Shown here: piece by piece, positions 1 through 64,000 of the stretch
Position numbering within the stretch: the stretch's first letter is position 1
How the letters are laid out: each line of letters opens with the position of its first letter
Source: Trichoplax adhaerens
Taxonomy: Eukaryota; Animalia; Placozoa
Assembly (NCBI RefSeq): GCF_000150275.1
Contig: NW_002060943.1
Coordinates: 3,988,008-4,052,007 of the forward strand
Length of the DNA: 64,000 bases
Direction: 5' to 3'
Translations under genes and position numbers: made by a program
Notes under the pieces: model-generated
Seen by the model: only the letters and a program-made list of their open reading frames with translations
The model's database searches: none
Told to the model about the DNA's origin: nothing

Positions 1-255
1 AGCCCCCCCCCAAAATTAACCATACCAATATTTGATACTACATTTACAACATAACTTCTACTCGACATTATTCATTCTATTCTACACCCATATTGACATC
101 CAAAGTAGTGGAGATAGAGGTGTATCTAGGTATAGAATAGCGATCGATAGATATATATGCTCTAGACAATTACCTATCTAATAACTTTGTGTACTCTTAA
201 TTCAACCATTGCATCCAATTCATTTCCAACCCCCCCAAAAAATAATAATAATATC

Positions 256-3200
256 ATGATGAATTGCGACGCCATCCAAAACGTCACCGAACGCCAAGAC
301 AACGAAATCAACAATCAAATAAGTCATGATAGGAGCTATGCTATGATTCAGCAAGCCAATGCTAATCCTAGTGCAGAAAATAACCATCAAGCCTCCGCCA
401 ATACTGATCCATCATCCTTCAAAGATGATGATGATCCATCTGTAGATGAATTGGAAGAAGGGGAAGTCATTTCATCGTGCGAATCGGATGGGGAATTGAA
501 AAACGAAACTCCGAACCAAGAAACGCCTGATCGTAACTACCAGGACAATGCTGCTACTTTTTTCTCTCCTTCACTACCTGCTCAAGGAGAGAACAATCAT
601 GACAGTAATTACAATACTGACCATCATTACCCTGATGTCAATAGAAGTCAGCGATTTTGTGCTTATCCTTCACTCAACGAAGATAAATTAAACCAATTGC
701 AAAACGATCAAAGTAGTAAACCGCCAACAAAGAAAAAACGCGAGAATCGCTTTAGTAAGAAAAAACCCTCCAAGAATGCCCGTCGAAATAAAGCAGCACG
801 ACAACGTGCTCGCACCGCTGCTGCTGCTACTGCGACTCCCACTGGCGCTGGTCGTGGTAGTTTTCATGCAAAAGCAAAGAATAAAAATAAGAAAGCACCA
901 CCACCACCAGTAGAATCCAATCATTTCCCTCCTGGACCTGACATGGTTCATGGTAAGAAAGGCAAACCATCACTGCAAGCATCATCTCTTCTTTCTCGAC
1001 CATTACATCCTAACCACGATTCTATGCCACGACCAGAAACGATCTATCGTCGAGGACCTATGGACGATGTCGAAAACCCTATCGACGACTACGCGTATAC
1101 AACTGGTGGCTATCTGGAAGCAATGCATCCCCCTGTAGACAAGGTAAAGTCGCCATTTTTCAATTCCAATCTTCCTTTCAATAAGCATGGCTATAATTAT
1201 CATTTTCCCCCAATCTTGTTGACGGTAGCGCACTTTCCCATGCATTGTACTACTACTGTACAGTACATATAACAGTGGGAATGATCATGTTCATCGTCAA
1301 TTCTTTGTAGTTTTCAACATTCATCAATGAATTCAAGAAATGCAATAGGCTACTCTACACAATCTATAGACTATATGATGGTATTTGAGCAACATCGAGT
1401 ATCCTTTCGTCTTGTCGACTGTTCGATAGATCTGTATGAAATGAACAACTAACTCATTAGCTTATAGGGAAGCCTTTTCTTCTCCGATACGTCCAATACA
1501 CTACAGTACTGTATACTAACGCCTTGTAGCCCATGGCAACCTACTGTATCAGCGAGGCAGTGATTTGACATGGCTACTGTAGCTACCATGATGGCAGCAC
1601 TTCGTCCTACAGCGCTTTTTATGATGAGGATGATGATTGATAAACATAAAGTGTGCCTATTTTTAAACTCCAGTTCCGCAAAAATTCCATTCCACTCTCA
1701 TAAAATAGTGACAAATTGATTAACGACAATATTAACTTGTAAATATGCATATAGATAGAATAGAAGTGAACATGACCTACTGGTAATTCATTCGATTGTA
1801 TATCATAAAGATAGTTAAAGAGTGGTTACAATTAGTTGATATACATACAAGTGCTACGCTAGAACGTTAAAACTTGACCAATTCATAGGTTGCAATGATC
1901 GGAGAGTAATGTCACTTTTTATCTTATCCCATAATGGACGCTTCATATGGAGCCATATGAGCACCAATTGATGTATAACCACAGTCAAGATACTGTACTT
2001 TGGATGAATACTATAGTACTGGCCATTTCTATGCTTTGAAATAAAAGCGGATAAGATATACAATCAAAGTAATGCTCTACTTAACAAAATCATCGAATAA
2101 TTAATTGCTTTATATCTTTTGAAACAGTTTGGAAGAAATTTACCCGCGCCATCCAATATGCCTCCAAGATTTCACGGATTTGATATGGGGCCTGTAATAA
2201 ATGATAATCAAATTGATCTCAGAAATCAACTTGGCGATCATAATCCTCCGTTACCTCCACCACCACCACCTTTTTCGACATTAAAGCAACCGCCTATACT
2301 AGGACAAAGCGTAGATGATAATAATTTCAATGTATGTCCAATGACTATCGACTTGTTTTGCTATTACTGCCGTCTTCTGTTTATTATTGAATATTTACTA
2401 TCTACGTCTACGTATAGGCTTATGCAGTCTTGATCTGTACTGTTATAATTTTACACTTGGATAAAAAAATTTCATTTCATTGCGCCCGATTTTGACTACT
2501 ATAAGTTACGCATGGATCAATCCAATTGCTAAGATTGCGTCATGATCGACCTATTAGTTCGTTCACATATTTTGTGAATAGAAATGTTGCAGGCTGGAGA
2601 CCACCAGTTGTTGCTGCAGATTAAATTTATATTGTACTATAACTTCCTACTCTGCTTTTCCTTGAAACTTTATAGGAAATTGAAATACAACAATCTCGCA
2701 AGAGACAAGCTGAACATGAAGTCAAACCACGTTTCCAAAAGAGACATAAAGATAATAAAATGAAGCCAATACCTAAAGTTGTATGTAAATATTTTCAAGA
2801 AGGGCGTTGTTCTAAGGTGATGCATCCGATTTTAATGCAATGTATTCCTAAAGGGCTACAAGTTTCAATTGCATGGCCTAGAGACATCGTCTACCGCACA
2901 GTAATGTGATATCTATTTTTCTTCTTGCAACAGGGCGATGAGTGTACGTTCGCTCATGATGGAATACCTTCCATTAAGAAGAGGCAAGAACTCTGCAAGT
3001 ATTACGTCAGCGACAGCTGTAGTAAAGGTTCAAGCTGCCCCTTTATGCATGATATCCTTTTATTTTTACATGTACACGTACATCTTAACCATAATTTACC
3101 TGTACTTACATTATTCCTTCTATCTCGTGTTGTAATAGAGAATAAAACTCAATTTTTAAACGTAAACTCTCCATAATTGGCAACTAGATCAAGTGTTTGC

Positions 3201-5428
3201 CTTAACTTCTTCATACAGAATTTTCCCTGTAAATTTTTTCATACTAACTCGACATGTTATTCCGGTGATAAATGCAAATTCTCTCACGCTGAACTAAACG
3301 ATGAAGGACATCAGTTACTGTCACAGGTATAACCTATACGTTCATCTAGCATGCTAGCGCAACTTGTGATTCAAAACTTTATTACTCCTTTTAATGATTA
3401 CAATTATTCACCTTCTGTCCTCTAGTTTCTTAAATCAAGCAGAGAATCTGATGAACCCATAGATCCTATAGGGCCTGATGATCGTAGCAATGATGGCGTC
3501 ATCGCTGCTCCGAAAATTTTTAATTCTCTAAATGATTCATCTTATCAAGTGCCATCAATAAGAACCAATGAATCGGAAAAACTATCTCAAAATTTCCCAG
3601 ATCGAGCGTTGCCTGAAAGAATTAGTAACATTCAACTTCCTTATGGAAATCGTATGGACGATATGGAACACAAAGATAACACATCCAGACCTATCAAAAA
3701 TGAAAGTCAACCTGCAAGAAGTACTAGTACTGTTCGAGATCCCAGATTAAGACATCTACAAAATGCGGGTAGTGATCTTACTAATAAAACTAGATCTGTA
3801 AACATGGAAGATAAGATGGAAAATCGAAATGAAATAAGAGATAGACCAGGACTTACTGACGAACGTAGGCTTGAACGATCGTCAAATTTGCACGCAACTA
3901 CAAAGCAAGCGATACCCATTCGGGATCCTAGGCAACAGTTAGTAGTTTGGAAAAAAATTATTAAATAAAAGTCATATTGTAACGGCAACTTTATACATAT
4001 AGTATCACTAAGAATTCAATTTCTATTGTTATATCTTTTAGGCACCCTGGAAGTAGAATACGATCGAAAGAGGATCTTCATGGTCGTCCTCAAGCCATAA
4101 AGGAAAGCCATTTACTGCCAGAGCAAAAATCAACGTCGCGTGTTCTTGCAAGTCAGCAACAGTCGGAATCATGGGATGATCTTGGAAGGAGAAAGAGAGC
4201 GGTTGAAGGCAATAACCAACCTCGTACTGGTTACCGATCAGCACCTAATGAAGATAAAAATTTTGGTCCATCTAGCTTGCATCGCTCTGAACAAGAATAT
4301 GCTTCATTTCAGAGACAAAGAGCTCGAACTGGTGGCGCTAATAATCAAGTACTACCTGATGACGAAGAATCCTACGGAAATTCAAGATCAAATCCAGTAG
4401 ATAAATCGACACGCCAAGGAAAACAGGCTCCAACATCTAGTGAAGTATTTCAAGATATGAGAGGTTTAGGCCACCCTGGTCCTGATTATCCGTCACAGCG
4501 ATCACATGATAACATTGCTCGAGAACCGTTACGTAAAGGTAGTGGATTTACACCAATGTCACATCCAGTATATGAGGAACAATATATGAAACCGCCCGCT
4601 GGAAGATCAGTTGGAGAGTTGTCAAGAGCTCCGAGACCTCGTATACCAGAAGATCCTAGAAACGTAAGACCTGGATTTCAAGCGCACGGTACTAATCCCG
4701 AATCATCATTACCTTCGGAGGACAGCTATAATGATCATCAGCATAAAATACCTGACAACATGGCTTTAAAACAACGATATAGAAAAAATGATCCTGCGAA
4801 TATGAAAAATCAAGCACATACTCAGCAATATTTGGAAGAACATAAATATGGCGATAATAGTAGCGTTGAAGCTAAGCCAAGATCACAGCAATTCGATCCA
4901 CGAAAAGATGATAGACAATTGAAAGAACCTACTGCACCAGCTAGGCGTGTAGCTGCTGGTACAACTCGACCGAAAGATCCAAGATTAGCGAGGTTGGAAA
5001 ATGTCGATTCTGCGCATGCAAATCCTGCAACAGCTGAGAGATTTCCGAAAGATCCACGGATAGGAGCACTAAAAGATTTTGGTGCCCGTCGTCAGCCAAC
5101 TACTGAAGCTTCTATTATTAAAGACCCAAGACTGCAGTACTATGATTCTCCAGGAGATACTGACTCCCATAATAAACCTGTAAACACAAATACGTTACCT
5201 AAAAATAAAACTTCAAGTAAAGATATAGAACAACCTTGGGACACTGGAAAAAACACTGGGTATGAGCGGGTAACCGATAGTAAAGCTGATGTGTCGAAGG
5301 AAGCGGCTGAATCTGCAGAATTAGCTCTCAAGTCCAGTGCATTATCAACAAGACATAAATTAAATCCGGGCAGTACTATCTCTGACCAATTTCGTATACT
5401 AGACCCGAGAGCCTCTAGTTTTGTTTAG
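256..5428 (+). CDS. CCCH zinc-finger protein, ZC3H4/ZC3H6/Su(s) family (Restrictor-like), 7 exons
   Basis: Exons ~256-1143, 2128-2331, 2677-2816, 2934-3051, 3217-3327, 3426-3937, 4042-5428 splice in frame. Three tandem CCCH fingers (VCKYFQEGRCSKGDECTFAH; LCKYYVSDSCSKGSSCPFMH; FPCKFFHTNSTCYSGDKCKFSH), many DPR motifs, and a C-terminus FRILDPRASSFV like ZC3H4/6 F..FDPTASPF. Paralog assignment uncertain. Confidence 0.88.
3052..3216 (+). other. U12-type (minor spliceosome) AT-AC intron
   Basis: 5' ATATCCTTT, branch point CCTTAAC at 3200-3206, 3' CATAC. Removal restores FMH-E-NFPCK in frame; using the adjacent AG would frameshift. Confidence 0.93.
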
Positions 5429-6277
5429 ATCTTCATATGGTTTCTATTCAGCGATATTTTCTATGTAGTCATTTTTTCAGTGCTATATAATCTATCTGAA
5501 TATTTGTGTATTGCGAAAGGCTTATTTAAAATATTATCATTTGCACGTTAGTATAGCTATATATTATAACCTAATTTGTAAGATGTTTCTAAAAGTAGTT
5601 GTTTTACCACCAGAGAATTCAACTACGCGTTGACTAGTCTGTAAAAATGTGTTAAAATATATCAATTTGAAAATTGGATTTAATCTGGACTTTATGCATG
5701 ATCGAATTATTTTATATATCAGGGATACATTATTAACACGTTTCAATTATGACAATCACGATCGCCAATAAACTAAATTGTACAGTAGAAGGTGATAAAA
5801 ATAAATAAATTGTACGCTCCCTACCTGCAAAGCAAATTTATTGTCGCTATCACATTATAAATTTTATTTTATTCTTTACAATAGGTATGAAGGTAACATA
5901 ATTTGTCAATCAACAAATTTTCTCTACTATTAAATAAATTAATGAAAAGTTCTAACTTGGTACTGCAGTTTGTTTAATGTATATGGAATATTATTCAATG
6001 ATTTTTTTCGTGATAATAGAATAATACACACAGATGCCATTATATTACAAGTTTTATTATTTGCTATATAGGAAATAATAAAATTCGTTAACAAATCATC
6101 TCTACCGTTAAATAAAATGATGGAAAGTTTTAAAATTTTTATATTGTAGTCTGTTGTGTATAGAGAATATTATTTGTTTATTTGTAATAACAGAGTAAAT
6201 GATTGAACGAGATAACATTTATACAAATCGGAAAGCAGCTTTGTCCTCATTCATACTGACAATAATTATTCAGGCAG

Positions 6278-9200
6278 TTAATGCAGCGTTTTGATGCTGT
6301 TAATTGCCGTTGATCTTTGCTTGGTATTTTGGAACAAAGCACGGATTAAGGAATGCACTTCTGGCGCAGTAAATGCAGCGGACAATGTGCTCTACAATTT
6401 TAAAAGTAAATCACATAACGGGGTGTTGAAACTTGTAAGTCTGTCAGCGATTATTATATTTTTTAATCAGTATAAACGATAATTGGAGCTACAACGTACT
6501 AACGCGATATTTAAACTACATAGTGAGATAGTGTCCTTATATACCTGTGGAGTATTCCATCTCTCAACAATTCCTTTAAGATTAAATGCCAATATTAGAG
6601 CTAGCTCCGATAGTTTGTTCCAACCAGATACATGGTTTGATATTTCCTGGTCCTAATAAAGTGATTAAATGTCAATTTCACTATATTTCATCCAATTGAA
6701 GTGTTAAATTTGCATCAACTTACCAAGTTGTCGTCATTCTTGATAATACCACTGTATAATTCCAATATCTTACTTTTAGTGAGTTCTAATAAGTCATGAA
6801 TCAGATGTCCATCGTCTTCAGAGATATCCTACGTAGGGAAAAATTATCCATTTATGAACTTAAAGAACGAAGTAAGCATGATGGCAACAGTGGTAAATAG
6901 AAATCAATGTAGAAATAATACTTCAAACCTCAATTTGGACAATTTTATTTACGACATCGACAATTAGTGTATTCGTCAAGTCCTCAATCAATTTCATGCA
7001 TAACTTTATCGGCAAGACGTCGAACCAGACTCTACTTAAATGATTTAACTGGTGAAAAGCCTGCTCTAGATGTTGCGAAATATCATTAGATCGATTATTT
7101 TCAGCTATTTCATTCCAGCTGGCAGTGGAATTGAGGCAGTTCTTGATAATCTGCTCTTGACGTTGCTGCAAAAGTCATTAAATTGTAGAATACATACGGC
7201 GAAGAAAGACGCTAAACTGAAAGATACCTACTTACCAACTGCTGTGAAAGACATTGCTGACCACTACTGCGAAGGAATGGTACAATGTCAACAAATGTAG
7301 CAGCTCCATTCGATAATGGAGGCGGCAAATGATCACGAAATTCAGCACCAAGTGTTAAAAGGTGATGACTAACATACATGCAGTTATTATAATGCAAAGC
7401 TGATAACTGTGGAATAGTTTCCTGATAATGAAAATAAAAATAAGGAAAAAATTTTTTACCAACAATTAATATTTTTAGACGAGAATTACTACTGTAATAT
7501 AGCAACTTACTAAATTCATCTTATGATATGCGGGGGTTACTTCAAGATATAAATCGAACATATTGCGTGTTGCATAAAACAGTTGTATAGCGCTAAAAAG
7601 CAGTAACATATCCAACTGATAATTAATCTTAACTGAAGCAACATAAAGACATATAATAAGAGAAAGTAATGAAATTTTACCAGTCCGGAGTAGATTTTAC
7701 AGCCTCTTGTAAGGTTTCATACGCGAGCGACATCAATTCGCAAATATTGGTGCTTACTCTGCATTGAGGAAAAAGAAATAGGGACATTTCTAATGTTTTC
7801 GGGTTCTCTGTAGCAGCGTTTTCGTCAATTTGATGTAATTCCTGAAAGATTATAAATTTGTATCAGCAATTTTATTTTATCATGGCGAAGATTTCAATTA
7901 GTGATCAGGTAGTAAAATTTGAGCGCTTTCAACCTTCAAAGCCGAATCATCCGGTTGGCTCCATTCATCTAATTTGAAAAATGAAGCAATCTGTTTTATT
8001 ATTTACGTATGATATAATAATTTAAAGTCAATTATTACTTTGACTTGATAGACAGTTCCTAATTTCTACGGTATAATTACCGAATAAAGCTTTATCAGGG
8101 GATATTTGTGTTTGCTGAGTATTATATAAATCACTCTTAAGTAAATCTCGAGCTGTGACCAACAGATCTTGCACCTGATAATTTATTCCGAAATATTTAA
8201 TTTAGCTGATAAAATATCAGAAGGATATTAAAAGTTCCTGATGTGATCTAACCTGTTTATTAGCGAAATTCATGTTTACGTGTTTTGTATAGTCAGTTAA
8301 CGTATCAATAGTTTCTTCCAAATATCCTATGAATAATTGTTTAATAAGTATCCACTACCTCTAAGATTTTATAAAAATTTTAATCTCGGTAATATACTAT
8401 CAATCCTACTCTTACCCAATCCTTTGAGAGTATATTCAAATAGAGTTGTTTGATTAGAAATTTCCGCATAGTTTTCCAACTAGAAAATGATATTCAATAA
8501 TTTTTAAAGGATTGATACACAATACATAATTTAGAAGTGTGGATTTAATTCATGATGCTGCAAGTCAAATAGTATGAAAAAGTATTAAGAATAAAGCACC
8601 TCGGAAAAAGATGTTGGTATTGAAGCTGCTAAATATTCCTCTATAATAGATTTGGATAACGTTGGCCAAATGATAAGACCTAACAAATCCATAAGCAAAT
8701 TAGTAGGAGTTAATTATGTTTTACAAAAATAAATTTCTAATCTAATATTTTTCTTACCCAATATCGAAAGTAAAGGTTTTGACACTTTCGTATCATCTTT
8801 ATCTTCTTCTGTGTTGACTGTCACTTTAATGCGATCAAACACTTGGTCATGCAAGAAGACTAATACCTCTACCAGCCTGTTATAATAGTTATCTTATTTT
8901 GCAAGATGACAAAAAAAGTTTTGTAAAATTCAACACACAAAATATCGTAAAATTGTAAAGTTATGTCATTATTTAATAGAAAGAAATACCTGGAGAAATG
9001 GATTTTTCACTTTGTTTTCTTTTCATAGATAAGCTAACTACGAAGTGCAGTTTGGTTTCCTTAGAGTAATATATAGACATCAAGTATGAAATGTGTAATC
9101 CTATGCTATTTAGTTATTCAATGTTAGTTATGAAATTTTTAGAGCCTATGTGTTTGTGATACCGTTTTGGATTTTTCTTGTGCAGGCTTGACGCTAGCGA

Positions 9201-11441
9201 ATTGAGGTATAACAGAATGGATACAATGAATAGTAGCAAAAGTTACAAAAATTTTGTAAAGATATTTTACCTAGATTCAGCGATTAACGGCTTTAGAACA
9301 TAACGTAGCAACTTCTTGGCTAGAATCCAAAATAAACGTTAGAAATACGAGTAGGTACAGGAGAATAAGATATACTATAGTTTTAAAGTAGCATTATATA
9401 TCAGAATAATTAGTACCGAAAGTATTTAATTTCGGACGCAACATGCCAAGAATCTAGTAAAAATATTAGTATAAATGTTATCAACAGCATAACTACATGC
9501 TTTCAATCAGTTATAACTGAAAATATTGGCTACTGGCAATTATTGAACAATCATTTCATTGTACCTCCATAGCAGTTACCACCGGTTGAATTTTATTTTC
9601 ACTATCATCACCCTCTAACAACAATAACAGCATTGAGTGTTTTATAGAATATGATAGTCATATTCTGATTACTACTGTGTGAAAAATAGTCCGAATTCAT
9701 TATTTTACAGTGACTTTTTATTGGTAGCACTTTACAATCGCTTAGAAGGCAAAAACTAGCTAACTACCTTACCTTGTATTAAATCAGCACAAACTTTTAT
9801 TTCTGTTCCTAAAAGAATTTTCTCAGGCGTACTTAACGAAATCTGAGGTAAGGCCCATGAAATGCTCTTATCCCACTCTGATTCTAGTATTGACTGTAAG
9901 TTTGCCCTTTTCCTTCTAGCTTCTTGCTACAATGGAAATTGGATCTTAATACTTAAGTGATAAAGTTGAGTTTAATGTAAACGTATATAAAATTATAGCA
10001 GCCAAGTCGTTCGCTTCAAGGTACTGTGAATGTATACTGGGAAAAGTTGAATAATGCAATCTACACAGTTTACCTACCCTTAAAGCTTTAAAAATTTTAG
10101 CATCGCAATTTCCGTATACTTCGCTCAACATGTGTTGCTAAAATTTATTAAATCAATTATTAGAGCAAATATATTAAGGAAGCCTTACAATGGATTTTGG
10201 GATTAGAGTGTAATCTTGATAGCACAGGTAAATGCAACTAATCGTGCTATTGTTGGATGATTGTCTAAATAAGTTGAAATCAACTTACAGCTTCAACAAT
10301 ACAATTGGCAGCTAGATCAAATTCTTTATGATCCAAGCGTAAGGAAAAGCTTGATAAAAGTTCATTTATCTAGCAGGTAAGACATGAACGATTTTTATAA
10401 TAGTACAATTGATAGGGGAATATTCTCGTTATTCTTGTTTCTATAATCTTGGATATTGCCTTTTCCTTACCTGACTTAAGCGTGTTAATGCTTCAACAAT
10501 GACAGTTACCATTTTCAAGTTGTCTTGCACTGATATTTGCTCATTCTTTGCAGTTTTCAACAAGGGTTTAATATCACCCTAAGAAGGATAACAAGAAGAG
10601 TGAAAATAATGCGATAATATCTATAGCAAAAGCTGATGGTTGTTGTCGAGGTTCGTTAGCTGGAATTAATTTTGGCAAGTAGACTAGCCTTGAATTAGTG
10701 AAAATAGAGACAGCAGGGAATACGGGTACTATAGGTAATTGGCTGATTTTGCCTAGACTGACACAGTTAGGATAATGGCTAGGGTAAAACGTTGAAATGG
10801 GGTGAAAGGAATTGCGTTTACTTGAATGCAAGTGTACAGTAGAATTCTGAAATGTAGATATAGTGTATTTAACGGCTACTATGGATTAATTGCATCATAA
10901 GTAGGGTTTGTAATATTTGATCAATCTAGCTTATTGATGATTGAAGTAAGTATTGAAGAAACGTCAATATTGTAGACTATCAACATCAGTAGATCTTGGT
11001 ATTGAGTAACTAGTATAACCCTGAGTCAATGACAAGACACTACAATTGGGTAACTTGTTGTCGTATACTGATACAATGTATCCCGAGTAGAGGAGGTTAG
11101 AGGTCCTTACCTGCATCTTCTTACTGACATTGCGTAACTTAACATCCATTTCTTTAACTTTAAGATGCAATTCATTCATAGTGTTGTAGGTATGGATAAA
11201 TTCATCATACTGCTTCATGATGGTACTGTAAATATGGCCCTAAGATATTGAAATAGTTATGATGATATATCATCAAGGTTTCAATCTTTGTCATTTCATA
11301 CCGCCAAACTGATACATCATGACAGTTTGAATTGTATTAAATCACCTTTAACTCATTAGCACTACGCCATAATGACGATAAGATTTCATCAGCGTCCTCT
11401 CCTTTATCAACATTTTGCTTCTTCGTGTCAGGAGTCTCCAT
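6278..11441 (-). CDS. ZW10: Centromere/kinetochore protein ZW10 (RZZ/NRZ complex), multi-exon
   Basis: Exons encode IPQLSALHYNNCMYVSHHLLTLG, FANKQVQDLLVTARDLL and C-terminal LIRALFQNT, all ZW10 signatures. ATG at 11441, stop at 6278-6280, GT-AG introns where checked. Confidence 0.9.
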
Positions 11442-12997
11442 GGCAGCTGGAAGGTAGAACTAGTTGCTGGAAGTGGTCCGTTCCGATCCCACTGTATACC
11501 AAATTACCAATACGATGGTAGTATGGTAGTATAGGGTATAATGGGAGAGATTGAATGTTGCCTTAGCGTTGGATTCAGCCATAAATCAGTATAGCGCTGA
11601 CCACCGTTAGTAGAGCTTTCGAAATCGTATCAAGGGGTACTTACACCTGAACAGAATCTGTCTTTCTGTCCGTATAGCGAACACCTACTGTAACCCTTAC
11701 CCTAACCTTGCCCATGTTAGGGTTAGAGCAGTTGTGGACGGTGAATTTTTCCACATTTTGCTACAAGCAAATGTATCAAAATTGGGGGGTTTTCGGCAAT
11801 AAATTTTAAATTTTATAGCGAACGAAAGAGAATGAGTTCATTTACAAGGATCCGCCGTCAAAATGTCTGTACTGTAGACTGATCCTAGAAGTCTTTTCTA
11901 CTCCATGAGTTGGTTATTTTGCCAGTGCTATCTTGGGATATGGAGTTCAAATGTAACAGTATCGGGGGATGCCGACCAAAATCTTTCCTGAGCTTAGCTA
12001 CTGGAGAGATCTGGATCGTTCTACATGCAAGCAGTAACTAACGTTAGCAGATAGAAATATCTTATTTCTCGTGCAATCGATTTGATTTTATTACTTCGGT
12101 CAGAAGAAATCGCTCTGTCAATAACCTCTGTTGGATGTGCTTCGTCCTAGACTGCTGGTATTTTAGTAGCCCATGGCTATACAGTAAATTGTAGTATTGT
12201 GATGGTGGCGATTGAATGCATTTGGACTACTGCGATTTCTCGCTTCTGTCGCTAACGAAATGGACATTATCGCCTATAGAAATGTAGAAGACAATTTGAT
12301 ATCTCAGATTACTACTACCCGGGACTTTTAACTTTAAGGATCGATTTTTGTCCCAAAGTTGCTTTTGCTGTAATTTAGTACTCTATAGTTTATATATACA
12401 GTATTTAAAATGCGAACATAGCGCGCCAAAACGGTTCGGTCCAAATCTCTGTCTGTGGGTAGAGTAATAAGGACCGTATTGTGCAAAATGAGCTGTCAGC
12501 CATTAGAATATCCTTTTGGATGTTGTACTACACTCTACAGTATGTTGCAAGGATGACAAGAGAAGGTGAAGGGCATGACAATCGCTTTGCACACAACCGA
12601 ATCTAGCCTACAGGCTGCAATTAGCCAATTTAGAAGGTTTAAAAGTCTAGTTTTATTTTCATGGAAATAGGATCGAATTTTAAAAGTTTATGTGCAGCAT
12701 TGCCGATGATACGAGCATTATCGACGGTGAGTCCATAGTCTAGGTAGGCTAGAATGATGTTGTAGTTGCTGTAGAGTAGAACAACTACACCATCATTGTA
12801 TCCTACCTACACCTGTTTTAGACTACAAGTATCTGCTTGCAGCAATGTTGGACTGCAATGTTACTTGAATTAAAAATACACAAAATGCACTGGATGAAAA
12901 ATCAGGATCAAGTGCCTGAGATATCATCTCTTTCTTAGTTTTATTCCACTGCCAAGGACTGTACAGTATATCGTGGCAGGACTGCAATGTGTCCAAA

Positions 12998-13305
12998 TCG
13001 AAGAAGAGGTTCGAGACGTCTTGTCCTGATCGAAGAAGAGATTTAAGAGACGTCTTGTCCTGATAGAGAAGAGATTTAAGAGGCGTCTCATCAAATAATG
13101 ATAGAAGTCAGAGAGGTCTTGTCATGATCGAAGAGGTTCAAGAGACGTCTTATCAAATAATGATAGAGGTCAGAGAGGTCTTGTCATGATCGAAGAAGAG
13201 GTTAGAGATGCCTTGTCATGATAAAAGTAAAGGTCAGAGACGTCCTGTCATGATAGAAGAAGAGGTCAAAAACGTCTTGTCATGATGGAAGAAGAGGTCA
13301 GAGAG
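12998..13305. repeat. Degenerate minisatellite, ~10 copies of a 26-38 bp unit (GAAGAAGAGGTCAGAGACGTCTTGTCATGAT)
   Basis: Direct tandem repetition visible in the sequence, ~450 bp upstream of the ILVBL ATG. Confidence 0.9.
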
Positions 13306-13442
13306 AGACTGCTGGTAGCCTACACTACAACAGAGGTCAAGAGCGGAGACGGACTACGCTGACGGTAGCGATCCGATCCGGTCCGAGACGGACCACTCCG
13401 GTTTTCTTGATCGATCCTACAGTACACTGTACTGTACAGTAG

Positions 13443-13477
13443 GACATCCAGTAGGCAGGGTGACCCTACTGGATGTC
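13443..13477. repeat. Perfect 13-bp inverted repeat with 9-nt loop
   Basis: GACATCCAGTAGG (13443-13455) and CCTACTGGATGTC (13465-13477). Confidence 0.9.
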
Positions 13478-13757
13478 AGCGTCCAATGAGCCACGACTAC
13501 TGACTACTGAGTGACTAGGGTGTACGTACGCCGGCAGGGTTCACGAACCCTCTTGTAGGGGTGGTACAGTATGGATTTTTACAACCATACTGCCGTGTCA
13601 TAAACAGGAGACTGCCGTACTTGCTACTGACTAGTGGACTCAATACAATCATGCATCAGGCACGGGCCCGACCGACCGGGGGTGTGTTCAACTTGCCCTG
13701 GGCTTGCGGGCTGCATCACTTTGCCACGTCAAAAGCTAACCCTAAAGCACCATCGCC

Positions 13758-16700
13758 ATGGCAGAATTAACCTGGGATGATTTCTTCCAGTTTGTATTGC
13801 AACACGCTATCCTGATCATAGTATCCATCCTTGCTGCCATAGCTCTAATCATCTTTGCCTTCCTAAACAAGCAATTGCATCTGATCGATCAATGGATCTA
13901 TAAGGTAGCTGTCCATCGTGATGGTCTGGTTGATGAATAGTGGGATGGAGGCTTATTTTTGATTTTTTGCATGGAGCCCTATCATACCCTACTGTCTAGT
14001 ACACGAGTAGTGATGGCAGTGCAATGCCATCATTACCATACCTACGATCATGTCACTATGAAGGTATTGTCGTGGGAGACCACCATTGGCTAGCAATGGA
14101 GTCGTTTCATGCTAGCATTTCTTTCCATCTTCTCCATCTTTGCTCTACAAATAACATAGACTGCAAAATGGCAGACAATCCCTAATGGACATCATGTTTA
14201 TAGCAGTAGGTTAAAAGGATACGATCGGTTGATGCGATGCTCGATTGTTCAACGCCATTTGTAGGAGATGATGCTCGCCAGGATGCACGATATGGAGTAT
14301 ATCATACTGTATATACCTTTGGCTGGCTTTAGGACTCTTGTCGATGTTTTGACAACGATTCCATGATAATTTGCATGGAGAGGATTGCTATTTCCACCTA
14401 TTTTCCAATCTCTACCACAGACGGGATGATGTTGCCATTTCATAGGACCTACTAGTACTATCCAACACGGATAGAAGCAAAGAAAGCATCCGAGAGTACT
14501 GTAGTACAACTCGTATTCTAGCCGACTAGCTTACTACCAACACCAACCAATGCGCTCGATCGTATCATTTTCTTTCTTTCTAGTTCAATCTTTTCCTTTT
14601 GCTAGACTTTTCTTACATCCTATCCATTAGCAACAAAGCTGTTAAGGTCGATAGGGAGACGATGATAAAGCCATGAGCTCAAATGATCTAGCAACTTTTT
14701 CATTTATCCGGTCATCACGGCGTAGACAAGCGCTTCAAGTCATTCATTGCTTCATTGATATAATGAAGCACATATTCGCTATTGGAAGTCGCGACACTAT
14801 CCATTTTGATGCGATTCCTTTGCCTTGGTGGTCATCATTGCATTAGCAAATGATCAAATTCCCAATCCCCTAATGTATAATGGAGACCATAGCATACGTA
14901 AAGATAGTAAATCAATTTTCAAACGCGGCTATTCGACGATGGAGCGTCCAAAATCGTGTCATGCATGATTGATTGCAACTGGATAGTAGTGCCGCTCATA
15001 CAATAAACAGAATGGATCGATGTTTGGAATGGGTGGATATCCTGCCGTTTCCAACTCATTTTTATTAGCATCACAAGTAGAATTTTACCCCGATAGTGGG
15101 AATGAAATCGTTATTTCACGACTGTACGTTCGAACAGAAAGGCTTACATAGCTCCAACGATACACAAAAAGCCGCATTTCTATCCATCATCGTCATACAA
15201 TTTCATTTTGCATCTGCTGATCGTATTGACGCAATAACAAGCTGTTTTGACAAATGTTTATTTTAATATTGTATTCCTTCATACTCTTGCTAGGCCTATT
15301 CTATTTCCTAGTATAAATCATGGCTTGCAACGATAGTATAAATAAGACGGGTACAATCGATAATGCATCGGTAGTCTACAGCTACATCTCCCTACCTGGT
15401 ATTTCTAAATTGAATAAATGCTCTTCCACTATACAGTAATATATCAACTCTTGCAACAGAAATTTTAACTGAACTTTGTCCTTTTAGTTGCCCCTGCTCC
15501 TTACTTCGATCCCCCAATTTTGGGGGCTTACATGTTGTTTTTTAGTGTTGTTGATAATTCAACCCATTCAGCATTTTCACTTGTTTTTCGATCCATTTTT
15601 GATGTTCTATGGCATTGGAAATTGCCATGATTCATATCCTCATTCTTATACCATAATCTAATTAGTGTTGTACAATATCCGATAATATTCTAAGCTAGGG
15701 CCTAATAGAATTGAGCTTATATTCCATGCTGTACTGTATATGACAGACCCGATCTTTTGATAGAGGGTCTCTAAATACGAATAATATCAATAAATAATGC
15801 ACACTACTGTTAAAGGAGTGAAATAAAATTTCTACATAACATTATTAGGGCTAGGGTTAGGATTAGGATTATTGATTATTACCGTAAGGGTTGGGGAAAA
15901 AATCTTGATATGGGAGACTGTATGCAAGAGTGCTTGTGTACTATAGCATGGACTACTAAATTTTGAACGTCAAAAATTGGAGTAGTCCGTCGCTGTGGTT
16001 GCTATACGTAGTGCCGCTGGATATGGTGCCGGATACATCAATCAGGAATGTAACCTAACAAATCAGAAGTTTAAAAGTGTTGTACACTCACTCCTACCTC
16101 CGGTTATGTGGAATATGCCTATGGAGATTGATTTCCATAATTCATCAAAGCTGTTGACCAATTTCATATTTCAAATCTTTCCTTTCGCGCGATTCTACTA
16201 TTTTGCAAGCTACGTCCTGTAATATATAACATCACTATGTACTGTGCTGTCCCTTCAACATTTCTTCATATCACAATAAATTAACTTATTTAGAAGCATC
16301 ATTGCATCCTTGATGGCCATGGTAGTGACAGACTCAGCGTACTATACGATTGAAAATAATAGCAAACAATTGCAATTTTAAGTTGCGCAATGATTACTAC
16401 ACTTGACTAATATAATCAAGCTGTAATTAACTGTGCAATATATTGATGTATACTACTTACGAGTATGTCCTGCACCAACGCACGCAGATTAACTCAACTC
16501 TCTCCGTTTTATTTTAAGAAATGGCAAAACTGAATTTTAATTTCTGCATTGCCTATAATGAATTACTTTACAGCCCATGTTAACTTTCTAATATGGTGTT
16601 ACGTCTAGGTTGATAAAAAATGCACTCGCAATGGTGGTGAATTGGTTGGAGAAGTGTTAAAGGTACGTTAAACTATATAAATGCGCCCTTGAGATTGCCT

Positions 16701-19700
16701 TTTGAATTAAATAGAACAAATAAATATAATTAAATCAAACAGATGTTATAACGCATTATGTAATCTCGTTAGTGACGAGTACTTGAATTACAATTCTTCC
16801 TTTGATATCAAAGCAAGCAGTACATAACCTAATGTTCTGCATGTACTTGAGATACTTCTAATCTGTTGTACTTGCTTGCATAGAAGAAACGATCATGTAG
16901 GAGGATATCGATGATAAACCTCATGACACTGGATAATGTGTAATCCTGTAGCAATTTTTACTTTGACATTATAGCAAATTCGCAAGTAATTGTAATTGCA
17001 ATAATATTAAGGAACGTACACATAAGAATGGATTAATGAAAATTACAAGTAGATACTACAGTAATATGGCGTATCCTTTCCTACAGTATTTCAGTGAGAG
17101 AAATCAATAAATTGTCCATCTAATTCTTTACAACTAGTTTTATCGCTTACTATCACTATTTTAATATATTGTTTTAAATTTAGCGTTAGCAGCGATAAAA
17201 CCCAATACAAGTATTACTTACTGTAGATTAATTCACGCAGCATGAAAGCTTTATATGATTTTATAAATAAAAGCTTATACAAATCGTTGTTACTACTCAC
17301 GCGCCGTTGCACTTTAAAGACTAACTAAGGATATATTTCATAACCGACACCTATTTCAATGATTCTTCATAAGGCACATGATATCAAGTTCGTATTTACG
17401 CTATGTGGTGGCCATATTTCACCCGTTCTTGTAGCTTGTGAACGTCTAGGGATAAGAGTGATCGATGTCCGCCATGAGGTTAGCTTTACTATGGAATTAA
17501 AGTAAATAGCGTTTGTATCGTTTTATAATTTTACAATCTCACCAATATCTTAAAAATGCCATGTTAATTAATTTTAACATACTGTACGCGTATAACTCTC
17601 ATCATGATGTCACAGGTTACGACAATCTATGCTGCTGATGCCGTTGCAAGAATGTCAGGTGTAGTTGGTGTTGGAATTGTAACTGCTGGACCAGGTTTGT
17701 CAAACAGGAGTTGGTTAGAGCTACGATAATGTATGAATAAGAACCCTAATTATCTGGCCAATACAAATATTTCATTTTGTATCTATTTTGCAATCGCTAT
17801 AGGTGTCACAAATACTATTACTGCTATAAAAAATGCTCAAATGGCAGAATCCCCTGTTTTACTCATAGGAGGTGCCGCAGCGACGTTACTTAAGGTAGCA
17901 CACAAAAGTATCATCGTTATCTGTTTGCAAAAAGTTAACGCTATGTAGGTGTGCTGTTGTAGATTGCGTAGCAAGACGATACTAACTTTATCAACCCATT
18001 ACACACAATAGGGTCGTGGATCTCTACAAGATATTGATCAAATGTCCTTGTTTAAGCCTCTCTGCAAATATACTGCTACCGTAGAAAAGTATTAACAATT
18101 TAATCGTCATCTTGGGAATTAATGACATGCATAACAATGTTAAAAGTTGTACAAAAGCAAAATTCTAACGTTGTATTTGTATTTACTGTAAAGAGTTCGT
18201 GAAATAGTACCAACGCTTAGGCGTGCAATTTATGAAGCTGCCTCAGGAATACCAGGTACAAATCTCATGTACAAAATGAACTCATAAATTGGTTACTGAT
18301 CAGAATACAACTAGCACTATTTTTATATTCTCAATCGTGTGTCGTTAAATGCAATTAATTTCTCTTCTGAAGGCCCCGTCTTCGTAGAATTACCGATTGA
18401 TATTTTATACTCCTATCCGTCGGTATCGACTGAGTTTGTTGGAAAGGTTAACGCATTGATTTATTTTGCATTACAAACTTTTATCTTGTCAACTATAAAT
18501 GTAGTAGATATTTGAGAAAGTTAACAAAAATTTTTCTCATTTATCCAATATTGTAGAGTTCGGATAACGGATTGCTTGCGAGATTACTTCGTTGGTCAGA
18601 TTCAAATTTACCTGCATTTGATAATAACGAAACATATGCATAAAAAGTAATCATGTAATAATTAAACTATATAGGTATCTTTTAAACCATGTAAATGGTT
18701 TATTCGCTGGGGCCTTTACTCAACGAAACTGCGAACCCATTCCTCCAAAGATTACAATGCCTTCCAACCGTCAAAGTATTGATTTGAATATAATACGAAG
18801 CGATCATTCTTACTAACAAGCGGAATATATCTAACCTTGTAATATTTGCCTAATATTTGGTTCATGTTTTCTTTAGTACAATCAGCAGTAGAGATTGTGT
18901 CTCGCGCAAAGAAACCGGTCATATTATTAGGTAGTCAAACAACTTTACCTCCAGTTCCCGCGAATGATGTTAAAACCGCTCTAGAAGTAATTATTCTAAC
19001 GACATTGTAATCACTGCTAACTATATTCATACAATATTTTACTAATTAATCATGTAAAGTAAAGCATTTGCGTTGTCCTTTCAAATAGTCATTGGGGATC
19101 CCTTGCTTTCTTGGCGGTATGTCTCGCGGCTTATTAGGACGAAAAAATCCCATTCATATACGACAGCAGAGACGTCAAGCTGTTCATGAAGCGGATGTTG
19201 TTATTTTAGCTGGTAATTTCCCTAAGAAATGTATTATAGTCACCATAGATGACGACAATACTCTTCAATAATTATGCAGTATAATCACCACCAAGATATG
19301 ATAGATAGCAACATATTCATACTAAAGACCCCCAAATATAGTTGCTTTACTATGTGCATTTTATCTTTTCAAAAAATAGGAGCTGTATGTGACTTTCGAT
19401 TAAATTATGGTAGAATACTTAATAAAAAATCCAAGATAATAGCTGTCAATCGTAACATAGAACTCCTTTACTTGGTATTAAACTCGCTTATTGTTATTAG
19501 TCCCAAATTAATATGGAAAAATAATACTAATTAACTATTATTGATTTTGCTCTAAAAGAATTCGCCTGCGTTTTGGTCACCTACTGTGGGTATAGAAGGT
19601 CAGCCCTAAACGGATTACTAATATGACGTATGTTATATTGGGTAACATCAGTTGATTGAATAACCGCTATAAATATTATTTGCAATAGGTGATGTTGGTA

Positions 19701-20670
19701 CCTTTGTCTTGAAATTATGTGATCGCTTGAAAGGTTATAAATGTCCATCGGATTGGCTTGAAACCCTGAGGCAACGTGATGCAGAAAAAGAAAACAAAAA
19801 CTTAGAAATGGCAAAACAACCAACTACTCAACACCTGAATCCTATAAAAGTCCTATACCAATTAGAAGAGTGCTTAGATGATAATAGCATATTAGTTGCT
19901 GATGGAGGCGACTTTGTTGGTACTGCTGCATATGTGTTACGGTAATTTTTTAACGCACAATTTTTTTATCATCAATCACGCGATTGAATGAGTTCGCTTA
20001 ATGTTTGTTCGTTTATTTAAAGACCTCGTGGACCTCTAACATGGTTAGATCCCGGCCCATTCGGTACCTTAGGCGTCGGTGGCGGTTTCGCGTTGGGAGC
20101 TAAGCTTTGTCGACCTGATGCAGAAGTTTGGATAATATATGGTGATGGCTCTTCAGCTTATAGTATTGCAGAGTTCGATACTTGTTATAGACATAAGGTA
20201 AGAAGATGATATCCTGAATAAAAAACTTTATACTTACAACCTAGTTTACAATATCGCAAAGACTTAAGTAACGTTGAAATGACTAGGCCCCTGTGTTAGC
20301 AATCATCGGCAATGATGCAGCCTGGTCACAAATCAAGAGAGACCAAGTACCACTACTTGGTAGTGGTGTTGCGTGCGACTTGCTTGTAAGTTTTCAGTAA
20401 TAATCGCATCGTATATTACATCACAGTAGCGTATGATTCAGTTTACATTTTATTTACTAACGATATCCTATGCAAATCTTTCAGTTTTCGGATTATCATA
20501 CGATAGCAAAGGGCTACGGAGGCGTTGGATTTAGAATTGATAGTTCTAATGGCGATGAAGCCATTTCTATAATCAAGCAAGCTCAGGCTGCTGCTAAGGA
20601 AGGAAAACCGGCTGTTTTGAATGTCCTTGTTGGTCGTACTAAATTTCGTGAAGGATCAATCTCTATTTAA
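13758..20670 (+). CDS. ILVBL: Acetolactate synthase-like protein / 2-hydroxyacyl-CoA lyase 2 (TPP-dependent)
   Basis: Exon 1 (13758-13904) encodes an N-terminal TM anchor ending WIYK, spliced across a 2.7-kb intron to [18 protein letters not shown] (16609). Later exons give [49 protein letters not shown], the GDG...GND TPP motif and C-terminal FREGSISI. Confidence 0.93.
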
Positions 20671-23378
20671 GTTGTACTGTAGGGACACTATCAATTGATT
20701 TCGCTAACCAACTCTATGTATTTCTGTTTCTTATTGTTTTGATTGCAATTTTAGCTCCTTAAATTATGTTAGCGATTTCCGATAAAGCACTAGAAAATAT
20801 ATCTGCGTTTAGCCTTGTGACTTTTGGTGATAATAATATCGCTATCATGTATTATAGCCCTCGATGATAATTGTTCAGCATAGATCAGTTGTTACATTTT
20901 ATATTCCTATTATTTGTAGCCATGCAATAGTTTATTTTGTACTACAACAGGGTAACGTCAATACAGGTCATATTCCGTATACAATGCTGAAACACAGTTT
21001 CATCATAATATCAATCTACAGTACTCGTAATTTGACTTTAAGGTATCGATTTTAGAGGATAGGCCGGATTATGATATGCAAGTCAGGAATATATTCGTTC
21101 AAAGTTAATCAATACGAAATTGATGCGTATTTATATAGAACAATAATAAATACATCACTCAATACTAATTGCAAAAATTTCGAGAATGTATATCGATTTC
21201 CTGTTCTTTTCTATCAATGATGATATAATTTATAGTTTGTCGTTTCGAAGTGCATCAGTTTAGGCTAAATTATAATTTCTTGTAATGGCTTGTAAAACAA
21301 TTGCTATGATGAATGATTGTATTGCTCCTAATAAGCGCCTGTCTATCAAGAATTAGAAGCTAATAAATATCCTTTTGTATATGCATTACCAGTATAAAAA
21401 AAATATATGGTATCTGTTCAAGCATTGTGTTAAAGTAACAACGACTTCATACGGCAATTATTCTGGTATCAACGCCTGTTGACGTAAGTATTAGCTAATA
21501 TCGATAAGTGACATGATACGCACGCAGACGACTTGAATTTCCTGTACGTTATTTATTACCATCTAGAGCTTAATGCGATACTTCGCAATCATAACTATTT
21601 GCTGTTGTGTCGATTTAACTAACTACAGTACATGCTCAACTTTATTGAGCTGTTTAAAAAAGTTAAATTGGAATGAACGATATGGCAAATAATTTAAAGA
21701 TTCAGCAGTAAATTACTATAAAGCTGATGCAAATTACCACTATTCTTTGATAACATATTTAAAGCTTTCCAGAAACTCAAAGACCTTAAGTATGACTGCA
21801 ATTTTAAATTCGTTATCTATTTATATGATGAATATTTACCCTTTAGTCAGACACTTAACTGAGGAACATTACTAGCTAAATTATTATCGTGATTAAAGTC
21901 TTCATCACTGGTGGGGAAGTTACTAGTAATACTTATTATAATTATTATCAAATCGGTAATACTATAAGTCGCATAGATCATGTCTCCAGGTGTTAAATTG
22001 CTGTATTATACAAGTATAAATATCCGATGAGATTATATGACTCAATCGCATTAAATACCATTTAAGTATAATTAGGAAATAACACTTTGTCGTCTACTGC
22101 TATCAATCGTTCTTTAAAAGTTATTAGTACCTCTTGCAGGTTGAGAGAAATCCGAAATACATCGCACATCTGCTCTCTCTACTAAAACACATGCAGTAAT
22201 CTTATAATTATATACTTAAGTTTACTATATCAGTCAATACTATTTAAGAAATAATTCGTTATTAGATTTGATCTACTTCAGCTATTTTGAAGAGTCGAAG
22301 TATTATACAACAACAATGCTTATCATTAACGTTGTAAGCTTTATAATTTTAAAAATTGTATCATAAATAAGTTTAATAAGAAATAGACATAACATATGCT
22401 ATAAAATGATATTTATGAATTATAATATACGCGTATATATCTGATATTTTTAAGCGCAGTTGTTCTACATAAATGAAAATTCTTTTGCATCTCGGATTGG
22501 TGTAGTAGTACCATATATCCGGAATTGATAAATCATACCGTTATCTATTATAGATAGCAATCAGTACGAATAGTTATGTACACGTTAGTAATACGAATAG
22601 TCATAGCTATACTCTCATAATGCAATAGATATGCTTAATAAAATAAGAATTTATGCGCTGTCCTTGTTCATGACATATCTAATGTATAGAATATAATAAT
22701 ATGATGTCACAAAAACGTTGCAAACATCGGTTAAAAAAATATAACCCGGTTAAAAGATCATATCGTACGGATAGATATGTTTTTTAAAAAGCTAACTATT
22801 ATACTTATAGCCTGTGATATTTTCCAATAGAGTATATCCAATTGATGATATCGTTTACATTCCTAACTTATTGGAATATGATCACTTGTCTTGCGAAGCC
22901 ATACACTTATAGTTATCTAAGCCTAAGTAATGTTTAACGAGGATAAAATATGTATATATACTGTATAGCAATTTAAGTTATAGATCAATACTGTATATCA
23001 AAGATAAAGTATACAAAACGAAGTTTACAGATAATACTTCATTCAAAAGCGATATACTAATGATATCTAATATGGTAATAACAAAATAAATATCAAATTA
23101 ATTGAAAAATATGATAAAATGGATATAGTCATAGTCCTCCTATTATCAAAGCAAACTTTAACGCTTCAAGCTTAGCGATAGATAATTAATTGGAAAATAA
23201 TGCGTTTTCATCAAAGCTATGGCTTGTAAAATCAACATTGCTCATTATTAATTTTATTTCAAAGCAAAATTGTTAGACTTATGCTTTTATAGATATACAG
23301 TCAACATCGTTATCAAATAACAAATTGTATTCCAAAGTAATGAATAAATTGCCACCTGAATCCTAGACGACTTAGTCA

Positions 23379-26300
23379 TCAAGAAAAGGTTTGCGATCTT
23401 CTTACGTATTTCTTCATATATAGAAATATTAAAAATAGTTTTAGGATCTTGAAAAGAAAGAAACGTTACGGTAATCTATTTTAATATTTACCCTGGAGTT
23501 CGCTACTTTAGTATTCGTCAGATAACTACGAGATAGAGTGGGAACAAAACTACCAGGTACGAAGCTTAAATAACTCAAACGTTCAATTGTTGGAGTTGCC
23601 CTATACACATACTCATTTACAATCTGATCACTACCACCAAACGAAGGCTAGAGAAATAAGAAAGACATGACGTAAGTACAAATGCGACTAATATATAATT
23701 TCCAGAATCAACGAATCAACTATATTTTCTCTAACCAATGCTAGGACCATTTCATGCAATTCCTTCATCTTTTTTGCTAATTGTTTATTAGACCATATAT
23801 AGCATGCAACAGCTATATTAACAGCTTCGACGACCTTGCTAGTAAAACGGGGTAATTCTTCCAGTAGGTGAGATTTGAGAGCGTTATAATCGGCTTCTGC
23901 TGTTTCGAGTTGGGCTTTGATCTGATCATTTATTATAGTAATTTCTTAATTAGGAATGAATTTCTGAAGTGTTGAAAATTCTTTAAGATTTTTGTAACTA
24001 GAACATAGACGTACCGTTTTCAGCTTATCAGCATCCTTAGTCTTTTCTATTTTCGGTAAAAGATTGTCAAAATCTAACTTTTTATCAGCGCATTTCTTAA
24101 TCAATTTCTGCGGATTGCTAAACTGAGCCAATATTTCGTTTAAGGTATGAATGACTCTTTTTTTTATATATGAAACCTTATTAATAGAATACAGAAATAA
24201 CTGCATTTTAGTTTCAGTAAATATAGACCAATTTTATTACAATTCTAAAAGATCCACTTACATTCTCTGGGGATAGCACATCAGAGAATTCTTTTAAAGC
24301 GGCTATTAGCTGCTTATATAAGGATGATTCAATATCACCTTCATATAAGTTGCTTATAGTCTTACAAAATGAATTGCAAGCTTCAGAGCTTTCCTACAAC
24401 ATTGCGCAATGATTAAAGGTAAATGATTCTTGATAGATTGGCAATACTTTTTCTTTAACGATGAATTACCTTCATTCGCGACAGATAACTTTTAATAGAT
24501 CGCACAAATCTTCTTATATAATTTTCCAATTCTTTGAGTATTCTAACTTCTTCATTATACACACCATCATTGGTCTAATCATAGTAAATTTAAATTTGTT
24601 ACTTTTTCAGTGCAACGGTCGTCTAAGATTAAAGGGTAACATAATAGACCCTGCAAGGTGGGCCTAAACGTCAATCGTATGGCGTTTAACATATCTCCCG
24701 TTACTTCTAAAATGCTATGTGCTAATAAAGCTTTACTGACTTTGTTATTGCAGTATAGTATGCTACAAAATGGATCTTACCTGATAAACAAGTCCAGTTT
24801 TCTGGATCATTCTCATTCCAACACGAACAGCTTTCTTCCTTATAGAATGCGGAAGTTTGCTATATGAACCGTATTCAATCCCAGTTCCACTCTGATACTT
24901 TTGAACTATAAATAATAATATCAACAGTAAAATAAGTACCCCAAAGTTACCTTTATCACGCGTAGTTTTATAACTACAAGCAACCTAATTCCTTCTGCCT
25001 TTTCTTCTCGTTAATTTTCTTAGCCACTGATTTAATAGTTTGCAGGGAAATTCCCAAAACTTCTTTATCTGCACCTTCATTTTCAGGCAACGTCTACAAA
25101 ATACACGGTATTTGTAATACATAAGCATAAATAAGGCGAATTTATACATTTAATCAACTAATTCTATGTTTATGATAAATATGAAATATGACAATTGAAA
25201 TATTTCATTACTTGAATCAGCTCGCCAACCAAGAGAGGATATTTTAACACTCTTTGAACAGGTTTTATCAATAACGATTCCAAGCTCAGACAGTTTACGT
25301 ATTGCCTAAGTATTAATATTACATAAGACGCATCAGCGTACATACTAATTAAGTTAGTTAATATAAATCATGATACGCACAACTGTATAATACCTTGCAT
25401 TATCCAATAATTCATCGAAATGTTTCGATAAATCTTCATCCTCCATATACTGTAAAATCATCAATCAGTTAGATAATTCCTAAAACGATTTTATATAGTT
25501 GAAGTTTACTTACTTTTTCTAAAATACCAATAGAATCAGGGTAATTTTTGCAGTACCGCGAATAAACATCTCCCATTCTCTCAGCATGTGCAATAAAGCA
25601 ATGCGCTGAAAGTAAAAAAATATCCACAGTGAAAACAGTTGTAGTACTGGCATAACAGCAGCGAAAATTAATTACAGCGTTTTATTTTACCTATATTATT
25701 ATCGATATTGGCAGAAGCTTGCGCATCTTTAAGCCCGGCGAATAATTCTTCTGCAAACTCGATTACGTCGTCAAGATTGTTAAATAACACCACATAATTA
25801 ACTTCTTTTAGAGATTTTGCCTTCAATGGCTCAAATACTTCATTCAGCAATATTTTTATGTCACGGAGAAATGATTCTTCAGTAGATATTAGTTCATCAA
25901 CGACTTTTCCATGCTTCTTTAATTTCGCTTCCCTAAGTTCAGCTTCTTCTTTCTTTAACTTATCTAGTTTCTCTACAAATATAATGATAAGTACAGTTTA
26001 AACGTAAGTATTATTCGATTTTGATATCCATAGAAAGCCATGAGCATTACCATGTTGCTCTCCAAGTTTGTTATATAAATCTGTCAATTGATCATAGGTA
26101 TTCCGAACTTCGATTGCAGTAGCATCTGAGTTATCACCATCCTGACATATGCTACAGAGTTGTTCATATTTTTCATTTGTAATCTAATGGAAGGGATTAA
26201 AATAGTGCTTAAGTTATGGGGATCGGCAACAAAGTTCCACGATAATAAATGAAAGTAGGCTCCTATCATAATTAATAAGAATGATACCGCAACAATAATT

Positions 26301-28444
26301 TGAATTTCATCTCTAAGTTACGTACATCGTACTCCTTTTCTAGGTGACTTATTTTATCTAAAACACTATCGATAGTTTCGCATTCTGTTTCTTCTTCTGC
26401 ATTGCTATCTATAATATTAGGAATGATTATAGTGTCAAGAGTAAGTGTTTAATCTGGATTTAGTAGCCAATTTCACCGTAAACCATATAGAAAGCTTACC
26501 ATCCATTATGGATTCTATATTTACATCTTCATAAATATTCTCAAAACTGTCAGATTTGATCTCTTCATGAGAGTTATAAATAAAATCATATGCATCAACA
26601 AAGGAATCATCGGAGCTATCGTTATTGCCGTAATCCATGTCGAAGCTTTCATATACATGATCTTCATTATCCGTTTTCATATGAGAAGTAGATTTTACAT
26701 CTGTGGTATGTGCAACAGTCATGTTGGAATTGTCAACAGAAGGTACGAAATAAGCCGAATCCGAGGACACCTTAGCATTGTCCTCGGTATATTTTTCAGA
26801 CGAAATTTCCTCAGGGATTTCCTCAAGGACTTTGCCAACTGTCAAAAAAATATGCAAAGAATAAGCCACTGATTAATTTATTGTTCTTTATTCGTCAAAG
26901 ACATATAAGAATCATGTATTAAAAAGGATCGTACCTTGCAAAGACTCGTTATCACTATCCACAATAGTTTCCAATTGTTGGTTACTAGCTACAGTAGAAT
27001 TTCTGGAACCCATTATAGAAGCCTGGCTCGAACGACTGAAAGCACTCCTAGCTGCGGATGATGCTGACAACGTGGTGTTCATGGAAAGACCAGAACTTAT
27101 AATATCGATTTTACCTGCAGGATCAACTTCAGCAATAGAAGTTGTTGCAATGGTATGTGATCTAAATCTTTCAGCTTGAATCATAGGAACCCTTTCCTTC
27201 TTTTTAGGTTTACTTGCACCAATGTTACCACTTTCCCAACTTTGCCATAAAGAAGCTAAGCTATCAGATCCTTCTTTAGTAGTGTTAATATCATTTGCAC
27301 GAGCTTCAGATTCTGAGCTCTTCCGATCTACATTTTGATGGTCATCATGATCTGATTTAGACAGGATATTTTGTGAAGAGCTTTGTGTCGGCACCCTAGA
27401 ATTTGCTGGACTGCTGTCTTGATGGGTTTGTAAATTGGTTGCAACCGTATCATTGTCTTCACTAAGATTAGTACTTAAATTTTGATTATCTTGCTTAATG
27501 CCATGATTGAATGATTGAGATTTGGACACTTTTGAATCTAGTTTGAGTAACTGAGAAGATGTAATCTTTGGTTTTGGTTTCAGAGGTGGTGGAGTACGAG
27601 GTTTACCGTCTTCATACAATGTTCCTGAAAGACCAATTACACTACTTGATTTACTCCTTGGTTCAGGAATAGGTGGTGCATGTCGCTTAACTTTATTAGT
27701 GCTTTCAGTATTTAGTGTTGATGCAGTTGCAGAAGACTGGATCGATATGCTCGTAGAGCCCTCCGTAATAACGGATGTAGTTGATGCTAGTTGTTGATGA
27801 GGTGTCGGTACAGGAGGAGCGAATTGCTTTTTGACTCTACTTTCACTGTAGGATTTATTTAAACGTTTATTTTGCAATAGGATGGGATCGATCTTGGGTT
27901 TGGGTGAAATAGGAGGTTTCTTGACTTTTAATTGAGGACTACTAGTCGATTCTGTGGCATGTGGTAAGCTGGAGTCTTTGGTTTGTACATTGGTGTCATC
28001 ATTATTGTCCACCTTAGATATAGTCGGTGTTGAAGGTGTGATAGTGTAATCGTTATTATTGTAAGAATCGTCATGGTAATCAGTTGTAGCAGTAGGTTGT
28101 TGAAAGCTTTCAGCTACAAACGATGAAGGAAATATACCATGACGTCCATCCATTTCGCCTCGATACCAATTCTCGTCGATCTGTTCCGTAACAGTAATGA
28201 CATCCCCTCGTGTGAAGGGTAAATCGCCACCAACATCGCCACGGAAATCATCAGTAGCAATAAATTGGGAGGATATTTCTCGAGTGAAACTAACAGGGAA
28301 AATTCCAATGTTTTCACCTAATTTGCCTTTCCACCAATTACTATCTACCTCTTCTAGTATACATATCAAATCACCACATTTAAATGGCAGATCACCTTCA
28401 TGTTCACCTTGAAATTCAGTAACAGCTTTAAGCAATGAAGACAT
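23379..28444 (-). CDS. Tuba/DNMBP-like Rho GEF: 2 SH3 + Pro-rich linker + DH + BAR
   Basis: Two N-terminal SH3 domains (WWKG..GIFP; WYRG..GIFP), DH motifs VVDELISTEESFLRDI and KPVQRVLKYPLL, BAR-like NPQKLIKKCADKKLDFD and DYNALKSHLLEELP. Putative stop at 23379; 3' end uncertain. Confidence 0.82.
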
Positions 28445-30144
28445 AATCAGTAGGCCAAGTATGCTTACATCAAGTACGTCTATCTCTGTCTCTCGACTTG
28501 CAATCCGTACAATTCTAATTGATGAACACAGGTTGTACTGTAGTTAACAACGATTGATACTTCAATTATACAATAATTTGCTTTTGTTGAATAACTATCA
28601 AACGCTTTAAACTAGTCCAGACGTTTATTGAACCAATTCAACGAATAAACACAATTTCAATGAGCCGACCATAAAATGATAATACTGTATTGAATTAAGC
28701 CTTCCTTCAATTTTCTGTCACTGTACATTGAAAAATTGCACGACATGTAAGAAAGATGGAGGAAATTGCTACGACCATGTCAGCCAATTGATGTAAAATA
28801 AAATATTCAACGTCACTTAATCAACCCAAGTTACAACAAGTAAAAACAAATACCTTCATTAAAAGCTCTAAAATCAAAGAAGGAATGAAAAAAAATTGGA
28901 ATTGCTGTCTTTGAAAAAATTGATCTTTCAAAGCTCGGAATCACTGGCGTACAGTTAGTTATTAATGGGAGGTAGGAAGGTGCAGAGAGCGTAAAATACC
29001 AGCAAGTGAAGTGAAATTTCCATACCATACGTACGTCGGGTGTGGATTCTCAGTGAAAATAATATAGAGACCGAACCGTCGTCCACTGTATGGTACTGTA
29101 TCGTACCGTATCGTAGAATCATTGACGTCTCGATGACTGAACCGTTGTTTTATCTCCTTTACAAGGTGACGTACAGGGTCGTGTCTCCAGCCCGTTGAGA
29201 TATCAGTTTTTTCTTATACTGTACACTGTACAGTTATCTTTACGCCGTAGCCTATCCCAGTCTGGATCGTGCTGTGAACTTATGCATGACTCGATCTCTT
29301 GAGTCCGAGATGTACTGTAGGTTGTTTAATACGCGTCAGCTGGAGCATACTGTCGTCGCATACGGAACTGTAACTACCGTGCAACACGATACTGAGGGTG
29401 AGTGACCGTAGTGTGTTGATGACTCCATACTGCTGTACTGTACACTGTACAGTACAGTAGTTCATACAGTACTGTACATGTACCGTGTACCATTCCATTA
29501 TGTCACTTTCGGGCAATATTTTTCTTTAAAAATACAGTAAAGCTATAATAGAATGATATATTTGGTTGATGGAGAGATTCTGAAAGATTTGAATCTGGTA
29601 AAGTTAGCAAGTTAAACTTGTTTTTAAGTCCATAAATAATGAAAGTATCACTGACCGTTACTGTATATCCCCATTTATGAATGATATCAGTAAAGTGAGT
29701 GTTGGCGCAAAACATCTCGAGTGTCTTTACTTGGTACTGTAGAAAATTTCGCGTTTAATTTGATTTTATGATTAAACCATACTGTGTAAAGGAAAAATTT
29801 AGATGTCAAGTTAAAATGTAACTCAAATGCTATGGAATGTAACAACTCTTAATCCAGTATTAATCAGCATTTGGTTATTAAGATTACTGGTTGATGCTTT
29901 TCAAAGTGACAAAATACTTTGATACACACTGTATGTTGACATAACAGTACAATGCGTCGTACGTCGCAAGACAAATGACGGTCAATGAGTTAACGAGTGA
30001 AGAATGAGCACACTTCCGTATCGATTCAGATGCGATCCGGTTGTGGGCCATGCCATGTTTGTTTGCGATGATTGCAGCAATTTTCCAACCATATAAATAT
30101 CGCTTAGTACACCCACAGAAATGAATAAAATAAATGCATGCCAA

Positions 30145-30545
30145 ATGTAAATAAATCAATGAAACAGGAAAAGGATTTAAAATTGAACATGAAATGAATT
30201 CATTTTATTCACTTGGCATACTATGTATGCCAAAAATAAATAAATCAATGAAACAGGAAAAGGATTTAAAATTGACCATAAGATGAAATCATTTTATTCA
30301 CTTGGCATACTATGTATGCCAAAAATAAATAAATCAATGAAACAGGAAAAGGATTTAAAATTGAACATGAAATGAATTCATTTTATTCACTTGGCATACT
30401 ATGTATGCCAAAAATAAATAAATCAATAAAACAGGAAAAAGATTTAAAATTGAACATGAAATAAATTCGTTTTATTCACTAGGCATACTATGTATGTCCA
30501 AAGTAAATAAATCAATGAAACAGGAAAGGGATTTAAAATTCAACA
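30145..30545. repeat. Tandem repeat, 89-bp unit x ~4.5, with internal hairpin
   Basis: Unit starts at 30151, 30240, 30329, 30418, 30507. Full copies carry TTGGCATAC-TAT-GTATGCCAA (fourth copy slightly degenerate). Confidence 0.93.
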
Positions 30546-31528
30546 TAAAATTGATCGTACACGTACAATGACGTAATAAGAAGGAAGATGAGTACCAGAG
30601 TTACGAGTATTAACCAGTGTCGGGCAAGCGTTTAACCAGTCATATTATGGAGATTCAAATTATCAATAAAGTACATTTCGCAACCATTATTTATAATTAT
30701 GCAATAGGTTGCACTAACAAGATAGAGATTCTATATTCACAACTAAGTTCCTTCAAATGCACTGTACCATCTGTACATACGTATATTAAACGTGCACTAA
30801 AATATTAATAACGGAAACGTAGAACAGTTAATTCTATTATGTAATTAATTATAAATCAGCGATATTGATGCTTTTAAAGTCAGTTATAGTACCCCCTAGA
30901 GTACAATTTACAGTAGAGTCTAACTGAAATACTGTATAGGATTGACAAAGTTGGTATCTCTATTAAGAGTATGTTCAACATACACAGCAGGCTCAACCAT
31001 GTTGATATCGATATCTTATATACTCAGCGTAAAAGACTTCAACAATGATACATCACTCTTATAGTCTATAACTCCAATTTTATGTCACTTTTCAAAGTGT
31101 AAGAATTTAAGAAATCAAATTCCAGACGAAGATAAATAAATTATCCATTTAGCCTCTTTTAATGAGTAGTATACAAGAGTACGGTATATACGTATTACAG
31201 TTATTAGGAACCTTATTGCTCCATGGTATATTAAGTTTCCGATATTTACACAAACAGTCAGTAGTTCATATGAATTGCATAAAATAGAATACATCATCAA
31301 TCAATCAATGCTAATACATTTGACACTTAAACTAATACAAGCAAGTATATTGAATAATAACTATGACAACTAAATCGCAATAATTCATATGGTAGCAATA
31401 TTAACTCAAGGTATATTACTCTTTTAATAAACGATTTTAAAGCAATGTAAAATTCGTTTCAAAAATTTAATTATTAGAATAAATATTTCTGAACAACAAA
31501 TTATTCAATCTATTGAGAAGCAGATAAG

Positions 31529-33467
31529 CTACTCAAATAATTTTTAAATTGTTCTTCAGATTCTTCTATCATTCGCATTTTCATATCTTCCTTCATGTGA
31601 GCACTAAGTAATTCTATTAGAGTCTTTTTCAGCTATAAAAAATCAGTAATCAAGTGGGGTTAGTCAGCACATAACAATAGTGATACACAATCAGTCTAAT
31701 TTATTACTGTGACTACATAGGTATTTTTTAATCATAGTCGTCCTTACTATTTCTTGTGCTGCATCTTTAAGTAATCCGTACATAATGCTATTGCTTTTAG
31801 TCGGTTCACAGCTATCTTCAATTGCGTTATGTTGATATAATAATACGCTTAGCATAATATCTGCAGATATACGAAACGATAATCAAAGTACAAGATTAAT
31901 CATTTTAGCAGACAGTAGAAGAAGATGCAGTTGAAATTATGATAGCTTCTTAACAGAAATGTCAAATTCATATTCTTCAAATTTAGAGATAACCACTACC
32001 ACTTTTAACTAAACCCGGTTATAAGGTTATTGAATCTAATATATCAACTTCTCACCTTCAATAACCCTTTCAGACGCTAGCCTAAATACTATATCTTTAC
32101 CACTACAGCTAAACATTTGATCCAATAAAACATCCAACATAACATGATCTGCTAACCTTTCTTGCGTTTGGTACAAAACCTATCATTGCACAAAAAAATA
32201 ATTTTACTGCACCTTCTCGTGTGTTACACACTAGATTATTCCTTAGGCGTATAATTAAAATGGACTTTTATAGTACGTGATTTCTACATGCCATAGTACC
32301 TTACAATGCTTACATTAACCCTATATTGATGTGTTAATGATGTTTTAGCTATTTACATTAAGTAAAATAGTTTTACCGTATCTCTTTCTTTTCTCGTAAG
32401 CTTTAGCTCATCTGCAATAACATGGCTGCAATCCAGCATGATAACTTCGTTAATAACTTCATCAATTATTTTATCGGCAATCTCCTCTACGGTATCGCTA
32501 GTTATCTACTCAATAATAGGACATAACGAAAAAATTAAGCTACTTGTTATCTGTTTCTAGTTAAATCACATTTAAGCAGTAAAGCAGCCCTCATTCATGA
32601 AATCATCTCAGTCATTGCATATCAACAAAATGCATAGTTTTAAGTATAAAAAAGCTTACCTCTTCCTTTGTGATTTGCTCATGAATTATGCTATAAGTAT
32701 CACTGGTGAAGCTGTGAGATAGATCATAAAACACGAAATTGTAGCATTGAATCAAATTAACAAAGTATTTTTCTGATCGTTTCGCACTAACATCGGGTTC
32801 TAATTGCTGATACACTAATTTTCTAAAAGTTCATGGATCAAGTTATTAGCTCCTGCGTTAACTGCAGCTCGTGATTGTTATACGCATACAATATACAGGC
32901 ATACGCAATAAAATAGTTTCTGATATAAATAAAGAGAGCATTACTTAGAAAAGATACTGCTATAATGTAACTTGTAGGACCTAAAATAAAATTACATATG
33001 TCAAGACTTATTACTATCAATATGATTTTGATTATTATGTTCAATTAGCCATTTTCCTCAAATTGTACCTCAATGGTGTAGCGTAACACAGAATTATACT
33101 GTACAAGAGATCAATTTCCAATACGCCATTCTGTAATACTGAACAATACTATATATGCATACTGTATATTCACGCAGGTAGGAGGTCATATTTACTAATA
33201 TTTTCGCGCTGTAAATAATAGTTCACTACAATATCACAACAACTCTTACATTCGTTGTGGAGTAGAGACATCCGTAACGTCGACATCGCTTGTATTTTTA
33301 TTCGTATTGAATGTACTCCGTAAAGGTAAGGAATCTAGCGAAGGTATTTGTCTGTTATTAGTAGATATCGTAGGCGGATCAATAGTATGACCATCACTGA
33401 TTTTTAGTTTGCCTCTTGCTAGCAATAATTGAGGAGTTTCTTGATGTATCCAATCCTCCTGCATCAT
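31529..33467 (-). CDS. Uncharacterised multi-exon protein (helical, acidic)
   Basis: Several GT-AG bounded exons with open, protein-like frames (ITSDTVEEIADKIIDEVINEVIMLD; VLYQTQERLADHVMLDVLLDQMF; LKKTLIELLSAHMKEDMKMRMIEESEEQFKKLFE*). 5' structure and start not resolved; no family recognised. Confidence 0.55.
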
Positions 33468-34859
33468 TGTAGTGAATCAATGAACTACTCTAAAACTCGC
33501 GTTTCACTTTTTACTGGTACAGCATCACTAGGGACGTTTCTGGTTTCCCAGGAAACTTACAGTACAATGCGGTACAGTACACAGCAAGCTAAACTGTACA
33601 GTATGTACTGTAGGTGTTTGCATCTCCAATTGTCCATGGTGTTTGTGAACGTCAAGGACCGTCAATCAACAGCATCGATAACATCTGCTACAGTACGCAA
33701 CAGGTCTGCGCGAGTACACGGTATAAAGTTACTGAACCTCTGACAGGTCTATCAAATGGTAATACTATCTGTTAAATGAGCACATTATCGTAAACCGTCA
33801 GCAAAGCGACGGGAGTTTGTACCAGTGTACTTTACATGTTCAGTGTTCTGCACATATCACAGCGAATATTTAAGTAAAATAGTATTAAATTATCCCAACG
33901 ATTGCACTGAAATGTATTTTACTTCGATAAGATACGAGTGTACCCGTCCCGTAGAGCCTATTGTGCGACGTGCGTGCTTGATCAAGTAGTGGCGACTGCC
34001 GAATAAGCAGTACGTGTAATTAAAGCAGAAGTTCAAATGCTAGCATAGAGTATAGACTACATACTGACGTACTGAATATACTGTACATGAACTAGAGATA
34101 TACGAGTATTTAGCAAGTTTTAATAGCACGTCAAAAGTACTGTACAGTGTATAGTATCAACTGAAACTGTCACGTTGAAGTCTACCCTGTTGAGATAGTA
34201 ACAAGATGATTTTCTAACCACGTTTTGATTTAGAGGTTGATTTTGATATTTTTGTAATGTGCCAGGTCATATACATATATTAGATCCAAGACTATGTAGG
34301 ATAACAATCAAACACGACATACAGATGATTCAGAATAAGGTTTTATTGCGAAAATACAGGATCAAGATCGATATTCCGAGATAGCTATGTAACAACTAAT
34401 GTAGAGTATATGTACTGTATTATATAGCAAAAGCAATACTATTTACTATTTAACAGTCTTATACTGTACAGTACAACTGAAAACATATAATTGTATAAGC
34501 TAAATCAGGCCCAAACTAGATAAGAGCTCTATATTTGGTTGTAGCCTAATAACTCAGGAATACCAATTTGGTTCTTATTTCTCTAGATATTCTATACTTT
34601 TCCGGTATATCTTAGGAGATATCCTTCTACGAGTATATATATAAATACTATACAGGAATTTCAACGGAATACAACTTTGATTATTGAATTAACGAAGGGG
34701 AGACATCGAAAATAATCAGATTGTATGCAGTTAGGCTCCAGTACGTATACTCTGCAACTACAGTACATTGCTTCATAATATAATTATCATAGTCCTTATC
34801 TACTTGTACTGTAGTCAATGTTCCTACACATATCACAGTTTTTCATTTATTTAATGTTC

Positions 34860-35159
34860 TCAATTATCTGGCAGTTTTTCTTTATTTCTAGGAGGATCAT
34901 TCTTATGTATCAGCTTGGTTTCCATTTTTCTTCTTGTTTCAGTAGATGTATTTCCATGTGTCCGTTTGTACTCAAAGTTTTCTATATTTTTTAATTTACC
35001 AGACCTTTCATGTTCGCCTTTTCTTCTTGCGAGGTTATTTGTTTCACCCACATACTTGACGTCATTTTTAGAATTAGTATGTCTATAAACGCCTTGACTT
35101 GATGGCGGTGGATTAGATCCGGAAGGATCACTCTTGTTATATCGACCAGCAGGTATCAT
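34860..35159 (-). CDS. Stand-alone GIY-YIG nuclease domain protein, 99 aa, intronless
   Basis: PPPSSQGVYR-x9-YVGETNNLARRKGEH ... RKMETKLIHKNDPPRN matches the GIY-YIG layout G-V-Y, Y-V-G, R, H, E, N. ATG has a purine at -3; AATAAA follows the stop. Confidence 0.85.
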   Translation of the reverse strand: MIPAGRYNKSDPSGSNPPPSSQGVYRHTNSKNDVKYVGETNNLARRKGEHERSGKLKNIENFEYKRTHGNTSTETRRKMETKLIHKNDPPRNKEKLPDN

Positions 35160-35255
35160 CGCCGTAATATTCTTTTCTTCGAGCTAAATTAATCCGCTGT
35201 CGTCTGTAATAAGTCCTCGAACAAATGTAGAGAATAGAAGGACACTTGAAGTGCG

Positions 35256-35293
35256 AACTAATAAAATATGACAGCAACGTTCATGTATATATA
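35256..35293 (-). promoter_or_regulatory. Putative TATA box plus initiator of the GIY-YIG gene
   Basis: Minus-strand TATATATA (35293-35286) lies ~30-34 nt before Inr-like TTAGTT (35261-35256), ~100 nt upstream of the ATG. Confidence 0.5.
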
Positions 35294-36435
35294 ATCTCTA
35301 CTGTACTATCATGGAATATTCTAGAACTTACTAGTAGTTATTAAAATATACATAGAATGAGTATTCTCGAAGGTTCTGCATACAGTACATATGAGGTTCG
35401 AATACGTGCGCATCTAAGACTGATCCTTACGAAGTCATTCTACAGTACTAATCCTAGTACAAGTCTACATTGTACAGTATCTTAGCCAGTATTGTATAAT
35501 TAATGTTAATGTTATTTTAACGTTATATCAAATTTCATAAGTACCTTCAAAAAGTACCAAGGACTACTAGATGCAATTTAGTAGTCCATGACAGTACTGT
35601 ACACTGTACACTACAGTGTAGTGTTATCGTTCACAGAATGATGGATGATTCTGTGAGAAAAGTTCAAATAATTGACGTTTTACCGGATGGCGGTCTGGTA
35701 TTTCAGATCCTGAACTCTCTCGCATGAATGTACGGTAACATACAGCATATGAATAAATCTATTTGGAAACAACAAACTCGAAGGAGAAAAAGCAAGAAAG
35801 TTCTATTTTTGAAGTCATGTCATATCGCCGCAAAAGTTGCTAACTGTAAATATTACGTCCATAGAATTTTTTTTCTTACTCTATGATTACGTCATACGCA
35901 CAGTATACTGTCCATTTTATACGAGTACAGTACAGTACCAGCTGAATGTGTTGGTATCAATGCAGTCCATACGTTTGTACTGTTTTGTATTACTAATACG
36001 AAGGTATGTCCAAAAATGTGGCACCAATTTACGGAAAGTTTACGGAAAATGGAACGGAATTCCTACTTTCTGGAACATACTGCGCAGTGTACAGTACAAT
36101 TGAAGTGTACATTAAAGGGTCTCTACTCTCTAGTGTACATTTGTACTAATTTATGGAATGGAACATAAAACATGCGCACGCGATACAAGTGTTCCACTGT
36201 AGTGTACTGTATTTTGGTAAGATCAGGGACTACTGTACAGTACTAAAAGGAAAGAAAGAGGGACTCAAAGCGGCCATCAATGTGCCATTAATATTACAGA
36301 CATGCGGATACACTTGAAATAACCCCAAAAAGTGATCGGCCTCCACATAATTACTAGTATACGAGTAGTCAGCGATTGCTTTACGTCAGTGCTCCATACA
36401 ATCCCAATGTTGGCTGTTTAACAGCCTTTTCTTTC

Positions 36436-36596
36436 TACTGTACTTTGTATTGTACTGTACAGCACAGCATAACAAGTACAGTACAGTACAGTACAGTACT
36501 GTAGACCTGACTGTAGCTATCTTCACCAGAATCACGACAACAGTACAGTACAGCGTACTGTACACTGTACAGTGCCGTACTGTACACTGTACGGTA
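36436..36596. repeat. TACAG/CTGTA low-complexity cluster upstream of ATP6V1C
   Basis: Runs such as GTACAGTACAGTACAGTACAGTACTGTA. Similar clusters occur at other gene 5' ends. Confidence 0.8.
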
Positions 36597-36865
36597 GTCC
36601 TGGGAAGTTCTGGATTTGCAGAATGTGATGATCACATGATCATCGGATGCGCTTGCGTTGATACTAGTGTCGAGCATTCCATATGTCACCAATCTCTTCC
36701 AAAGCTCCGTCAAGTTGGAGCAGTTGTGCTGGTTGAAATCGCTGCTTGTTGCTCGATTCGACATTTACCTTGATTCAAATTGATATAATTCACCTGTAAG
36801 TATTCAGTGGACAACGATTGCCATCATAAATGGGTATGATATAAGTTCTTTTCTATTTTAGATCC

Positions 36866-39800
36866 ATGGCTAGTCAAGAGTATTGGTTGATTTCTGCACC
36901 AGGTGACAAAACCTGCCAGCAAACATGGGACAAGCTACAAGCTGCAACTTCAAAGATAGAAAAGCCACTATCGATCAACTCCAAGTACCAGCTGCCAGAT
37001 TTGAAGGTAACATTTTGCATAGAATAATACTTCCTAGCCAATAAATCTCCTATTGATCATGGTATTATGATCGATAACAATGATTAACATTGGAAGAATA
37101 TCGATCATCGCTTGATCATTAGGCCAACTCTGTTTTTTCTCATTTGTTAGCCCCGATCATAGTCAATTCATCAAGTATTCAATAGACATCGTAGAATTGT
37201 CTGAATCACACTGTCATAAATCATCATTATGTAATCTATCCTATCGATTCTAATAAATGATATTACGATACATTACTTTAATACGTTATCCTAGCCAGAA
37301 GATGTTTGATCACGTTACATTGTACAACTGCAGTCGATCATGACAGTACGCACAACATGGAGGGTACTTTCCATTTCTATCCATTACTATTACACTACTA
37401 CGTTACACCCAACTGCCACCGGCCCACCGCATTGTCAAAGTTAAAATTAAAATTGCTAATCTTGTCTAATTTTTAGTTCTTTGCTAATAATACCATGCGA
37501 TAAATATCGTTATGGCCACTATCACTTCATTGAATCCGAAAAATTTCCAATAGATAGCGCACTATTCACCCAGCATGTTGGTAATGGTGACGTTTTTACT
37601 TCCCTACCGTCTTCAACTGCTGCACCATATGACATTTCTTAATTAGTTGCTCTAGTAAAAGATACATCAATGAATCAGTCAGTAATGATTTCAATCGATC
37701 TATTTGAAGAATAGGTTGTTTCAACAACTTGATCAGTCTTACATCTTGAAAGGATAAGTAGCTAATAAGAGTATCATCGTAATGAATGCTAAATGGTACA
37801 GTTCTTTTTTCCTTTTTCAAAAAATATGGCGTGATAACACTTAATTTTTAGTAATGATAACAAACTGATTGACCATTCATATCAATCGTTTTGTAACAAG
37901 TTATTATACGATACATTAACTCGTCCAATATTCCAAAAGACTTGTTGTACACTGCAATACTACTGTAAGCAGAGCCCTCTATATAGCAGTATCCACGGAA
38001 TAACTTCTCGAGAAGTTAACGTTAAGAAACAACATAGTGCATATAAAAATAATAATTACCGTGCATATTTTGTTTTATTGAACAGATTGTCGTATTCACG
38101 TACGCGTATACTTACTGTACATTTGCAAATTCTACTGCATGTATATGCGTACTACCATGTATGCGGCATATTGTATGCCTATGATGTATGAATTAAAAAA
38201 GTAAAGCCCAATTAGAACAACAATATTTATATCTTCATTGACTTTGAACAGGTCGGTACTCTAGATACTTTGGTTGGATTATCCGATGACCTAGTCAAAG
38301 TGGATGGATATGTCGAAGGTGTAACGAGAAAACTTACTCAATATATGGCTGACATCTTGGAAGAACAAAAGGTTAAGAGATTAATTGATCTATTCTAGAC
38401 AATTGATAAAACTGCAACGGTTCACTTTATACTGGATTTAAGGCTATAGTATTTTCTCATCATATTACATAGAACTGTGGCTGGACTATTCTAATCTAAA
38501 ATATTGCAATATATATACTACTAAGAATTCGTGATTATACGTACTGTACTACTTACAGATTAATCCTAATTTAACTATAGTATAACTCCTGTAATAAACT
38601 GTAGAGAGTGTTTGCAATTATAGAAAGTTGTATCATATGATTACAAAATCTGAAGGACTAATCTAAAATAAGCTTTTTAATACTATTCATCATCAGGATA
38701 AACTTCCAGAAAATATGAAAGTTTCTGGACGTAAGTATTCTAACTGTATTTCGCTAAAATTGGAAATAATCTATGAAATTTTTAAATAATGTTACTGAAA
38801 ATGGCCAAAAAACCTAATTGTGCTTAGATGATTTACAAACGTACATGTCCAAATGGCAATGGGATCATGCTAAGTATCCCGTTAAGCAACATTTAAGGAG
38901 TATCGTTGAAATCATCAACAAGGCAAGACATCCTCATTGAATTCTTATAAATTACCGGGCAATTTAAGATTATATTTATGTATTAACTTGGCGCTTATTT
39001 GCTAGGATTAGATCCCTAATTATAATTGATTCGTACCTAATTAGATACTAACTGTAATTATTCTTTGGATTTTCTAGCAAGTTACAAACATTGATGCAGA
39101 TCTTAAAGTTAAATCCCAGGCGTATAATGCCATTAAGAATACCCTGCAGTCATTAGAGCGCAAACAAGCGTAAGTTGATATTATACGATACCTTAATGAA
39201 TAAGTAACATTTAGAAGAAGCAACTAAGCACTGTTACTGTGCAAGCCGTGGTATTAATTGATCACCATTATAATTTTAACATCGATTGCTACAATTTTTA
39301 GGGGTAGTTTATTATCCCGTGATCTAAGTGACTTGGTGAAAAAGGAGGATTTTGTCTTGAATTCGGAATATTTATCAACCCTGTTGGTTATTGTCTCTAA
39401 GTATGCTATGCCAGATAAATTTTGAGAAGTTTTCAGTGCGACGCTATTAGACAGAGAAATACTTATTTTTAGGTCTTCCGTCAATGATTGGACTAATAAT
39501 TACGAAAAGTTATGCGATATGATCGTTCCACGATCTTCAAAGTATGCTGATGATTGAAATTTATTAAATCGTATTAATTTTATAACTTATTATGACTATA
39601 CAATCCTCTGATATAGTTAATTTTTATCGTCTTTTGCATAGAAAAATCTACGAAGACAACGAGCATGCCCTTTTTAGCGTCACTCTCTTTAATAAAGTTA
39701 TCGATGAATTTAAGCATCACGCTCGTGATAACAGGTTATTCATGTTATGTTTTCTTCTACATATTATCGCTACATTATCATTATTGCCTGGAACTAAATA

Positions 39801-40624
39801 CCAGTTCCAATTTAGGTTTATAGTACGTGATTTTAAATATAATGAAGCAGAAGTTCAAGCCGGCAAGAGCGAAATTACCCGATTAGAAGCCGATAAGAAA
39901 AAACAATTCGTACGCTTTTCGTATAGCAGATCTTTTCTTGGTTTTGCACTTTTTTCTAATTGTTAACTGTATTTTAAGGGACCCTTAATGCGTTGGCTGA
40001 AAACCAACTTTGGTGAATGTGTTATTGCCTTTGTTCACATCAAAGTTTGTAGCTTTACAATTTATTGACGAATTTGCAAATCTATTGCAGGAAGGGGCGA
40101 TCAGTTTTAATTAAATGATGTATTTTTTTTTCATTATTATAGGTATTACGGCTATTTGTTGAATCTGTTTTAAGGTTAGACGGGTTGCGGTATTCCTCTT
40201 AATGCAACAATTACGTTTTTAACTTTCCTGATCAATTTTTATTAGATATGGACTTCCAGTAAACTTTCAAGCCGCTTTACTTCTGGTAATCGTACATTTG
40301 AATGCGTACTAAATGTATTTATGATGGTACTCATTAAATAATATCTTTTTATAACAAATAGCCCACTAAGAAAAGTAGTAAGAGGTTAAGGGAGGCCTTG
40401 ATGAATTTGTATCGTCATTTAGATAGCACCGCGAATACTAATCTTGATGTAAGTTACAGAGTTGTGCATCAGTTCATAAATTGATAAAGATATAACATCT
40501 TGATATGTTTACAATTATGCCTTTATAGATTGGATTTGAGATCCCAGGAGTCACCACTCAGCAAGGAGATTATTATCCTTATGTATACTTTCCCGTTAAT
40601 GTTGATTTCAGTGTTGCTAACTGA
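36866..40624 (+). CDS. ATP6V1C: V-type proton ATPase subunit C
   Basis: [68 protein letters not shown] and DYYPYVYF motifs. Possible 5'-UTR intron at 36796-36861. Confidence 0.95.
38923..39077 (+). other. Non-canonical GC-AG intron in ATP6V1C
   Basis: AAG|GCAAGA donor joins IVEIINK to [10 protein letters not shown] in frame; no GT donor at this conserved position. Confidence 0.8.
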
Positions 40625-42253
40625 GACGTTACTTAATATAAACCAAAATTAAAATTGGCGCCAAGCTTTCAAACAATGATGCCAAAATAGGTCAACTGAA
40701 TGAAGTATTGTAGCAAGTTTATTCGGAGAAATTTATTCTCACAGCCTTTCGATCGTTTTGGAAGGCAGCTGTTTTGCATATTTTATCTAATTATGATTAT
40801 AGCTATACATTGATATGCCTCCTTTCATTCAGTGTAGCTGATTGATCTACAGGTATAATTTATATTCTATAGTACAACAATTAGTTAAGGTAGAATAACT
40901 TAATATTGAGCATATGTTAGTTGTAAGCAATAATAACGTTATCGATGGAATATGAACTTCATTTGTCATATACTCTAGCTATCGTCATTCATGTTATTAC
41001 CTCGCTGTAAGAATGATAACCGCTGGTTGTTTAAATGTAGTATACGAGTATTTTATTGGCAGCAAATATTGATGGATTGAAATTAAATATAAAATTTTTA
41101 TTAACGCTATTATTAATACATCTCTATAATATTATTGACATAATAAATGAAAATTTGTTTCTGAACGGAAATAAGTTCCAATGTGCATTTAATGATTACA
41201 GCAACTGTTTATTACATCTATATAAGTGCATTAATGTCACGGTAATGACATATTCTGATTGAAACAAACAACATCGAAGTGTACACTAAATTTTTGGCAC
41301 TGATATATTAGTAATTGTTTTCCATAATTAATCCTGAAATGTCAAGTAAAAACTATTCTACAATACCAAAAATGAAATTAGCGCCCTTTGAGATGATACT
41401 ACAGTATATTATAAATTATATAGTATAATTATGGTTAAATATTTTAGCCCATCATAGTTAGTATAAAGTATTCTTGTTGCTAACCAATAATACTTTTTTA
41501 TTTCAAAATTGAATTTGAGTTTCATACTACTGTAGAAAAATATAAAGAAATTCTTCACTCCTAGTGTAATATTGTGCAATGAGAAGTAGTAATGCTATAA
41601 GCAGTATTAACATCCATTTGATTGATACTGTAAAACTATCATCTTATCATGTAAATTTGCTAGATAGTTGATTTACTATTGTACTATACATAGTGCTACA
41701 CCTACTATAAAAGATCCTAAAATCATAACAGCCACAATCAATCGATATCTATATACCAGAAGCTGTGTGCATAAGAGTATGAGTAATTTACAAGATAGTT
41801 GCCGTAAATGTTGCTATTTTTCAGTTCATGGCTAGGTTACTAGGCAGATGGCTCATGATCTCTCAAATTTATGGAGGCTTGATGTTAACCATTCTTACGT
41901 TATTTCCAACTAAAGTTACAATCCAAAATTGTTATAATACTATAACATTTCCGCTTATTACATTTCTAATAGTAAGTAACTTGAAGTACGTGGCAGTTTA
42001 ATCTAATACGTACGAGTAACTACCAGCTCAATTTGTATATAACATGGCAAGATTGCTATCTAAAACCAGTACACTTGTTTGTTGGCTCTTATTAGATACA
42101 AGATAAATGGCAATTACGACAATAGTCAGTTGATGCCAATTATACTATATAATACAATTAATTATTTTACATCAGATTGCGAGGTGCTGAAATAAATAAG
42201 ATACAGTTTTACTCTCAAAATGTAAGCCAAGTATTGCCAGTAATGTTTGTTGG

Positions 42254-45200
42254 CTACTTTGGCCTGTTAATCCCTAAAGAATAAGACGTACTGCGAATAG
42301 AATTTCGAGCTGGAATAAAAGATGAAACATACTTATTAAAATTATATGCGTATATAACACTTCGATCCTCTATTATTATACTCTTATTGTACAACATGAG
42401 GAACCATTTGCAAACATTATGCTCGAATCATAAATGTTTGCTGAAAGAATACCTGAAAGCAACAGACAACATTTAAAATCATTACTTTGAATTTACCTTC
42501 GAAATAAGATGTGTCAGTTTCATTATCAGGGCAGGGAATAAATGGAGGAGGATCGTTAAGAATATTATTCCAATCCAAGTCATGAAAAAAAGGGTATGCC
42601 TTGACCTCTAAAATAGCAGAAAATATCTACTTTAATGCCATTCTGCCGAATTCAAGGTTTACATTAATTACCTAGATAACTTTCAATCTATAGTTGCTAT
42701 CACATGATGCAGCCTAGTAATAGATCTAGTTACCTTGAACACGCGGACGGTCATCAGGATTTAACTGAAGAAGGGAATCGATTAAAGACATAGCTTCCAA
42801 GCTTAGCGCTTCTTCTCCACCTGGCCAAGGGATGTCTGCTCCGTAGGACAAATAAAATGTCACGATTTTTCAAAGCATATTTTGATCTTGCGATAGGCTT
42901 ATTTACATGCACTATTGTTTTATATCGGTAGCATATTTGTAATCTTACCGCGCTCTTTAATATTGTTGAATATTCTCTCAACACTTTCATCCGAAAATGG
43001 CGGAATACCAGTTAAAAATTCAAATAAACAGACACCAACTGCCCACCAATCAACAGAGGTATCTAATAATTTGTGATAAATCCTTGAATATCATTTTCTG
43101 AAACAGCTTATATAATTTCACAATAAGTAATAATTCTAATGAGAAGTATAAGTTACCTTCATTATGATCTTCCCCTGACAAAACTTCTGGTGCTAAATAG
43201 TCTGGGGTACCAAGCAATTGATGCCGCTTTACAGGAGACCCATTCCGAGCCCTAACGCAAAACTTTGTTGTCTTTAACGGTGTCTCTTTGAACATACTAT
43301 TGGAAGATGAATTACTGATACTAGGGACTGCAGGTGGTGACAATGTTCCATCGCTATCGACAGATATAATACTAGAAAAATGATGTCCACATTTTAGATT
43401 TTTTACGGTAGAGCAAGTTGCAAGCTTTCGATTTCCTGAACGTAAATGATCATGCTGATGGCTGCGATCTTCATCATCTTCATCGTTATACGATGATTGA
43501 AATAGATATTTTCTAATCGATTCAGTTGTATCAACTATTTCTCCTTGCATAGGCGAGTTCCGAGTAGAACCATCGCTAATAAATGGCGAACAAAACGACG
43601 GCGATTTGATAGGATCAGTAGATGAATCATGCGTTCTATTAACATTTCGGTAGTGATCGTGACGTTCGTAATATTCCAAAGAAGATTGGTCACGGGATGC
43701 AGAACCCTAGAATGAATTAAATAAATTGGATTCTTAGTAAGTGCAATATCACTAAATGGACTTTATTCGTGAACCCAGTAAATACTGTACAATTTTTTTC
43801 GTTATAGCAAGTTAAATGTTTAAATAGTTCAACCTAGTAAGAATTGGAGGTTTACTCTGTGGGAATATTGTAATTTAACATTCATAAATAAGGATATAAT
43901 CCAAGGTGTTAATAATTATAAAATAATATAATGAAATTAGTTCGTGGGGTGAGTTTTAAATATATGAAAAGTAGAGAAGGTCAGACAGACCGTATTCACT
44001 ATTGCTACGAATGTGGCCTGGTGACCGAAGTAATAGACCTTAACATTTAACAATATTTATGATTTCTTTTATCGTAGTGATATTTTTTAATAATTCAACT
44101 ATAGTGGTTACATTGCAACGTGAAATACCGCTTACAGTCTACTTTCATAATAATTGATGATCATGACGCAGCTCAACACGGCAAAATAATAGGTAAAAGT
44201 AATGAAGTAATGTATATCACATGTAATTAATTAAAAGAGGCATCTTTCCAATCTAAGGAAACAGATAGGGTAATGACATCGATAAAGAATCTATTTTTAA
44301 TGTTGTTCAATACACTGTGAGTAATTGTTTGTAGGTGAAGTATTTACAGTTATAATAGTTGTCATCAGATATCCAACGTACAGAGTATGACATTGAACTG
44401 TTAGTTAAATCATAAAAGAAAAGCAACTAGATGAAGTTAGGACACTTACAAAGGCTAGAACACTAGTTAATGATGCAACTTGTCCGGGTGTTCTATAATA
44501 CGCTGCATAGCGCGAAGGAGTCACACTTGATGGTAAACAAGGGGAACTCATCATATCCTGATAGCTAACGTCTAGGCGAAGAATAAAATAAATTAATCAA
44601 GAATATCATGTACAAGTTAGCATATTTCTTTATGAAAGATCGATACAAGACATTGACACCTTACCACGATTTAATGTTAGCCTAGATAAGCCAAAATCGG
44701 TCAATTTTAAATAGCCTTCAGCTGAAATTAACATGTTGTCCGGCTTTAAATCACGGTGAACTATATTATGTGAATGGAGATACTCTAAGGCAGCAACAAT
44801 TTGGCTAGTATAGAATCGAGCTGTTGATTCATCGAAATAGCCTAAATTCATGAGTAACGATTTAACATCACCACCTATCATGTATTCCATAATAAGATAG
44901 ACACGATCATTTGATTGTAGTGAATAAAATAAATGGACAATAAATGGACTACAGGATAGCGCCATCGCGTCACGTTCAGCGATAACTTGAGTAGCCATAT
45001 TTTTGCGAATTAATTCTTCTTTTGCCATTACTTTTAAAGCGAATAATTTGTCTCGCCGACGTGCTAAATAAACTTTAGCGAAACCGCCATGGCTAATGGG
45101 TTTAATAATTTCAAAATCGGATACACTAGGAGGCAATTTGGTGGTAATTTGATTATAGTCCTTATCATCTTTTGTGGTATTATCAAGTGGTTGTTGACAA

Positions 45201-45421
45201 TGATAGTATTGGTAATGGTTAATGGTTGTCGATTGCCATTTGCTTTTACTTTTAGGCTCAAAGTTGAAGTGGTTCTCTTTGCTATCATCATGGTCTGGAG
45301 GATGTGTACAGTCTTGGATCACACCTGGCTGGTTAGTTTTCTTTTCAGATTTGCACCCCATTGATTGTCCACTTCTTCCAGTGGCATTGGTATCCCTCGG
45401 ATGAAATACACGATCCTCCAT
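42254..45421 (-). CDS. MASTL: Serine/threonine kinase Greatwall (MASTL)
   Basis: [58 protein letters not shown], then [11 protein letters not shown] and a non-conserved middle region, [11 protein letters not shown], and AGC tail [19 protein letters not shown]. Confidence 0.93.
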
Positions 45422-45642
45422 TGTAGTTCTACTCGTAGTAAGATCAGTTTTAAGATATTTAGTTGATCTCTATAGTCAATGATATAGGATTGTATTGACT
45501 GTACGCATAAAGAATATAATTTTATTAGCAATCAACAATCTTCAATACGATGCAAGTATTTTCTACATAAGATCAACTATTCAAGATGAATTTACGCCTT
45601 GCAAACTGCAACACTACACTCAAATGGGGGAAAAAATGTATG

Positions 45643-46853
45643 GTGACTCTGTGAGGACTGAGGAGCGGTATTGGATAGAAACTCTGCCACAAACTGACAA
45701 ACATATACAGTAGAGCGATGAATATGGCGATTAAAGTATATATATATTTATATATGATGGCTCTGCGAGGACTGAGGAGCGGTATTGGATAGAAACTCTG
45801 CCACAAACTGACAAATACATACAGTAGAGCGATGAATATAGCAAGTAAAGTAGATATCGTGACTCTGTGAGGACTGAGGAGCGGTATTGGATAGAAACTC
45901 TGCCACAAACTGACAAATACATACAGTAGAGCGATGAATATAGCAAGTAAAGTAGATATCGTGACTTTGTGAGGACTGAGGAGCGGTATTGGATTATGCC
46001 ACAAGCTGACAAATATATACAGTAGAGCGATGAATATAGCAAGTAAAGTATATATCGAGACTTTGTGAGGGCTGAGGAGCGGTATTGGATAGAAATTATG
46101 CCACAAACTGACAAGCACATACACTAGAGCGATGAATATAGCAAGTAAAGTAGATATCGTGACTCTGTGAGGACTGAGGAGCGGTATTGGATAGAAATTA
46201 TGCCACAAGCTGACAAATATATACAGTAGAGCGATGAATATAGCAAGTAAAGTAGATATCGTGACTCTGTGAGGACTGAGGAGCGGTATTGGATAGAAAT
46301 TATGCCACAAGCTGACAAACACATACAGTAGAGCGATGAATATGGCAAGTAAAGTAGATATCGTGACTCTGTGAGGACTGAGGAGCGGTATTGGATAGAA
46401 ATTATGCCACAAGCTGACAAATATATACAGTACAGTAGAGCGATGAATATGGCAAGTAAAGTAGATATCGTGACTCTGTGAGGACTGAGGAGCGGTATTG
46501 GATAGAAATTATGCCACAAGCTGACAAATATATACAGTAGAGCGATGAATATGGCAAGTAAAGTAGATATCGAGACTTTGTGAGGACTGAGGAGTGGTAT
46601 TGGATAGAAATTATGCCACAAGCTGACAAACACATACAGTAGAGCGATGAATATAGCAAGTAAAGTAGATATCGTGACTCTGTGAGGACTGAGGAGCGGT
46701 ACTGGATAGAAATTATGCCACAAACTGACAAACACATACAGTAGAGCGATGAATATAGCAAGTAAAGTAGATATCGTGACTTTGTGAGGACTGAGGAGCG
46801 GTATTGGATAGAAATTATGCCACAAACTGACAAACACATACAGTAGAGCAATG
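45643..46853. repeat. Tandem repeat, 102-bp unit x 12
   Basis: Units start at 45643, 45757, 45859, 45961, 46057, 46159, 46261, 46363, 46470, 46572, 46674, 46776. High identity, with indels of +12, -6 and +5. Confidence 0.96.
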
Positions 46854-47644
46854 AACGTGGTGAGTGCAGTATAAATTCGTCGTGGTAAGCCGATCTCGAT
46901 GGTTGTTACGCAAATGAATGGCAATCACTATCACTATTGGCCTTCAACTTTTATCCAATACGCGTGTTGCAATGCAATTGCTAGTTTGAATATCTTCCAG
47001 CGAGTGCAGTTATTGAAATGACTGTCAACCATTGCACCAGTACAAATACTGTATCTGCCATGTTGGTTTTAATAGGATCCCACATTGGATTTGCTCCAAC
47101 TGCATCAACAAAGCGAGTATACCGCACCATGAATACGTGTGTCGACGACTGATGTCAATGACAATTTATAACTTTGAATAAATAATTCAATCATTGCAAG
47201 AATCCCAATTTGGGCAAATTGTTTTACCTCTTCTTCGACTACGAGTCTCTCAATCCTGCTAGAATGGAGTCAATGTTGTTGTTATTATTGCTTTCCAATG
47301 GGATCAATTGAGTCGGCAAGACTTGTGCGACGTCGAATCAATTTCAATAGCTAATGATAGATCGCTTTTACACTAATCTACGATGTTGATTTGGTCGATC
47401 GATCATCCTTTCTATCAAGAAATTCGGAAATAAAATGAAAATAGCAAAGCAAGCGAAAGACAGCAGAGGGACGAAGAGAGATGCTTTCCCGCAACCCAAA
47501 ATGCAAATCTACTTCTAACATGAGAAGTGCAAGTGGCAGAGTAGGGCAATTACGGCGCGCATGGTGCACTATATAGCGCACAGTATCATCATGGTTGGAG
47601 GAAAAACTTGGCCAATTCAAATACTCGCGCTTGTGCAGTGATGA

Positions 47645-47904
47645 CAGTACAGAACTGTACAGTACAGTACTGTAGAATCATTTTCTGCCTTAGTACTGTA
47701 GACTGTAAACTGTACAGAAAACAGCAGAGTACAGTACAGTGTACTGTAGAGTAGAGTGCAGCAATACAGTACTGTGCACTGTACTCCATAGTCTGTCTGT
47801 CCATGATACTGTCGATTAAATACTCGCGTACAGTATACTGTAGTATTTTCTGCCTTAATACTGTACACTGTACTCCGTAGTCTGTCTGTCCATGATCCTG
47901 TCGA
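47645..47904. promoter_or_regulatory. TACAGTA-rich cluster with 45-bp direct repeat; candidate bidirectional promoter for MASTL/TBC1D2
   Basis: Dense TACAGTA/TACTGTA. Direct repeat 47771-47815 / 47860-47904. Lies between divergently transcribed genes. Confidence 0.45.
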
Positions 47905-48621
47905 GAATGCTAGCGTAGACTGCATTGTGCTACCGAATGGACAATGAAACACCTTTGGATGGACAGACATTTGGACTACTCTGATCCATCAATTGTGTCA
48001 AACTCTTGACTATGACTAATGGCCGTAGTTTACGATGCCGATAGTGAATGGACTGATTTTCTTTTTTAAATCAAGTAATATTTCATTGCCTGCTACTAAG
48101 CTCTGCTTAAAAGCAGTCCATTGACATCATCAATGTTCTTCAAATGGATACAAGTGATTTAGAAAACAGACACGCAAGATCTGCATACTGAAAGTCAGTC
48201 ACGATTTTGCGACATTTTTCGCCTGCTCTGCTAGACAATGTCCGTCTGTCTGAGGAGAGTTGCTGATCCAAGGATTTCTTTCCAGTAGTCCAATGGCGGC
48301 GAACCACTTGAAAGTCGAAATAATGATAGTAATCATAAATCATATGTAAATACTGGATGATTCAAATCGCCATACAGTATTGACATATTCACTTTTTTTT
48401 TTACTAGACATGTTGTTCAGGGCATCCTACACGAATAGGACAACTTCAACCAAGTGTACAGAAAGCTTGTAGTGGCATAGCCTAGCGTGGAGTTTGCAAT
48501 ACTGTTTTTAATGTACTACAGCATCAGATTATGATACTGAATTTCAAGCTATGCCATAATCCAAACAAATAGTTTAGCATCGCTAGAATAGAGCCGAATG
48601 CGCTTTGAAATGAATCCATTT

Positions 48622-49370
48622 TGTCGCAGAAAATAAGTAAAGAGATCGAAAATTGAAACAGATTTGTGCATTGATAGAACTACCAGTGTGTCAAGAGCTA
48701 AAATGTCGTTAAAACGGATCGAGTGTGAGAGATGGTAGACGAGAGCTACTTGTAGAAAGGCGGTCGCCATCCTTTCATGTCATTCTTTCTTCTCTTCTTG
48801 CAAAATCACAACAAATCAAATAAAGAGATTGAAAATTGAAACACAATTGTGCATTGATAGAACTACCAGTGTGTCAAGAGCTAAAATGTCGTTAAAACGG
48901 ATCGAGTGTGAGAGATGGTAGACGAGGGCTACTTGTAGAAAGGCGGTCGCCATCCTTTCATGTCATTCTTTCTTCTCTTCTTGCAAAATCACAACAAATC
49001 AAGTAAAGAGATTGAAAATTGAAACACAATTGTGCATTGATAGAACTACCAGTGTGTCAAGAGCTAAAATGTCGTTAAAACGGATCGAGTGTGAGAGATG
49101 GTAGACGAGGGCTACTTGTAGAAAGGCGGTCGCCATCCTTTCATGCCGTTCTTTCTTCTCTTCTTGCAAAATCATGTCGCAGAAAATAAGTAAAGAGATC
49201 GAAAATTAAAATAGATTTGTGCATTGATATGACTACCAGTGTGTCAAGGGCTAAAATGTCGTTAAAACGGATCGAGTGTGAGAGATGGTAGACGAGGGCT
49301 ACTTGTAGAAAGGCGGTCGCCATCCTTTCATGTCGTTCTTTCTTCTCTTCTTGTAAAATCACAACGAATC
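48622..49370. repeat. Tandem repeat, ~183-bp unit x 4
   Basis: (A/G)ACTACCAGTGTGTCAAG anchors at 48678, 48861, 49044 and 49231. Confidence 0.95.
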
Positions 49371-49781
49371 ATAACTACTCCACTAAATCGATAGCAGCGC
49401 CTTTCTTTTTTCTTGAGTAGTTTTCCATACTCTTGTTGGGTTGTGCTAGTGCCCATACAACACTGTCCTTGAATCAATAAATTACATTTTTGCAGACAAA
49501 TTGCGCAGGACTTTTACCATTGTGGATCTTATTCCAAGTCGGTGATGAGACTATACTACCTTGAGTAGAAGAACTACAAAGTAGAGTGGTATACCACTGC
49601 TATGCCTGCGTTAGATCAATATCGTCTGGCAGTATACTGTAGAATACTTTCCCCCACCCCCCTCTCGATGTTATGCTAAAGCTGTCATTCTTGACTGTCA
49701 ATAAATAATCCCCTCCAGTGACTATTGCAATTTAGTTGCTGCTACTGCCATTGAATCAACAACCTGGTCGAAAAAAACAAC

Positions 49782-52700
49782 ATGAACCGCGAGGCTAAAG
49801 CAGGAAAAACAGTAGATGATCTTTTAACTATAGAAAGTAACAATGACAATCGCAAGAGCCAGGAGCTTGACTGGGAAATATTAGATCCGCCAATGGAATC
49901 GTTCGATTTACTGAGGCAATACCATGGAAACAACGTTCAAAATGAACAAGTTTCATTTCCTTCTCAAGCAAAGGTACAAGTTGATACTGCTTATCCTTTA
50001 GCCATCTTTTAATCATCCTAACTTATCCACGTAGAAATAGCCAGATATCTTTTCTTACCAGATACAAATCACCAGTGGCAATCATTGTAAGAAAGAGTCG
50101 AACTTTATAACGATACTATCCATTCACTTCAAAAGTTCTATACGTGCCATCCATTTAAAAGTGAACTTTCATCACCTCTCCATCATTTAATCGACGCCAT
50201 GTAGAAAAAAAAATTCTTCTCCAACATCCACCAATGCTAGTATAGTCCACTGATATCAACGGACTGTTTCCTCTCTTTCAGTAACTCTTGCCATTATCGT
50301 GTCATCAACAAGGACAATCTTGAATGCCATTCGTATCCACACATTGAAATCATCATTTCAACGTTAAAATCATGAGATCCATTTACAACTTGATTCACTT
50401 ATTGTAGAAGGATTACTCTATCTCTTCTTTTAGTATTCATTGGAAAAGGACAGTACAGGCAACAGTAGGCAATACTCTCTTCTCGATGAAAAAATAATAC
50501 TCTAGTCAACCTGACTGTTGCATCTTCGGACACACTTCATCTTCTTCTTACAATAATAATCAACCATGATTACTTAATCTAACTCTGACGGTTATCAAGA
50601 AAATGCCAAATGAAGGACTCTGACCTAAAGCATTCATGGCTCTCCATTGACTTATTTAGATTAGACGAGTATTGCTCTTGTTGGACGCGTATACAACACA
50701 GTACAACTTGAAAAGATAACTTGTGCATTTTCCACTCTTAAAATCAATCTACTGGACAAGTTGATAACAGCATCAACAAAACCAACTGTACTCAAAATTT
50801 ATCCTCCATGTCCTTAATATGGCGTAGTTTGCGCCCATTTTTCTCAGTCTTATTCGCTATACTGTACAGCACTTATTGCCTACCATTATCTGACTTTGTC
50901 ACGATTAATGAATAAATGCATCAATTGAATGAGAATGCTAGTTTACCTTACCATGTCGTTGAAATGGTGACAATTTACTCAAGTTAGCTACTGCCTAACG
51001 TCATCCAATCACCGACTATACCATTTCTTAGTCATGTTTGACATTACAAATAGGTAGACGAACAGACAAATGTTATAATACACTTGCCACCACTATCCTT
51101 TATGAATTTCGTCCATCTTAGTCATGAAAGAGATTTGTAGATATTAATAAATGATTCATCATTATTAAGCTTGCCCTCCATGAATGTCATTAACAGCATA
51201 GTATCCTTTTTTATACACGTAATCCAAGATTAGTTACAATCCCCTATCTAGTTAGCAATTCTCAGCAGTACGTGTGCTACAATAGTATTAAGAGTCCTGA
51301 TATCATAAAGTATCGACTGATACTGTGCAATAGTTGATGGAGGCAAAAACAACGATTGAAACATTACCGTGTTGGTCTATTGGGTTAATTTTATTTTATC
51401 GTTAGTTATTAGACGACTGCGTTCTAACTTTTCTCATAACTTACAAACTTTGTATCGTAACGATCACGATTGAATTGGATACTGCATCTACTGTATGGAT
51501 AGAGAAATGATATAATAGTTTGCTGCAATCATTCAATGCATTTGTAACATAAATTTCCAGCAATATACCAAGTCAAGTTTTCCATCTGGAGTACGAATAA
51601 TGTTGTAGATAAATATTGTCTAAATTAGTGCAATAATACCCACCGTACTCAGAAAGAACTTCTGAAGCATAGCAGATATTACCGTTATAAATTAATATAG
51701 AGTAGACTACGCCTACGACAGCTCCAATTATCCTATAAAGGACGTCATAAGCTACTTACGTAAAGTATTATATTAATTATTTACTCACCCAAAATCTCAA
51801 ATCTAAATAATGTAAATAATTTCTTAAAGACACTACTTTAGACCCAGATCGTTTAATGGCCATGGTAATGGCTTTCATTAGTCCTACCTTACTCTGACAC
51901 CTATATAAATAATATTAACAAATGAGCGCAATTTATTCTGCAAATATCTCACTTTTAGCCTTTCTTCTAGAAATAGTCAAATTCAAGCGAATCCATCATG
52001 CTACAACATAGCTTACGTTAGATGATATTTTCATTTTAATTAAAGAGTAAAATTCTTTTACTCTCTCTCTCTCTCTCTTTCCCATAACGAAATTTCAATC
52101 AACCGTCATAGAGTATAGAAATACAATTTTCTTATGGATTGTAGTAATAAGATATGGGAAAGTACTAAACGTGTACAGGCTGTAGCCGATCGATTTCTCA
52201 ACACTCTGAATTTTTTCATGCTGTTTGTTAACGTGTTTATTTGCTTTACAGTCAAGATCCTTGAATGTTGTCATAGTAAGATACTTGTCACAAACAGCAT
52301 ATGCTTGAATATCTTTTAATTGCAACGCATTATTATTAATATCTTTACATAAATCTTCTCTATCCGGTTCTAGTTCCATCAACGTATTCACCAAAAGTAA
52401 ACATAGCATGACCTCTTTACCTCTTTTACCATATCATATGGTATATAATACATACTTCTGGCGTATATATACGCATCTACACATGTTTAAGAATGTCTAT
52501 ATATACTCGTACTTATACGTGTATATCAAACACTAGTTATCACTCTTATTACTTTGCCATTTATGAACTATTTTGAAAATAGGATACTCTAATTATAATA
52601 TGAATATATTGATACACGCATGTAAACATTGGTGTGAGATAAGTAAAATTTGAAATACATCCCCTGTCTTTAGCATCCTTCAAACGTTCAAAAATCCCAA

Positions 52701-55700
52701 TACTGCCAATTTAAATTCATGGCTCTACTTGGAATATCTAGATATCTATAATAGCAATTAAAATGTCAAACTCCACTTAGCAAATTCTCTCTTATTTCAA
52801 TAATCAATTCAATCCATCATAGCAATGAACAATACACGCATTTATTGAATGGAGATAACCATGGAAAGAATAAAATTTACCTAGCAATGATTGTATTGCA
52901 GCCAATCTCAACGAACAAAAAATTATTTAACTTTAATTGCAATACTTTCTGCTATGCTTTTCGATGTATCAATTTTGTATCCAGCATTTCAGTCGTAGTT
53001 AAACTACGATTAAATCGATATTGAGGACAAAATATATTAAATTGAAATACTAGGCATCCTGCTTAACTTCTTGACGAATCAATTTTATGTTCAGCATCTC
53101 AATTGTGGTTAAACTTCAATCACATACTGATATTGATACAGTTATTCCCTCATTTTTATCATCCTTTTATTGTATATACAGTACAGTATCAATAATATAT
53201 TAATTTAGAATGATATTGTAAAAATCTTAAAATTAAAAACTAACCCTTTTCAGTATAGAGCTAATATTGCTCCTTAAACCTTATAGGAAAAACAAAGGGA
53301 TACCATGAATAAATAATGTATTACATATCTGCATGACTGGTAGGCATTACAATTTATAAAAATTTGATATTCGAGTGTAACAGACAAAAAATATTATAGT
53401 AATATTTATATCAGTAAATCCCTACCAAGATGGCAATGGACAAGATATACCCTGAATATATATTAACTTTGCAAATTTTCTTTGTTTATTGATATTAGTG
53501 AGATAATCAGTCAAATTACACACATGTAACGCAGCACTCGTTATATTGCAATAGCATACCCATATAAAAGTTAATCGCTAGACTTGCCATTAAACATTCC
53601 CATTACAATTTCATCACTGCCGCAGAATAAAAATGCATCGTTAAAATTACAGACAATGTTTAACCTTTGAGGATAAATATCAATATGCACATTTCAAGCA
53701 TTGATTGTACTGTACTACTAAATTCATTATGCGCCTTGAAAGAAAGCTATTGTCGTAAACGTTATTTCTTTTTGTTATTGTATACGAAGGTTTATCTACG
53801 ATTCCAGGAGTTGTTGTCTATACTACTATCGAAGTCCTAACGACATGCTGGCTCTAGGGTAACTTTTATTCAACATGCTTGGTTCATTGTAACATTTAGA
53901 AGAGTATCGATGTATCTAAAATGTGTTCATCGGAAGTTTATAGCTAGTCAAGTAGACATACCTAGTCGATTTTCAACTACTTTTGATATGGTTTTAATGC
54001 CAAGCTCTAAAGTATATCGAAGTCTCTCACGCTGTACTATATATAGTTAAAAGTACCTGTTATCACACTGCAGCTTATCGCACTTTTAAATTATCAATAG
54101 CGTTCTCGTACATTATATTGCATAAATATACACTTGTGAGTGAAAATAATTTAAAAAGTAGAAAATAAACTAGATCTCAATTCTATTCTATTTTATCGGA
54201 TCACACTAACACTTTTCCTTCTTGGATTATTGAACAGTACCATTTTAATTTTTGTTACGCAATGACTTTACAAAGCTGGCAAATCAATACATTGCACGAT
54301 TAATTATTGATATAACTTAGTAATTACCATTTACACTCCAACAGCGTGGCATAGTTTTTAAATAGTAATGCGAATTGCGAACTATAGAAAAATCTTGTCA
54401 GAATTTATTCTGTACTATGTCTTATAGGTCCAATATTACAATCATTGCCATTTATTGCTTCTTAATTCTTTCATTACATTTATAGATCGATCAGTTTAGC
54501 TAACGCATCATTAACTTTTGATGTTGATACCGAAAAGAAAGGGCAATTCCAGATACGGTACGGCATCTCACTAATTTATTCTATTTATTTATTTATATTA
54601 TTTTTATTCTTATATATATTTACTAACTCAACGATATATTCTCTATCTAATATTTTACGAAATATGCACAGATCGGACGGTCGAATATACGTTTTAGAAG
54701 CACCTAGCCAGGAAGCAATGATGTTTTGGCTACAACAATTACAAACCAAGCGGCATGAGTACAACGCAAAATTAGCGAATATGACTGACTTATCTCTAAC
54801 GGTAACTCAGCAAGTTCTATCCGCAATCGCAAATATTATTTGCTTACATTGTTGTTATGTTTCTGATTTATTTAGAAACCGGCTACTGGTCTTCTAGGAG
54901 AAGAACCACTATCAAGTGAAGACCAATCTGCTACAAACCAATCAGGTAAAATCAAGCTTGTCTCACTTGTTTGTGCAAAACAACTTTATTAATCATCCGT
55001 TAACTAAAATCTAACATCTGCTAATTATCTAGCTGCATCTGATATACTTCCACATATACGGCCACCAGAATGCGTCGGGGAACAAACCGCTGACAAAGTA
55101 TCAACTTCTGGCATATCAAACTGGTCTATAGCAAATATTACGACAGAAATCAGGAATCATTTATCACATGGGTATAGTGTCTCAATATTAATAAGCAACC
55201 ATATCGGTATTAAATTACAGTATATTTTATTAATCTCTTTGCATACCATAATTTTTATCGGTTTCATTTTAGCCGTGGAGATGGTAATTTGATACGACGT
55301 AAACAATCAATTGGTGATCGTTTCTCATCACCTGGTATATCACCAAATGCAAGCCCTTTGATTACTGAAAAATCTCCATCAAACCACAGAAAATCCTCGC
55401 CTGAAGAATTTCCCGGAAAGGATTGCTCTGAAGTAGCCACTGAAGAGAAGTCATCAAAGTAATACAATGTCCATAACAAGAAAATATGTGTTAAAAATAT
55501 AGATCATAATATATTTATGCATATAGTAGATAAGCGATCTGTTTATTTCCGCTTGTACTAAATTAGTCGGATGTTATTTATGGTTTTGTTTTATATAGAC
55601 AAGGATTTACAAATTACTTCAGACAGTAAGTTAATCGCTAGTATTCATACTTTAATAAATTTTATTTCAATCAGCCAAAATTGACCGAAGTAAAATTTCA

Positions 55701-58700
55701 CATTTGAACTGATAGCCCTCATCGTAGACGATCACAGTCCAAACACGCGGCGAATAATCAACCTCAAGAAGATCCTACTAAGTCTTTAAATAATCAATTA
55801 CGTCAGGTAAGTAGTAAAAATATTACTTCTTTATTTATTCAATAAAATATTTATGATATACCAATACATTGATTCCGTATATATGTAATTTATTAATATT
55901 TGTAAATCATAATTAAATTGGTACCTGACACACACTTGTAATAAAATCCATTACATGCCTTAATACTACCTTAATAGGCCACTTCCCCCACACATTCGAC
56001 GAAGGAAGAAATAGATTCTAATGAAAAGTAAGCTTTATTTTAATTACTTTCAACATAACTAATATCGATCAAGCAAATATACTCTCATGTACCTTATAAC
56101 CGACACAATATTGACCTATTAGTAACTGCTACTTCATTCTACTTCTTAACAGCGAAATCCAACAAAGAAATGACATTATTCAAACATTGGTTCAAGAAAT
56201 CGAGTCAGTATTGTTGATCTAAGCTTTTGACTCTATACACCTCGTAATATGTTATTACTACAGATGCAAAATTAAATTCACTTAATCCTATGACTGATAT
56301 TCTTATCTGCTGAAAGTCTAACTTTAATTGTACTATTTCTAGTGCCCTAAAGATGCGTATAAAGTGCTAGTAAGTTGGTGAAATGTTGTGATCTGTAGAT
56401 GGTGCATTGCACAGCATGCTAGAGATTTATTTATGCATTCAAGTATGGCAATTATATTACTATTTTGCAATTATATTTTGCTGTATTGTCTATAGTGAAC
56501 AGTTTGTGTCGGGTAACTCAGATGAAAAGCAACTGTTGCGACTTTTTGAAAATCAACAGCGCATAAATGAACTTCAGTTAAATGTCAAGAAAGCACGCGA
56601 AGAAAAAGAAGATTCAGAATTTAAATTAAGGTTTAAGTCATATTCAATAGGCATTATTAATATTGCAATTAATTTGATGTACTCTTTATTAAAGTCGTCT
56701 TTAGTCGATTAAAATTAGAAAACATTTTGTAAATAGAGTTACCGAGGCAGAGATGAAAAGTTTAAATGATGAAATCAGTTTAGTTAAAGAAGTTCTGGAA
56801 GCTAAAGACCAAGTTGTAGTATCACTAACGGAAAAGGTAAATTCTATTGACAATAATTATTAAAAATTATTATTTTAACTTTTGATTTAAGCTTGAATTT
56901 CTTCATTCGCAATAGCTGCATCAATATGAGAATGCACCGCTAGTACTAACGGGGTAAGATACACACAGGATTATCGGTTCTGTAACAGTAAAATTGATTC
57001 AATAATAATTTTTTGTTTTACCTTAGCGATGGAGCACACCCACAACCTATCGTTGAAAACAACTATTTCCTATGGAGGGTAATAAATAGCTATATAATAC
57101 CAATGCTTTAATTCTCTATAGCTATGCTTTACCGTACGTATTAACCATACCTAGGAAAAGTGCGCTGCGTTTGAAATTCAAAATAAGTTTTTAAATAGCG
57201 AAATAATTGGACTAAATGAAATTCAAATTGCTCGCGAAAAACGAACTAAACAATTAGAGAGGTATGTTAACCTAATCACAGACGTTATAAATTTACAATT
57301 TTTTCAATAAGAACATTTCAACCAACATTGCTATTTGGCTTTGCTAAACAGTAAGCTAGCCGCACTTACAGCAAGACATTGTCAAATTCAAAGAAAATAT
57401 ATGATGTTTCTTAAAAATCTGAGCGTTTCTAATGAAGGTAAATTTTATTAATTTGATTTTGAATACGAAAGCATTATGCTGATGAATTTAATGATGCAAT
57501 GATTTTTCTTTGGAAAACTAGAGTCTAAGCAGCTAGTAGATCAATTAATCAAGGAAGCTGCGGAATCTGACAGTCCTAGTAACAATAGCCTTGAAAAGTA
57601 AGATAGCTACTCCATATGCATTGTTGTAAATAACTCCACAGACATAAGAATAACAGGAAACACTAAATACCAATAATTTTTTGATTTATGCCTAAAATCC
57701 TTTTTCCTAAACTGTAGGCAATATGATATGTTTGGATTTCTTAAGAATGTTGATGATGATAACGCCTTAGAAAAATATACCTCACAATTAAGTTATTATC
57801 AGCAGACAATGGAGGTCTTTGATCTAGTATAACTAATCATATAGTAGCTAATTAGGATAAGGATTACCTTTGAGATAAAAATGTTTGAGTACTGTTCTTA
57901 ATTTAAACAGAATGAAGTTAGTGGTGTTGATGTTGCAATAGCGAAAAAATGGGAAACAGTAATGGTATCACTAGGTGGCAAATCTTTACCATTAACGGTA
58001 AGTAACCTAGTTAAAGACAACAACAGCATCATTGTTATTAAAATGTACGAATATTAGGTTGATTATCGTTGTTAACATGGAACGAATTAATTTTGAGCTG
58101 AATTAAATTCCTATGATATCTTGATCATACAGCCAGAAATTAAATCTCTCATTCGAGCTGGTGTTCCTCATGAATTTCGCAGTAAAGTTTGGTCAAGGTA
58201 AGTTGTATCGGCTTTAAGCATGTATAGCCAAGGTATACATCAATTGAACGTATTCAATTATGAAAGAGTTTTTTAACTGAAAATTAATTATGTTTACATA
58301 CTTGTAGTTGCGTTCATCGTAGGGTTGCAAAATTTCGAAAATCAATGGTATGTAGAAATAAATATGTCTTGACTCTAGTAATTTTCAACGAGATATTTTT
58401 AAATGTCTTTGTTTCCTACTTTTGGGACTCTATTGAAAGCATTTAATCACCTAATATTGTACGTACTTCTGTTATAGGTAACAGATTACTACTGGCGTTT
58501 GGTAAATGCTGATGTAAGTATGCCATTAATGAAAGTGAAATCATATATAGTAGAACTTACTTTGTTTTGTATCAACACATATTAACTGCAAAAACCTTTT
58601 ATGTTACTTACGGAATCAGTACTTGTAGCATATTACATACATGCATAAAATAGGATAGAGATTCCGACTGACAGGACTTTATCACCGCAATACTGCGTTT

Positions 58701-60919
58701 CCATATATGCTATATCTAATAGCAGTCATTATAATTGTCAATTACATCGAACAAATCTGGCAGCTTCCAGATTTAGAATTTTAATTTACCCTTAGTATCA
58801 AGAATTTATTTATGGCTACGCTTATAAATGATATCTGTCATTTTATAACTCTACGTATAATTTTAAAGACTTACTGCCATCATTTAGTTAGTCATTAATA
58901 AACCTACGCGTGTACCAAATCTAGAAGGTGCACATTTATCAGTGCATTGACTAATATACATATCAAAAGATACACTTATCGTGTACATTCCAGAATTATC
59001 TAATCTTCCACAGCATCCAAAATTACTGTCATATATATATTAGTATGACCACATGTATTTCAATCCATTATTATCCATGGCTAAACTGTCGTAAAAGTAT
59101 GTTTCATTTTTCCGTCTAGACCAACTCTTATTCTCTAGCTATTAATCAAATTGAAATGGATCTACTTCGGACCCTACCGAACAATAAATTCTACGATAGC
59201 CGCAGCGCAGAAGGAGTACGTGAATTCTGCATTTGAATACTCTACTATGAACGATAAATAAATTTAATCTAGAGTTTTTTCATGATTATATTTGAGATTT
59301 GCTTACTGTATAGCAAGTCGCGATATAATTTTGATTACATACTTAAAAAGGCTACTTGTCTTTATGCCTATAAGCGCTTCAGAATATTAGTATAACCCAA
59401 GTAGTCTTATCAAGATATAGAAATTAATGCTATGTAATGTCTTACCTGATAAAATTTTGCTCTCCTCAAATAGATAATCAAGTTACGCCGAATACTCTGC
59501 GCTTATAGTAGACACAATCCTGATATTGGTTACTGCCAGGTTTTAACATCTTTGTTATTAAGTAACGTTGCCGAATTTGTATCGACCTATTGACAATTAA
59601 TCAGTAAATCATAAATAACATCTAGGGTATGAATCGACTAGCGGCTGTAGCCCTACTGTATCTTTCAGAAGAAGAAGCATTCTGGTTTGTAAATAATTTT
59701 CTTTTATCTCTCTAAAGACTAATTAACATACGAATTATTATGTGGCATAATGCAATAGGTGTCTGATAGCAATTATCGATTTTATCATGCCTACGGAGTA
59801 CTACGCAAATTCTATGCTAGCTGCACAAGCTGATCAGGTTAGAGCTAATCTTATCCTAATAGATTTTTGTTTCTCTATTGGCTTTTAATAACTAGTTATC
59901 GGTAACTTAAATGACTTACGCCTGACAAAAATTTTATGCGTTCCTTAGCGAGTTCTGCAAGAACTACTAACTGAAAAGTTACCAAGACTTGCTGCTCACT
60001 TTAATCAACATGGGTTTGTTTAATTTGTTGGAACAGTTCGTCGATTATCTTTAATCATCAGTTATTATCGACAACTTTCATGTATAAACATGAACAATGC
60101 ATATTATAAAATGATCGGCTTCATTTTCTTAGGATTGAACTTACCTATATCACGCTTCAGTGGTTTCTAACGGTGTATATCGACAATATCCCGATACAGG
60201 TAAAGCTTCTACAACTCTTTTTTAATTGTAAAAGTTATGACTTTTGTAGGCAGTTTGTATATAGTAATGCAACTAAAATACTTGTAGCATACTCAGCCAG
60301 TATTTATATTTGGTCACGGCGACTATTAAACGTTTATACACTTACGCTTAATATTATAGACCGTATTTCGAATATGGGATTGTTTCCTCTATGAAGGCGA
60401 CAAGGTAAAACACTCTAGCTGTTATCTAAAATAGTCAAGACCTGGCATTTACTGATAATTTTATTGTTTTGCTCTAATTGTGGGTTATTTTTTATTTACT
60501 TCTTGCCAGATCTTATTTCGATTCGCTGTCGCGATTTTCAAAATATTTGAAGAACATTTCTTACATTTAGACAGTTCAACAGAAATTTTAACTGCATCAA
60601 GTGAGATGTCCAGTAAATTATGGGATGTGAATAAGCTGATGCATGTATGTTTTATTTCGAACATTAACTTTAAACTACAGTATAAGCACTTATATTTTAT
60701 GGTTCTGTGTACTAATTTTTGTCATTGCAAATCTTGGTTTAGGCTGCCTTCTTCGAAATCAATCCGTTTCCTATGAATGCTATTACCAATAAGCGTGTAA
60801 AACACATAGCTAAACTAAAGGTTGAACTTATGGAATTAGAGAAAGGGCGCATCGAAAGAGTCGACTCACGCACCGCAAAACGTCCTGTAGATCAATACCT
60901 AAGCGATGAAGAATCATAA
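49782..60919 (+). CDS. TBC1D2: TBC1 domain family member 2/2B-like RabGAP (PH, coiled coil, TBC)
   Basis: PH exons (FIYDSRSCCLYYYRSP; LEAPSQEAMMFWLQQLQTKR), a coiled coil, and TBC fingers IEMDLLRTLPNN and GYCQGMN, QWFLT, RIWD; ends YLSDEES*. Assignment of exon 49782-49973 as first exon is tentative; the secure part starts at ~53790. Confidence 0.85.
52062..52078. repeat. (CT)n microsatellite
   Basis: ctctctctctctctct. Confidence 0.8.
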
Positions 60920-63122
60920 AATTAAAAAAGAATGGTGTGTATAACACATACGAGTATATGAAAGCCAACCATACAATCAACAGCTCGCCTGCGGTACCAT
61001 GATAAAGTGATATTTTTAAATCTAGAAGTTGTGTAAGGAATCATATCACTAAACAGTTGTAATTCTAATAAAGTTTAAGCGTATCTGGAATATGAAACTT
61101 TGAAATACCATATTACGCTATTAAATATAAGCAGACTTTTGGTAATAGCATATTTCAATTTTAATCGTACTTGATAGAAAAATAGAAATCATGACAAGTG
61201 ACTTCGAAATGCACATCGATATTTCTTATACTATTACTCCGGAACCACTATTAATTATGCATATCATGCTATTATATTCAAATCAACTGTAAATTAGAAT
61301 CAAAGTGCCAAATTCTAGTTTATTTTTTTATTAAACTAGCTCTTGTAATCTTAATTCCATTCGACAATGAATGATATTATCTATGTATCTTTTATGATAT
61401 TGTATGATATTGCTATACTAAGCTATTGTTAATGTTGACTCCATATGTTATACCAAAAATAATCCCCAAATTTTGATCGTAATCATTACTCATAAAAGTA
61501 ACCTTCCAATAAAGTATAAGTCAGCATCGGTTAAGACGTACAGCTAGATGCGAGTGTGCAAGATCAGTTTGTATAATAGTAATAGTAAAGCTTCTCATTA
61601 AGTAAAAACGCTAGGTGCTAGTATTAGATCTCCTATCATTGTACTGTATTTGTAACCAATTTTTTGCTATAATCGCGAGTACAAGAGATAAAGTAGTAAT
61701 TACGTTTACGCTAGTTGTACTTCGACTAGAAGTCATAGCAATTTATCCAAAATAAAATGTCTGAGCCATGTATTAAAACTGAGCAAAATATTTTGCTTAA
61801 ATACTATGTAATCGATCTGCGTTTACAATTACATCCAGGGACTACCCTGTTACATCTATGTTGAGATCAAAAATTTAAATTTTTAATAAATTTCGGTTAA
61901 AACCAACGTTAAATATTAACGAATCAATTATATTTACCATACATCAATCTATAATAAAATATAAAATACGCACTTGAAAATAGCTGCAAATTGTGAAGTA
62001 TACTAGTCTAAATCTTATGTAACCAAAAAATTATTTTGATAGCCAGCAAAATGTGATAGATGCTGCATAAGTATACATAAATTTATTGTGCAATTTTATT
62101 ATTTGTACGAGAGCGAAATCTCAATTTCTTATTCATTTATCTATTCTATACCAATCTGAGCGATATATGTGTAGTTCATACTTGTCAATTTATTTTTACT
62201 ACGTATGCGAGATAATCTTATAATCACGTACATCAATGACAATGACTAATGGTACAGCAATAATTCAATAGTCCATCATTTATGTTTTGTAATATTTTTA
62301 TACGCTTATCCCTAAACTTGTTGATTACTAAAATATCTTAGCAATATTAAATTTCTTCATATATTAGTCAGAATGGATATCGAAAAATTTTTTTTTAAGT
62401 TAATAGTTCAGAGATCTTTACGATTTATCTGTTAAAAATCCCTATAGACCTCGATATAATGCATGGAGTAAAACTGCTGTAGACGACCTCCTTCAGAAAA
62501 AGGCATGTGCCGGTAATTTTACGATTTATCGAGGAGTGAATTCCGACGCAATACATAAGTCATGGATTGCAATTTTCATAAAAACTTAAGCTACTACTAA
62601 CAATAAAAATTATGCAATCCTATTGATTGTGTACTGCAAAAATAACTATTCAGAGTTATTCCCAATTGTATTTCGTCAAATATACATTGAACTCCAGTAA
62701 GAAATCTTCGCGAGCAAATTAGAATGTATATTTTGGATTGATGATTGTGCACAATCCTAAAACCTAACGGCTAAAAAGCATCAAGATGATAATTCATAAT
62801 GTACAAGGAATAATTAAGTACAAATGATGATCGTCGGGTATACCAATTTGTCAACATTACTTTTTTACCTCGGTATATCTTTCTCGACTCATAAAGGCTG
62901 AGACATATGCACATATAAATCGCATGAAATGAATTTGATTACAACTTAAGAAACTCAAGTAAAATAACGGCTTGATATATAACAAATATTGATTATGAGA
63001 ATCTGGTGCATCTTAATGAGTGTTACGATAAAACGAAGATAAGCCAGTAGGCCATAAAATCTAATCATCTCCGTAGTCATTACACGCCATACGTACGTAT
63101 AAATATTTCTAATAATTAATTT

Positions 63123-63826
63123 CTAAAAATGGTAATACGCTATATATAACGTTCGAAATACGTAGGCATGTAACAGAGAGACTATAAGCCCAATAAGGAC
63201 CCAATATCTCAAAGGTAGTCTGAACAGACCATCGTCATGAATTTTCCGGATATTAACTGGAAAAAAGTGACGGATTAGGTGACGGATTAGATTAGTACCA
63301 AGTAGGTCTACCCTAAAATTTAATCAAGGAAAAAATTTAATCTACCTGATGCTGCCTTTCTAGATCCTATAGAATTATTAAGCTGGGTATGTAACTTCAT
63401 TAGAATGGATTGGTGATTTGACAAGTACATAGCATTCTTTAGCAGATGTTGTGGATAGAGAAACTTACTGGACCTATAAATTTTGTAACAAAGCCTATAT
63501 AACTTAAGAACCAGCTAATAAATTAGATACTGTATCAACACCTTACGAAAGCTAAGCTTCAGTAGCTTACCCTATCAAATCAATTGACGAACATGAAGCA
63601 TCACATGCAAATAATGGATGTTTTCTTTCACTCAAGAAAGAGGAAACTTCAATAAATTTTCCTTTTACGACATTAACATCAACGTAACTTCCATTGTAGT
63701 ACAAATTTTCAAGGTAAACATCATCTTTTAACTTGATGATAGATTTCATTGGTAATTGTAGCTGATTTGAAGCGAACTTCAAACCAATGAGGCTTAATAA
63801 CATACCCAAATTAAAACTTGGTAGGC
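63123..63826 (-). CDS. KIAA2013: KIAA2013-like membrane protein, last three exons (5' part lies beyond the window)
   Basis: GMLLSLIGLKF, LFACDASC and C-terminal TM LPLRYWVLIGLIVSLLHAYVFRTLYIAYY resemble KIAA2013 GMLLSFGGLQF, IYACKAGC and LPFLFWFSVASLITLFHLFLFKLIYNEY (from memory). Confidence 0.75.
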
Positions 63827-64000
63827 CTAATTAATTATAATTAATTATGATACATTTTAATGGTTGATCAACTTTCAGCTAGAAGCTGTATAAAGTAAAG
63901 AATGCTAATGAATTATTGCCATCAATGAATTGTTTCCCAAGAATATCAACAACAAAAGGAGGTAGTAACACTTCATTTTACTCTAGATATAAACAAATAC

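Follow-up and report, generated by a model that had tools for sequence, protein, structure and literature searches.

How did a 99-amino-acid reading frame that is almost entirely one GIY-YIG nuclease domain come to lie, without introns, among the spliced genes of the placozoan Trichoplax adhaerens? An initial annotation of the 64-kb stretch of DNA analysed here (the window) had proposed that the frame is an expressed nuclease gene of prokaryotic or viral descent, retained by the animal and possibly serving DNA repair or defence. Placozoans are a key early-branching lineage for bacterium-to-animal transfer and few well-supported transfers of this kind with transcription from eukaryotic signals are known so far. 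The features on which the analysis rests are the following, all on the minus strand.

34860..35159 (−): GIY-YIG nuclease coding sequence, 99 aa, stop codon included (ORF list, Pfam, AlphaFold2, Foldseek)
35160..35250 (−): 5' UTR (RNA contigs of runs X14, X13 and X6, reaching 35250, 35239 and 35216)
35286..35293 (−): TATA box TATATATA, ~35 nt upstream of 35250, the 5'-most end among the RNA contigs (from sequence; putative promoter element)
34326..34859 (−): 3' UTR, ~534 nt, in the long form of the mRNA (supported by overlapping X14 and X6 contigs that extend to 34399 and 34326)
34342..34347 (−): distal AATAAA poly(A) signal, used (poly(A) in an X6 contig, 16 nt past the hexamer)
34846..34851 (−): proximal AATAAA, 9 nt past the stop codon (from sequence; RNA contigs read through it)

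The reading frame, its fold and its transcript

Pfam recognised the GIY-YIG domain (PF01541) at residues 23–89 of the protein (30.7 bits, cut-off 22.6; E 4e-7). The motifs that the initial annotation had named are all present: GVY at 23–25, YVG at 36–38, R46, H50, E80 (in METKLI) and N92 (in PPRN). The catalytic set (Y25, Y36, R46, H50, E80, N92) is complete, and these residues were invariant across the placozoan copies and 92–100% conserved in 102 bacterial relatives. An AlphaFold2 model built from an input alignment of 106 relatives was confident (mean pLDDT 86.9, pTM 0.78) and has the layout of the URI fold, with strands at 23–28, 34–40 and 61–66 and helices at 43–53 and 73–87. When the model was compared with the PDB by Foldseek, the best nine matches were all UvrC N-terminal GIY-YIG domains (TM 0.63–0.72), superposing at an rmsd of ~2.4 Å over ~82 residues with 20–27% identity; R.Eco29kI, T4 EndoII and I-TevI matched far below UvrC. 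A profile search of PDB sequences also led to UvrC (1yd6), with G23, Y25, Y36, G38, R46, E80, I84, P89 and N92 aligned. The length of the frame is weak evidence on its own, because open frames of 99 codons or more number 33 in the window, compared with 5.35 on average in composition shuffles. Chance does not, however, account for the family match or the fold, and the view of the frame as little more than a single GIY-YIG domain was upheld by the Pfam score and the UvrC-type model alike.

Transcripts of the frame were seen in metatranscriptomic RNA-seq runs X13 and X14 and in run X6, which comes from another study. The RNA contigs were confined to 34326–35250, and none was found in the flanks at 33938–34339 and 35680–36483 in any of the three runs. 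One 622-nt contig in X14 covered 34659–35250 and bridged the stop codon. In X6, the contig starting at 34326 has 22 non-templated T ahead of it, which correspond to the poly(A) tail of an mRNA transcribed from the minus strand. Because a 66-nt GT..AG intron of a neighbouring gene (36796–36861) was spliced out in the same runs, these runs contain RNA rather than DNA carry-over; within the nuclease transcript itself, the RNA contigs gave no credible splice joint. The mRNA is unspliced, polyadenylated and ~0.92 kb long, comprising a leader of ~90 nt, 300 nt of coding sequence and a trailer of ~534 nt, with ends that are approximate because the RNA evidence consists of assembled contigs. The initial annotation's claims of a TATA box, two AATAAA signals, an intronless structure and expression thus all held, and the distal AATAAA was seen in use. 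We concluded that a real, transcribed single-exon gene encodes a minimal stand-alone GIY-YIG (URI-fold) protein with predicted nuclease activity.

Several signals near the gene were examined and set apart from this evidence. Run X1, a candidate RNA run, was discarded as a source of expression data; its depth is flat and it behaves as DNA. Many joints near 35591–35617 and 36554 were rejected as repeat chimeras: their ends are non-canonical, and their sides, 20 nt long, lie at a short repeat. Short CAGTACTGTAC-type repeats occupy 35546–35680 and 36434–36573 of the window, where chimeric joints and raised depth occur in all runs; these repeats break contigs and mimic splice joints. Rfam gave no match within 33000–37000. 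There is no ISRE-like element at the promoter of the window copy, and the sole ISRE-like match in the window (43424–43436) falls in apparent coding sequence.

Genomic setting and related placozoan sequences

A 13-Mb scaffold carries the nuclease gene, which lies between the gene for an SH3-domain protein (26.9–28.4 kb) and that for V-ATPase subunit C. An exon of the latter was confirmed at 39592–39966 on the plus strand, to the right of the nuclease gene, in agreement with the location beside ATP6V1C first proposed. The plus-strand neighbour that carries the 66-nt intron, seen in RNA contigs of three runs, appears to form the 5' part of the V-ATPase C gene; it starts ~1.3 kb from the start of the nuclease gene, the two lying head to head.

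With a GC content of 0.36 and a GC3 of 0.24 beside flanks of GC 0.336, the frame matches the composition of its host. In a DNA-like run, identical contigs tiled the gene and both flanks at a flat depth of ~105–115x in all 30 bins. The gene was also found in an independent assembly, that of Trichoplax sp. H2, in which TrispH2_003343 (on a 788-kb contig) is 99% identical to the window protein and differs by the single change E74K. No database protein with 100% identity was returned, and only the H2 protein was present; thus, the original annotation of T. adhaerens seemingly missed the gene. Given the tiled flanks and the second assembly, neither contamination nor misassembly is credible.

An ORF survey found no reverse transcriptase (RT), RING or ankyrin frames near the gene and no long ORF within ±5 kb. 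A ~115-nt dispersed repeat lies at 33713–33830 of the window and has 451 or more candidate copies genome-wide, 40 of which were scored and were 94–99% identical. Its depth is very high in the DNA-like run (~1600x the local level) and in the RNA runs, and Rfam gave no match for it. The repeat could be a SINE-like element or represent a family of small-RNA genes not yet recognised.

The whole genome (105.6 Mb in 1414 pieces) was searched in six frames for Pfam GIY-YIG domains, and this settled the paralog count at two copies, the only other match being one unrelated small locus on piece C898. That third match (C898:2239-2415, E 3.7e-7) covers profile positions 17–77 only, in a 101-codon frame on a small contig. 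The second copy of the nuclease gene (C1414:11786481-11786756; NCBI TRIADDRAFT_52710, on a scaffold of 13.26 Mb) lies 7.7 Mb away and is 51% identical to the first. By blastn, the two copies have 71% DNA identity over the ORF and ~44 nt upstream of it; their flanks have no common sequence and no terminal repeats, which, together with the ORF survey, bears out the earlier remark that no RT, RING, ankyrin or terminal-repeat sequence is visible nearby. In T. adhaerens the paralog (L002:1483-1790) has a premature TAG after residue 82 and has lost the catalytic Asn. In Trichoplax sp. H2 it is intact (TrispH2_004076, 103 aa), which suggests strain-level presence or absence of a copy predicted to be functional. 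This contrast between an intact paralog in one strain and a truncated one in the other amounts to a natural experiment.

Two further sequences, P0002 (163 aa, 70% identical to the window protein) and P0164 (188 aa, 75% identical), were counted as placozoan-type by sequence grouping, as they carry no organism label. Both have an N-terminal extension of ~60–85 residues that is conserved between them and missing from the window gene. A comparison of the P0002 extension with ±2 kb around the window gene gave nothing significant, and an in-frame TAG stands at 35184–35186, eight codons above the window ATG. The ~44 nt immediately before the ATG, which are 71% like the paralog, may be a remnant of a lost N-terminal coding extension, although we regard this as doubtful.

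In a search of 5.8 billion clustered proteins the five placozoan-type sequences made up the entire group, after which the E-value jumped from 6e-39 to 2e-19. A maximum-likelihood tree of 61 sequences (~109 columns, unrooted) was built without the long-branch sequence P0038, which had disturbed a first tree. It placed the five in one clade with support of 100/100 and a stem of 1.40 changes per site. This clade points to a single acquisition by the placozoan lineage; because the tree is unrooted and has ~109 columns, it does not name the donor lineage.

Bacterial relatives and comparison with known nucleases

We searched 1.84 billion representative proteins exhaustively with a profile and obtained 296 matches at E ≤ 1e-3. 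The best 23 of these 296 were all ~100–180 aa long, except for one 1062-aa repeat protein, and the non-placozoan representatives (n = 20) aligned to residues ~5–95 of the query with E-values of 1e-16 to 1e-10. Identity to the bacterial relatives was 35–46% over residues 5–95. Beyond the GIY-YIG signature, the motifs PP..G.YR, Y.GETNNL.RR..EH.RSGKL and STS.TRR..E...I..H.PP.N are common to the animal and bacterial proteins. A search of GTDB bacterial species genomes with an 8-sequence alignment as query returned 40 loci at 30–59% identity (35–46% for the full-length ones). They came mostly from Oscillospiraceae, Lachnospiraceae and other Clostridia (Gemmiger formicilis, Faecalibacterium, Pseudoflavonifractor), and further from Bacteroidales, Thiomargarita, Dehalococcoidia, Rhodothermales and Pelagibacteraceae.

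In the 5.8 billion proteins, every named match past the E-value gap was bacterial (Gemmiger formicilis, Clostridia, Subdoligranulum, Faecousia). The named database matches were without exception bacterial proteins annotated 'GIY-YIG nuclease family protein', and bacterial, too, were the neighbours of the nuclease in a protein atlas. No eukaryote other than the placozoan type appeared among the named matches, to which this statement applies, most relatives being unnamed metagenome proteins. Neither of the outcomes against which the initial annotation had set its proposal was seen: the best relatives are bacterial and not of the SLX1, ANKLE1 or Penelope type, and in place of a broad animal distribution only placozoan-type sequences appear.

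A viral origin was considered and found no support. Searches of 50,697 phage records and 72,556 plasmid records with the animal protein returned no match, and IMG/VR gave two weak matches to part of the domain only. A phage match was obtained for one bacterial family member, at 29% identity and in a single case, and matches to viral structure models were generic (19–32% identity). Of the two sources first proposed, the prokaryotic one therefore stands on its bacterial nearest relatives, and the viral one lacks support, no close virus having appeared. The gene was most likely acquired from bacteria by horizontal transfer. The bacterial relatives and the polyadenylated transcript, taken together, support the original description of an expressed gene of apparent prokaryotic descent. 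A literature search found no paper naming these nuclease genes.

The closest known system is an uncharacterised bacterial family of stand-alone GIY-YIG proteins of ~100–112 aa, with members in Gemmiger formicilis, Faecalibacterium, Pseudoflavonifractor, Dehalococcoidia MAGs and Thiomargarita. It is of the same length class as the window protein, and the whole domain aligns without gaps at 35–46% identity. The two differ at their ends. The bacterial N-terminal RGRP (G 97%, R 93%, P 84%), which we take to resemble an AT-hook, reads AGRY in the window protein, and its Pro is replaced in all placozoan copies, one of which has GPY. The bacterial C-terminal GGxGR tail (Gly 96–97%) is missing; the window protein ends in KEKLPDN, and the placozoan copies have no Gly there. 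They differ also in setting, the animal gene having its own TATA promoter and poly(A) signal and the bacterial gene often lying beside a WYL/WCX regulator.

A divergent neighbour of ~360 aa with WYL/WCX domains (PADLOC WYL, E 1e-15; Pfam WCX, E 8e-8) was found in 15 of 33 bacterial loci, with examples in Clostridia at L004:3949-5031 and L006:3800-4885 (loci L003–L032). The GIY-YIG gene and the WYL/WCX gene form a conserved two-gene module. Eight bacterial loci have a small upstream ORF in common, and one Dehalococcoidia copy adjoins a phage portal gene. PADLOC gave no match for the animal protein and, in the bacterial neighbourhoods, recognised only the WYL regulator. Genes for DNA damage or defence are often under the control of WYL regulators, and this context may offer a weak hint at the function of the nuclease family.

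Among characterised proteins, the best structural match is the N-terminal domain of UvrC (PDB 1yd6, 1ycz), in which all catalytic positions are equivalent. UvrC, however, is a repair protein of ~600 residues with a UvrB-binding region, a second, RNase H-like nuclease and a helix-hairpin-helix, none of which is present in the 99-aa protein. The Lys that follows YxG in UvrC is Glu39 in the window protein, and the NCBIfam UvrC models scored 11 bits against cut-offs of 451–1108. SLX1, ANKLE1 and the Penelope-like endonuclease belong to the same superfamily and have the same catalytic chemistry, but they are multidomain proteins (with a RING/PHD finger, ankyrin and LEM domains, and a reverse transcriptase, respectively) that are inherited vertically or as transposons. 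The window protein has no sequence beyond the nuclease domain, and no SLX1 chain was found among the PDB sequence or Foldseek matches. Tox-URI toxins have the generic fold and motifs in common with the window protein, Tox-URI1 having been described with Y, YxG, R, [RK]xxE and N (PMC3482391). The window gene differs from these toxins in having no trafficking/RHS domain and no immunity gene.

Selection, rival readings and possible role

Our preferred reading, to which we assign a probability of about 0.7, is that a bacterial stand-alone GIY-YIG nuclease was transferred once to a placozoan ancestor, where it was duplicated, kept and transcribed. A gene for a protein of ~100 residues would have entered the placozoan ancestor by one horizontal transfer, old enough for the gene to have taken on host base composition, a host promoter and host poly(A) signals, and the duplication would have come afterwards. 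The analyses of selection bear on whether the gene was kept for a function.

Compared with a 3%-divergent allele from run X14, the window ORF showed 10 nonsynonymous changes and 1 synonymous nucleotide change, giving 8 amino acid replacements. This ratio was compatible with neutrality (p = 0.29), and omega ≤ 0.2 was rejected (p = 0.0014). The paralog pair had a pN of 0.30 against a pS of 0.22. Of the 38 columns that 60% or more of the bacterial members conserve, 22 were invariant in four placozoan sequences, versus 12 of the 53 remaining columns (Fisher p = 9e-4). The eight replacements in the divergent allele all fell outside the catalytic residues, and several restored the family consensus. 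The core is constrained and the remaining residues are free or diversifying; constraint is visible on the catalytic core only. The dN/dS test that the initial annotation had called for is thus divided: the catalytic core is conserved, but the whole ORF is not distinguishable from neutral sequence and the paralogs have pN above pS. Its claim of a retained gene fared similarly, in that the ORF is intact in H2, in the divergent allele and in the two relatives of 70–75% identity, but constraint can be demonstrated for the catalytic core alone.

The main rival takes the gene to be an expressed but functionless relic that is drifting towards a pseudogene in the Trichoplax lineage, its transcription being a by-product of a fortuitous TATA promoter. 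A dN/dS that cannot be separated from 1 between close alleles and exceeds 1 between paralogs is what such a relic would give, and the truncation of the paralog in T. adhaerens, the loss of the N-terminal extension and of both terminal motifs of the family, and the failure of the original annotation to call the gene all agree with it. Against this, the frame is open in five sequences spanning 49–99% identity, where a neutral frame of 300 nt at 34% GC should have gained stops. The catalytic residues and 22 of the 38 family-conserved columns are all invariant, and the replacements in the divergent allele avoid the former while partly returning to the consensus. We therefore consider decay to be an unlikely account, although it is the strongest of the rivals.

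A selfish origin, in which the gene is what remains of a homing endonuclease escaped from an organellar or phage intron, or of a Penelope-like endonuclease module, is very improbable. GIY-YIG domains typify elements of this kind, there are two copies in the genome, and weak N-terminal matches were obtained to TIGR01453, the group I intron endonuclease model (E 2e-4; residues 23–60 only), and to PHROG homing endonucleases (E 1e-4). These matches are limited to the generic N-terminal ~35 residues and score far under the curated cut-offs (21.4 bits against 56 for TIGR01453), and far stronger full-length matches lead to the bacterial family, which has no homing-endonuclease DNA-binding domain. I-TevI-type enzymes share the generic fold and motifs with the window protein, but the window gene has neither their C-terminal DNA-binding domain nor their intron context, and it is nuclear and lies between host genes. 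A Penelope-like element would be fused or adjacent to a reverse transcriptase and present in many dispersed copies; here there are only two copies, with unshared flanks and no terminal repeats, and no RT or long ORF within ±5 kb.

Least credible of all are bacterial contamination or misassembly, which an intron-free, bacterial-like gene in an animal that harbours bacterial endosymbionts might suggest (contamination screening for Trichoplax endosymbionts has been described in PMC6067683), and an ancient eukaryotic gene lost everywhere else; the former is opposed by a host-like GC3 of 0.24, spliced animal genes flanking on the same scaffold, two independent assemblies, flanks tiled at the depth of the gene, and a poly(A)-tailed mRNA with a eukaryotic poly(A) signal, and the latter by the lack of any other eukaryote among named matches in the 5.8 billion proteins.

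If the gene was transferred from bacteria and kept, as we prefer to read it, its product would be a divalent-metal-dependent DNA endonuclease or nickase acting like the N-terminal domain of UvrC. Following UvrC-like chemistry, the Tyr/Arg/His cluster would position and activate the attacking water, and Glu80 would hold the metal. Cutting of low specificity, or dependence on a partner, is probable because the protein has no DNA-binding module of its own and has lost RGRP and GGxGR. The initial annotation's suggestion of a role in DNA repair or defence is a guess. Within it, we would favour a defence or stress nuclease that cuts foreign or damaged DNA, because the core is conserved while other residues change fast; such a role would also fit the WYL context of the bacterial relatives and an animal that digests bacteria and houses endosymbionts. 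That the bacterial nuclease was domesticated as a placozoan innate-defence effector is a tentative proposal and, on present evidence, an improbable one; it would fit a frozen core with a fast-changing surface, the pattern expected in conflict with prey bacteria, endosymbionts or viruses.

The finding alone is a modest addition, with a possible defence nuclease as its product. The case is easy to test, since an enzyme of 99 residues can be expressed and assayed directly, and it draws attention to an uncharacterised family of minimal bacterial GIY-YIG proteins often paired with a WYL-type regulator. The promoter of the paralog contains two GGAAACCGAAAGC elements (IRF/ISRE-like), ~108 nt apart and just upstream of a TATATAAG box; the pair lies 130–280 nt before the paralog ATG (L002:1200-1350; C1414 ~11786180-11786330). 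If the domestication proposal were right, this family would exemplify, in an early animal, a prokaryotic nuclease wired into an immune circuit of the interferon-regulatory-factor type. The genome encodes two IRF DNA-binding domains, at C1414:4393849 and C1411:4869835.
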